The position numbers and the translations under genes were made by a program. This document shows, piece by piece, positions 1-64,000 of a stretch of 64,000 nt of DNA. The notes beneath the pieces were generated by a model. The model worked only from the letters and a program-made list of their open reading frames with translations. It had not been told where the DNA came from and made no database searches. Numbering within the stretch: position 1 is the stretch's first letter; each line of letters starts with the position of its first letter. The stretch is from the human T2T-CHM13v2.0 reference genome, Homo sapiens: assembly GCF_009914755.1 (NCBI RefSeq), contig NC_060937.1; one strand, written 5' to 3'.

Positions 1-460
<460 letters not shown>

Positions 461-729
461 AAAACATATAGTACCACTCCTTTCAAAATAATTATAACTT
501 TCGTCAATTTATAATTTCCCAAGGATAATCACTATGCCCATATAACTATGGAAAAATTTTTGAAATATTTCTGGTTTGAGGGATGATAATTAAATGAATT
601 TTATTCTAAGAAAATAATTGAACATCTGAAGGGAAACTATCTACAAAACAATTCTTAACATAAATAACCAACAATGAAGAAACAAAAAGTAAATTACAGC
701 AGATTTGTGTTACAATGGACACACTTCAG

Positions 730-1460
730 AGAGATACACTATGCAAACAGTAACTAGAAGAAAGCTGAAATTATTGCCTTAATATCAGACAAAATAGATT
801 TTCAGACAAAAAGTATTACTAGAGACAAAGAGACATTTAATAACAATAAAGGGATCAATACATCAAGAAGATGAAACAATTATAAATGTATAATTTATAA
901 TACATAATTTATACAAAGCCCCAAAGTGCATGAAACAAAAACTGACAGAATTGGTAGTAGAAACAGTTGGAGTTATAGTTGGCATTATAGTTTGGAATTA
1001 TAGTTGGAGATTCACATACTCCTCTCTCATTAACTGATAAAACAACTAGAAAGATTTAAACAACAGTATCAATCAACCTGACCTAATTGACATATACAAG
1101 GTGCTCCACCACCAACAGCAGAATGCATATTCTTTTCAAGTACACATGGAAAAATTTCCAATATAGATTTTATGCTAGGCCATAAAGCAAGTAATAATAA
1201 ACTCAAGAGATCATTAAAATTTTAAAATTAAAAGATAATTAACTATGATTAAGTAGGATTCATTCCAGAGATGCAAGAATAGTTTAATATATGAGAAATC
1301 AATAAATGCAATGCATCACATTAACAGAAAGAAAGACAAAAACCGTATAATCATTTTAACGGAAACACAAAAACATTTGACAGAATTCAACATTCCTTCA
1401 TGATAAAAACTCTCAACAAATTGAGTATAGAAGATATGTACCCCAACACCATAAAGACCT
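730..1460 (+). mobile_element. Old L1M ORF2 (endonuclease/RT) fragments, degenerate
   Basis: atatcagacaaaatagatttt...ccaacagcagaatgcatattcttttcaagtacacatgg...aattcaacattccttcatgataaaaactctcaacaaa. Confidence 0.8.
965..1010. repeat. Short tandem repeat, ~12-bp unit (attatagttgg-like) x~4, inside L1
   Basis: agttggagttatagttggcattatagtttggaattatagttggaga. Confidence 0.75.
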
Positions 1461-1564
1461 ATTCAGGATGAGCCTGGAGTATCTTATAGTGCAAGAAAGT
1501 AAGGAAGTGTCCAAAATACAAAAGCAAACATAAAGCAAACAAAACTCCACAATAAGGAAGGTAT

Positions 1565-2375
1565 TATAAAGGAATACAGGAGCTAACTGAAGGCTCCCAA
1601 TGGCCAAAGCTGGAAAATTTTGAGCAAAAAATTAAATAAAGTAGCATGGGATTATAACTCAACATATAAAATAAATGTCCATGAGTCCATAATGATATAA
1701 ATAAAGAAATAAATGTGGTAAAAGGGACAAATCTCCCATGCAGAACAATTCCAAGTAATTCATGTGGATACGCCACCTTCAAAGAGATGAGATGGTGTGG
1801 TCTGCACACAGTCACTTCCTTCAGAAGAGCACAGTGTGAAAACAGGGAATAAAAGAATATCTTTCCATTGGAGAAAACTGCTGGACACCACCTCAGCCAG
1901 GTGATCAAAAACAACAGTGGTAAGTCATGTTCATCGAATGTATCCTTGACATGAGGAAAATGGTACTTTACCTCTGTGTTCTTCCTCTCCCAAACCTGTA
2001 ACTCCGGATTAATCATGAGGAAGACAATTCCCAATGAAGAGACATGCAAAAAAATGCCTCAAAATTGTCAAGGTCATCAGAAATGAAAGACGTGAGAAAC
2101 TGTCGCAGCCTAAGAAGACACAACTACTAAATATCATGTGGCATCCTGGATGAGATCCTGGAACAGAAAAAGGATGTTAGGTGAAATCTAAGGAAATCTG
2201 AATAAAGTATGAACTGAAATTAATAATAATGTGTCAACATTGGTGAATTAATTGCAGCAAATGTGCCGTGATGTAAGATGCTAATAACAAAGGAGACAGA
2301 GCATGGAGCATAAGAACTGTCTTTGCAAGTTTTCTGTAAATCTAAGACTATACTAAAAAGTCAAGTTTATTTTTT
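1565..2375 (+). mobile_element. L1MC/L1MD-type 3' UTR
   Basis: ggctcccaatggccaaagctgg...cctggatgagatcctggaacagaaaaagg...ttttctgtaaatctaagacta. Confidence 0.75.
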
Positions 2376-4525
2376 AAAAAGTACTTCTCTTTCCTGTAAT
2401 AATGTAAGACAGATTAGGGGAGAGCCATATAACAAAGTCTAGAATCAATTGAAGTGGCATCATAAAGCTAAATTCCAGAAAAATGTGTACCATCTGGCTT
2501 CGTGGAACCCAAATGTGCTGGCTTAGTGCTAAAGTGGCAGCCAGGAAGGGTTTAAATGGTGTTATCATTAATACATATTTGGCAGCAGGAATTTCCATTA
2601 TTAGCAGCTGAAAAAACATGCCATGGAACACTTGAACAGAACTGTACAGGAAAATACAAACTCTCCCACTTTGCTCTCTTTATGCAGCAGACATCTCCTG
2701 AGAAACAAAGAGCTGAGTTTTTCTTTTCAGAGCCTGCAAGATTTATTTCTTTTAGAAAAATCTACCTTTAATTACTGTAGAATGCTCCCTAATGCTCAAA
2801 GACTCCTGAGCTCATTGGATGCCTCAGGACTAAGAACTGGGCTTTGTTATTATTATTTAGAAAACAAACAGGTTCAGAGAGGGTCAGTAATTTGCTCTGA
2901 ATCCACATCTGGTAAGTTGTGGAATTGGAACTTGAACCTAGGTCTTTCAAATAAAAACTGAATGTCCTTTATACAACTAAAAATGATTTGAGACATTTTT
3001 TGTCCTGTTGTTTGGGCACATGTTAGCGGACATCAGACATCCAAAACAAAAACGTCACCTTCTGATGAGTGAAGGCAGCAAGGTGGGCTTTGGCCTTCCC
3101 AATGGGTGTCGACACTAACCAGAAAATTCTTCTGAGCAACACTGAGCCTCAGTTCTATCATTTATCTTCTTCTTTCAGTTTGTCCCTCAAATGCTTTCAC
3201 CATCTCTGTTTCTTGTATTAATCTGATCATTTTTGTCTTTGATTTCTGCACAGCTGGTGAAGTCACTCTTCACCTTATTTGGTTCTCCTTCCACACTGCA
3301 TTTCAGCTTTAATCACCTCTCTCATCTGCCTGATGCTGAGACCCTAGTCCTTGTTCCTGTTTGCCGTGGTCTTGACCACATGACAAAGAGTATTAGACTA
3401 TCGGAGAAGACCCAAATGCTATTTTGATTTGAAAATCTGCACTATTTTCAAAGGTTCACTGAGAAACTGGAGTACTTGATAATTCAGAGTTATTAAGATT
3501 ATCTAATTCTGCCTAATCTCTCTTATGTGGGAGATAAGGTTTAATATGTATCACTTCTAATGAAAGGAGATGAGGAATTGGGTCATTCCTTTCAATTTCA
3601 CAGTAATATTTCACTGACCTCTAAAAATACCTCCTATTAAAATGTATAGAAACCAATTCTTGGGCAGAACTCAGACTTGAATAGAAGCAGAGAATAATAC
3701 TGCACATTAGAAGAAGAAATGTCTCTTCCGAATAGGACCTTAGGTTTTAAAAATCCAACCAACTCAGAAACAACGGGACACTTTGAGATGTACTTAGATC
3801 TCTGTCAGCGAGTTTTCCAAAAGAAGTCAGGGCCACCCTTACTGGGGATGTTGTCAAAGAGATTCATATTTTACACATTGGGGTGAAGGGCCTGGGGAAA
3901 TGTTGTTGATCACTTCATGCAAATTCGCAAAGCGTTCCATATTTAAAAAAAAAAAAAGAAAGAAATTACTTTTTTAAACCTACATATAAAATGAGATTTT
4001 ATATTGAGTCACTGTAGCCTATTAAAACTCATCTCAATTTTTGTTACCAGAGTGCTATTTTCATTGTGCAACGCTTTGCAAATTCTCATTGCCCTCTGCT
4101 AATAATTCTGAATTTGAATCTATATCCTCTTAGAGAGAGTGAGATCTTTGCACTTCTAAAGGTTGCAGAGCCAGTGGCTTTGTCTCCATGTGACTGTGCA
4201 CTGAAGGGTAATGTTCTCATGCCTCAAGGGGCAGCCAGATAGCCTGGGGAAGAGCAATGGAATGGAGCACGCTGGGAGAGCCAAGGCCTGGAATTAGGGA
4301 GTAGGGAGAAATGTTGGCTACAGGCTCTGGGAAGTGTAGTCTAGCAGATAGAATGCTATATCCAAGGGTAGGGAAATAGATACGGGGGAAGGGGGTTGGA
4401 GGTGGAGAGAATGTGTTGGAAGCAAAGATCTCAAAGCAACGTAGTAGGAAAATTATGAAAGACAACCAGAGAAAAGCAATGAAGACTGAAGGATAGAATA
4501 ATACTCAGTCGTTTCGTGAAAGGGC

Positions 4526-4949
4526 TGTATATGTAAATCAACCCCCAAAATGCAGAAGGAATTTGATAACCAAAGGAGGCACACAAGTCCTGCTTGCATT
4601 ATAGAGAGATTTTATTGGAGAACTTACAGACAGAAGCATGGTCTTAGGTAGACGTAAGCCAGGTAAACCTCCTTACCATCACCCCCAGACCCAGGGATTA
4701 TATACCATAGGAAAAGGGTACACATACTTCAGAGGGAATGGGAAGGACTTTAATCTAAGGGTAGGATTTATGGGAAGTATGAGTTTATGAAGGTTGATTT
4801 GATCTAAGGACAGGATTTATGGTAACTATATGCTCTTACACAAGAAGCAAAGATAAACTGGAAATCTGAGAGTCAATCCTGGAAAGGGGGTTAATCAGAA
4901 GTCAATATGGCGGATTCGCTTCCAAGATGGAGTCACTTTAACCTTCACA
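4526..4949 (-). mobile_element. ERV1-class solo LTR (subfamily not assigned)
   Basis: TG...CA ends; tttatt poly(A) signal and TATA-like motif on the minus strand; internal repeat atctaagg..aggatttatgg; terminal aagatggagtcact motif. Confidence 0.6.
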
Positions 4950-5093
4950 TCAGGAGTCTGGGAAGACAGAAAATAAGCACGTAGAAGAGTTTCACCGTCT
5001 ATGTTGGGCTTAAAAAAATAAGACTCTGGTCCCAGATTAGTCCTTGTGGCCAAAGAACAAAGAAGTGGGCAGGCAAGAATGAGGCAAAAGTCA

Positions 5094-5407
<314 letters not shown>

Positions 5408-5436
5408 GAGAGAGAGAGAGAGAGACAATGCCCATG

Positions 5437-5665
5437 GCCAGAGAGCAGAACAGGGGTTATCAGGGACTAGGGGTAAGGAGTGGGAAAATGAGGAGTTGTT
5501 TAATGGGTTCAGAGCTCAAGTATGGGATGATGAATAGCTTCTAGGGATGGATGGGAGTGATGATTGCACAGCAGTGTAAATGTACTTAGTGCCACTCTAC
5601 TACACACTTAAAAATGGTCAAAATGGTAAATTTTAGCTTATGTATATTTAATACAAAAAAATTTT
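5437..5665 (+). mobile_element. L1MB-type 3' end
   Basis: gagttgtttaatggg...gtaaatgtacttagtgccact...acacttaaaaatggtcaaaatggtaaatttt. Confidence 0.8.
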
Positions 5666-7049
5666 AATGAATTTTTTTAAAAAGAGAGACAGTGGCAGCA
5701 TCAGATTTCCATCACAGGAACTCAGGTACTAGCAACAATGGAGAAGCCCAATTCTCAGAACTGGCATGTGAGGTGGATACTAGATCTTGGGTGACAGAAG
5801 GGCCTGTGTGCAATGCGGAGCTCAAGGTCAGAACAGACCAGAGGTACATCTGACTGTGTGCAGTGATTTAGGGCATGTGCTGGAACACTTGACTGCTGCT
5901 TAAACCCGGGAAATGGCTGAGTCTGAAAGTGGGCTTAAGTAGCCTCAGCTATGGACGTCAAGGAAGTCTAAAAAGGCTGGGTATTGGGCAAGACTAATAC
6001 ATGCTGGTTCTTTGTAATCTCATTTTCCTCACCCAGGACTCATGTTGAGGAGGACAACAAAAGAAATCAGCCCTGAGACAAACCAGCTCCCACTGAAGGA
6101 AATAATTTGACCATGAACAGAGTGGAAACAGGATATAGAGCTCCCAATATTTTAGGCCAACTCACTAACTAGTAGACAATTCTTCCTTTTAAAGAATTCT
6201 ATGCCTTTTCACTAATGAATTAATGTCCCTATGGAGCCACAAAGGATGAGAATTTAGCCCAAATGTATACTTAAATTGGATCGCCTTGTAAGAATGCTTT
6301 AAAAAATAAAATGCAGCCACCTGTGACATATTAAGACTGTTAATGTACTCATTGACATAAATACCTGAAGGGTTTTTATAACAGCTGGAACATGGCTCAA
6401 AGATCTTTTGTATTTGATTTTTAATGTACTTCCAAAGTGACTTCATAAAATTGCAACCACTACCACCAGTGGGGTTTCGTTTAACTCCTTGAGTCCTCAT
6501 CTTCCAGTGCTATTGATGCCAGTGATTACCATTACTGCTCACTCTAAATGTCTTGAAGATAAAAATCAAACTCCAAATACATTAGCAATTGAGAGACAAG
6601 ACTTAAAAGACAGGCAATCAAGACCTACATGTCCCTGGCCACCACAACTCTCACAAAATGACATTTTCTTGGCTCCACCCTCACTTCCTCTGTAGAGTCC
6701 ACAGTCCCTTCAAATTCTTCCCATATGGGTCTTAGCAAGGCCTAAATTCCTCCCATATGGCACCACTGAAGGGTTCGGGCAATAAACCTCCTCAACTGTG
6801 ACTGGACCCCAGACTGTCCAGCCTACTGTGGGGCTGCATCCATCTCATCTCTGCCAGAGGTGACAGCTTGGCCTCTACTTCCCACTAGACAAATTGTTAA
6901 CTGTTGATGTCCACGCCAAAGCTGATGGTGACTGAGGCAGAAGGAACTGGTGTCTGAGCCACAACAGCCGGTTATGACAGACCCTGTACCACTCCTAGGG
7001 CCACCCTTCCATTTCATCTCCACCCCATCGTCCTTGAGTTTGGTTCAAT

Positions 7050-8380
7050 CATTTGTCTGTTCGTTCAGTCAACAAATGTTTATTAAACATCTATTATGTG
7101 CTGAGCACCAAAATAGGCTGATGATGTAGAGGCTATGTGCAAAAGAAGCATGATGGAGCTTACATTCCCGTGTGCAGACCAACAGTAACAGGTGAACAAA
7201 TTAATAAATGCATAACTACTTATGTGAAATGCTAAGAAAGTAATAGTCAAGGTGCTGTGATCAGGAATAAGAGCTGATGGAGTGGTCAAGAGCGGGCCTC
7301 CTTCAGGAAATGACATTTAAATTAAGACCCAAAGGGTGAGAAGGAAACAACCATTTAAAGAGCCGGGGAAAGAGTTTCACAGGCAAAGGGAGTATAAGGA
7401 AGAAAAACACATGGGCCATTCAAAGACCTAAAATAAATCTGCAGTGGGTGTAGCTAGAGTCAAGTGAGAGAGAGGCAGAATGGTAGGAGGCTGGGTTGAG
7501 CAGCAAGGTGGGGCAGGCTATGTTTGACTTCTGTAGGTTGAACCTGAGAAGCCATTAAATAGAAGGGGAATGGATAGTTTTCTTCACATTTTGTAAAAAA
7601 ATGTAAAGCTCATCTTGACTGCTATGTGGAGAGTAGATTGGAAGATACCAAGAAGGGAAATAGGAAAGTTATTTGTAATCATTCAGGTGAGAAATGATGA
7701 TGGCTTAAAGTAGGACAGCAGCAGTGAAGATGAACATAAGTAAATGGGAGATGCATTTTGAAATAGGAAGGATTTGCTGATAGATTCAATATATAGGTGC
7801 AGTAAGGGAGAAGAATCAGATGACTACCAAGTTTCTGGCTTGAGCAATTGGATGGATGATGATGCATTTACTGAGATCAGGAAGATAAAAAACAGACTGC
7901 GGTGAGGAAATCAAAAGTCTGCAACATATTAGGTTTGTTATGCTTATGAGACACTGCAGTGAAGCACTGAGTAGGCATTTGCATATACTCACTCGTTAAC
8001 ATATATTTTTGAGTCTCTACTATGTGTAGGAACTGAGCCTAATTCTAGGGGTATAGCAGTAAACATAACAAAGATGATCTTTGACCTTAGGAAGTTTACA
8101 AACGAGCAGGTAGGGCAAACACTGGACAAGTAACTAAGCATGATATAGGTACCAGTGCAGAAATTGGAGCCAGGGGGTGGGCAAGGGGGGAAGAACAAGG
8201 AGGCTGACAATCTGGGTGGCTAGCAGAGGTTTCCTAAGGAAGTTTCCTAAGACACTTAGCTCTGATATATGAACAAAATTAGCTCAGTAAAGAGGTGGAG
8301 GCAGAGTTTCAGGCAGAACATGTGCAGAGCATGTGTAGAGGCCTGGAGGCAGGAGAGATTAGGTTTTTCCAGGAACGAGT
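7050..8380 (-). mobile_element. L2 fragments (two 3' ends, ~7050 and ~7990)
   Basis: ttcagtcaacaaatgtttattaaacatctattatgtg...; cagatgactaccaagtttctggcttgagcaattgg. Confidence 0.75.
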
Positions 8381-8600
8381 CTTATAGAACTAATTCTTTC
8401 CCAGAATGTTCTCAGTCCTCATGAAATTCCAGTTAGCAGGCTAGTTCCACTCATCCTCCAGACATGCTGGAGTGGCCAGAGGGTCAACGCAGCCTGCACT
8501 CCAGCCAGGACTCCTGCTATACTGTGTCTAAAAGATCAAAGTTCATTCTTTCAATTAACAATTCCTTGAGCACCTGACTATGGATCACGGAGGTCTAGAT

Positions 8601-8944
8601 CAGCAATCCCCAACCTTTTTGACAGCAGGGATCTGTTTCATGGAAGACAATTTTTCCATGGATTGGGAGGGGGAGGGAGAGATGGTTTGGGGATGAAACT
8701 GTTTCACCTCAGATCATCAGTCACTAGATTCTCATAAGGAGCAGGCAACCTAGATCCCTCTCATGCATGGTTCACGATAGGGTTTGTGCTCCTATGAGAA
8801 TCTAAGGCTGCTGCTGGTCTGACAGGAGGCAGAACTCTGGCAGTGATGCTCGCTTGCCCACTGCTCACCTCCTGCTGTGCAGCCTGGTTCCTAACAGGCC
8901 ACGGGCTGGTACCAGTCTGCAGGCTTGGGGGTTGGGGACCCCTG
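8601..8944 (+). mobile_element. MER1B (hAT-Charlie MITE)
   Basis: TIRs cagcaatccccaacc / ggttggggacccctg; 8-bp TSD gtctagat/ctctagat. Confidence 0.9.
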
Positions 8945-10149
8945 CTCTAGATAAACTTCTTGCCTCTCAGAAAGAACTTGTCACTTAGTGGAGAATGAAG
9001 AGTGTTATACTAAAGGTATGTCTAAAGAACCATGGGGAGATTGAAGAAGGAGTGACCGGCTCTCCCTGGAGCCACAGAGGAGACATCACAGAAAAGGAGG
9101 GAGAAAGAAAGAAATGGCAACACTGACATTGGTTGAGCACTTGGGATTGATATGTGCATTTGGGAAATGGCAAGCCATTTGGGAGAACGAACCATTCTTA
9201 GAACTCAGTTTGCCCAATGAATATAATTTCCTCTCTTAGATACATGATCTTCTTCCTTAGCATTGAGAAGATTTCTCTGCATTTGGTAATAGCTATGATT
9301 TTGCAACTGGCAGGTTTTTTCAAGGAAAGACCCTAGTATGGAAGGCTTATGAAATAATCCAATGCTTGTGGTCCTATGAGTAAAGGAGGGAGAAACCCCC
9401 AGGAGTCAATCTGAAGGCCACAAACTTTTATTTCCACCTGCCAAGTTTCCATCACTTTTGCAGGTAGTCCTGAGATAACTAGGATGGAAACCCTCTCCTT
9501 ACCAGTAAAGACAAGCCATCCACTTAGCGGTCCTTCTGTTCCATCCTCCAGAAAGACACGAGGCCTTTGGTAGCTCTCCATACTCCCTACTCCCCCACTC
9601 CCAATACCAATATTGGAGAATCTGCCATTTGGAAACTCTCAAGCACAGCCTTCCTTCAGGACTGGCTCAAAAAAATCATTTTGCTTTTGGCATTTTTAAT
9701 TAAAGTGGCATTGCATAAAAACAGATGAAAACATGTCAGTAACTCAAAGTTATTAGAAAATGGAGATGAGAAGAGAGAGAAAAAAGGTGAGAGTGGGAAG
9801 AATCCTAGAAAGGAAATGAATCTATGTGAGAAACTATTTCCCAATGAACTCCCATGCTAATCACAGCCTTCAGACGTCAGTAGCAGAGGCTACAGCCGAG
9901 TGATAATTAGAAACCAAGCAACCTTTCTGAAAGAAGTACAAGATGGAACATTATTAGGTAAAGTGGTTTTTTCTTTCTTTTTTTTTTTTTTACACCCAAG
10001 AAGTGTGCCGTTGTTCCTTAATAGCTTTGAAAAGCAAGAACATTAAACACAAAGGCAGTGTGTCAGGAGTAGCAGAAAACTCCAGGATGGGCTTTTTCTT
10101 GTCGCTCCTGGGAAGAGTTAAGTCATTTAGTCTATACAATTAAAACACC

Positions 10150-10515
10150 CCAGTGTTGCCAGGGGTGGGGGACGAAGGGAGAGGGAAGAACAGGGAAAGC
10201 ACAGGGACTATTAGGGCAGTGAAACTATCATATATGAAACTATAATGGTGGATGCACGACACTGTGCATTTTTCAAAATCCCCAGGATGTAAACTCAATG
10301 TGTGAACTCTAATATTAACTATGAACTTTATTTAATAATAATGTTATTTAATAATATTAGTTCATCACTTAAAACAAATATACCAGACTACTGCAACATG
10401 TTAATAACAGGGGACACTAGGGGAAGGAGTGGGAGTATACGGGAGTTCTCTGCGCTTTCTATTCAATTTTTCTGCAAATCTAAACCTCCTGTAAGAAATC
10501 AAGTCTATTAATTAA
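10150..10515 (+). mobile_element. L1MC-type 3' end
   Basis: agggcagtgaaactat...tctgcaaatctaaacc; TSD-like caattaaaacac/caatttaaaacac. Confidence 0.75.
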
Positions 10516-10589
10516 GAACAATTTAAAACACTTTAAAGTGAATTGCTCCACTTGATCTCTTCCTTCATTTCATATTAGACTTGATAAAA

Positions 10590-11080
10590 TATGTAGATAT
10601 CATTTAAAACCATTGTCTGAATGAGATCATCAAGGGAGTGAATCTGTATAAAGAGGAGTCTGAGGACTTGCCCCAGTGCACTCCCATATTCAGAAATCAG
10701 AAAAAAAGAGGATCCTCAGAGGAGACTGAGTAGAAGCAGCCTGTGAAATCTGAGACAATGTGGGTAATTTTGTGTCCCCGTCGTCAACTAAAGGCTTGTC
10801 AGAGTGGGGAATCTGTATCAAATACTACTGAATGAGTTAAGGATGTAGAGTTGACTGCTGGATTTGATACCTTTGATATGAACAATTTTAGAGGAGTAGT
10901 GGGCACAGTATCCCAACTGGAGAAGATTTAAGAGAAATTAGTGGAGACAGAGTAGGGAAAACAAGCCTAGAAATCTCAAGTTTCTTTATAAAGGGAAATG
11001 GAGGGATAGTGAGAAAGTTGCTGTTTCGGCAGCCTTCATAATTAGAAAAGGAAGGGGCAAGGAAGTTAAGAGGGAGACTG
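10590..11080 (-). mobile_element. L2 internal fragment
   Basis: atttaaaaccattgtctgaatgagatcatcaagggagtg...gaggagactgagtagaagcagcctgtga. Confidence 0.6.
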
Positions 11081-11081
11081 A

Positions 11082-11402
<321 letters not shown>

Positions 11403-11959
11403 TTAATTGTGGGCTGTGGATTCTAAACCAGTAAGGAGCTAAGTTGAGGACATGAAGAAGAGGATGAGGTAGGCTCAATAAAGTAAAAGGCTCTTATTTC
11501 TGAATAACCATTAAAATTGTGGTACAAGAAATAGCATGCTGATCAGTGTCAAGGTCATTGTGCCACAATTAATTTTTGTGCTTCTAAGCACTGATGACAA
11601 AGGACCAAGGCTACAATGAAGTCTCGTTGTATTCAAATGATAAATGGAATACAAATCATAATTACAAAGACTACCCAGTTTGATTTCCTTCTTTCTCAAC
11701 CTCGTAGTTTTTAATTGTTTCATTTCCTCATGAGAAATTTCTAACAGCTCTTGGTATAATTATTATGAGTTATTTTAATGAAATCATTATCGCACTCTTT
11801 TCTGGTTTCACATGACTCTTCTAATATAAAAATTGAAAGTTCATTCTGAAAAAAATGACGCCAATTGTCCTCCACGTAAATTATTACACATCAATAAATA
11901 ACCAAATATGTATTATTATTCTGGAGGTTTTGAGGAGGAAGTGACAGAAATACCAATTA

Positions 11960-12150
11960 CTTATTAAGAATTTATTCATGCCTGCCATTTTGCTAGGAAA
12001 TTGCTCATCTGTGCAACAGCTTCACAAGGTAGGTATTATTATTATTCTTATTTTACAAGTGAAGAAGGAAAGACTTAGGCTGTATGACTAAGAACACATA
12101 GCTAAGAAGTGACAAAATCTGGGAAACAGAACTCCAGACACAACGATGCC
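11960..12150 (-). mobile_element. MIR
   Basis: caaggtaggtattattattattcttattttacaagtgaagaa. Confidence 0.6.
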
Positions 12151-13964
12151 AAGATTCCTTCTCATTCCTTGACTGTCTCGCAGGATTTCTTCCATGCACT
12201 TTCTGGTATCACCTGCTTTGTGAACTGCAGCACCACTCCCTGGTGGTTTTACATTTTTGTTGTGGGAGCACAAGTTAATAGTTTGCTGTAGGTTGACAAC
12301 CCAATTAAGACCCCAGAGGTTGTGTTTGTTAATTTCTTCCGTCATTCACTCATTTACATAACTACCCTTAGTATAAATTTGGCACAGATTATCACTTTTC
12401 TGTGAATGCTACCATGCGGTACTGATTCTCACCATGACTGATCCACCGCTGATTTTTCAATAGTTGAGGAAAAGGGGCTACTCAGTTCTGCCACTTTATT
12501 TTCAAAACCTCAGCAGACACAGAATGATTATTATCACCTGATTTTCAATCAACATCTCATTTTACAAAATTACACTGATCGTAGTGCTACTTGATAAACA
12601 GTCATATTTTTAGAAAGAAAAAGATATTTTCTAAAAATAGATGAGTTGTTAATGGTTCTCTTTCTCCTACAGACACCCACGCCAACATGGAAGAGCTTTT
12701 TTTTCCAGTACCTTTCCCTTTGGTTTCAACTAACAACTTCCTGGTAATATGATCTCTTGGTTTGTTTCTTTCCTCCTACCGCTTGGTTTCTAGAGTGACT
12801 ACGTTGTAGTCATCTATTAAAAATGTGGTTGCCAAGTAATAGGCATCCTAACTTCAGATTGTTATTTGACATGGAAGAAATATAAAATCTTTTGATGTTT
12901 AAATAAAATTTTAATCAAAATTATATGTAGAATTAAAAGAAATTTAAAAGCACAGTTAATCCACATTTTTAAGAATGAGAGAGTAGCTTATATCAAATCA
13001 GCTCTTCCTTTATTAACATCGATGAAACCTGGACAAATAGTAAAATGCAGCGGTTTGAAGGCATTAGACAATAATCAAGGGAGAAAGGAGTTAGGAGATA
13101 AATATCCTGGAAAGAAAGGAAATGCAATGAAACAAATTAATGTTATCTGTTGCTCCTCCTCTTGAGACGTTGCGCTATTGCTAAACTGTGCAGGGTTAGA
13201 AGGCAAACAGAAAGATGCACAGAAAGATTAAAAAGCCTAGCAAAGTTTTGTTCATGTCACGGTGCTAGGAGATAAAAATTGGAGTTCAAAGCCCAACCAA
13301 AGATGAGAGGCAGTGGTAAACATTCTGCTATTGAGTTGAGACCCATAAAGAACTGCACACTGAGAGTAAAGGCAGACTGGAAGTAGACAAGTCCTCACAA
13401 AACCAGAAACTCAGCCTCAATTTCTCCCAATTCCCCTTTGAACCAAGGTTACATACTTCTACTCTAATTACTTCCAAGAAGAAAAATAAATCTTTTGTGC
13501 AAGAAGATATATCACCAGAGCCACTAGAGTTTTTCGTAGGTAATAGGAATTATTCAATTGAAAATAACTGAGCATGCCTGGACATAGGACCAAACAATTG
13601 AATATCAAGAGATAAAGAGCAAATAGTAGAAATGGATCCACAGGTATCTCAGATATTGGAGTTATCAGAAAGAGATTTCAACTCTACTGTCATCAGTATT
13701 TTTGAGACAATTGATGACAAGAGTGTAAGGGTATATAAAATAAGAAAGAGCTAACATTTGTGATTGGATTTCTAGAAGTAAAGGAGCAAGAAAATGGGAC
13801 AGGAGCAATATTTGAAGAGATAACAACTGAGAATTTCCAAAGTCCAATGAAACATATCAGCCCACACATTCAAAAAGCTCTAAGAAACTCAACAAAGGTT
13901 AAATACAAAGAAAACTACTCCAGTCACAAGGTATTCAAACTGCTGGAAGCTAAAAGCAAAGCAA

Positions 13965-14293
<329 letters not shown>

Positions 14294-15415
14294 TAAAAGC
14301 AGCTAAAAGAAAAAGACTTATTACTTTAAAAGTAACAATGATAAATTGACTGATGCTCAACATTAATAATGGCAGTCAGAAGACAATGGGATAGGATCTG
14401 TAAACTACTGAAATAACTGCCAACATAGAATTCTATACTGAGTGAAAATATTCTTCAAAAATCAAGGGGGAAAAAATGTTTGCATATTAACAAAAAATTA
14501 GCACAAATATACAATAATAAATATTTAAAATAATTATTCAGGAAGTTGAAGAATTATTTTAAATGGACTCACAGAAATGCACAAAGGTGGAAAGAGCACA
14601 AGAAAGGGTAAACATGTCAGTAAATATATTGACTGCATGAACAATAAGGTAACAATATAAATATATTTATATTATTATAAATAAACATTATATTTATATG
14701 TTATAGGGTTTAAAATATATGGCAAAAATAGCACAAAAGGCAGTAAGTAAAAAATTGTGTTAAAATATCCAAAGTCCTTTCATTGTCTGGGAGGTGTTAA
14801 AAATATTAATTTATTATGGGCCATAATAAGTCTAGTGTGTATACTATAATATCTAAATTAATCACTAAAATTATAATTAATATGCTAATAAAAGAAAATA
14901 ATAGAAAATACTTGATTACTCCAAAAAAATGTAAGAAATGAGAAGAAAAGGAATGATGGTTAATAAAAACGGTATGATAATAGAAGAAGCAGAATAAACA
15001 TTTTAAGAACGCCACACAAAGGCACATCATAATTAAATTTCAGAACATCAATGATAAAAAGAAAATCTTAAAAACAGCAAGAGGGAAAAGATAAATATAC
15101 AGAGTATCAAATATAAGAGTTATGAAAGACTTCTTTTCAGAAGCTATGCAAGCCAGTAGACCATGGAGTGAAGCGCCAAAAGAAGGAAAAAAATCTAACT
15201 AGAATTCCATATCCAGTAAAAGTATATTTGAAAAACTAAGTAAAAAATAAGGACTTTTTTAAAAGAAAAAAAGTTGACAGAATTCACTGCCAACAGAACT
15301 GCAATGCAAGAAATAAAATCAGAAAGAAAGAGTATTATTTGAAAATTTGGGTCTACACTAAAGAATGAAGAGTATCAGCAATGGTTGATATGTGGGTAAA
15401 TATACAACTCTTGTC

Positions 15416-15770
<355 letters not shown>

Positions 15771-17144
15771 TTAAAACAAAAATAATATTAATGTATTGTG
15801 GCGTTTATAACATGTAGAAGAAAAATCCATCACAGCAATAACACAAAAGACAGAATGGGGAAGTACACTGTCGTAAGGTTTTTATACTGCATGTCAGGTA
15901 GTATTTGATTATTCAAAGGTAGAAAGTGATAATTCAGAAATGAGTATTACAACTTCTAGAAAAACTGCTAAAACAATTAAAAAGAGGCATAGTTAATAAG
16001 ACCATAGTGGAGATGACATGGAATCATAAAAAGTATTCACTCCAAAAGATGTCAGGAAAAGAATAAAAGAAAAAAAAAGTATTAAAAATAAAACTTTTAG
16101 CTATCAAGATGGTAGATTTCAACCCAATTATATAAAAATTATATTAAATTTAAGTTGTTTAAACGCTCCAATTAAAATGTAGAAATTTTTAGATTGAACA
16201 AAAAAGCAAAGTCCAATTATATTAACATCAGACAAAATATATTTGAAGAATATTACTATAATGATTAACAAATTGCTTGACAGGACATAATTATATATGT
16301 TTATGCCTCTATAATAGAGCTTCAAAACGCATAAAGATAAAGCTGGTATAACTCAAAAGAGAAATACACATATCCACAATTAGAGTTGGAGATTTCAACA
16401 TATTTCTATCACTGATTGATAGAAAAAAAATAGAAAGCAGCAGGGGGGAAAAGATATATATATACACACACATACATATATACAGAGTAGCAAATATAAG
16501 AGTTACAGAAGACTTATTTTCAGAAGTTATGCAAGCCAGTAGACAGTGGATATTTGGAGATCTTCCACCCAACAACAGCAGAATATACATTCTTTTCAAA
16601 TGCACACAGGATAATCATTAAGACCACATTGAATGCCATAAAACAAATCTCAATTTTGTAAAACTGTTGAAATCATACAAAGTATTTTCTCTGGCCACAA
16701 CAGAATTAAAGTAGAAATCAATAACAGAAAGGTATGTGGAAGTTCCCCTAAAAAATGGAAGATTATACTAATAATTGGTTGAAATCATGAACAAAGTCTT
16801 ATAGCATTGGCCAGAGAATCTTTAATCTTTTCTTAAAAATGAATAAATCAAGTTAGAAAATATTGAAGCAACCTACCTGTGGACACATGTAAACTTCTGG
16901 TGTATATAATATGTTAAAAGAATTGTGAAGTTTGAGGTAGATGAGGAAAATATGAAAAGAGAACTTTATTTAAAGTGTTATCTCCCAGAGCTAAACACAG
17001 GCCTTCCGCTGTTGGATAAAGAGCTTCTCTGGGCAAGAAGATGACAGTTCTGGAATATAAAGACGCTCTCTACTTTTGAGGTACCCACTGTCTTCTAATA
17101 TTAACTATTAAGTATACATTGGTCTTCTTTTTAGGGTTAAACTC

Positions 17145-18165
17145 TAGCCACATTTGCCTCCTTGCTGTTACTCAAACAAGCTACAAATATTCTTGCCTAA
17201 GGCCTTTGCACCAGCTGTTCTCTCTGTTGCCTTGTCTTCCCCCATAAATTGGCATGGCTCACTCCCTTGCTGTCTACAGGTACTTGCACAAACTTCACCT
17301 TCTCAATGAAGTCTTCCCTGACTATAATCTATCATCTTCATGGATTAATTTTTCTCCATAAACACCTCCCTGTTGAGTTTTTCCACTTAGTTCTTATTAT
17401 TTTTCCTACCCCACTAAAATACAAAGTTGACCAGGTGCAATAGCTCACACCTGGAACCTCAACACTTTGGGGGCTCAAAGTGGGAGGAGTTTGAGACCAC
17501 CCTGGGCAGCATAGTGAGACTCTATCTCTAAAAAAAAAAAAAAAAAAAAAAATCAGCCAGGCATGGTGTTGAGTGCCTGCAGTGCTACTCAGAAGGTTGA
17601 GTCCAGGAGTTTGAGGCTGAGCGAGCTGTGATTGTGCCACTGCATTTCAGCCTGAATAACATAGGGATACCTGGTCTCAAAAAAAAAAAAAAAAAAGAAG
17701 AAGAAGAAGAAGAAGAAGAAGAAGCAGGAGCAGCACACTCTATGAGGGTAAAACTTTTGACTAATTTGTTCACCCAATATCCCCACTACCTAGAATGGTG
17801 CCTGACACATAGTAGTCCAATATACTATTTCATATAGTACTCCTGACACCGGAAGGGTCCTTCTCAGCATTCCAGTTTCAGGTTAAATGTCACCTCAGAG
17901 ACACCTTTCTTGACCACATTATTTAAAGTACCATCATCTCATTCTAGTTATACTCTCTCCTAATACTCTTACACTTTCTTCACATGCTTATACACATCTG
18001 AAATTATTTTACTATTTGTTCACTTCTTTACTGTCAACTTCTTGCTGTCATAGAGTACAGAGTCCTTCTCTACCTTGCTCACAGCTGATCCCAGACCCTA
18101 GAACTGAACATTGCCAGATACATAGTAGGTGCTCCATAAAATATCTAATGAATGAATGAATGGAT
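17145..18165 (+). mobile_element. L2 fragments (interrupted by AluJ)
   Basis: ggcctttgcaccagctgttctctctg...cctagaatggtgcctgacacatagtag; terminal aatgaatgaatgaatgg. Confidence 0.7.
17429..17724 (+). mobile_element. AluJ-like with internal deletion and (GAA)n tail
   Basis: cctgggcagcatagtgagac; right arm gagtttgaggctg; A-run followed by (GAA)~9. Confidence 0.85.
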
Positions 18166-19147
18166 CTGAGTCCTTTGTGCTTTTCATTACTTTACTGTAA
18201 TGCTCATACAAACCTATCTTTAAATCTCACTTATGCCTTTTTGCTCTGAATATTCTGACTGTAGTTTCCATGTAAAATATAACTTTAGTTGTCTGGTGAC
18301 CCACTGTCTTCCAATCTTATAAAACACTCCAGTCTTCACATAAACAACTATAATAACAACAAAATCCTAAGCAGAGGAATTTACTATCCTTGGGCTAATA
18401 AAGGTAAGTTCCTCCTGTTGGGTCTTGTTTTATCCACAGCCATTTTACTTCTATATCTTTTACTTTTCTGAGCTGAATTTACTGAGCAGCAAAAGTAAAA
18501 TCCTTTAATCTTCCATTTTGGGGCCTATGTTTGAAAAGGATTAAAGAGTCAAACAAAATTAGTTTCCAAACCTTCAATTTTCCAGGCCCACAGGCACTCT
18601 CCCTCTCCTCAGAAATGAAGGTGGCTTTGAGCCATCTGTTACTTCCCATGAAACATTTCTCTCGGCTGTCACAGCTGATTGCTGTACTTCTTTTCATATA
18701 TAAGAGAAAATGAAAGAAAGACAGGAAAGAAAGACAGAAAAGAAAGGACCCAAAAAAAAAAAAAATAGGGCTATTCTATCCACCTTCATGCACAGTTTGT
18801 TTACTGGTCCTCTAGTTTCCTTGGGAGACCCTGCCAAAAAGAGGTGTCATTTAACTAACAACAGCAATTTCTCATTAAACCCCTAATTTAAACAAGACTC
18901 AGAGTGGAAAATTGCAAAACAAGAAGCTTGCAAATTGCATCAAAGCAGTGTTATTAGACATGGGAGTAAAGGACCCTGTATGATGCAGGCTCTTGAGATG
19001 AATCCTATAAGATAAATTTAGGGCTTTGTGCATAGGCTGCTGTGGGAACTGGCACCTCTTACTTGGAGTTACATGTATCCTGGAGATACATGTGACTACT
19101 GGCAGTAACCCAAGTTCTTTTGAGAGATGGAAACATTGACTAAAGGT

Positions 19148-19282
19148 AGGGTAACCGTATGTCCTGATTTGCCAGCAGGAACAGTCTCATACTATGCCTG
19201 TTGTCCCAGGACCATTATTAATAGTGCCTTCTTTCTCTCTCAAAAGTGTGCCGGTTTGGACAAAAAATTCTATGGTCATCCT
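19148..19282 (+). mobile_element. MER94 (hAT-Blackjack MITE)
   Basis: agggtaaccgtatgtcctgatttgcc...ccggtttggac...tatggtcatcct. Confidence 0.7.
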
Positions 19283-19611
19283 AACTGAAGATCAGGATGG
19301 CTGATTAAATAATAAAAAGCATATATGTTCTCATCTGGTGTGGACTGCAAACGTGTTTGGATGGCAAAGATAAATCTTGCCAAGTTTCACCCATGTGCAA
19401 CTAAGCTCATCGACTGATTGACTCTTGGCTGGCTAGAATCTTGGGCAGCCCAACTCAGACTGTTTGCAACCAGACTTCTCAGCTTTGGTGTTGTAAAAAC
19501 TGAAGGCAGCTAATCCCAGAGAAGCATTTACAATTTGCCCAATGAGCCAAAAGAACTTAATTTGACTCTCTCTTGTTTGGTTACTTTCTCCTCTCGCCTT
19601 ATTATCAAGTC

Positions 19612-20559
<948 letters not shown>

Positions 20560-23089
20560 TAATCCAGCACTCTCAATTTTTATCCAGGGAGACCCACTGA
20601 ACTAGAACTAAGAAAAAGATTCCGCCTTATTTTAAACTGCTGTTTGGAAATCTTTGTTTGTTTTCCTCATGTCAGGTATCTATTAACACTTCTAGACTTA
20701 GGTGAGATAACAAACATGAACTAGCTACCACTAGAGATTGGAACTCAATGTAATTCTCCCCTAGAGCAATAGTTTTCATCTCTCTCAAATAAATAGGGTT
20801 TTTGACACTGAAGCATACTCCTCTTATATAAATAAAAAAGGAAAAAACTGCTTAACATGAATTCATCTTGTCAATCATTCATTCATATTCCCTTACCTCA
20901 GTGGATATTACTAGCAGCATTTTCAGATGATTTGTTTTGGTTGCACTATATTTCTGTGGGTAGAATGTGAAATACACACAGGTTCTATTAGTAAAAGTTG
21001 TTGAAATGATTAAGTTGAGTAAGTGGTGAGTGTGAAATATAATTTATAGTCAACAATTTTGGTGAAATTTAGTGAACTGAAAAGCATAAATAGATTTAAA
21101 ATTTTTCAAGAAGACATAATAAATTTCAAGAGAAATGGGAAATGTCTTTAAATGTGTACCTGATAACTATACGATATAGATAGTAGGTCAGATCAAGCAA
21201 ATTATTTTCAACCAGTTAAGGATTTTTGGATTTCTGTTTGTAATAGAAGGCCAACCTATTAAGAAGGATCCAACTTATTTAAGAAGATCACTGTAGCTAC
21301 TATTGAGATTGAAAAAAACCATACAATACTCAAAGTGGGGAGACTGGTTAGTAGGCATGAGATGATGGCAGTTTGGAATATAAACTATATTAAAAAGAAT
21401 TCAGGGTAAAAAAATGTTGAAAAGAAGAAAATCCTTAATTGTAGCACCCACGCACAACCATAGATAACATCAAGTTATATTTCTGTCAAGCAATTTTTCT
21501 GCACATAGTTTTGGCCTGTTTGCATTTATATTGTATACGTAATTTAAAATCGTGCTTTTAAAACTTAGTATGGTAGAACTTTTTATGTTATAAAATACTT
21601 TATAAATACAGCCTTTAAGGTCTGCATCTCATTTTGTCAATAGCTGCCGCTGGCTGCTTAACTATCTTCTACTGCTGGTCATTTTAGGTTACATAAAATA
21701 GTCCACTATTTTAAATCACATTAAGTTTTTATTACTACATTCTCAGGGTTGAATGCCACAAGTGTAATTACTGGGTTAGAGGTTATGAACATCTTAGTTT
21801 ATAACCTCTAACATTTGAATGTTGACAAATAGTGTTGGATTCAGGGGTTATTTTTTAAAGACAAGCATTTTTATTACTTTCAGATTTAGGCAGTGTAAGA
21901 CTAGGTCAACAAACTGTTTTCGAGTAAAATGCTCTTTGGGGACCTTCCTTATTAAATAAATATTTTTAATGTATGAATTATTTCATTCACTCAACTATAA
22001 CCTATTATACATCCATTCTGTACCAGGAGCACCCTAGATGTGAGAATACAAAGAGAAATACATTCTCTCCTTGCCCCAGGTGGAGATTTAAATCAATAAT
22101 TTCAAAGGAGTACAAGATTTGTAAAAATGACACGTTTCCACAAATATTTTAACTATTTACTTGCATTCCTACTTACATTTTAAGTTAGTAAATTATTTCT
22201 TTATAAATAATTATTAGGCAAATTTTAGCCCCTGGTAGAATTATCAAATATTACAAATTAGTAAAGTCAAAGTTAACAGATTTTATTTTTGCTGTAAGTA
22301 AAAGTGCGTAAGTTTGCAGTCTAGTCTAAGAAGAAGCCAGTGTCATTTAGTGTGCTACCTAGATGGAAAATTGAGCTTCTTTGGCCTTTGTGTATCTAAA
22401 ATCTGAGTTAAGAGCCAGTAGGCAGCACTTGACAGATGTTTTAAGACATTGATTGACAACTATACTGGAGGCACTAGATTCAAATATGAGTAACTGAAAA
22501 CACAAAGAGGGAGAAGTTTTCTTTCCTTACGTTTTCTACCTTTTGCTTCTTTTCTTCACCTCTTTCACTTTGATTCTTCTAAAGAAAAAACACAGTTTTA
22601 GTAGAAATCATTAATAGAATCTAAACAAATCACAAAACCGAAGTGTCTTTGCAGTTGTAATTTACACCTTGAATTCAGCCAAAATCTAATTTACAAAGGA
22701 AGTTTTCAAATATATTGTTTGGGTAGGGGGAGGGGGTATGCAATGAGACTCCTCACTCCCTAAATCCTTCCAGCTCCAAGAGAAGTCCAGTAGCGAGCCT
22801 TTGTCATGTAAACTGGAGTAGAGAAAGGATAAATGCTTTCCAATGTTTGCCTCTTTTATGCAAGAGATAAGATTAAAATTATGCTAGTAGGGAGAAAATG
22901 AGTCTGAGGTACAGACCAGATAAGGGCTTTCAAGAGGAAATGAATCCTCTGAATGGACATTGTGTTAGGCACTATGCAACAAAGCCTTATCTGGCCCGAA
23001 CTGTCAATAATGCCATGATCTTGGGATTGTAAGAGAGGTCGACCCTCTCCATTCTCCGTCCCATTTCCAACAAGACCAGAATTTAATCT

Positions 23090-23840
23090 TCACTCACTCA
23101 CTCATTTAATAACTATCTATCAAATGCCTACTATGTACCATATGCCATTCTAGACACTGAATACATTGGCAAACAAAAACAGACAAAGGCAAAAAATAGT
23201 AAATACATAAGACGTCTTATTACATAACAAGTATATGTGTATTAGTAAATGCTACGAGAAAGAAAAGGAGAGCAGGTAAGGTGGTTGGGAAAGCTGTGGC
23301 AGGGAATGGGAAGTGTTTTGTTCATCAGGATAAGCAGAATGGGCCTCACGGAGAAGCTAACATTTGAGCAGAGACCCGAGGGAGGTGAGGGAGGTGGCCG
23401 TTTAGATGGCTGTCTGAGGGAAGCGCAGTCCAGGAAGAGGCAGGGCACAAGATCTAAGCAGCACACAGACTGTGTCAAGGAACCACAGGGAGTTCTGTGT
23501 GGCTGAAGCAGAGCGAGCAAGGAGGGCACAGCAATAGCAGCTGAGGTATTGCAGAAGCAAACGTAAGGGCCAGATCATACAGGGACTTATGGCCATTGTA
23601 AGAATGTTGGATTTAATTCTGAGTAAAAGGAGGAGTCTTCGCAGGCTTTTGAGCAGAGGAGTGGCATGATCTGATTCATGTTTAGGAAGGGTCAGCGCTA
23701 GCTTCTGGGCTGATGACAGATGGTGGACAGCAAGGGTAGAAGCAGAGAGACTGATGGGCATTTAGGGCAGTGATCCAGGCAAGAGATAAAGCTGGCGCTG
23801 ACCTGCTTGGTTACAGTGGAGGTTGTGAGAAGTGGTTGGA
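23090..23840 (-). mobile_element. L2 (3' portion)
   Basis: tcactcactcactcattt...tgcctactatgtacca...gagaagctaacatttgagcagagacc...ttttgagcagaggagtggcatgatctga. Confidence 0.8.
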
Positions 23841-23987
23841 TCCCTTCCCCTGTCCTCATCCCACTCTTGAGGCCATAAACACTGAGAAATGCACTCGATC
23901 ATCACACAGCAGAGCTAGCAGAACAGGAGAAAGGAGAAAAGTCTTGATGTTCTTGTGCAAATGGAGGCTGTAAAATTGACAAGATAA
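23365..23987 (+). repeat. Inverted repeat, left arm (L2 plus unique sequence)
   Basis: Reverse complement of 31638-32269; also visible as near-identical ORFs 23402..23761(-) and 31866..32318(+). Confidence 0.97.
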
Positions 23988-24512
23988 GACTGGACTTTGG
24001 ACTTGATGCTGAAACAAGTTGGGACATTGAGGAACTATTAGGATGCAATGATTGTATTTTACAATGTGAGAAGAACATGAGATTTGGGGGGCCAGAGGTG
24101 AAATGGTAGTTTTGGATGTTTTCTCCCCTCCAAATCTCATGTTGAAATGTGACCTGCAATGTTAGAAGTGGGGTCTAGTGGGAGGTATTGGATCATGGAG
24201 GCAGATTCCTCATGAACAGCTTAGCACCATCCCCTTGACTAGTAAGTGAGTTCTCACTCTGGGTTCATGCAAGATCTTGTTGTTTAAAAGAGTCTCTCTC
24301 TTGCTCACTCTCTCACCATGTGATGTGTCTGCTCCTGCTTCACCTTCTGCCATGAGTGGAAGCTCCTTGAGGTCTCACCAGAAGTGGAGTAGATGCCAGT
24401 GCCATGCTTTCTGCACAGCCTGCAGAACTGTGTGCCAATTAAGCCAGTTTTTAAAGATAAATTGCTCAGTCTCTGCTATTCCTTTACGGCAACACAAAAA
24501 CAGACTAATGCA
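23988..24512 (+). mobile_element. MST (MSTB-like) element: 3' end of internal region, polypurine tract and complete LTR (24104-24512)
   Basis: ggactttggacttg...aatgtgagaagaacatgagatttggggggccagaggtgaaa|tggtagtttggatg...cagactaatgca. Confidence 0.88.
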
Positions 24513-25745
24513 CCCAGTATACTTCCAGGCACACTGTGTCAAACAAATAGTAACTGATGGAAATATAGAGCTGTAAACACAGTGTACAATAAACTATATG
24601 GCTTGACACACTTTCATGAAGTCAAGATCTTAGTCCTTCTAATCCAAATGTGTTCTCTTGACCCTTTTGAGATAGTGTAACATTTGGGCCTTTACTCAAA
24701 GACGTGAAATCACTTAATGTAGACGATTATATTGTCAGAGGATAGGTTGACATATATCTGCTACAGTTATGTCTCTTCAAATAATTGTAATATTCCTGTA
24801 CATTTTAATTGGAAATTTCTGTTAAGGGTATAAGTTTTATTACTCAATTCAATTAAATCAAGTACATGCAAGAAGTCATTGAGGAGTAGCAAGTATAGGT
24901 CTTACATGTTCAAACCCAGAAAATAGAACACAAGTGTGTTTTAAAATAGAAACTTTTTCAATTAAACCAACCCCTTCCTGCTCAATAAAATTCATCTCAA
25001 TCAAAATTGATGACAGTACTTTCTAACTGTAATAAATGGCTGTAAATAAGCAATTCAATTTGCAATGCCTGCAACATGAAATATAATTAACCTAGCATAA
25101 CCTTCATTATAATATTTGTCACACCTTGAATCAAGGTTATCAAAATGGCCATTATTTGCAAGGGACAGAAGCCATTCATTGCTGAATTTGTTATGCCTGC
25201 ATTCTGAGGCAATAGTTTATCTATCTTCTATTTGGAAATTAAAATTTTAAAGTAATTACATAAAATAATATATTACAATTATTTGTTGCTATAATACAGG
25301 ATATGAAAAGCATTATACACAGGGAAATCTAAATAGCATCGCAACCCAGGTTCCATTTGTGAAATTTACTGTCCATTTATTGTGAGATTTTGATAAGCCC
25401 TTTATTACTAGAATGCTTCTGTATGTATTTTCATCAGTAAAATAAGAATAGGAGAAGTAGATGCCCCCTCATCTGAATGAAGCACATTAGGATTAAAATA
25501 GCAATATTCCAGTAGTCTTGCTTACAGCAAAATAAGCATTTTTGCTTGAAAAGACTAGATCAATTGAGAACTGATGTTGGAAGATGATGCTTGAAGTTTA
25601 TTTAGAATCAACACTGGCTTTGCTTATGCAGAGATTGATTGTTTTTAATTCAATGTATTCCTGTATTTATAGTGATGTTAACTGAATATAAAAATGGATA
25701 TCATTTGAGTTAAGCATCTTGCCACCTTTTTTTTAAAATGGGAAC

Positions 25746-27383
25746 TATTATTATAATAATTATTATTATTATTATTATACTCTAAGTTCTGGGTTACATG
25801 TGCAGAACGTGCAGTTTTGTTACATAGGTATACACATGCCCTGGTGGTTTGCTGCACCCATCAACTCATCACCTACGTTAGGTATTTAGGTATTTCTCCT
25901 AATGTTATCCCTCTCCTAGCCCCCCACCCCATGACGGGCCGAGGTGTGTGATGTTCCCCTCCCTATGTCCATGCGTTCTCATTGTTCAACTCCCACTTAT
26001 GAGTGAGAAGATGTGGTGTTTGGTTTTCTGATCTTGTGATAGTTTGCTGAGAATGATGGTTTCCAGCTTCACCCATGTCCCTGCAAAGGACATGAACTCA
26101 TCCTTTTTTATGGCTCTTTAGTATTCCATGGTGCATATGTGCCACATTTTCTTTATCCAGTCTATCATTGATGGACGTTTGGGTTGGTTCCAAGTCTTTG
26201 CTATTGTGAATAGTGCTGCAATAAATATATATGTGCATGTGTCTTTATCATAGAATGATTTATAATCCTTTGGGTATATGCCTAGTAATGGGATTGCTGG
26301 GTCAAATGGTATTTCCAGTTCTAGATCCTTGAGGAATTGCCACACTGTCTTCCACAATGGTTGAACTAATTTACACTCCCACCAACAGCATAAAAGCATT
26401 CCTATTTTTCCACAACCTCTCCAGCATCTGTTGTTTCCTGACTTTTTAATGATTGCCATTCTAACTGGTGTGGGGTGGTATCTCATTGTGGTTTTGATTT
26501 GCATTTCTCTGATGGCCAGTGATGATGAGCATTTTTTCATGTGTCTGTTGGCTGCATAAATGTCTTCTTTTGAGAAGTGTCTGTTCATATCTTTTGCCCA
26601 TTTTTTTGATGGGGTTGTTTTTTTCTTGTAAATTTGTTTAAGTTCTCTGTAGATTCTGGTTATTAGCCCTTTGTCAGATGGATAGATTGCAAAAATTTTC
26701 TCCCATTCTGTAGGTTGCCTCTTCACTCTGATGATAGTTTCTTTTGCTGTGCAGAAGCTCTTTGGTTTAATTAGATCCCATTTGTCAATTTTGGCTTTTG
26801 TTGCCATTGCTTTTGGTGTTTTAGACATGAAGTCCTTGCCCATGCCTATGTCCTGAATAGTATTGCCCAGCTTTTCTTCTAGGATTTTTATGGTCCTAGG
26901 TCTTACTTTTAAGTCTTTGATCCATCTTGAGTTGATTTTTGTAAAAGGTGTAAGGAAGGGGTCCAGTTTCAGTTTTCTGCATATGTTTTCCCAACACCGT
27001 TTATTAAATAGGGAGTCTTTTCCCCATTGCTTGTGTGTGTCAGGCTTGTCAAAGATCAGATGGCTGTAGATGTGTGGTGTTATTTCTGAGGCCTCCATTC
27101 TGTTCCATTGGTCTATATATCTGTTTTGGTACGAGTACCATGCTGTTTTGGTTACTATAGCCTTGCAGTAGAGTTTGAAGTCAGGTAGTGTGATGCCTCC
27201 AGCTTTGTTCTTCTTGTCCAGGATTGTCTTGGCTATGTGGACTCTTTTTTTGTTCCATATGAAATTTAAAGTACTTTTTTCCAATTCTGTGAGGAAAGTC
27301 AGTGGTAGCTTGATGGGGATAGCATTGAATGTATAAATTACTTTGGGCAGTATGGCCATTTTCACAACATTGATTCTTCCTAT
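25746..27383 (-). mobile_element. 5'-truncated L1PA7/8-like element with (AAT)n tail
   Basis: 3'UTR ttattatactctaagttctgggttacatgtgcagaacgtgcag...; ORF2 homology. Confidence 0.93.
26118..27365 (-). pseudogene. L1 ORF2p C-terminal fragment (415 aa open), non-functional
   Basis: [55 protein letters not shown]; 3-aa deletion (WENICRK vs WENWLAICRK) and premature stop. Confidence 0.9.
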
Positions 27384-28299
27384 TGAAACTGAGTTTGAAA
27401 GAATTGCAGTTACATCAAGGACTCATACTAATTCTCACATCAGGTTAGAATCAGTAACAGGTTTACAACTATAAAAACAACGACAGCTCGAGGATTTTGT
27501 TCTTTAAAAATGAAAAATTAAGTAGACATTTGTAGATTTTACCTTTATTTGTTGGCTGAAGTTCTGTTTGGCATAAAATAATTACGGGCCACTCTGAATT
27601 ATACTTACCTGTCCTATTATCTCATATTTAAGAAATGGCTGAACCACTGGGAAGATTAGGAGGGAGGAGGGGCACTCCTAGGACCTGAAGACTGCAAAGA
27701 ATTTTCTGGGTCTCCAGAGTCCCTTATCCCCAGCATGGGATGTTCTTTCAAATATTTTGATTATTCACTTTTATCATTGAAAGTTATATGTATATTAATT
27801 TATTATTATATATTAAGAATGTATATAATGTGCATCTATTATGTTCAAATACAATAATTTTAAAAGATGAAATATAGGTGAAATAAACAATACTTTAATA
27901 AATGCATATTTTCTTAATAAAATAGAACCCATGTGCTCTCACTATAAACATTATTATTGAATATACTTCTGTATCAGTTAGCCTTTACTATATAACAAAA
28001 CACTCAAAAACGTAGTGACTGAAAACAACTTTCATTCACTTCCTCACAATTCTGTGAGGTGGCAGCTTGAGCTTTGCTTCTCTGGATGGTTCAAAGGCTG
28101 CTCACTTCCAGGCTCAGTCATGCGACTGCAGTCAGCTGGCATCTCAGCTGGAGTTGGATGGTCCAGGATGTTCTAAGTTGGAAATTGGCAGCCTGGATGT
28201 CTTGGTTTTCCTCCATGTGGCCTCTCTAGTGGGATAACTTGGGCTTTTTCACATGGTCACAGGGCTCCCAGCAGCAACAGAGGCAGGTCCAAATGTGTG

Positions 28300-28561
28300 T
28301 TTTTTTTTTTTTTTTTTTTTTTTTTTTGAATTGTAGTCTCACTCTGCGGCCAGGTTGGACTACAGTGGGCAAACTTGGCTCACTGCAATCTCCACCTCCC
28401 AGGTTCAAGTAATTCCCCTGCCTCAGCCTCCCGAGTAGCTGGGATTACAGGCACACACCACCACACCAGGCTAATTTTTTGTATTTTAGTAGAGACAGGG
28501 TTTCACCATGTTGGCGAGGATGGTCTCTATCTCCTGACCTTGTGATCTGTCTGCATTAGCC
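28300..28561 (-). mobile_element. AluS (Sc-like), 5' end missing
   Basis: Poly-T then Alu right and left arms, ending abruptly at gcattagcct. Confidence 0.9.
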
Positions 28562-28564
28562 TAT

Positions 28565-29415
28565 AGATTTTATTTTTAGAGCATTTTTAGGTTTACAGAA
28601 AAAATTTAGCAGAAAAGCAAACTTCCCAAAATACCCCTTCTCTACCCACTTGCATCCTCCCCCAACAGTTTCCCCTATTAACATCTTGCACCAATACAGT
28701 ACTTTTGCTACAGTTGGTGAACAAATATCAATACATTATTATTAACTAAAGTCCACAGTTTACATTAGGATTCACGCTGTGCTGTGCAGTTCTATAGGTT
28801 TTGCCAAATGCATGATGTCATGTATTCACCATTACAGTTTTATATACAATAGTTCCACTAAAATACCTTAAGTTCCACCTATCCATCCCTCTCTCTCTCC
28901 CCCCATATTCTTGGTAACCACTGATTTTTTTTTTTTTAACTATCTCTGGAAACTTGCCTTTTCCAGAATGTCTTATATTTGGAATCTTACAGTATATCAC
29001 ATTTTCAGGCCAGTATTTTTCACTTAGCAAAATGTTATTAAAGTTCTTTCTTGTTTTATCATGACTGATAAGGTTTTTTCTTTTTGTAACTAAATAATAT
29101 TCCATTGCATAATGTACCATACTTTGTTTATTCATTCACCCACTGAAATAAAGTTGCTGTAAACATTCATGGGCAGATTTTTGTGTGAACCTAAGTTTTC
29201 AATTAATGTGGGTAAGTAGCAAGAATTGTGATTGCTGGATCATTTGGTAAGGTTATGTTTAGTTTGCAAGAAACTGCCAAACTGCCTTCCAAAATGGCTA
29301 TACTGGTTTGCATTTGCACCAGCAATGAATGAGAGTTCCTGTTGCTCTACAACCTCACTCAGCATTTTACATGTCAGTGTTTTGGATTTTAGTTACTCTA
29401 ATAGATATGTAGTAA
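28565..29415 (-). mobile_element. L1MC-type 3' region
   Basis: ttttagagcatttttaggtttacagaaaaa...attattaactaaagtccacagtttacattagg...aagaaactgccaaactg. Confidence 0.8.
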
Positions 29416-31205
29416 AATTCAAGCTTATTATTGCTTGAATTTATCTAAGTATGTTTTCAAGCCTGTTTGCATCATACTTGCTAGTGATCTCTTCAGCAAA
29501 GCAAGTCATATAGACGAAGCCCCATGTCTGTGTGGGAAGCGAATACCCAAAAGGCATGGTTTTCAAGAGAGAATTGTGAAGTCCTTCAATAAACAATCTA
29601 CCACGACTTTGTCATTGTTTTTTATCTTGGTTTTGTAGTTTGTGATATAGTGATTCCAAGTTCTGGGCTATAACAACAGTCGACTTCATTACTTGGTTTT
29701 AATAACCATTAAGCTAAAAAGATATCTTACAAAGATCTCATTGAAAGTTGTTGATTGAGTTTACAATATAATATTCTGATTTTTTAGTCTCATTCATAAT
29801 TATATAAAAAAATCTTTTTGTTAAAATTTATTAATTTTCATCTTCTCTGGCATCAATTCATTTTTCTCACAATTTTGAAGGTGAGTATTTTTTTTATTTT
29901 CTAAAACATTGATTTAAAAATTCAATGAAACTCTCTGAAAGATTTTTGACATAATAAAAAATTGTCTTGAATTTTATAATGGTACAGACAAGAGATTTCT
30001 AAATAGGTTGTCTACATTGTTTTCAGCATCAAGATCACATAACCAAGGAGCATTTTCAAACATCTTTTTTCAAATTCTCTTTCTATAGCACCCATTTCTT
30101 TCAAAAGCAATTTCTTTCTTACTTATCATTAAAATTGATGTGTTAATATTTTAAAAATATCAACTAGCTTAACTATTAGCCACTTGTCATGGTAGAAGTG
30201 GTAAGCAATTTTGGAACACTAGTATCTTTACAGAAGAAAGTAACTCATTTTAAAATTTAACAGCTCTTCTAAGTAACTTACTATGAGATAACTAAGGAAA
30301 CTCTGTGTAGTATAAAAGTATTTTGTGGTCATGGTCACAGGCATATGTAAACTGCAAAATATCGGAATATGCTGAAAATTAAAAAGTGCTGGAAGGTGCT
30401 GCCATTAACACCTCTGTCTTGTGAAACCCCTGCCAACTGTGGGTTACACAAACCTCTAACACTTGGACCAACTGAGGAAACCTGTATCAGTCCTCATGTT
30501 AATGGTGAATTTTACTCCTTTATTTATTATTTAAGATAAGTAAATAGAAATCTGTTATGCTTAGCTCTGGGATGCCTGCACCCTACTTTGGAGACCCTTG
30601 TAACAAACAGCCATTGATTTCAAGGTACATGTGAAATGGGTCTTCGAAGGGAATTTCTGGCACGGTGTCAAGGAGGGTTTCTTCAGTGTCAAGTTGTATG
30701 GTACTTGTGTCATATTTGACTCAGAATACATTTTTCCATAGGATCCATGTTGTGATGCTTAGGGTCTTGAGTTATTTCTCAGATTTTAAAAAACCTATAC
30801 CATAACTATTAATCTATAATCTAAACTAATTAAAATACTATTTTGGTCACATAATAAATTAAGTCAATTTTATGAGCCAGCTTTCAAAATTAACCAATAT
30901 CAGGATAATTCTGAGTGTCAGGAAAGTGTAACCTCCACTTGTTTTACTTTAATTCTTTTGTACCACCATGAATATATCCACCCACTTAGCCCCCTCGATG
31001 CTGAATAGAGCAGTGGGACACAGAGAGAGGTTGTCAGGACAAACATCTTCCAAATGGGTTGTACCGTTAACTGTGGAGGAGAGTCATGGGCCCTTTCTTT
31101 TCCGAAACCATTCACCTGCCTTTCCTTGCAATGATAATAAATATATTACATGTTGAGAATGACAAAACCAGTTCTTTACTCAAAGGTTCAGTTATAAGTG
31201 TAAAG

Positions 31206-31399
31206 CAGGACTTCTCAGCCACAGCACTGCCGGCATCTTGGGCCACATAATTCTTCGCCGTGAAGCTCCGTCCTGTCGATGTAGGATGTTTAGTAGTATC
31301 CCTGGCCTCTACTGCTTCTAGATGCCAGTAGCACTCCTTTCCAGCAGTTACAATGACCAAATGTCCCCTGAGGGGTAAAGCCATCGTTAAGAACCATTG
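31206..31399 (+). mobile_element. MER20 (hAT-Charlie)
   Basis: tgtaggatgtttagtagtatccctggcctctac...tagatgccagtagcac...ccaaatgtcccctg...gttaagaaccattg. Confidence 0.85.
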
Positions 31400-31637
31400 G
31401 TCAAAAGGTAAAAGGATCACGGGAGGGGTTGGATGTCCTGCTACTTCTTTCTTCCTTTGCACTAAACAATGAAGGCTGTTTCCCAAGTGAATTTCTTTTC
31501 CTTCCCTTCCTAGATCGCAATCCTCTCTTCCTGAAGTCTTATTTTTGTTCCTTTCCTTTCTTGGTATCTTTACTTTCCCTATTTCCCTGGACATACCACT
31601 TAACCCTACAAAAATTATCAACCCCCAAATACACTCT

Positions 31638-32269
31638 TTATCTTGTCAATTTTACAGCCTCCATCTGCACAAGAATATCAAGACTTTTCTCCTTTATCCT
31701 GTTTCTGCACCTCTGCTGAGTGGAGGAGTGAGTGCATTTCTCAGTGTTTATGGACTCGAGGGTGGGATGAGGACAGAGGAAGGGATCCAGCCATTTCTCA
31801 CAACCTCCACTCTTACCGAGCAGGTCAGCACCAGCTTTATGTCTTGCCTGAATCACTTGCTCTAAATGCCCATCAGTCTCTCTGCTTCTACCCTTGCTGT
31901 CCACCATCTGTCATCAGCCCAGAAGCTAGCGCTGACCCTTCCTAAACATGAATCAGATCATGCCACTCCTCTGCTCAAAAGCCTGCAAAGGCTCCTCCTT
32001 TTACTCAGAATCAAATCCAACATTCTTACAATGGCCATAAGGCCCTGTATGATCTGGCCCTTACGTTTGCTTCTGCAATACCTCAGCTGCTATAGCTGTG
32101 CCCTCCTTGCTCGCTCTGCTTCAGCCACACAGAACTCCCTGTGGTTCCTTGACACAGTCTGTGTGCTGCTTAGATCCTGTGCCCTGGTTCTTCCCTCTTC
32201 CTGGACTACCCTTGCCTCAGACAGCCATCCAAATAGCCACCTCCCTCACCTCCCTCGGGTCTCTGCTCA
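31638..32269 (-). repeat. Inverted repeat, right arm
   Basis: Reverse complement of 23365-23987 with an 8-bp indel. Confidence 0.97.
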
Positions 32270-32596
32270 TGGGGGCAGATCCCTCATGAATGTCTTGGTG
32301 CTGTCCTTGCGTTTATGAGTGAGTTCTCACTCTTAGTTTACATGAGAGCTGGTTGTTTGAAAGAATGTGGCACCCCTTCCTCTCTCTCTTGCTTCCCTCT
32401 CTGGCCATGTGACATGTCTCTTCCCCCTTCTCCTTCTGCGATGAGTAAAAGCTTCCTGAGTCCTCACTAGAAGCTGAGCAGATGCTGGTCCCATGCTTGC
32501 ACAGCCTGCAGAACCATGAGCCAAATAAACATCTTTTCTTTATAAATTACCCAGTCTTAGGTATTCCTTTACAGCAATGCAAAATGTACTAACACC
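32267..32596 (+). mobile_element. MST (MSTB1-like) LTR lacking its first ~90 bp
   Basis: tcatgggggcagatccctcatgaatg...cagcctgcagaaccatgagccaaataaac...gtactaacac. Confidence 0.88.
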
Positions 32597-32898
32597 CTGG
32601 GTATTGTGCAAAATTCACCAGAGAATGGAGGGGGCAAATTTCCACTGAGCATCAGTTTTAACTGATTAGGAAGGCTCATTTAAATGTCATCATAGAAATA
32701 AAAAACAGACTTGGGTCCTATGGAAAATTAGTCACAAAGACTGTTCTACTTCATATTTCTTTTTCAAAGAGACACTTTTTTTGTGGCATCAAAGGTCCTT
32801 CTTAATCTGGCTACTCTATTACTGCAGTTTCCTCTCTCATGACATTCTACCACAAAACTTACGTTCCTGCTGTAGTGCTTTCTCAGGTCATGCCGCAG

Positions 32899-33240
32899 GA
32901 TAGAGACTGAATGTCATGTGTTGAAATCTGTTGCCTTATGTGCTGGTATTTGGAGGCATCCTAATGTGATGACTTTAGAAGGTTTTTAGGTCATAAGCGC
33001 TCCTCACAGGATTAGTAGCTTTAACAAGAGATCCCAGAAATCCCTGTTTCTTCTGCCATGTGAAGACACAGTGAAAAAAGGACTATCTATGAAACAGGAA
33101 GTGGACCCTCACCACTGAAACTGTTGGTGGCTTGATCTGGGACTTCCCAGTTTCTAGAACTATAAGAAATAAATTTCTGCTGTTTATAAGCCACACTGTC
33201 TGTGGCATTTTGTTATGGAAACCCAAAAGGACTAAGAAAC
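32899..33240 (+). mobile_element. MSTD/MLT1A-like LTR
   Basis: ccatgtgaagacacag...ttgatctgggacttcccagtttctagaactataagaaataaatttctgctgtttataagcc...ggactaag. Confidence 0.8.
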
Positions 33241-33429
33241 CATGCTTTATCTCACTTCTAAATCTCTACTCATAACATCCTTTTGGACTGAAATTCCTAT
33301 TGCCCTTTCTTCTCTAACTCTGCTTGGGGAATGTCTGCTCATTCTGGAACCCAACCTTCAGATAATCCATGAGGGCTTTCCTAAAACATTTTCACTCTTC
33401 ATGCCTCAAGGAGAATTTACCACTGTCTC

Positions 33430-33847
33430 TGTATTAATTTGCTAGGGTTGCCATAACAAAGTACCACAAACCGCATGGCTTATGTAACAGAAATGGATTG
33501 TCTCATAGTTCTGGAGGCTCGAGCTCTAAAATCAAGGTGTCAGCAAGGTCAGTTCTTTCTGAGGGCTGTAAAAGAATGATTTGATTCAAGGTTCTCTCTT
33601 TGGTTTGCAAATGGCCTTCTTCCTATGTCTCTTCACATCTCCTCTCTCTGTGTGTGTCTATGTCCAAATTTCTCCTGGTTATGAGGGCACCAGTCCTATT
33701 AGATTAGGGCCCACCCCAGTGACTTCGTTTTAACTCTGTAAGATTATCTCTCTAAAGATCCTATCTCCAAATAAGGTCACATTCTGTTGTACTGGGGGTT
33801 AGGACTTCAACTCATGGATTTTGGGGGAAATAATTCCACCCATAGCA
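33430..33847 (-). mobile_element. MLT1B-like LTR
   Basis: tgtattaatttgctagggttgccataacaaagtaccacaa...ccaaataaggtcacattctg...aattccacccatagca. Confidence 0.85.
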
Positions 33848-34021
33848 TAAAATAAATATTTTATTTATTTTCCTCTATTTATACTGTAATAATTTTTTGA
33901 ACTAGAGTATTTGTTTCTGCCTGACATCTTCCACTAGTGCGAACCACATTTGATTTTTCTTTATTCCTGACCCAGTATAATTCCTAGCACAAGAGGCTGA
34001 TTGCTAAACTCAGTTGGTCAG

Positions 34022-34327
34022 TTTTCTTTGTTTTGTTTTTTATTTTTGAGGCAGAGTCTGATTCTCTGTCACCCAGGCTGGAGTGCAGTGGCACCATCTC
34101 GACTCACTGCAACCTCCATCTCCCGATTCAAGTGATTCCCGTGCCGCAGCCTCCTGAGTAGCTGGGACTATAGGTGCACGCCATTATGTCCAGCTAATTT
34201 TTGTATTTTGAATAGAGACAGGTTTTTGCCATGTTGGCCAGGCTAGTCTCAAACTCCTGACCTCAAGTGATCTACCTACCTTAGCCTCCCAAAATGCTGG
34301 GATTACAGGCGTGAGCCACCACACCCT
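34022..34327 (-). mobile_element. Alu (old S/J)
   Basis: Reverse dimer gctggagtgcagtggc...gctgggattacaggcgtgagccacc. Confidence 0.93.
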
Positions 34328-34855
34328 CAATGGTTGGTTTTCTGATTGAATGATCAACCAACAAAAATCCAAAATGATGGTAGTCAACCTTCCCCATTTA
34401 ATGTTTAAGAAGGACGATGGAAATACCTGTGTGGAATTCTATATTTACCTTTTCTTATAGGTCCATCTCCCCCATTAGACTATGATTTCTTTGAGGATAG
34501 AACCATGTTTTATTCTTGATATAATAGAAATCATTAATTAGTAGCTTATCTGCTGTCTACCATACTCTTCCTTTTTACAAACAAAAGCTACATTTTGTTG
34601 GGGAAGGCAACATGTCTCAGACTCCTCTGCAGATAAATGAGGCTATCGGATGGCATTTTGGCCAATAAGAAGTAAATGGAAATGTGGACAGGACTTCCAG
34701 GAAAAGAGGAGAGGGCCCAGCTGGCATGTTTTCTTGCCCTTTGTCATTTCCCATTTTCCTATCTGGAATGCAGAGGCAGTGCTCAGAAGTGAAGCAACCA
34801 GTCTGTAACAGGTAAATAGAACACAGTAAAAATGGCTAAGCAGAAGGATAGAAAA

Positions 34856-36260
34856 TATCTTTACTTCAACCTCATTCTTGAAAGATGGTTTCCTAGTACA
34901 AGATTCTAAGTTGACATTTATATCCTCTCAGCATGAAGAAATTTTTGCTGTCATTATTGCTGTTGAGAAGTTAGCCACCACTCTAATTGCCTTTTCTTTG
35001 TAGGTGGATGTGTCTTCTACTTGCTGTTTTAAAAATCATTTCCTTCCTCTCTTTTGGTGTTTTGCTTCACTATAATATGTTTAAGTATGAATTTCTCTTG
35101 TTTATCAGACTTGTGACTCATTGGCCTTCTTGAACATGAGGATTGGAGTCTTTTGACAGCTAAAAGCAATTATCAGTCATTATCTCTCCAAATATTGTAT
35201 TTTTCTCATTATCTGAATTATATCTCTCTAAAGCTTTCACTAATATATGTCAAATATTCCTACTGTATTCTCCATCTCTCTTTACTCTCTTTCATACTTT
35301 CTATCTTTTAATGTCTCTGGACTGTATTCTGTATAGTTTCTTTAGCTACATCTCCCAATTGACTAATTCGCTCTCTAGCTGCATCTGTCTTATCTGCTGT
35401 TTACATTGCCTTATTAATTTCAAGTTGTATGTTTATTACTTCTAGAAGCTCTAAAACTTCTCTAGTGACTCCTTTACAAATATATTTGGTTCTTCTTAGA
35501 AAATTTCTTATTGTTGATATTCTTCCTTTCCTTTATTTCTCAAAACATTAAATATATTTTATCTTTAGTATCTCATAATTCCAGTATATGAAGTCTTTGC
35601 AAGTTTGATTCTTCTGTTTATTTTTTCTGCTGGTTTTTACTTATGGCTTCTTTGTTCATTAAGTGTTTTGTGAATTTTGACTGTAGACTGCTTATTTTTC
35701 TTATAACATTTTCAGTGGGAATTCTTTGAGGCCTGACTTCAAATTCCTCTAAGAGTATTTGGATTTGTTTGGCTTAATAATATGATGAAAGACACCACTA
35801 ACATGGGGCCACTTTATGTTCTTAATTTTTCTTTGAAACACAAAGACATTGTGAATTAGACAGCAAACCCACCGTGAAGTCAGGTTTAATGGTTTGAATT
35901 CTCAGGAGAGATTCCCCTCATCCTCTACCCAGCACCCAGGTTGATCCAGGCAAATTTCTTTGTTGTCCCTTCTAATGGTGGTTTTACTCCTTGTTTACTA
36001 TTACACTGAAGGTGTGGCCCTTTGGATACCAGCTTTATGTTGGGCGTTCTCTATAGGCTTCATTTCCTTATATGGACCTTAAGTTTCACTTCCTGACTCC
36101 TCTGATTTCACTAGACTAGCTCAAATTTTCCAGAGTTCAGCAGAAAATCTCAGAAAGAAAGATAACTTTGGCAATCTCTTTCTCCATGGGGTCTCTGCTT
36201 TCACTTTGTTTTTGACCTCTGTGGATTCCTTCCTTATGCACCAGTCATTAGATTCTTTCT
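34856..36260 (-). mobile_element. Old L1M (ME-like) 5'/ORF1 region; MLT1J-like fragment immediately upstream (~34545-34855)
   Basis: cattcttgaaagatggtttcctag..agattctaagttgac...tgctgttgagaagttagcc; T-rich antisense L1 composition. Confidence 0.65.
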
Positions 36261-36928
36261 TCTCCAGCATTATGGTTGTTTCAGTTACCACATCCTTCAA
36301 GGCTATCTACAAGCCATACCACAAGAAACAGAAACAAAAATTGTTTGTTTACATTGGTGAAAAATTTGCAAATAATCTGAATATTTACCCATAAAAAATT
36401 TATGGTACGTATACATGTATGAGATGTACATATAAAATGTCATGAAATCATGAAAAGGAATGTGGTCGATGTACAGGTACTGGCATAAAAATATGTTTAA
36501 CATATACTTTTAAATGCAAAGAGCTAGTTGCACAACAATATACATAACATGACTCTGTTTATGGTTTATGTTTTAAAAAATGAGAAACATATGTTCTTTT
36601 GCAAAGACACGTTTTTATTTAAATGCACAGAAAAAGATCCAGATGCTTACAGACTAAATGTAAAGAAATTTTATTTATACCTTTTTTTAACTTTTTAAAA
36701 TGAAAATGTATTCCTGTACTACTTGAGTTTATTTAAAAATAAACAAGTTTAAGAGATTATAAGTTATAAGGCATATGAAGCACTTAGTATAGTGCCTGAC
36801 ACATCATAAGAACGAACTTAACAAATTTTTGCTTGTATTGTTATTTTCATTTAAAAGAAAGAATTATTGATACATAGTGGAGTATTGTATGATATGATGG
36901 TGGATTGTGCTGCTCTACTAATCAGTAG

Positions 36929-37271
<343 letters not shown>

Positions 37272-38326
37272 TGATTAAAAATACCTATCTATTTCCAAAC
37301 TATAATTTATAGATCACTTGTTTCACTTGCTGCTTTCAGATGTTAATAGGTATTATTCAAAAAAATCCAGGATAATGTATTTTTAAATGCTGGGTTACAC
37401 AACTATAACAATTTTTGTTTGTTTTGTTTTTTAACAGTCAGAGTTATAAAATTCTAATATACATTATGAGTCTCAAAGAGGGAGATCTAGTATAAAACAC
37501 TCCTCAACTTACTGAAACCTAGAATCCTTTCTCTCAAGCATCCCCAGGGACTTCTCTTCTATGAAACACCCTTTTGGAAATACTTCACTAGACCATAATA
37601 CACATAACAGATATCACAATATCCATTTACTGACTCTGAACAAATTGTGAGTTTTTATAGTCAAGTTGTCATGATGTTTAATGGATAGTGCATTCTCTTT
37701 TGTCCTTTAATTCGTCTAGAACAGATTCCAAGTATAAACAATGACTTGTTTTGTAACTGAAGGCAAGAGACCTTCCCTGTCCATGTCTCAGTATACGAAA
37801 CACTTCTTTGGATTAGCATTGACTAATGGATGGAAAATATGATGCATCTAGAGCTGTTTCTTGGCATCAGATAACCTAAAGCTAAACAACAGGGCAGGCA
37901 TGAAAAATAAGAGGAGACAAAAACAAACCCCTGATGTCCTTGTTCCTGCTGACTGTTACTACACAATTAAGATCCCTGCTGATTGGGAAAAAAAAAAATA
38001 CACTACCATCTGTAATTGGATGAAAAAATATTTTTTGCACATGTTTGGACTGTATAAAGGAAAACTCAATGAAGTCAGAAGATATCAAAACAAAATATGC
38101 AATTCATTATCTCTAAGCTATATAAATAAGCTATGTAAATAATGAATGAATGTATACATCTTGCTAAGTATCTCCTTCCTCCACCTTTTACATCTGCTAA
38201 TTGTAACATGTTTGCAGAGAGCTGTTATCTTGGCATTCTTCATCCTTTTGAAAATAAACCATTCAAACTTGTTAATTTGTTCTTACAGCATCAGTTAACC
38301 AAAGGGCAGCATGGAGAAGAAGAGAT

Positions 38327-39378
<1,052 letters not shown>

Positions 39379-41804
39379 AGAAGATAAAACGAGACCCCCA
39401 ATGTCTTTGTTTCTGCTGACTGATAGCATCTTCAGACAGAACCATCCTTAGGCACATGCATTTTTACTATGAATGGTATATTAGGAATCGGGAGAGAATA
39501 CAAGCTGAAGATGTAGAATGGGGACTTGTGACTTCAATAGAAAAGAATTGCTTCCATTTTTTAACATTGGGGGTTAGGATAGTTTTGCTTCTGTAGTATG
39601 TGCAACTGGGCTGTCAAGCCCAGTTGATTATTCCAGATTGTGGGGGAGAAGGAGGTCTTTACTTCCAAGAATTGTCTGAAAAACAGAGAACTCTCCCTGG
39701 AACATGATTTTTTAAAAGCCTTCTAGAAGGAAAAGACCTCTTTGGTGACATCAAAGGGCTTCCTCATTCTAATCCATAAAGAAGTTCAGTTGAAGTGAAT
39801 AGAAGTTCCTCCATGGTCTGAGATTGTAACATTACTTTTTTTTCTCAACTATGTAGAAAGCAAAAAGTGATAATTTGGATTCTTTAATTTTTTAAGCACA
39901 AAAGTACTAAGTGCAGTGTTTCCTGACCCTTGCCTCTGAGTGGGTTAACGAGGTGAGGGCACTGGTGAGAAGGAGGTATATAGATTACTGTCTGTGACCA
40001 GGAAGTTCTCCATTCTGATAAGGCTGAATTTGATCATTCTATTAATAAATGCTGAAGTCTGGAATATGTCTTCTATTGTCCTATATTTGTTAAAATTGTT
40101 CATCTGTGCTCTCTTTCTACTCATGAAAATGACAGTGAAAAATAGCTGTCCATTAACACAAAAGCAAAATGTAATGCAGTAATGATGTTTGAAGCTTCCT
40201 GCAATGTTAGAGTTTTTAGAAATCATTAATAATAAATTACCAGCAATGCAACGGGCAGCTGATAACTCCTTTCTTTGGTAGGTAAAACTCTCCATTATAA
40301 AATAATAATACACTAAGTCATATGCCATAGCCTTCAGCAATTTTCTTAAAGTTATTTTACTTTAAGACCAGTGTTGCCAACATTGAATTCATTTTACAGA
40401 TAAGGAAACTGAGGCTATTTTACCCAATGATAATGTCGGAATGAGTCAGACTATTGTAATTGAAATCACTAGCTTAGTTCCAGATTTAAATTAAGGCCTC
40501 TCACATATTTGTAAATGTGACAGGCACCAGTAGAGATCATTGGTTAATGAGTGGAGGTTGGAGTGGAGATAGGGTTCCATTAATCACAAACTCTAGGCCA
40601 TAGTTCTCAATGTGTGGTTTGGGGCCATATGAGGAGTAAGAAAATGTACTCTTGGAGGAAAGGAAACAAACACAAAGCTTGCAAACAGGATGGCAAAACA
40701 CTCTCGAGTCAAAGACCCTTGTTTATCAGCTCAAGGGCTCAATATTCAGTTATCAGTGTGTAGCAGGGTCCAAGGCATGCAGCAAGTCCAAACATGCTCT
40801 GAGATGCTTCTCTCCTCTCATTTCCCTTAGTTCCATTCAGCAATTATCCAAGAACCTGATGGCTTCCTCTTTATGACAGAGTCTGCAAGAATACAAAAAG
40901 GAAATAAAAATGGCCATCCAATTCACAGAGCCCACATCCAATTTCCAGAGCCCACAAAGAGGAACTTCATGAAGGATAGTTCTGTCTGGTGCTATCATCC
41001 AAGACTTTATCTTTGTAATATGTGAAATCAGTCTGTTAGATAAAGATTAGCTCACACACTCAGTTTTTTTTCTGAAGAAGAACTTGTAGGAAGGTGAATT
41101 CTAAAATACAAATTGTGTGACTTTTGGCAGGACACTTCCCTCTGTGCCTTTGCTTCCTTATAGATAATGGGAGGTGGAAGGATTAAAATAAGTCAGGATC
41201 CTAAATCACTGGCCCACCAGAGAGCAGTGGCTTAAGCACAATAGCTTAAGTTCCTCCCTGCTTCAAAATTTGTTGGTGCTTTTATGTTAAGCAGCATTGA
41301 TATTAAGCAGTCATGGTTCATTGTTCCACCCAGTTCTAGGCTAGATATATATAGCCTGATACTTTATAGACTTCTAAGGGATGATCCTCAAACACATCAG
41401 AAATATAAGAAACCATAGAAATAAGTTCCTGAACATCTACCACTGCTTACGAAATAGTTGTAAATCATTTGTCTCCAACTATATTCTTCATATAGTTATA
41501 AAATTCAGGACTCTATTCCAAGTGAGGAAGCAGATCTTCTCTTCAGTTCTGCAACTGTTGAAACTTTAGGTAGACTCAATAATAATGACTTAGGGCAAAA
41601 CCTTAAAATTCAAGCTCTTTTAAGGAAGAACACATAATTTTAACCACATAAACAATCTTACAATCCTCATTCAGATCAGATACCATAACACTTTCTTATC
41701 AGACCTTAATGAATAGAAATGCAATTTCTTATAACTTAAATTCTGAAAGAATTACGTGACATGAGACAGAAGAAGGAAAAATGTATTGAACAAAAAAAGC
41801 CTGA

Positions 41805-42217
<413 letters not shown>

Positions 42218-42864
42218 GACTGTGTTCTTTCTTATGTAAAGAATTTCAAAATGACCTGCCAACAGGGTCCCAACCAGCCGGAACAAAAGAAATGGCATCA
42301 CCCACCCTGGTGTTCTAACAAGAAATTGCTTTGGAAGAGCTGATTGGCCTCTGTTTTCATATGACACCTGATTCATATCCTTGACAGAATTAATTTTCAA
42401 TGAAAGGAGAGCTCATTACTAATTCATTGAAATGGCCCTGTGCATTGAGAGCCAATTCTCCTAAACTTGACTTGAACATCCTTGTGTGGCATCGTCCAGG
42501 AAAACAATCTTGCCTCCTTGAATGGCCTTTAACACCTAGAGCCAGGAAAATTCCCTGACACATTTAGACTCTGACTGGGGTCAATGTTCAGCACCCCACA
42601 AGCACTCCTAGGGATAGTGACACATTTTCCATCTTCTCTCTTGTTTCCATTACTCCCTGGGAAGGTTCACATTAGGCAAGCATCAATATTTTGATGCAGT
42701 GACATGATAAATATCCACGGTCAAGGCTTGCAATTGCATTTTTGAAATGTCAGACAGAAGGGAGTAAAACAAGCAAATAAAACCAACCAAAAACACCACA
42801 AAGAGAAAATATATTAAGTGTCTTGAGAGATGTCCTATAGAACAATCCCTTACAGAAAAAAAAA

Positions 42865-44110
42865 AGAAAAACCTCAATCTCAACATGTCTAAAACTGAAT
42901 TTATTATTTTCCCTCCAAAACCCGGTCTGTGTTTCTTAGAGAATGGCATCACTGTTAAACCCACTTGTACAACCAAAGAACTAAAAAGACATCCTTGATG
43001 ACTCCCTTGCCCTCAGCCACCATGTAGAATTCTTCACCAACGCCTGTTGATTTTACCCCTTAAATATCTCTTGACTCTGACTCCTCTCCATCTCCACTGT
43101 CATCACTATCATCCTTCATCTCTAGTCACTGGTTGTGTTAGGTCATTCTTACACTGCTATAAAGAAGTATCTGAGACTGGGTAATTCATAAGAAAAGAAG
43201 TTTAATTAGCTCACAGTTCTGCAGGCTCTACAGGAAACATAGCAGCATCTGCTTCTGGGGAGGCCTCAGGAACAATCCAATCATGGCAGAAGGCAAAAGG
43301 GGAGCAGGCACATCAAATGGTGAGAACAGGAGAGAGAGAGAGGTACGGGGGAGGTGACACACTTTTAAATGACCAGATCTCACAAAAACTCACTACTACA
43401 AAGACAGTACCAAGACATGGGGGATCTGCCCCCATGATCCATCTGCCCCCATGATCTCCCACCAGGTCCCCACCTCCAGTGCTGGGGATTACAATTCAAC
43501 ATGAGATTTGGGTGGGGACAAATATCCAAACTATATCACTGGTAAAAACTGCTGGATTGTCTAGCCTCCTCTGTTAACTCTGATCTTCTACAATTTATTC
43601 TTATGCCACAGCTAGAATAATCTTTTTCAAACATAAATCCAATAGTAATATTGCTTTCTGGATAAAGTCCAAGATCTGTACATGACTGACAAAATTCTGA
43701 ATGTTCTGGCCTGACCCACGTCTTCAGCTTGACTTTGAGCTACTTCTCTTCATACACTGTGATCCACTGTGCTTTAGTCACTTGGACCTCCTTCCAGTTC
43801 TTCAAACTCATATGTTTACTTCCAACCACAGCATCTTTGAGGATGACATGTGCCCAATGTCTAATGCTCTTTGGTTCACACTTCTTCTTCCATTCACCTA
43901 ATTAGCCATTATTCATCCTTCAGAGCTGAGATCAAGTGTCACCCTCTCAGAAAGGCCTTTCTTGATTCCCTCAGTCCAGCCATGTTCATTGTCATAAAAC
44001 TGTCTTCCTTTACTTCAGAGCAAACAGCTAATGTGCAATTTTACATTCATTCATCCTTTAATCTATTGTAAGTTCAATATAGGTGGGGACTATGTCTGAC
44101 TTTTTTTTTT
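42865..44110 (+). mobile_element. L2 interrupted by MSTA
   Basis: acctcaatctcaacatgtctaaaactgaatt...ccacagctagaataatctttttcaaacataaatc...ctcagaaaggcctttcttga. Confidence 0.75.
43134..43538 (-). mobile_element. MSTA solo LTR
   Basis: tgtgttagg...tgctataaagaagtatctgagactgggtaatt...acatgagatttgggtggggacaaatatccaaactatatca; perfect 5-bp TSD ctggt; internal tandem duplication atctgcccccatgatc x2. Confidence 0.92.
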
Positions 44111-44129
44111 AATCATTGTTTATTTATTC

Positions 44130-46810
44130 TACCAGTTTCAGTGAGAAATATGTTTAAAAGCTTCCATTGTGATTGTGAATTTTCCTATTTCTGCTTTAAT
44201 TGTATCTTTTTTTATACATTCTGAAGCTACACGATAAAACACACAAATTTAAGCCTATTTGATCATCCTAGTGGATTTTCACTTTTACAGAGGGTCCTTC
44301 TTGACTTGCAATTTACTTTGTTTTAATATTAGTATAACTATGGCAGCTTTCTTTTAGTTAGGGTTTGTATGGTGTATCTCTCTCCATTATTTCACTTTTT
44401 TTTCTGTATCTTGTATTCAAGATGCTTCTCTTGTAAGCATTGCATTATTGGGTCTTGTTACATTTTAATACAGTCTGACAATATAAATGTTAAGAATTAT
44501 TTACATTTAATATAATTGCTGAAACCCTTGGGGTTTTTTATGTTATTTTTTCCAATTTGTTTCATCTGTTCTACATTTTTTCCTTTACTTTCTTTTGAGT
44601 TAATCAAATTTGTTTTGCTATGCCATTTTTTCACATCTTGGCAGTTATAAATAATCTTTTTACATACTTTCAAAGGTTATGTTAGAGATTCAACATGCAT
44701 TCTGCTTTGGTTAAAGTATAATACAAATTTGTACTTTTATCAATTTCTGTACAATTGAAGCATATTTGAACATTTTGACTTTATCTTCTTTCTGCCTTTT
44801 AGGCTATCATTGTCATGTATTTTAAATCTACATATTAAAAATTTAAAACCTTTATTATTAGTAGTATTGGCTTATACAGTCAATATTTATTTAGATTTAC
44901 TTACATATTTATCTTTCTTTTACTATTCATTTTTTGCTACAATTTTTTGCTGTCATTTAGCATCACTTTTCTTCTGCCTGAAAAACTCCCTTGTGTATTT
45001 CCTTTAGAGCAGGCATTAGTGACAAATTCTTCCGGAAAATACAGTGTTCAAGGCTGTGGGTCCAGCTACAATTTTGCTGGAAACACAGAGAACAGAGGAC
45101 TTGTTGGGCTATATTCTATGATTATGAGATTAATGAAATCTAGACTTCAGGAAATTCTATAGGTCAAACAGCCTTAGATTTTCAACAGATAAAGTCTGAG
45201 GAGAAGAAAGGAATAGAAGGAGGTGCAGTGGATTAAAAGAGATTTATATATCAAACATTTTTTAATGGGCAATTCTAGACTATAGTGTCTAGGGATGCAT
45301 ATGTGGGTAATAAAGCTATAAACACAAGAAAGAGATTACAATAAAAGTGTAAAGGTTGCTTCTAGGGAAGGTGGTGCATTGTGATCAGGATAGCACACAA
45401 GGAACATTTCCAAGTGGCTGGAAAAGTTCTATTTCTTTATGGCAGTTACAAGAGTGTCTGCCTTAAAATAATTTATTAAGCTATACATTTGTTTTGAGTG
45501 GTTTCTGTCTTTGTGTTTTTTTATTTTACAATAAAAATATACAAAGTAAAAAATGAATTAGAAATTAGTAAAATTTCAGCTTCAGTATTTTTATTATCTT
45601 ACTTTGGCAGGGATATTTTACAGTTTAGGATGACCTACCATTGTCTTTTGCATCCATAATTTTGGTTAAGAATTCAGCTGTCAGCCTTACTGTTCTTAAA
45701 GATAATGTGTCCTTTTTCCTCTAGCTATTAACATTTTATCTTTGTCTTTGGTTTTCAACAATTTTATTACTGTGCATGCTGCTGAAGTTTATTTGTATTT
45801 GTCTATCATTGGATTCATAGTGTTTCTTATAACTGTGAATTCAAATATTGCTTCTACCCATTCTTTCTTTTTTCCTCTTTCTGACATTACGATGTCCTAA
45901 ATATCTCTTACTGTCTTTTTATCTTGTTTGACTCTCTTTTCCTCTCTGTGGTTCAGTCTAGATATTTTCTACTGACCTATATTCTAGTTCATTATTTCTT
46001 TCTTCAGCTATGTTCAGTCTGCTCCTAATTAATTTCTTGAATTTAAATTTTATTTATTGTGTTTCAGTTCTAGAATTTCCTTCTTATTCTTTTTTATAGA
46101 TTTTAGTTTTCCATTGAAATTCTCCATCTCATCAACAACTTTCATTCATATATTTAATAAAGTATTTAAACTCTGTGTCTGATAACTCCAGGATCGATAT
46201 AGTATCTAGATCCCCTGTGGATCTCTTTCTATTGTCTCCAAATGATTTTTGGTCACTTGGCTTATCTCCTTGTATTCTAGAATATTTTTAAAAAGAATGC
46301 TGGGCTTTATTCTTTGAAAAATTATAGAGATTATTTGAAGTTCTGGATGATGTTATCTTTCTTCCTAGAGGTTAATGCCAGGCAGTTAAGTGAACCAAGT
46401 CACCTTAGTCCAACTGGGCTGAGCTGCTTTTACTTTTTGTGAGAGCTGGTCTATACCTAGTTTGCCTTTATGCTTAGATTGCTGTCTTTGAGGGATCCCA
46501 GCTGAAAGCCTAGGGTGTTTCTCAGTGCCTCTCCTCATTGAGCCATGACCTCCAATTTTGTTCATGAGATTGTGAAAACTATCTTCAGCCACTTATGAGC
46601 AGGCTAATGCTTCAAGGACAAAGTAGAACTGCATTTTGATCTTAACTTCTTTGTATTTATCTTCTCTCTGGAATTTTGTCTACTGATGCCCTTGCTGCCT
46701 TGATAGCTCTCATAATCCTTCAAGTAGTTTTTAAAATATATTATCCATTTTTTTCCCAGTTCTTTGTGAAGTGTTGGTCTAATAGAAGCTAGTCTGTCAT
46801 AGTTACAAAA
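44130..46810 (-). mobile_element. Old L1M (ME-like) fragments, with a plus-strand L1M 3' end nested at ~45035-45550
   Basis: atattagtataactatggcagctttcttttagttagggtttg...; nested ggaaaagttctatttcttt..ttttttattttacaataaaa. Confidence 0.65.
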
Positions 46811-46829
46811 AAAAGTCTCTTTAACTACT

Positions 46830-47200
46830 ATTTATTGATCATTTACTCAGAGGTCCTGTTATTTCCTCACATCACTCTGAGTTTTTTCTTTATTGAACTC
46901 TCCAACAGTTTATAATTATTTTTATGTTTCTTTATTTGACATCTGTTTCCCCCTTAGACTGAAAACTCAGTGGGCCATCAGGAATCATGTGTTTTGCTTG
47001 TCGCTGAATCCTTGATATCTAGCCCAGAATAGGCACTCAATAAATATTTTTAAAAAATGAATATAGGCTCTTGGTCTAAGCATTTTACATACTTTATCTC
47101 ATTTAATCCTTTCCACAACCATATGAAGCAGGTATTGTTAGCTCTGTTTTAGTGAAGAGATAACAGAAAATTAGAGAGATAATTAACTTCATAAGGTCAT
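46830..47200. mobile_element. L2 3' end (+) followed by MIR (-)
   Basis: taggcactcaataaatattt...; tatctcatttaatcctttccacaaccatatgaagcaggtatt. Confidence 0.65.
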
Positions 47201-47559
47201 TATATGTAAAATGTTCTGTATAACTCCTTTTCCTGGACGCCTCATCATTATGCTTCTACAACCTGTTATGTGTAGCCAGCTTTTTATTTTTCAATATACG
47301 GGTTATAAAATGTGTTCCAGTTCCTTCTCTTCATTTTCTTCTTCCTCCTTTTGTTAATATTTCATGCCTTGTTTTTTTAGGCCTTCAGTGCTCGTAAGCA
47401 TTTCGTTACCCAGTGAGCTGGAAAAATAAAAGACGATGAAGCTCACATAGCTGAGCAAGGAGTCTATGCTCCAAAACACTAAGAGGAGGGTGCGTCCTCC
47501 CCTCCCCTCCGGCCACAATTGGTAGCTTTGGTAATTAGACTCATTCATTTAAAATTTTT

Positions 47560-47715
47560 AAACATTTAATTTAATTTTCTTTTAAAATACACTTTATTTT
47601 TTAGAGCAGTTTTAGGTTCACAGCAAAAATGAGCAGAAAGTACAGAGAGTTCCCACATACCCCCTCACACACATACAGAGTGATGCATTTGTTACCATCG
47701 ATGAACCCACATTGG
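47560..47715 (-). mobile_element. Short L1MC 3'-terminal insertion
   Basis: tttttagagcagttttaggttcacagcaaaa...; TSD ctcattcattt. Confidence 0.75.
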
Positions 47716-49233
47716 CTCATTCATTTTTATGCTGTATAAAACCATCTGGGATCGTGTGTTTGCCCAGTTTCAGCTACCTTGTGTTAAGAGTCCTCTTTTG
47801 ACCTGCAGTTAAAATTAAAAAGTCTCTGCTTCTTTGTCAGCATTCATTCTGTTCTCAACATGCTGCAGTAAAGTTCACTTACCCCTGAACTTTGACCATT
47901 CTAGCACATTTCAGCGTTTGCATGCTCAAAACCAAGCAATTAACTTTAATATGCATTCTTAAAGGAAATCAGGTACAATCTCTGGAAGCCGTAAAGGATC
48001 ACATTGTCACATTGAGTCTGAAATCTTTGTGATGCTGCTCACACTCATGGTGCTCTCTCCTCCTGCCCAACAGACCAAGGCCTGGCTCAGGTCCCACCAC
48101 AGCTGTGAAGCCTGTTCTAACAAGCTCCATCCCACAACAATTTTTTTTTCATCTTTGGCATCATATCTGGTATCAAACGCTCCCAGAGAAAGTCATTAAC
48201 CCTCTCTGAGCTTCAGTTCTCTTTTCTGAAAATGTGGATCAAAACACCTCCTGACAGGCTTGTAGGTCAATTTACATGCGCTCAAATGTGTCCAGGACAG
48301 GCAGGAAACATCGGTACTCCCCCTCTCCTTGCCTGCCCAGGGAAGTTTTCCTGGAGGACAGGTTCACAATGTGGGAGACAAAATTGTAAAACTATATGCA
48401 AATGCGCTTGGACACAGATTATAGCAGAGAAACAACACCTCTGTGCTATCAAGTTCCTTCTGGATTTGTAAAGAAAGGGGACTAAGAAGTCGCCGGAGCA
48501 GAGCAGGGGAAAGATAGTAGAGCTGCCAGTGAAAGTCAAAGAAAAAGTGGGGAACAGGACACCATGCGGCCCAGGAATATCCATCCATTTGTGGGCAAAG
48601 GGAAATGGAGCACAAAATGGCTACTCATCAAGACAGGTAGCCCTTTGCAGTCTCCATCTATGTGGAGACTGAGCTTCCAGTCACAGTACACAAAGGACAT
48701 GGGTGAGATTTGGACAGATAAGGAAGAGGAAAATGATTTCTGAAGGGGGAAAACAGAGAGATCCGTAACTCTAGGGCACAAAATAAAGGTATTTAAGCAC
48801 TCTCACAGCACACCGAGACAATGAGCAAACCCACTTGACGGGGGTCAAGTGCCTGGAAAGTCAGAAGGAAGCTGATAGTAAAGGATTTTGAATGTCTGGT
48901 TCAGGACGATGGGTTTTATCCTGCTATCAGTGGGGAGCTATTGGGGAACTTTGAGCTGGCGTATCACGTGATGACTGAGATACTTGAGCAGCACACACTG
49001 CAGGGGAAAGAGGCCAGAGAGCAAGTGCAAGGTTCTTAAACAGTCCTGGTAGGAGCTGAGAAGGCCTCACCTTAAATGGTTACAATGCAAATGGAGCAGA
49101 AGGAATTTGTGTTCAAGCCCTGCCTTTTAAAATATTCCCGTGGCCTCAATTTCTTCTGGATTCTTTCCCAATACCACTATATGGCAGACTCCAGGTGTTT
49201 AAATATGTTTTGTTAAAGTTGGTGAGCATTTTA

Positions 49234-49239
<6 letters not shown>

Positions 49240-49278
<39 letters not shown>
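49240..49278. repeat. (TG)n microsatellite
   Basis: ~19 uninterrupted TG units. Confidence 0.98.
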
Positions 49279-49280
<2 letters not shown>

Positions 49281-51689
49281 TTAAAAGTAAAAGAAGATAA
49301 TAAAATGGCCTTAATTCTGAGGATTTATTTAAAAAGAATTGTAAAAGAAAGAATTGGCAAACCTTCTCCATAACCCACCATCAAAGAGAGATCCAGAATA
49401 TAGTATAATGTAACATAAAAACCGGTGCTATTCCACTCAGGAAGCAAAGAGCATAACTATGACAACCATTGTGATTTTTCTTTTATAGTAGACAGGCTCA
49501 GCACAGGCAGAAAGAAATAAAAGCTTCTTAGCATTCATGAGTATATTGTTCCAAAATGCAGAAGGTGAAAGTCATGGTCATGGAGAAGTCAAGTGACCTG
49601 GGAAGAGAATTGGCCATGGCTCCCCAGGTGAGGAGGAGACAGAAATGAAGCTGGGAGACTTACACCCTTCAACCTCGTTCATGGAACCAAGCTCAAGCCT
49701 CCCTCCCCTGCTCGCAGTATAAATTGAACAGAGAAGTATCAATGAGTATCCAACTGCAGGGCTTAAGGAGGAATATTTTGGGACATTTCAAGATGCAGAA
49801 AAGGATCCAAACATCAGTTCTCAAATGAACGATGAAACACAGCTACCATTTGTTGAGATCCCTTCTGTGCCAAACTCTAAATGCCCTTCTGCTGTCATGT
49901 CACCTAATTCTCACCATCGAAGTGGATTTGGGGATGGTCTTCATCCTATTTTATACATAAAACTATGAAGCTCAGAGACCTGCAGTAAGTAGTCCAAGAC
50001 CTTAGTGTAGAGCCAGGATTAAAATCCAGCTATCCCTCCCTCCAAGGACCTATTTGATTGCCTTGCTGTGGCATTGAATATTATCACACATAAGGCTTAT
50101 AAAGTGGGGAGAAGACACCTTTATGCAGTGCCTGTGTTTTTTTGGCCTCATTTGCGTCTTATTTTCTAGTCCAAAACATCACAGTCCTCCCACTGCACAG
50201 CTGCCTCTACCTGGCCTGTGCCTTCTTGCGAAAAGCTCTTTGGTGTGGCTGGCCAGACTTCAGAACTGCATGTTTCTGTTGAAGAAAAAAAAGTCTGAGT
50301 TAGGAATTTAGTCTCACTTAGACTCAGCCCTTTGGCCTGAATGCAGAGAAAGAAGTCCAAGTCCCTGAAGTCCAGAGAAGGAAGAGTTTCTGGAGCTAAG
50401 CCAAGGTGACCTTTCAACAAGGAGCACCCTTTATTGAGGCAAAGAACAGAATCTTTGCTCTTTTGCTGAAGGTGCCCCCTCCACTTAGAAAACTGTTTCC
50501 CCCACTCTCCCCTTGGCCGACTCCTGCTAGGCATTCATAAGTCCCAAGTCAGGAATTGCCCCTCTAGGACACCCACCCTCCTACCTCCTGTGTTCCCACC
50601 ACACCCGTGCTTTCCTCTGACATCACACTTGCCCTTTAGGTGACTTCTCTCCTGCTAAACTGTGAGCTACTTAAGGTCAGCATTCGGTTTTACTCTGCTA
50701 AGAATCCCTAGTGCTATAAACTTCATAAATGTTGAGTGAATAAATGAACAAAAGTGGCCAATCCAAGCCTTTGTGGGGAGTATTAGAGTAGGGTTTAGAT
50801 CTGGAGTACAGAGAGGGCCAGACACCTCCTACCTGACTACAGAAACTTCCCCTCTCCTCTGCCACCCCTCAGACTTTGATGCTCTTTCAGTCATTGGTAG
50901 CAACGATACCAGAAATGCCTTAGGAGATTCATCTTTGTCTGTGAAGCTGGAGGTGTCAAAGGAGTTCTGCTCTTTGCTTTGGGTTCATGGTTCATTCCGG
51001 GAGGCTGAGAGCTGAGGCTCTGCCCTGGTGGGTTCCTAGCAGAGGAGAAGGAAGATGCAGTTTCAGAATCCCACCTGATTATATTTACTTCGGCAGTTAT
51101 GGCTAAAGGTGCTCTAGGTTGGGGAAACAAGAATCAGAGGATGCTTCCTTCCCATTCGACAGTATATATCAATCAACACGACTTTCTTGAGTTAACCCCA
51201 ACATCTTCAAGTACGATTTAGAGGCAGCCCAGAGAACCTGGTGCAAGCCCTGAGCTGACACAGTGCAGGATGAGAAGGCAGACACTAGGGAAGGAAGTTC
51301 ATCTCTCTGCAGATACTGTAGGTAACTGAGTGTGCATGGGGCTACTGCCCTAGCCGGGCCATGACCCGTTCAACTTTCCACCAAATATCTCTCCTCTGCG
51401 CCAGCTTCTGAGGATTGGACAGAAGCCAGGTCGTGCTGCAACCATGAAGACCCATTATTTGCTAACTTGGGCTACTCTCCTTTTGGAACCCTCACCTGCA
51501 GGTGACCCCCATGCTGCACAGCAGGCTCAGGGTGGTGGTGGAGCCTCCTGTGCACGAAGCTCCTGTGGGGTGCTGCTGCCCTGGGCTCCCTTTTCCTCAT
51601 CTGTGTGCTCTGTCTGTTTACTCTTTACCTAAGGATTCATGAAACACACGTGAAGCAAATTGGCAGCAGGGATTGGTGGCCAGACAGAT

Positions 51690-52030
51690 CCAAGGTTGAA
51701 GTCCCTGATCTTGTACTTGCACAAGTTGTCTGTTGTCCCTGGGCCCTATTTTCTTTATCTATCCAATGAAGCTAAAAATCCCTACCTTGCAGGTTGTTGT
51801 GATGATGAAAGCTGTTTCTCGACCTTAAGTACACGTTAGAATTCCCTGGCGAGCCTTAACATGCCAATGCCCTGGTCCTACCCAATCAGTCTTTGGAGAG
51901 TAGACCCAGGCACCAGTATTTTGAAGATTCCTGGGAGATTCCTAAGCGAACCCTAGGTTGTGAACCCTGGGTTACAGACAATGTGTATAACCTGAGTGAC
52001 ATACTGCTTTCAGAATAGACTATCCCATTA
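51690..52030. mobile_element. MIR interrupted by MER5A-like MITE (~51810-51970)
   Basis: cctaccttgcaggttgttgtgatgatgaaa | gctgtttctc...ttagaattccctgg...gacccaggcaccagtattttgaag. Confidence 0.55.
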
Positions 52031-53764
52031 ATAAATGATACCAATATTACTATAATATTATTGCTGCTCCTAATCTTCCTTCTGCCAAGAAAGGAAGTAC
52101 GGTTGTGGGCCTAAAATATCCAAACTGTAAATAACAGAGCACATATAAGTGACATCACTAGGCTCCAAGCTGCTCAGTGAGATAATAACAAGAGTGACTT
52201 GAAATAGCCAGTCAGCTGTGAGGACCCCAGTTCTTTAAAATACGTGCATGCCATCTCTCACGTCCCTGCCTCATCCAGCCTGGGTCTATGCCAGTAGAAA
52301 CTTTTCCAGTTAAAGCCCAGTGCCTTTATTTCCAGTACTGATTGTCGCCTGGGAGACAGCTGTCAACTTGTGCAACCCAAGTTACCTTTGCTCTGCAGTA
52401 AATAGGTGAGTCACAGTTGGTCCTAGCAGGTCAAGGAACAAGCAGCCCTGGGCCATCCTGTCTGGTGGCTGAGGCTGCTGAGACAATGCCCTTGGTGCCT
52501 ATGAAGGAGTCATAAAGTTGGGCTTGACACTCTTTAAAGTTATCTTAGTTTGCTGATTGTTTGGCTAGAGGGACTGGTGTTGAGCCCTTCCTGGCTGTAT
52601 TAGGGCTTTGCATGATAAGTGTAATTAGGGTGAGAGGAGGCTGAGCAGGCTTCAGTGTCTGAGGTGGCAATGGGTCAGGCAGAGCAGTGCAGGTCATTGA
52701 CCTCAGTAGAAAACCCCCAAGCTGCACTTTAGATACCAGGTCCCTTCTTTTTCCAAACTAAAAACGTCCTGGGTGTTGGTAGCAGAAGGGCCGACTATAG
52801 GTTAATGTTGCTACTTATCCTGATTTGTGGGGCAGGGAGGGCTAGCTTTAGTTTTAAGCCAAATGTTTAAATGTTTCTCAAATCTATCTACCTCTTTACC
52901 TCCAAACCACCCAAGTCTGGGCCAGAATCATTAAAAGATGGTGCACTTGTGCCGACTTGACAGCCACAGCCTCCCACCAGGATCCCCACATTCTCTCCTG
53001 CCTCACAGAGCAGCCAAGATGATCCAGCCTCACCTCAGGTCAGACCATTTCACTCCCAGTGTGAAACCCTTCCGTGATTCCTTGATACTTTTGGGATCAA
53101 GCCTGACCCTTTGATGTGGTCTCCAAGCCTAGGTCAGCCTGACCATCATCCTCTTACCGCCTGACATTGCTGCAGGTGGGTGGAAGGCCTCGGCTCCTCT
53201 CAACTCCAAGCTTCTTTTCCTTTTAGGTATTGGAACCACATTCTTCCACCCACCTGGGGCACTTTCTCAAGCAAAACTCTCAGCCGCCTTCAATTTTGAG
53301 CTTAAACTTTACTTCTTTTCTTCCTCCCCCTAGAGTTCCTCACACATGAGCCCCTTGAACTCTGAGTTTGGGATCCTAAAACTTCTTAAGCTTTATTGTT
53401 ACCCCTTACCTAACCAGAATCTAAGTTCCATGAAGGAGGGACCTCATCCATACTCCCCATGCCAGTGAATACATTTCGAGTAAACCCCAAAAGTATTTGC
53501 CAATGATAAGGTAAAAGCAGTGGGTTTCACAAAGGACAATACCATTTGCAGAAGAAGCACCACATAGCAATAAAAACCCAAATGGTTATCCAGATTATGT
53601 AAGGGCCACAATCATGGGCAAGGTCCCTATCATGTGTAAGAGACAATGTGAGTTATTTTGTCTATATGAAATATGCCTTTTGTTTGGTAGTTGTCATTTT
53701 TTCAAAGAACTTTTTGCTAGGCTATCGAAAAGGTGAACGACTCAGGAGAATGGGCATTATAGTT

Positions 53765-53930
53765 GACGGTTATTTAGCAACTACAGTGTGCCAGGTCCAA
53801 CAACCTTATGAAGTAGGTGCAATTATTACTGCCATTTGGTGAATAAGGAAACTGAGATGCCTAGGAAATTAAGTAATTTGCCCAGTGCTATACAGCTGAT
53901 CGGTTGAAATCGTATCTGAAGCCAGGCACT
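53765..53930 (-). mobile_element. MIR
   Basis: caacaaccttatgaagtaggtgcaattattactgccattt...aataaggaaactgagatgcctagg..ttaagtaatttgccca. Confidence 0.75.
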
Positions 53931-56900
53931 GCCATTCCCAGGCAGGCACCCATTGTACTGTCTCCCTGTGGAACTGCAGATCACCTTCCAATATTGAGGG
54001 TCTTCCACATTTGCCGGAAAATACCATGGGCTGAAGATGTGCAACAGGCTTTACCTCCCTCTCTCAAGAGGTGGAGCTGGTTCATGCCTCAGAACATAAA
54101 AGGGTGGGGTTTGATTTCTCATCTTTGTGAATTATTTCTGAAGAGTTTATTGTATAATCAGTGACTAAGTAATTGTGGCCACGAGGAGATACAAAGATGT
54201 TTCATTATGGATGGTGTAATATTTAACTTCACGGAAAGGACCCGGGGCTCTGTGGCTTCCCATCCATCTTGTGACCCGGAATCATGGTGATCTAAAAGAG
54301 CCCTGTGACTCTGGGAAATTTGTTATCAAAGGATGTTAGCCACAAGTCCTGTTGGCAAATGGACCCCAGGTGGCCTGCAGTGCCAAGCTGTTTCCCTGCC
54401 AGCCTCCCAGTCTGGCCCTGACTCTCCAATGTAAGTGAGGGGCACAATGGAAATGTTATTTTAGGCCTTTCCACTTTAATTGCATTTCCTACAAGAGCGT
54501 CTGCGGGTTTTTCTTCATTTTGCTGGTGCCTCCCATATGAGTGGAGATCCACTGAGCAAGGTCATTGACCTACTAATTGTTAAAGGCATGTAGAAGCTCG
54601 GAGGGCTCGGTTCTCAACAATATCCTAATTATTATGTATTGGTTAGATGTTCTCTTCCCCATACTGTGTTATTGGGTTCATACTGGCTTCTAGTAGTAAA
54701 ATCACTTGCTCTCTCTCTTAGCATGGTGACAATTCTGTTGTGATTAACTCTTTCCCAACTTCTTGAACCTGAGAAATATATTATTCTATTACAAGGAGTT
54801 CAAAAATCGTATATATATTTTTCTCTTTTATAACACACTTCTATGAAGTATCAGACATTTCATTTGCACTTTCTCATCTAACCTTCGCAACATCCTTATG
54901 CATACTTATTATTATTGTGTCCACTTTATAGAGGGGAATATTGAACAGAGGATTTGTTTGTTTTGTTTTATTTTGTTTTTAAGTGACTGACCTATCAAAT
55001 GTCACACAACTAGTAATTAGCAGACTGGGTTATAAACTCAGGCAACTGGCTTCAAGCTTAACTACTTCATGCTTAACTACTGTACTGTGCTATTCTACTT
55101 TACTTCCTTGTATTGTTTTTAACTTGAGAGATTTTTATCCATTATAGTTGAATCCATGACTCTTGTTTGCTTGTTTATAAAAAACATATGGTCCTGAGTA
55201 ATTAGGATGTATTTCCCAGCATCGTTCAGTTTCCATGACACTTACTCTTCCAACCCCAACACACACACAACTGTGCACAACATACAGTTGAATGCAAACA
55301 TATAAATGTTGGTGCATTTTCCTTTTTGTGATATAAAATTGTCCTCTTTCTTATACACAATCACCTGACCAATTTTTTCAAGATGATCTAGAACCTATTA
55401 TTTGTAAGCCACTTTGGAAATTAGGGGGACTTTTCTGAGACAGAAATAGCATCACCAATAAATATGGAATTCCAGGGAAGGTACACATAGGGTCTTAACC
55501 CTGGATGGACAGCGCTGATCTCTTCTAACCTTTTTGGAACTGATTTCACTTCACCTTAGAAATCAACCACATAACACATTGGGTTAGATCAATGCATCCT
55601 CTGTATCTCTTGGAGCAGCACCAGTGCGGAATTTTCCTTCTAAGATCAATGGCAGGCTGGGAAAATACCCAGACATCGGTACACAATGTGACAAGCAATA
55701 AGGAGTGGAGGTAAGAGATCCAGGCCAAGCCTTGGCCTCACCCACGCTTACTGGTCTTATGATCCTAGGCACCTTACAGCTTCTTTGAGTCTTGCTTTTA
55801 ATTTCTTCACAATGGGCCTGACAATACCTGCTCTCCTTCTAGACTTTTCAAAGGGTGAAACGAGATGACAGCAGAAGCTGCCAGGCATGGTGGTGAGCAC
55901 ACAGCAGGCCCTCACTAAACGTGGAGTCCAAACCCCACACCTCAGCAAAGCTGGTTTAGGAACACTCCAGGGAATTTCTCAACATTTTTCCTGTAAGGTA
56001 ATTTCTTAAAATGAGTACATTGCTAGATCTCAGATCCCCAAATTTCCAGAATATAATAGAAATGAAGTTTCAGTCACTTCACAGTGAAACTGCAAAGAAA
56101 CTAAATGGAAAGTAAGTGATTTGAAGACTGTCAGAGACACAAGGAAGTAGTCTCTTAAGAATCATTTTCTTTCTTCTAGATTTGGATTTGGGAGTAGATT
56201 ATTTAGATTCTTTTTTAAAGTAATTTAGATAAATTTTGAACAGTTGAACTATTTAAGGTTAAAAAGAGTAAAGATAGATAAAGGTTAACAATAATTTGAT
56301 AACCGGACAAAAAAGTATAAATCATAGTAACTGTAACAGAACAAAATCCATTTTCCCCACTTAGAAACAGTAACTATTAGGTGGACAGAGCCCAGAGAAA
56401 ACACTTTAACAGTATTGTTTGCTGAAGAGAATTCCTGTAACTAAATCAAAAATATTATTTTCGTGGGCCCTCTACCAAGGCATAGAAATAATTTTGTTAT
56501 TACAGGCTCAACTTTCTAGAGATGATTTTGTGAGAGGATTTCACAAATGGTCGTGCTTGCCTTTTAAAGATAAATGGTGATGAATACACTGAGAAATCAA
56601 CTATAATCTTCAGGGTATGTGTGAGTCTCAGACTCAACACCTTCATGACCTGTTTCCTTTTCCTGTGAGAGTTAGGAATCCCTCCTACGTGTCTGCTATT
56701 GCGTAGAGATGAAAATTTACTTTCTGTCATGCTGGGTCGTGGAAGTGGCAGAGGTAGATCTCATCCCTCTTGGTATTCCAGCCATTTGCCTTCTTCCTCT
56801 CTCTGCAGAAACGCATTAGTAGACGACTGCTTTCAATATTTGGGCTTCTCAAGAGGCTATTTTTGTTGTTTGTGACTTACAACTCATTAGAAGATGGTGA

Positions 56901-57264
56901 AAGATAATTCTGTACCTCTGTGGCTATTCAACTCCTTGAGAACTGTTTGCTTATGAAATCAAGCAAGACTGGAGAGGGTGCTCTGTGACAGTGAAAGAAG
57001 CCCAGGACAAATAATTTTAATTGGCAGAAGCAGTGCTGACTGGGACCCCAGACAGCCATCTGAGACCACTATAACTTTCCTCACTATTGCCTGTCTCTGT
57101 TCTGGTAGATGCTGGGTTGTGTGTTAGATGTTATTTTGCTTTTAGAAAAAAAGAAAAGAGAAAAGCACCTGAAATTATCTCTTCTTGCATTCATTCATTC
57201 ATTCATGAAATACTGATTGAGTGCATATTGACAGGCAAAGATCTGTGCTAGTAGCCGTAGTGAT

Positions 57265-57676
57265 CAGAGCCAGGCCCAGGGTAAGGCAAGTGGGGCACTC
57301 ATCCCAGGGGCATCATTTAAGGGGACACACACAAAAAAACAGGAATCAAGGTAAATAATACCTTAATGCAATATTTCAAGAAGTCAAAAGTAATGCCAAA
57401 AAAAAATTTGTAATAAAGACAGAATCAGTAACAGTGCTATCCCAGGCCATATTAGTGCCTGAGGCAAAAGGAGAAAATTGAAAGGAAAAGAGAAAGTAGA
57501 AGGAAAAATATTGATCCTGTCTTTATTCACAATGTTGACATATAGTTCATCACAGATTTTGCACTCATTTTTTAGAGTGTCCCATTAAAATATTATTTAT
57601 TTTGACTTTGGGGGACCCTTTTAAATTTTGTGTCTGAGGTAAACACCTCAGTGGCCTCACACTACTCCCAGTCCTG
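57265..57676 (+). mobile_element. MER96B-like hAT MITE
   Basis: cagagccaggcccagggtaaggcaagtggggcactc...aatcaaggtaaataataccttaatgcaatattt...cctcacactactcccagtcctg. Confidence 0.7.
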
Positions 57677-57758
57677 ATGGAGATACAGAGCTCCTGCCCT
57701 TCAAGAGTTTATAGTAATAATGGGAGTGCTACATGCACTAAACAAATTACTGTATTTT

Positions 57759-58810
<1,052 letters not shown>

Positions 58811-61494
58811 CTACCTAGGGGTCAGTGAAGGTTTTGGAAGAGATTGTGTTTAAATAGAACCTTACCATGTTCTGGCTGGAGATTAAGAGAGAACGGACTC
58901 CAGAAACCACATCAAGTTTTCAAATGAAGAAAGAAGCATTACCAGGTCAGAATAGAGTAAGGGAGCTCACCGCCTATAAATGGAGAAAGTGTGCCAAGTG
59001 TGGATGAAAGGGAGTGCTTATAGGGTGCAAAGTATGTCTGGGAGTCCTTCCTGTGGCACAGGAGAAGGCCTTGTAGGGGTGGATTCATTTTAAACCACCT
59101 TATATAAACAAGACCCTTCTTTCCAGTTCTCCAGATGGAGACAGAAGCCAGTGTGTGGAAACGAGTGAATAAATCATGCTTGTGAATGATGAAGGAGGAG
59201 CCTTGTACCTAAAAGTTATCTTCATTCATCAAGTTAAATCTTGCCTCAAAGACTAATCTCTGACCCAGCAAGCAACATTCTGCAGCGGTCAAGATGCATG
59301 CCAATGACAAAAATCTTAATGTACAATATCAAATTGGTATAAGCCACAGTTACACAAAACAGAGGGTAAAGCATGAATTCAGAATCTTCTACAAATTAAT
59401 ATCCAAGATTGAATCAGGGCTGAGCTAGAGGGTTTGATTCTGAATCTTGTAATTCATTCAGGGCCCACCCTCCTTTATTTACTACTAACCACCTTAAGGT
59501 TCAGAAACAGAGATTCTGGGAGGTTGTTTTGACCTAGTTCTCTGTTTTGAATAAGAGGAATCATTTGTGAATCTCTACTAACCCAGCTGGAGGAGGAGCA
59601 GAGAGGAGATTCCCACTATGCAGAGTGAAAGGGAGTCAGTAGCAAGAGTCAGTAGAGATCACCTGACCCACAACAAGTCAAACCTAGACTGCTGGGCAAG
59701 CAGTGAATGGTCACCATTAGCAATTATTTGTTGGGTTAAGAAATGAACAGCACAAATCCTGCAGATTGTATTTTTCTAAAATTAGCTCACAGTCACATAA
59801 TATTTAACAGGGAGGGGGAGAAACAAGCCACCTGAAGATAAAATTGATGGCATTCTATGCTCCCAAAAGACACTTACAATCTTCCAGGAGGAGTGAAGGT
59901 ATTCACTGTCCACTGGGTGACTTTACACCCACATCGTTAAAGTCTTTACCTCACCTAGAGGCTTTACTTTCTCAGAAAACCAAATGATCAAGTTACCAGA
60001 TTAGAAAAACAATCTGTTTTAAGAATGAAAAAGTTTTGGCCTAAAGTGCACTGATGCACTTACTTTTAACAGAGTGACAGGAGATAATTTTTCACAGACT
60101 CAGAGGAGGTGAGCATTGAAAGGGGGCATGGATGTCACTAGCCCAGTGGCAGTACAGCTGTGGAATCCCTTCTCCAGGGGAGGCCCCTCAGCTATCCCAG
60201 TATGTAAAAGAAACCGAAGGGAGCTGCTCTGGCCAAAGTCAGAAAGGGCCTGGAAACCTCAAATCACAGCTTTTGCATAATCCTAAATAAGCCAGTGTAA
60301 AACCAAATAAAACAAAACAAAAAAGGAGACAAAGAAGAAAAATCCCCAAGGAAGCAGAAGCAGTGAAAGTTTGGATGATTTGCTCAAAGACACACAGGTG
60401 TAACGGATGGGTTTGGGATACAGCTCCTGACTCCAGGTTCTGGCTTTTCCTGCTATGCCCACAGATAGGATGTCAAATCCAAATGATGCCATTTCCCCTG
60501 GCAGTGTGTGCGCTCACAGGACCCACATGGTGTATCTGTAAGGCACACTGGAGTAATGGATGGAGGCCATTGGCCCTTGGGGACTGGGTGGTTACAAGCC
60601 TGGCCCAGCCACCCTGAGGGGTGAGAGACATTTTTCTCTCCATACACCTGTAACTCATCCCTGTGGGGAACACGAGCTGGGAAGCTCTAGGCTATGTAGT
60701 CTGGCTCCCTACTCTTCCAGAGAAAAACAAGAGAGGAAAAGATTTTGGCCTGATCATGTTCTAACTGTGCCTTCAGTGTTAATCATGTACTGTTTTCTAC
60801 ACTTGCTCAGCAGCAAGATCTCCTATGCACCTGGAACAGGGCTCTGTGCTAAACCACGTCAGCAGAAGTTGGCTGTGGGGATTGGGAAAGAGGATGGATG
60901 CCAAATGTCTAGCACGGTGGTGACAACAGGAGGTACTCAGTGAAGAGCATTCTCTCCCACCTCCCCACCCACCCGTAGAATTGTTACCAACAGCAGCCTG
61001 TAAACCACAAGGGGGACATCGAAGCTGACTTCCAGTAAACCAGGCTTGCTCAAAGTGGTTAAGAAAAAAAAAGGAACTTTTGCTTTAAACATAGCTTTAA
61101 GAAGAAAAGTTGTTTCTCTTTCAACTAATACAAATATATTTAATATTTGAGATGTTGGCTACATCCACCCTTAATATTATTTTGAAAAGTTCAAGCAGTA
61201 ACAGACCACAAATTGAGAGATATGCAGGCTTCCTCAGATGTGTCAGCTCGATTACACTACTTACTCTGTGGACTTTCTGCTCAGAGATTAACTGTAACCG
61301 TTTCATTTCATTTCACACTTGCCCATTTAAAATGGTATGTCGCTGAGCTAATGCACTTAGCATAGCCATTTCCTGTTTGGTTTTCCTTTTCTATTTAAAT
61401 ACTGTAAAAGACATTGCACTATTCCCTGTGTGGGCTTTAATCAGTAAGTCTAATTTTATTGTGTAAATTACATAACCAGTGGCCTACAAAGGCA

Positions 61495-61890
61495 TCTGCT
61501 TCTAGCCAGTTGTGTGACCTTAGGCAAGTTACTTATTTTCCTTGGTCTCAGGTCTTAGTTAAAAAAAACAGGATTAATAACGCCCCCACTGTTAAGAAAA
61601 TTAATTGTTGGGAGGATTGAGATAATGTGCTTACATTTCTTAGCATACAGGCCCCTTCCCAGATTCTTGTAGGAAGGTAAGAGAGTAATAATTCAGATTC
61701 TGAATGTGCTAGAACTATTCTAAATGCTTTTTGCACATTTACTTAATCTTCTCAAGGACCTTGTGAGCTAGAAACTATGATTATTCTCATTTTACAGAAG
61801 AAGAAACTGGGACATAGAGAGATTAAGGAACTTGACCCCACACACAAGTAAGTGGGGTCAAGTTCATGCAGTTGGTTCCAGAGGCTGAAT
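61495..61890. mobile_element. Two MIRs in opposite orientation
   Basis: tgtgtgaccttaggcaagttactta (+); ttattctcattttacagaagaagaaactgggacatagagagattaag (-). Confidence 0.75.
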
Positions 61891-62409
61891 TCGTAGCTCT
61901 ACGACCCTTGCCAAATGTAGGTTCCTAACATTAACATTTTTGGGTGATTCCATATGTCTGTGATTCATAAATTTTTGTGAGAGAAAGCCAACTTCTCTTT
62001 TAATATAGTCAAAGTGCTGGACAGAAGTTTAATAATTCTATTAGTATAGCCTCTTTTCCCAAGAATAATACTAGATTCAAACCAAGTCAGATAAATGGCT
62101 GCCCAGGCACCTTCCCCTTCTCTGCTAAATGTCCTCTTAATTTAACCAAAGTCTCAGAGAAAACCAAAATCTGTCCTTTGAGTTTCAAATGAATTGCCTC
62201 ATATTCCCATCTGAGGGATGCTTGCACCCCTTTCTCCTCCTGGATTCTAGATGGAGAGGGAAGGTGTAGCTTTATATGCTGCCGGTCAAGTTCCAATTCT
62301 TTCCACAGAAATATTAAATCTATGTATAAATATGTGTATCCCCACGTTGTCCACTGTGGGCTTTCTCTAACATGTGGATCTGGATGTCAAAAATCCAATC
62401 CCTTCCCTT

Positions 62410-62415
<6 letters not shown>

Positions 62416-62442
<27 letters not shown>
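62416..62442. repeat. (AC)n microsatellite
   Basis: ~13 AC units. Confidence 0.97.
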
Positions 62443-62445
<3 letters not shown>

Positions 62446-64000
62446 TTTATCTGTTCTGTTTTGTAATTTATATATACTTTAGATCCTTTGCTGAAGACTT
62501 GGATAAATAAAGGAGTTTATATGATACCAATTCCAACAAATTAAAACAATTTAAAATTAATGTTATATAATTTTTTTCCATCAACTGGGGCCTGTACCAC
62601 GTGGTTCAACAATCTCCCCACTCTTCTACCCAGATTCTCACGAGTAAAAAAATAGTACACTTTCCTTTTTTTATGCACAGCAAGTCAACCCTGTCTTTGT
62701 CCTATCTTTTCCTTCCATAACTTTCCTTAGGCTTTTTTGCTCAACTCTTTGCATCAGGCTGGCTCATCAAGGTAGGAGAAATTCTGAAGCCAGCTGCTGA
62801 GATAGTCTGTTTTCTTAGATGGCATAAAGATTGTCCACAACTGGAATAAGTAATGCATCTCTGAGATTAACCAACCTTGACAGTTACATAGCAAGTTTCA
62901 ACATCCCATTTTAATTCTCTCTCTTACAACTCAAGGCAACTGCCTCTTGTCCTTTGTTCAGAAACCCAGGGTGCAGGATTCATTAACCCTTAACTAATAT
63001 TCCATTGTAGAGATTGTGGGCTTCTTGGTGTGAAAGCTGTTTTTAATTTTCTCCAACCCTTGAGGCCACTGACTGGAGGTGAGGAGACAGAAAGTGAGGC
63101 AAGAGAAGAGGTTACCTGGGAAGGCTCTCAGCACTATGGGGGTGGGAAAGAAAGAGCACTGATCAAAGGACAAAGGGGCAGACTTTAGGTGGCACCACTG
63201 GAGACGACTCAGAGAAGGGACCATGGCAGAGACAGGCTCAAAGCTTGACTTGTCTGGGAGCCCTGCGAGAATAATTTTCAATTTTCAGTAACTGAAAATT
63301 AGGTCCAAGTCTGCCCTGTTTTACGTTTTGCTAATGTGCAGCAAGCTGCCATTTTCTTTCCTCTATTCCTTTGATCTCATGATCAGCATTTCCAATTAAT
63401 ATTTGTTTAACACCAGGCCTGGGGTAGATATTTGGAGAATAGACTGAGAAGAAAATGCCCGCACCCTGCCCTGGAAACTTTCGGAGATGCCTGCTGATTG
63501 TTCTGGTACTGCTGTGCTCGTAACTTCAAAGCAAGTGCGACAGCCATTCTGCCCAGATTCAGTCCCAACCAGCTTCCTACTGGGGGAAGAAAGAACACAA
63601 TAGGAATTAGTTAAATTTCCAGTTTTGCCAAATACATGGACTTTGGCACGCAATCAAAATGTTTTTATAAAAGTTAAAAATGCTTTATGAAAGTGTACAC
63701 TTACAAAGTAGAAAGCTGTTCAGCCCTAGTCCTACCAGCCCTGGGAATGCAGACAGCCTGGTCCTGAAGGATGGTGGCCGGGGGCAGTAAGATCTTCCAG
63801 CAACACTTCAGAGTGGATGCCATCAGATGACGGCTTCTCCTCAGGGAAGCCATTTGCCATCAAACAAAAATATTTCCTTTCATTTAATTATGTGGATTTT
63901 TGCTAAATTAAATGCACTAAGAGGCTGGGATCCAACATTTACAAAGGAGAAATCTCAGACTCCTCTGGTTTCTGCTGGCCTGTGCTTTCTTGAAAACAGA

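What the first reader, a model, noticed from the sequence alone, without database searches (positions are those of the whole stretch)
23365..32269. ~625-bp inverted duplication flanking a 7.65-kb segment that appears to be inverted
Seen: 23365-23987 is the reverse complement of 31638-32269. The arms include L2 plus unique sequence, so they are not two independent TE copies. The left arm continues its host L2 leftward (to ~23090) but is cut on the right by MST sequence. The right arm continues into unique sequence on its inner side (31637 and below) but is cut by an MST LTR on its outer side. Inference: the native continuation of the left arm is revcomp(31637 downward), so 23988-31637 is in a derived, inverted orientation. 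Such arms are NAHR substrates, so the inversion may be polymorphic or recurrent.
Basis: partly seen in the sequence, partly recalled or inferred. Interest (0 to 1): 0.75.

Follow-up and report, generated by a model that had tools for sequence, protein, structure and literature searches.

The report
Old inversion from back-to-back retroelements
A 0.6-kb stretch of human chromosome 13 sits twice in opposite directions around 7.65 kb of DNA that was likely flipped tens of millions of years ago, probably when two back-to-back retroelement insertions broke and were repaired; it is a known kind of rearrangement and likely no longer varies among people.

Summary
The inverted pair is real: 23365-23987 and 31638-32269 differ at 33 of 622 aligned bases plus 5 gaps (94.7%); no third copy was found in the genome. 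Both new junctions fall inside truncated MaLR LTR-element remnants, with 3-nt and imperfect 6-nt microhomology. The L2 runs on past the left arm's outer edge only. New here: the 5 bases after the left LTR are the reverse complement of the 5 after the right LTR (1 of 1128 control pairs). Once the segment is flipped this reads as one target-site duplication shared by two different elements set head-to-head; an intact pair of that kind exists on contig C8. So the segment is likely inverted (about 0.8), with a break at that pair as the likely origin, roughly 25-50 Mya. A 315-bp core differs by 1.6% against 10.6% elsewhere, likely later gene conversion. Direct tests of continuity across the inferred ancestral joins were negative or weak. 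No inversion is listed here in the human, chimpanzee or gibbon tables searched. No outgroup genome was available.

The parts
23091..23843 (-). Old LINE (L2; name and strand recalled) that hosts the outer three quarters of the left arm and continues left of it
   Evidence: profile from 38 foreign copies, model 144-923, 300 bits; 23092-23364 alone 37.5 bits
23365..23987 (+). Left arm of the inverted duplication; outer flank native, inner flank derived
23451..23765 (+). High-identity core, 5 differences in 315 (partner 31862-32176); likely gene-conversion tract(s); longest perfect run 125 bp
23982..23988 (+). Junction J1 (arm to MaLR internal sequence), imperfect 6-nt microhomology
   Evidence: 6 of 19 foreign copies match 5 of the 6 arm-terminal bases, 9 of 19 match at least 4; the 8 positions before that match in 0-3 of 19
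23988..24103 (+). 3' end of a MaLR internal region, cut off at its 5' side
24104..24512 (+). LTR1, complete 3' LTR of the older-looking group
24513..24517 (+). 5-mer CCCAG directly after LTR1; reverse complement of 32597-32601; likely one copy of a shared target-site duplication
23988..31637 (.). 7.65-kb segment inferred to be inverted; holds a 5'-truncated L1 (25721-27386) and an Alu (about 28300-28555) (names recalled)
   Evidence: inference from the junctions
31638..32269 (-). Right arm; inner flank likely native, outer flank derived
32267..32270 (+). Junction J2 (arm to LTR2), 3-nt microhomology TCA
   Evidence: 18 of 23 scored foreign LTR copies carry the same 3 bases directly upstream (24 given, 1 skipped)
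32270..32596 (+). LTR2, lacking about its first 90 bases; younger-looking group
   Evidence: start aligns to LTR1 position 24196
32597..32601 (+). 5-mer CTGGG directly after LTR2 (ungapped register; the LTR's last base deviates from most copies)
23260..24141 (.). RefSeq enhancer spanning the left arm and J1
   Evidence: hub annotation only; not tested

Best explanation
A 623-632-bp stretch is present twice in opposite orientation 7.65 kb apart, with both new junctions inside truncated MaLR remnants; the DNA between is likely inverted, likely in one ancient event in which a head-to-head pair of MaLR elements broke and was repaired by microhomology-guided template switching, and the arms were probably partly homogenised later by gene conversion. 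Inferred steps: (1) two different MaLR elements inserted into the same 5-bp target in opposite orientation, 5' ends together, forming a near-palindrome (odds about 0.7); (2) a break or stalled fork there lost both 5' halves; (3) synthesis leaving the inner end of the arm jumped to the internal remnant (J1), copied backwards through the LTR, the 7.1-kb interior and the arm again, then jumped into LTR2 (J2); staggered breaks with end-joining give the same product; (4) this happened roughly 25-50 Mya (K2P 0.098 outside the core; calibration recalled); (5) conversion over about 315 bp reset the core roughly 3-18 Mya (odds about 0.7). The present orientation is derived with odds about 0.8 and likely fixed in humans.
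For: Two copies only. L2 continuous across the left outer edge, cut at the right outer edge. Both derived junctions lie in element interiors, which retroviral-type integration does not make (established knowledge), with microhomology in 18 of 23 and, imperfect, 6 of 19 copies. Reverse-complement 5-mer at the two LTR 3' ends: 1 of 1128 control pairs, while 4 of 28 copies keep an exact and 12 of 28 a 4-of-5 or better target duplication. LTR1 and LTR2 lie on opposite sides of a 97/91 branch and are rejected as sisters at pAU 0.03, so two insertions. An intact head-to-head pair with one 5-mer at left end, centre and right end exists on contig C8; a second on C4 is offset by one base. The flanks have A at -3 and T at +3 in the flipped frame, fitting the MaLR motif of PMC2836564 (passages). 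Core 5/315 against 33/312: 0 of 2000 shuffles; 2 of 1000 without CpG sites; 1 to 10 of 1000 when neighbours within 1-3 nt are merged in data and shuffles alike.
Against: No outgroup seen. L2 continuity across 31637|31638 not found (57 of 150; no nhmmer hit). L2 continuity across the inferred empty site only p 0.05-0.16 over six variants of the test, and the L2 half at 24513-24590 is itself weak (5 of 150). Skews do not flip. The 5-mer match needs LTR2's last base to be mutated. The AU test is marginal and the two copy sets were picked by similarity to each LTR. The mosaic loses significance when differences within 4 nt are merged (62 and 157 of 1000; 178 of 1000), and an unrelated L1 pair is also heterogeneous (0 of 100), though only 9.5% against 23.6%. 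A two-step history gives the same sequence.
Confidence: 0.45

Rival explanations
1. Two steps: the break at the MaLR pair was first patched with a 630-bp inverted copy of the arm (templated insertion, no inversion); millions of years later a crossover between the arms flipped the interior and left the homogenised core as its conversion tract.
For: Same two junctions and microhomologies. Short inverted duplications are the commonest inversion class in long-read data, 277 of 733, median 284 bp (PMC12350158, section read). The core is central and of plausible tract size. L2-polarised differences switch side across it: outer 4 left/1 right, inner 1 left/7 right, 8 of 21 sites not callable (Fisher 0.03, post hoc).
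Against: Needs a second fixed event between short arms already several per cent diverged. The side switch would need an 11:2 rate difference between neighbouring copies, and L2 polarisation is noisy. Gibbon table has no row here but Strand-seq is weak below 10 kb.
Confidence: 0.33
2. No inversion of the whole interior: an inverted copy, or cut-and-paste move, of the arm plus a short neighbouring piece, with local deletions making J1 and J2; most of 24518-31637 is in ancestral orientation and the 5-mer match is chance.
For: Direct continuity tests were negative or weak; AT and GC skew of 29421-31637 resembles the right flank; cut-and-paste inversions exist, 2 of 733.
Against: Needs the 1-in-1128 match to be chance, extra junctions that were not seen, and both junctions to land in MaLR interiors independently.
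Confidence: 0.12
3. A currently polymorphic or recurrent NAHR inversion in humans.
For: Arms above 90% identity with a 98% core; validated IR inversions have repeats from 140 bp (PMC13629690, section read) and NAHR inversions recur (PMC6748972, passages).
Against: 0 of 17 chr13 rows in the 41-genome table lie here; no coordinate match in the stored, cut part of the 1,019-genome tables; longest perfect run 125 bp; arms just under the 654-bp lower end of the 24 NAHR inversions in PMC6748972.
Confidence: 0.06
4. The core is alike because both copies are under selection as enhancers, not because of conversion.
For: RefSeq enhancer at 23260-24141 covers the left arm (hub annotation).
Against: A 6.6-fold drop in both copies over 315 bp of old LINE would be unusually strong; no enhancer is listed on the right arm; 3 of 4 core CpGs are shared against 1 of 7 outside, as expected after recent copying.
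Confidence: 0.1

Closest known systems
Inversions with breakpoint inverted duplications from staggered breaks (Ranz et al. 2007, PMC1885836; passages read)
   Same: Formerly single-copy sequence duplicated in inverted orientation at the two ends; the repeat is a product, not the cause, of the inversion.
   Different: Only one end is duplicated; the other lost sequence inside retroelements; primate, not fly; no outgroup proof here.
Non-homologous FoSTeS/MMBIR complex inversions with flanking deletions or insertions (PMC6748972, passages; PMC12350158, section)
   Same: Kilobase inversion, deletion at one end, extra sequence at the other, short microhomology.
   Different: Ancient and apparently fixed; the duplicated piece is long enough to recombine afterwards.
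IR-mediated recurrent inversions (PMC3961182, PMC6748972, passages; PMC13629690, two sections)
   Same: Inverted repeats above 90% identity flank a few kb; a high-identity core as in HsInv0209.
   Different: Arms shorter and less alike; no second orientation listed in the tables searched.
Same-site double insertion of transposons (McGurk and Barbash, 10.1101/158386; passages) and unstable closely spaced inverted Alu pairs (PMC3215922; passages)
   Same: Two elements share one target duplication; head-to-head pairs are thought unstable.
   Different: Described there for fly P, hobo, jockey, R1 and for human Alu; here primate LTR elements of two groups, with the centre deleted and the pair as the likely seed of an inversion.

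Membership tests
Inversion with breakpoint inverted duplication (staggered break type) | Duplicated piece present only at the two breakpoints, in inverted orientation | tested here: met
Inversion with breakpoint inverted duplication (staggered break type) | One copy keeps the native outer flank and the other the native inner flank | tested here: inconclusive
   outer flank met; inner flank not shown, only inferred because the left inner flank is a cut element
Inversion with breakpoint inverted duplication (staggered break type) | Outgroup has one copy and the opposite orientation | not testable with these tools
   no relative genomes held
FoSTeS/MMBIR complex inversion | Microhomology at junctions | tested here: met
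   J2 3 nt in 18 of 23 copies; J1 imperfect, 5 of 6 in 6 of 19 copies; read from paralogues as stand-ins for the lost sequence
FoSTeS/MMBIR complex inversion | Deletion or insertion at the breakpoints | tested here: met
   both MaLR remnants lack their 5' parts; no further internal-region piece found in the window with 4 foreign queries
FoSTeS/MMBIR complex inversion | All changes made in a single event | not testable with these tools
   needs primate outgroups; two-step history gives the same sequence
IR-mediated polymorphic/recurrent inversion | Inverted repeats above 90% identity at both breakpoints | tested here: met
   94.7% over 622 columns
IR-mediated polymorphic/recurrent inversion | Both orientations segregate or differ among apes | tested here: inconclusive
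   no row here in PMC10150506 Table S1, PMC1270012 tables, PMC9712629 Table S2; great-ape and macaque tables could not be read
Same-site double insertion | Same target duplication at both outer ends | tested here: met
   exact 5-mer in the flipped frame; 1 of 1128 by chance
Same-site double insertion | Target duplication between the two elements | not testable with these tools
   the centre is deleted at this locus; present in the C8 pair
Same-site double insertion | The two LTRs come from separate insertions | tested here: met
   97/91 branch between them; pAU 0.03, marginal
MaLR LTR elements | 5-bp target duplication, about 0.4-kb LTRs, 2.3-2.4-kb full element | tested here: met
   5-bp duplication for MaLR in PMC2836564
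MaLR LTR elements | Assignment to MST subfamilies | not testable with these tools
   no repeat library; label recalled

The most novel reading that the evidence does not exclude
MaLR elements re-use their own target duplication, so primate genomes acquired head-to-head LTR-element pairs that act as fragile sites; this locus is the scar of one such pair, and the inverted arms it created have since exchanged and flipped the 7.65-kb interior, with its enhancer-bearing junction, in some ape or monkey lineages.
Probability: 0.2. Interest if true: 0.6.

Novelty: new member of a known kind. Interest (0 to 1): 0.33.

Why it matters
It is a compact case in which the order of events can be read from one genome: double insertion, break, inverted duplication, later homogenisation. 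It shows a non-homologous rearrangement creating its own substrate for homologous recombination. The side result, same-site head-to-head MaLR pairs in the human genome, gives a countable class: intact pairs against scars would measure how unstable such pairs are. No coding gene is touched; the only functional link is an untested RefSeq enhancer near NRAD1 and LINC00390.

Tried and rejected
L2 continuation across the right inner junction, suspected by eye: not supported by nhmmer or a profile alignment with nulls (57 of 150). A hit across J1 was set aside as likely contamination of that profile by MaLR flanks; it was not significant once those loci were dropped (25 of 150). L2 continuation across the empty site: 477 of 3000 (ungapped), 64 of 1000 (gapped), 146-299 of 3000 (fixed lengths). 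Genome searches with 24513-24900 and 32597-32900 found only themselves. Base skew as an orientation marker: uninformative. One element with a flipped LTR: disfavoured because LTR1 and LTR2 are not sisters. Two independent L2 copies: rejected, arms are 94.7% alike against 68-92% short hits elsewhere and include 144 bp of non-L2 sequence. Literature: searches with inversion + LINC00284 + 13q14.11, NRAD1 + enhancer + LINC00390 and SMIM2 + inversion listed no paper on this structure (listings only); searches for MaLR head-to-head or same-site insertion listed none for MaLR. The PMC6748972 supplement search (12 of 18 files) found no 'chr13' at all and is uninformative. One search timed out.
Full report
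Observation. Self-BLAST and the repeat finder give the inverted pair at the stated places. Global alignment of 23365-23987 with the reverse complement of 31638-32269 shows 33 mismatches in 622 columns and 5 gap events, 94.7% identity. In the whole genome only these two full copies were found; the other 38 of 40 scored matches are short, 68-92% hits, and 31400-31850 matches only itself and the left arm. Repeat names below (L2, L1, Alu, MaLR, MST) are recalled from sequence features; no repeat library was on hand.

Which flanks are native. A profile built from 38 L2 copies from other loci matches 23091-23843 straight across the left arm's outer edge (23092-23364 alone scores 37.5 bits), whereas the right match begins at 32269, at the model position where the left arm begins. 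So the left outer flank is native and the right outer junction (J2) is new. The left inner junction (J1) runs into the middle of a MaLR internal region: 19 of 24 foreign copies have the homologous sequence continuing upstream. Integration of LTR elements needs intact ends (established knowledge), so J1 is new as well, which leaves the right copy as the likely holder of the native inner flank. I could not show that directly: L2 similarity stops at 23843/31783 and a profile alignment across 31637|31638 scored no better than 57 of 150 resampled sequences, against 0 of 150 for a positive control.

Junctions. At J2 the last three arm bases are also the three bases upstream in 18 of 23 scored LTR copies. 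At J1 the last six arm bases match in 13, 7, 11, 15, 0 and 17 of 19 copies, against 0-3 of 19 for the eight positions before; 6 of 19 copies match 5 of 6 (the query began at these six bases, which favours them a little). This is the pattern of template switching or microhomology-mediated end joining, read from paralogues because the lost sequence is gone.

The far end of the inverted segment. The arms alone do not say how much DNA was flipped. The LTR ends do. LTR1 ends at 24512 and is followed by CCCAG; LTR2, in ungapped register with its relatives, ends at 32596 and is followed by CTGGG, the reverse complement. Among 48 foreign copies 1 of 1128 pairs does this, while true target duplications survive exactly in 4 of 28 and at 4 of 5 or better in 12 of 28 copies by a strict automatic rule. 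With the interior reversed, the two remnants point away from each other and are bounded by one direct 5-bp repeat. They are not the two LTRs of one element: they are 73.8% alike, lie on opposite sides of a 97/91 branch, and are rejected as sisters at pAU 0.03 (marginal, and the copy sets were chosen by likeness to each LTR). That calls for two insertions at one target. A pattern search allowing spacers of 2-12 bases found one head-to-head and one head-to-tail LTR junction, both with a 5-base spacer, and none with the control patterns; a looser pattern found 3 sites with spacers 4, 5 and 12, control 1. At contig C8:51,853,691 a solo LTR and a 2.3-kb element stand head-to-head with the same 5-mer at the left end, the centre and the right end; the C4 site shares its target with a one-base offset; the head-to-tail site's outer end was unclear and the 12-base site was not checked. 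So the inferred ancestral state exists intact elsewhere. Against: an L2 fragment seems to end at 24513 (weak, 5 of 150) and its continuation after 32601 reaches only p 0.05-0.16; base skews do not flip.

Mosaic identity. 23451-23765 holds 5 differences in 315 against 33 in 312 elsewhere; 0 of 2000 shuffles gave so strong a split. Without CpG sites 2 of 1000; merging neighbours within 1, 2, 3, 4 nt in data and shuffles alike gives 1, 4, 10, 62 of 1000, and merging before shuffling 5, 17, 56, 157. An unrelated L1 pair in the window is also heterogeneous (0 of 100), but as 9.5% against 23.6%, not as near-identity. Conversion is the likely cause, about 0.7. K2P is 0.098 outside (28 of 307; 95% range of p 0.061-0.132) and 0.016 inside (0.005-0.037); with recalled primate calibrations this is roughly 25-50 and 3-18 million years. 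Polarising with L2 copies, 13 of 21 sites could be called and the derived allele switches from mostly left to mostly right across the core (Fisher 0.03, post hoc); I give this little weight.

Mechanism. Shown: two copies, two cut elements, microhomologies, the shared 5-mer, the mosaic. Inferred: a head-to-head MaLR pair broke or stalled a fork; repair left the arm, entered the internal remnant, copied backwards through the interior and the arm, and re-entered in LTR2, which inverts the interior, duplicates the arm and deletes both 5' halves (0.45). The main rival makes the same junctions by a short templated insertion and flips the interior later by a crossover in the core (0.33). Only primate outgroups separate the two. 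No inversion of the interior: 0.12.

Catalogues. PMC10150506 Table S1 (41 genomes, T2T): 17 chr13 rows seen, none between 38.2 and 47.4 Mb. PMC9712629 Table S2 (gibbon, hg38): 17 chr13 rows, none between 36.7 and 45.4 Mb; the locus is at about 44.08-44.09 Mb in hg38 by a recalled conversion. PMC1270012 (human-chimpanzee): prefixes 4355 and 4356 occur only in chr14 and chr18 rows (conversion recalled). PMC12350158: no coordinate match in tables cut when stored. PMC13629690 took unpredicted candidates only from duplications of 1 kb or more, so this pair would enter only if earlier predicted (sections read). Great-ape and macaque tables could not be read. Polymorphism is therefore unsupported, not excluded (0.06).

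Known kinds. It works like the staggered-break inversions of PMC1885836 (passages) and the non-homologous complex inversions of PMC6748972 and PMC12350158; the trigger resembles same-site double insertion in flies (10.1101/158386, passages) and unstable inverted Alu pairs (PMC3215922, passages). PMC2836564 gives the MaLR 5-bp duplication and an A/T preference three bases out (passages), which this site fits in the flipped frame and which LTR ends themselves may recreate (inference). PMC3961182 and PMC2603318 were seen as passages only. Two searches listed no paper on same-site head-to-head MaLR pairs and three none on this locus; these were listings, not full reads.

Verdict. A real, ancient, probably fixed complex inversion of a known kind, with an unusually readable origin. 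Interest 0.33.

Noticed in passing
G000:C8:51853100-51856400 (L110, L113): Intact head-to-head MaLR pair: a solo LTR and a 2.3-kb element sharing one 5-bp target, the same 5-mer at both outer ends and in the centre; arms 73% alike.
   Followed up: yes
G000:C4:24077130-24078230 (L112) and G000:C8:119700750-119701900 (L111): A second head-to-head pair whose targets are offset by one base, and a head-to-tail LTR pair with a 5-base spacer.
   Followed up: partly
G000:C5:74933429-74934105 (rows): Two LTR matches in opposite orientation about 75 bases apart, 3' ends facing.
   Followed up: no
window 19896-20560: Tail-to-tail inverted Alu pair with only about 60 bases between the tails, 74% alike over the whole, 2.8 kb left of the left arm; closely spaced inverted pairs are under-represented in the genome (PMC3215922).
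   Followed up: partly
window 23260-24141: The RefSeq enhancer spans the left arm, J1 and the LTR1 start; the 98%-identical right core has no such annotation, which could be real or a mapping effect.
   Followed up: no
window 25763-26707 and 57776-58716: Two L1 3' ends in the same orientation, 86.7% alike, with a more divergent first 190 bases; independent insertions.
   Followed up: partly
window 43135-43530: A third LTR of the same family on the minus strand, abutting an L2 piece at 42834-43107; groups with the older-looking copies.
   Followed up: partly

What the first reader, a model, noticed from the sequence alone, without database searches (positions are those of the whole stretch)
23988..32601. 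Fossil of an aberrant two-donor (U5/U5) MaLR integration patched with copied host DNA
Seen: MST LTR1 ends ...gactaatgca (24512) followed by CCCAG (24513-24517). MST LTR2 ends ...gtactaacacc (32596) followed by CTGGG (32597-32601), its reverse complement. The two LTRs differ substantially (MSTB-like vs MSTB1-like). Known: MaLR integrations make 5-bp TSDs, as the MSTA at 43134 shows (ctggt). Inference: flipping the segment between the inverted arms gives CTGGG-[revLTR1-rev internal]-[625-bp inverted host copy]-[LTR2 3' part]-CTGGG. That is one target site holding two outward-facing LTR 3' ends from two different elements, bridged by a templated copy of sequence ~7 kb away. The junctions show apparent microhomology (tca at 32267-32269; agata-like at ~23982-23987). 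This resembles aberrant retroviral integrations seen experimentally and would explain how the inverted repeat arose. Caveats: it needs one substitution at the LTR2 terminal base, and the arms look younger than MST activity, which implies conversion or a later patch.
Basis: partly seen in the sequence, partly recalled or inferred. Interest (0 to 1): 0.8.

Follow-up and report, generated by a model that had tools for sequence, protein, structure and literature searches.

The report
Inverted duplicate abutting two old LTRs
A 625-base stretch of human chromosome 13 was copied upside-down about 8 kb away, landing inside an old retrotransposon LTR; it looks like an ordinary local DNA rearrangement rather than a freak double retrotransposon integration.

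Summary
The sequence features are real. Inverted arms 23365-23989 and 31635-32269 match, weakly on to 24007/31617; blastn gives 92% over 654 columns. The genome holds only these two copies. The left arm abuts about 122 bp of MaLR internal sequence plus a complete LTR (24104-24512) followed by CCCAG. The right arm abuts the 3' 327 bp of a second MST-type LTR (32270-32596) followed by CTGGG. Both LTR ends sit at the family's terminal column. Such a reverse-complement pentamer match occurs in 1 of 1378 pairs of unrelated copies.

The two-donor reading fails two dating tests.
- LTR1 is about 1.8 times more diverged than LTR2 (0.15-0.19 against 0.086-0.105 substitutions per site). LTR1 was no more diverged than LTR2 in only 2-3 of 200 bootstraps.
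- The arms are younger than both LTRs, at 0.049 or less per lineage. A central 325 bp was homogenised to 0.019 pairwise.

The left arm is the source, because older repeats run unbroken across both its edges. The right arm has two new junctions, one with TCA microhomology and one with a 12-of-18 partial match.

Best reading (0.57): a host rearrangement after both LTRs had integrated, followed by gene conversion. Rivals: one-ended aberrant integration of LTR2 (0.2) and two-donor integration (0.04). Outgroup primate genomes, not available here, would decide.

The parts
23365..23989 (+). Left arm of the inverted repeat, the source copy. It is made of an ancient interspersed repeat (about 23300-23845) plus about 145 bp of otherwise unique sequence. 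It overlaps the RefSeq 'enhancer' 23260-24141.
   Evidence: Searches give the homology to 31635-32269. In one search, 11 of 38 non-self hits from other loci span the outer edge at 23365 by at least 10 nt on each side, so the older repeat runs on into the left flank.
23441..23765 (+). Central tract of the arms, homogenised by gene conversion. Its partner lies within 31858-32194.
   Evidence: 6 differences in 325 bp (K2P 0.019) against 27 in 295 bp in the rest of the arms (K2P 0.098). Fisher p = 4.7e-5; 337 nt at 97%.
23982..24103 (+). Last ~122 bp of a MaLR internal region, cut off on its 5' side where it meets the left arm.
   Evidence: seven full-type copies elsewhere (L002-L008) match from 23982-24000 onward. 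Their upstream parts are homologous to one another over 0.4-1.6 kb and have no counterpart in the window. One search shows the purine-rich internal end just before the LTR start.
23990..24007 (+). 18-nt tail where the arms still match weakly (12 of 18). The left version is good MaLR internal sequence. The right version (31617-31634) is not.
   Evidence: 6 mismatches in 22 from 23986. L004 matches 23991-24007 at 17 of 17; no MaLR homology to the left of 31617.
24104..24512 (+). LTR1, a complete MST-type MaLR 3' LTR of 409 bp.
   Evidence: 39 of the 40 listed rows are other genomic copies, at 74-78% identity. One search places the 5' end against the family start. One search places the 3' end in the terminal column.
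24513..24517 (+). CCCAG, the pentamer following LTR1.
   Evidence: It is not internal sequence: 5' LTRs of this family are followed by a conserved GAAAATTGGTA-type start.
24518..31616 (.). The ~7.1-kb part of the spacer between the arms that lies beyond LTR1. It is single-copy at its left end, holds an Alu at about 28300-28562 and a long masked repeat at 25883-27386, and has an old repeat near 31300-31372.
   Evidence: 24513-24950 is unique in the genome. (Alu matches). (hits to query positions 490-561). The hub's masking table.
31617..32269 (-). Right arm, the inverted secondary copy. Strong homology covers 31635-32269 and the weak tail covers 31617-31634.
   Evidence: Both of its edges are new junctions.
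32267..32269 (+). TCA shared by the arm end and the LTR family, a 3-bp junction microhomology.
   Evidence: 46 of 62 genomic copies read TCA just before the point where LTR2 begins; reading the left arm in reverse complement, its outer end reads TCA.
32270..32596 (+). LTR2, the 3' 327 bp of a second MST-type LTR. About the first 90 bp of the LTR are missing.
   Evidence: 39 other copies at 80-84% identity, plus one weaker 72% partial match. One search places the end at the family terminus, with ...ACACC in place of ...ACACA.
32597..32601 (+). CTGGG, the pentamer following LTR2. It is the reverse complement of CCCAG.

Best explanation
Two MST-type MaLR elements integrated independently and at different times, LTR1's element first. 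That element later lost its 5' LTR and most of its internal part, leaving the junction at about 23982-23989.

Much later a local host rearrangement copied the 625-645 bp lying just upstream of it (23365 to about 24007) in inverted orientation. The copy landed 7.6 kb downstream, inside LTR2. LTR2's first ~90 bp, and an unknown amount of sequence upstream of it, were lost.

The junctions have 3 bp of microhomology (TCA) and a 12-of-18 partial match. They fit either of two routes, which give the same final structure:
- replicative template switching or break repair (FoSTeS/MMBIR-type templated insertion);
- an inversion with a duplicated breakpoint, later flipped back.

Since then the arms have exchanged sequence by gene conversion in their central 325 bp. 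They could therefore also have flipped the 7.6-kb spacer.

What is shown and what is inferred:
- Shown: the structure, the direction of copying, the junction homologies, the relative ages and the conversion tract.
- Inferred: the mechanism, and that the CCCAG/CTGGG match is coincidence.

No function is implied, although the left arm lies in a RefSeq-annotated enhancer.
For: - Direction of copying. An old interspersed repeat runs unbroken across the left arm's outer edge (11 of 38 non-self hits span it). MaLR internal sequence runs unbroken across its inner edge. The right arm abuts mid-LTR on one side and unrelated sequence on the other.
- Locality. There are only two copies in the genome, 7.6 kb apart.
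- Junctions. TCA is shared by the arm end and the LTR family (46 of 62 copies). The inner junction has an 18-nt partial match.
- Order of events, per-lineage divergence: LTR1 0.15-0.19, LTR2 0.086-0.105, arms at most 0.049, central tract 0.0095.
- The two LTRs fall in different clusters of a star-like tree, though the clusters are weakly supported.
- The heterogeneity along the arms is significant (Fisher p = 4.7e-5).
- Precedent. Inverted duplications made together with inversions are documented (17 of 29 Drosophila inversions; PMC1885836, abstract and passages read).
Against: - The reverse-complement pentamers after both LTR ends have a chance level of about 1e-3. This model has to call that a coincidence.
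- Both arms end next to 5'-truncated MaLR pieces of the same broad family, and the left arm's strong homology stops within about 8 bp of where MaLR sequence starts. This model leaves that partly to chance.
- Gene conversion is demonstrably active in the arms, so their divergence is only a lower bound on their age.
- The set of relatives is not exhaustive: the search scores only 40 of 7000-9000 candidates. LTR1's long branch could therefore include divergence that arose before it inserted.
- No outgroup genome could be consulted.
Confidence: 0.57

Rival explanations
1. One-ended aberrant integration of LTR2. Integrase inserted only the U5 end of an MST cDNA at ...|CTGGG. The other end was truncated within the LTR. 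It primed DNA synthesis on nearby host DNA at the TCA match and copied 23365 to about 24007 in inverted orientation. It was then rejoined to the chromosome through the partial match at 31617-31634. A variant has reverse transcriptase switching to a host RNA. LTR1's element was already there and merely adjoins the template.
For: This is the structure described for aberrant HIV and ASLV proviruses. They have one normal end and one truncated end. There is a short homology to the appended DNA, and nearby host sequence of hundreds to thousands of bp is copied from either strand, with duplications, deletions and less often inversions (PMC5041404, sections 10 and 12 read).

LTR2's 3' end is intact, its 5' end is truncated, and TCA is shared at the junction. 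No trace of LTR2's 5' part survives.
Against: - The arms look about half as old as LTR2: at most 0.049 per lineage (0.037 without CpG sites) against 0.086-0.105. By my rough estimate this is about 2 to 3 standard errors. Conversion of the whole arm could hide the gap.
- With wild-type integrase none of 99 and none of 85 HIV proviruses were aberrant, so such events are rare.
- The pentamer match is still a coincidence under this model.
Confidence: 0.2
2. Two MaLR cDNA ends, both U5, were inserted in concert into one CTGGG target. Their truncated inner ends were joined either through a templated copy of host DNA or directly, followed by a later breakpoint-duplicating inversion. Recombination between the arms gives today's orientation.
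For: - The reverse-complement pentamers sit exactly at two intact LTR 3' ends. The chance level is about 1e-3 (1 of 1378 control pairs).
- This family does make 5-bp duplications, and old copies often keep them. The pentamer is found near the 5' end in 20 of 60 copies, 13 of them at the exact offset.
- The model explains at one stroke why both arms abut 5'-truncated MaLR pieces, with short homologies at both junctions.
Against: - The LTRs differ about 1.8-fold in private divergence at the same locus. LTR1 was no more diverged than LTR2 in 2-3 of 200 bootstraps.
- The arms are younger than both LTRs.
- The left arm, not the right, is continuous with older repeats. This fits a 'patch' only if conversion erased about half to two thirds of the expected arm divergence.
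- Neither search produced an in vivo case of two-U5 integration (listings only).
- The coincidence was selected by eye from a very large scan.
Confidence: 0.04
3. The arms are as old as, or older than, LTR2 but have been repeatedly homogenised. The two LTR truncations are unrelated older deletions, so nothing links the LTRs to the origin of the arms.
For: A conversion tract is demonstrated. 5'-truncated MaLR fragments are common; this is general knowledge and was not measured here.
Against: - It needs two separate coincidences of arm edges with LTR truncation points.
- The right arm's outer edge shares TCA with the LTR at exactly the truncation point. That is what a junction formed in the copying event predicts.
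Confidence: 0.08

Closest known systems
Templated inverted insertion or duplication by replicative template switching (FoSTeS/MMBIR). The name and mechanism are recalled, and no paper was read here.
   Same: A local segment of a few hundred bp is copied in inverted orientation a few kb away. The junctions carry microhomology, and target sequence is lost.
   Different: The mechanism cannot be shown from one genome. The inner junction has an unusually long imperfect match (12 of 18) rather than 2-5 bp.
Inversions with inverted duplications at their breakpoints, the staggered-break model (Ranz et al. 2007, PMC1885836; abstract and passages read).
   Same: A formerly unique segment ends up as inverted copies flanking a segment of several kb.
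   Different: Here the source arm is continuous with both of its neighbours. A simple staggered-break inversion therefore fits only if the spacer was flipped back later. The spacer's ancestral orientation is unknown.
One-ended aberrant retroviral integration repaired by host enzymes (Varadarajan et al. 2016, PMC5041404; sections 10 and 12 read).
   Same: One intact LTR end and one truncated end. The truncated end is joined through a short homology to a copy of nearby host DNA, which can be inverted.
   Different: Those are experimental HIV and ASLV events under integrase impairment. Here the patch appears younger than the LTR, and nothing ties the event to integration.
Human inversions mediated by inverted repeats, such as HsInv0347, with 1.6-kb THE1C repeats around 7.1 kb (Aguado et al. 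2014, PMC3961182; table passages read).
   Same: Sub-kb to kb inverted repeats bracket a spacer of about 7 kb, and there is evidence of exchange between the arms.
   Different: This locus is not in that paper's list, whose chr13 entries lie at 63 and 79 Mb. Whether the spacer flips in humans or apes was not testable.
Two-donor concerted integration with U5-only substrates in vitro. This is recalled; only search listings were seen.
   Same: It would give two outward-facing U5 ends and one short target duplication.
   Different: It is an in vitro reaction with short donor DNAs. The age tests here speak against one simultaneous event.

Membership tests
MST-type ERVL-MaLR LTR elements | Homology to many dispersed genomic LTR copies, with a shared start and a shared ...ACACA end. 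| tested here: met
   For LTR1, 39 of the 40 listed rows are other copies at 74-78% identity. For LTR2, 39 other copies are at 80-84%, plus one weaker 72% partial match. Both 3' ends are in the terminal column.
MST-type ERVL-MaLR LTR elements | 5-bp target-site duplication. | tested here: met
   For the family: 20 of 60 copies keep the 3'-flank pentamer beside the 5' end, 13 at the exact offset. The window's MSTA has ACCAG on both sides. For LTR1 and LTR2 themselves the 5' sides are gone, so their own duplications cannot be read.
MST-type ERVL-MaLR LTR elements | Subfamily assignment (MSTB against MSTB1). | not testable with these tools
   No Dfam or RepeatMasker library was available. The tree only places the two LTRs in different, weakly supported clusters (SH-aLRT 88, not starred).
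Two-donor (U5/U5) single-site integration | Two intact LTR 3' termini, each followed by the same pentamer in mirror orientation. | tested here: met
   Control: 1 of 1378 unrelated pairs. The mirror orientation requires a hypothetical flip of the spacer.
Two-donor (U5/U5) single-site integration | Both LTRs inserted at the same time, so they carry equal private divergence at one locus. | tested here: not met
   0.15-0.19 against 0.086-0.105. LTR1 was no more diverged than LTR2 in 2 of 200 bootstraps (own-group estimate) and 3 of 200 (cross-group estimate). ML end branches are 0.19 against 0.085, and 0.16 against 0.078 with CpG columns masked.
Two-donor (U5/U5) single-site integration | The bridging patch is as old as the LTRs. 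| tested here: not met
   Pairwise K2P of the arms is 0.098 +/- 0.017 in their most diverged parts and 0.019 in the centre. Conversion could mask a greater age.
Two-donor (U5/U5) single-site integration | A predicted empty site in species that predate the insertion. | not testable with these tools
   No non-human eukaryote genomes are held. Both flanks are single-copy in the human genome, so no repeat-based substitute test was possible.
Templated inverted duplication / breakpoint duplication (host rearrangement) | One copy is continuous with older sequence on both sides, and the other has two novel junctions. | tested here: met
   (outer edge). (inner edge). (right arm).
Templated inverted duplication / breakpoint duplication (host rearrangement) | Microhomology at the novel junctions. 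| tested here: met
   TCA. A 12-of-18 match at a fixed offset. As a free local alignment this short match is not above shuffles: 191 of 300 shuffles reach its score.
Templated inverted duplication / breakpoint duplication (host rearrangement) | The event post-dates the elements it disrupts. | tested here: inconclusive
   The arms appear younger than LTR2 by about 2 to 3 standard errors, by my rough estimate. Gene conversion in the arms weakens the inference.
One-ended aberrant integration with a host-templated patch | A normal integrase-made end, a truncated other end, short homology to the appended nearby host DNA, and a patch of the same age as the LTR. | tested here: inconclusive
   The first three features are met. 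The equal-age feature leans towards not met.

The most novel reading that the evidence does not exclude
The inverted arm was made during, not after, a retrotransposon integration. On this reading the locus is a germline fossil of an aberrant MaLR integration. Either only LTR2's U5 end was inserted by integrase and host enzymes patched the truncated end with an inverted copy of DNA 9 kb away, or, more exotically, two U5 ends hit one CTGGG site. Either form would be natural, tens-of-millions-of-years-old evidence for the aberrant integration products so far seen only in cell culture with impaired integrase.
Probability: 0.22. Interest if true: 0.6.

Novelty: new member of a known kind. Interest (0 to 1): 0.27.

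Why it matters
On the best reading this is one more small inverted duplication in repeat-rich intergenic DNA, and it is of local interest only. It creates a pair of 625-bp inverted repeats with a 325-bp stretch at 98% identity around a 7.6-kb spacer. That is the kind of structure that can toggle by recombination. It also duplicates most of a sequence annotated as an enhancer.

If the integration-coupled reading were right, the locus would show that aberrant, host-repaired LTR-element integrations reach the germline and persist. It would also give a template for finding more of them.

The practical lesson for the scan is that a 5-bp flank match at about 1e-3 is not enough. Dating the two LTRs and the arms against genomic relatives is a cheap discriminating test.

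Tried and rejected
1. Testing the predicted empty site through older repeats. Both flanks (24513-24950 and 32597-32900) are single-copy in the genome, so no adjacency test was possible.
2. Looking for old-repeat continuity across the right arm's inner junction. No other locus spans it.
3. MaLR internal sequence elsewhere in the window or after LTR1. None was found. The only internal fragment is 23982-24108, and all other hits were Alus embedded in the comparison loci.
4. MaLR homology continuing left of 31617. It is not above shuffles.
5. A target-site preference that would inflate the pentamer match. None was seen in 53 flanks.
6. LTR1 and LTR2 as the two LTRs of one provirus. Rejected, because both are followed by non-internal sequence, LTR1 is preceded by the internal 3' end, and 5' LTRs of this family are followed by a conserved internal start that is absent here.
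7. A palindromic duplication of one LTR plus its flank. Rejected, because beyond the pentamers the flanks do not match.
8. A known human inversion polymorphism at this locus. It is not in Aguado 2014. There is no chr13 text in the main text of Giner-Delgado 2019. A coordinate look-up in the supplements of PMC12350158 gave nothing relevant. This is not an exhaustive check.
10. Masking CpG columns caught only 9 of 375 columns, so the non-CpG dating of the LTRs is crude.

Full report
**What is there**

The window is human T2T-CHM13 chr13:43,276,001-43,340,000. The stated features are all present.
- The repeat finder reports four collinear inverted pieces: 337 nt at 97%, 135 nt at 89%, 85 nt at 88% and 76 nt at 92%.
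- blastn joins them as 23365-24007 against 32269-31617, at 92.2% over 654 columns.
- A global alignment shows strong homology for 23365-23989 against 32269-31635. That is 625 bp, with a 7-bp indel at 23440. An 18-nt tail follows (23990-24007 against 31634-31617) that matches only 12 of 18.
- The human genome holds only these two copies.

**The two LTRs**

Other genomic MaLR copies match the left locus from 23982-24000 through 24499-24516. Seven of them (L002-L008) carry mutually homologous internal sequence upstream, over 0.4-1.6 kb. Solo-LTR-type hits start near 24111. The family's LTR start aligns at 24104.

So 23982-24103 is the last ~122 bp of a MaLR internal region, and 24104-24512 is a complete 409-bp 3' LTR. 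No other internal MaLR sequence exists in the window, and the sequence after LTR1 is not internal.

LTR2 (32270-32596) is the 3' 327 bp of another MST-type LTR. It is homologous to LTR1 from 24193 onward, at 72% over 325 columns.

In an alignment with 62 other copies, both 3' ends sit in the family's terminal column. LTR2 reads ...ACACC where the family reads ...ACACA. The following pentamers are CCCAG (24513-24517) and CTGGG (32597-32601). They are exact reverse complements.

**Is the pentamer match more than chance?**

The family does make 5-bp duplications.
- The window's MSTA (43135-43530, minus strand) has ACCAG on both sides.
- Among 60 fetched copies with the 5' end covered, 20 keep the 3'-flank pentamer beside the 5' end, 13 of them at the exact offset.

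I then took the 3' flanks of 53 unrelated copies. Nine of the 62 were dropped: five 5' LTRs followed by internal sequence, and four with unclear ends. Among them, 1 of 1378 pairs is an exact reverse complement, against 1.35 expected. Base use at the five positions shows no strong preference.

The match is therefore a coincidence of about 1e-3 for one pre-specified comparison. That is real, but it was selected by eye.

**Which arm is the original?**

Copies of an ancient interspersed repeat elsewhere in the genome align across the left arm's outer edge. It looks to me like an L2 3' region, but that name is recalled and not tested. Of 38 non-self hits, 11 span 23365 by at least 10 nt on both sides. 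The right arm's homology starts exactly at that base. At the inner edge, MaLR internal sequence runs straight on from the left arm into LTR1.

The right arm instead abuts mid-LTR on one side. On the other side it abuts sequence with no MaLR homology and no repeat continuity.

The junctions:
- The outer junction shares TCA between the arm and the LTR family. 46 of 62 copies read TCA there.
- At the inner junction, the left version of the 18-22-nt tail is good MaLR sequence (17 of 17 to L004). The right version differs at 6 of 22 positions, more than the rest of the arm.
- That tail is therefore either a partial match used for rejoining or an error-rich end of the copy.
- As a free local alignment the short match is not above shuffles: 191 of 300 shuffles reach its score. 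It counts only as a fixed-offset extension of the arms.

**Dating**

All dating used pairwise distances and trees.

| Feature | Estimate | Source |
|---|---|---|
| LTR2 to its 29 best relatives | mean K2P 0.203 (0.233 among those relatives) | |
| LTR1 to its 33 best relatives | mean K2P 0.303 (0.300 among those relatives) | |
| ML end branches, LTR1 / LTR2 | 0.19 / 0.085 | |
| ML end branches with 9 CpG columns masked | 0.16 / 0.078 | |
| Star-decomposition, own group | 0.153 / 0.086 | |
| Star-decomposition, using the group not selected on each LTR | 0.189 / 0.105 | |
| Arms, 23365-23985 overall | pairwise K2P 0.055 | |
| Arms, 23441-23765 | 0.019 | |
| Arms, remaining 295 bp | 0.098 +/- 0.017 (0.075 without CpG sites) | |

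LTR1 came out no more diverged than LTR2 in 2 of 200 bootstraps (own group) and 3 of 200 (cross group). The heterogeneity along the arms is significant (Fisher p = 4.7e-5).

Per lineage, the order is LTR1 (0.15-0.19), then LTR2 (0.086-0.105), then the arms (at most 0.049), then the central tract (about 0.01). The two LTRs lie 8 kb apart, so regional mutation rate cannot explain their 1.8-fold difference.

Caveats:
- The genome search scores only 40 of 7000-9000 candidates, so nearer relatives of LTR1 may exist.
- End branches include any divergence from before insertion.
- Conversion makes the arm divergence a lower bound on age.

**What this means for the models**

Two U5 ends inserted in one event predicts equal LTR ages. 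Neither holds. The model survives only if LTR1's donor was an already decayed copy and conversion erased half to two thirds of the expected arm divergence.

My own rough weighting is an inference, not a computed result.
- The pentamer match favours a shared site by roughly 270-fold: about 0.27 for a true duplication surviving intact, against 0.001 by chance.
- The age mismatch counts roughly 10- to 20-fold against.
- The prior for an in vivo two-U5 integration is very low. Two literature searches gave no example (listings only).

I put this model at about 4%.

The structure is what a templated inverted copy produces, with loss of target sequence and microhomologous junctions. An inversion with a duplicated breakpoint gives the same result if the spacer later flipped back. 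Breakpoint duplications of this kind were found in 17 of 29 Drosophila inversions (PMC1885836). I cannot tell these routes apart, nor the spacer's ancestral orientation. The reason is that recombination within the arms carries the arms' inner parts along with the spacer.

**The serious rival**

The right arm may have been made when LTR2 integrated. Aberrant HIV and ASLV proviruses have one normal end. Their other end is truncated and joined, through a short homology, to copies of nearby host DNA. Those copies run to hundreds or thousands of bp and are sometimes inverted (PMC5041404, sections 10 and 12). LTR2 plus the right arm fits that description.

Two points count against it. The arms look about half as old as LTR2, by my rough estimate about 2 to 3 standard errors. 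Such events are also rare with normal integrase: 0 of 99 and 0 of 85 proviruses. I give it about 0.2.

**Aftermath**

The sharp 325-bp tract of near-identity inside otherwise 10%-diverged arms is a gene-conversion footprint. It shows that the arms have paired in comparatively recent time. Flipping of the 7.6-kb spacer is therefore plausible. I could not test for it in other humans or apes, and the locus is absent from the inversion lists I could read.

**Verdict**

- The copy direction and the junction homologies are supported.
- The two-donor integration is not supported, though it is not refuted.
- The most likely history is two independent MaLR insertions of different age, then a later local inverted duplication into LTR2, then gene conversion.
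- This is a new instance of a known kind of rearrangement, of modest interest.
- Outgroup primate genomes would settle it.

Noticed in passing
window 32900-33200 (+): About 300 bp downstream of LTR2 lies what looks by eye like the 3' half of another, older MaLR-type LTR. It was not picked up by the LTR1 or LTR2 blast and was not tested further.
   Followed up: no
window 23260-24141 and 31617-32269: The RefSeq 'enhancer' interval covers the whole left arm. The right arm is therefore a 92-98% identical inverted second copy of most of that annotated element.
   Followed up: no
G000:C5:74933432-74934105: Two MST-type LTR pieces lie on opposite strands only about 76 bp apart, with their 3' ends facing each other (tail to tail). 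This is an inverted LTR pair of the opposite geometry to the one proposed here.
   Followed up: no
L063 (G000:C20:18896185-18899534), about 1501-1910 (+) and 2571-2968 (-): A second inverted pair of MST-type LTRs about 660 bp apart, also tail to tail.
   Followed up: no
window 23440 / 32187-32193: The arms differ by a 7-bp indel. The right arm has an extra GAAGAAC-like unit that looks like a small tandem duplication of the neighbouring GGAAGAG.
   Followed up: no
loci L059, L061, L069, L079 and probably L075: 5' LTRs of this family are followed by a conserved GAAAATTGGTA... start of the internal region. It is presumably the primer-binding-site area and is a handy marker for telling 5' from 3' or solo LTRs.
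   Followed up: partly
window 31300-31372: An old interspersed repeat near the right end of the spacer has at least three relatives elsewhere in the genome, at 79-80% identity. Its family was not identified.
   Followed up: no
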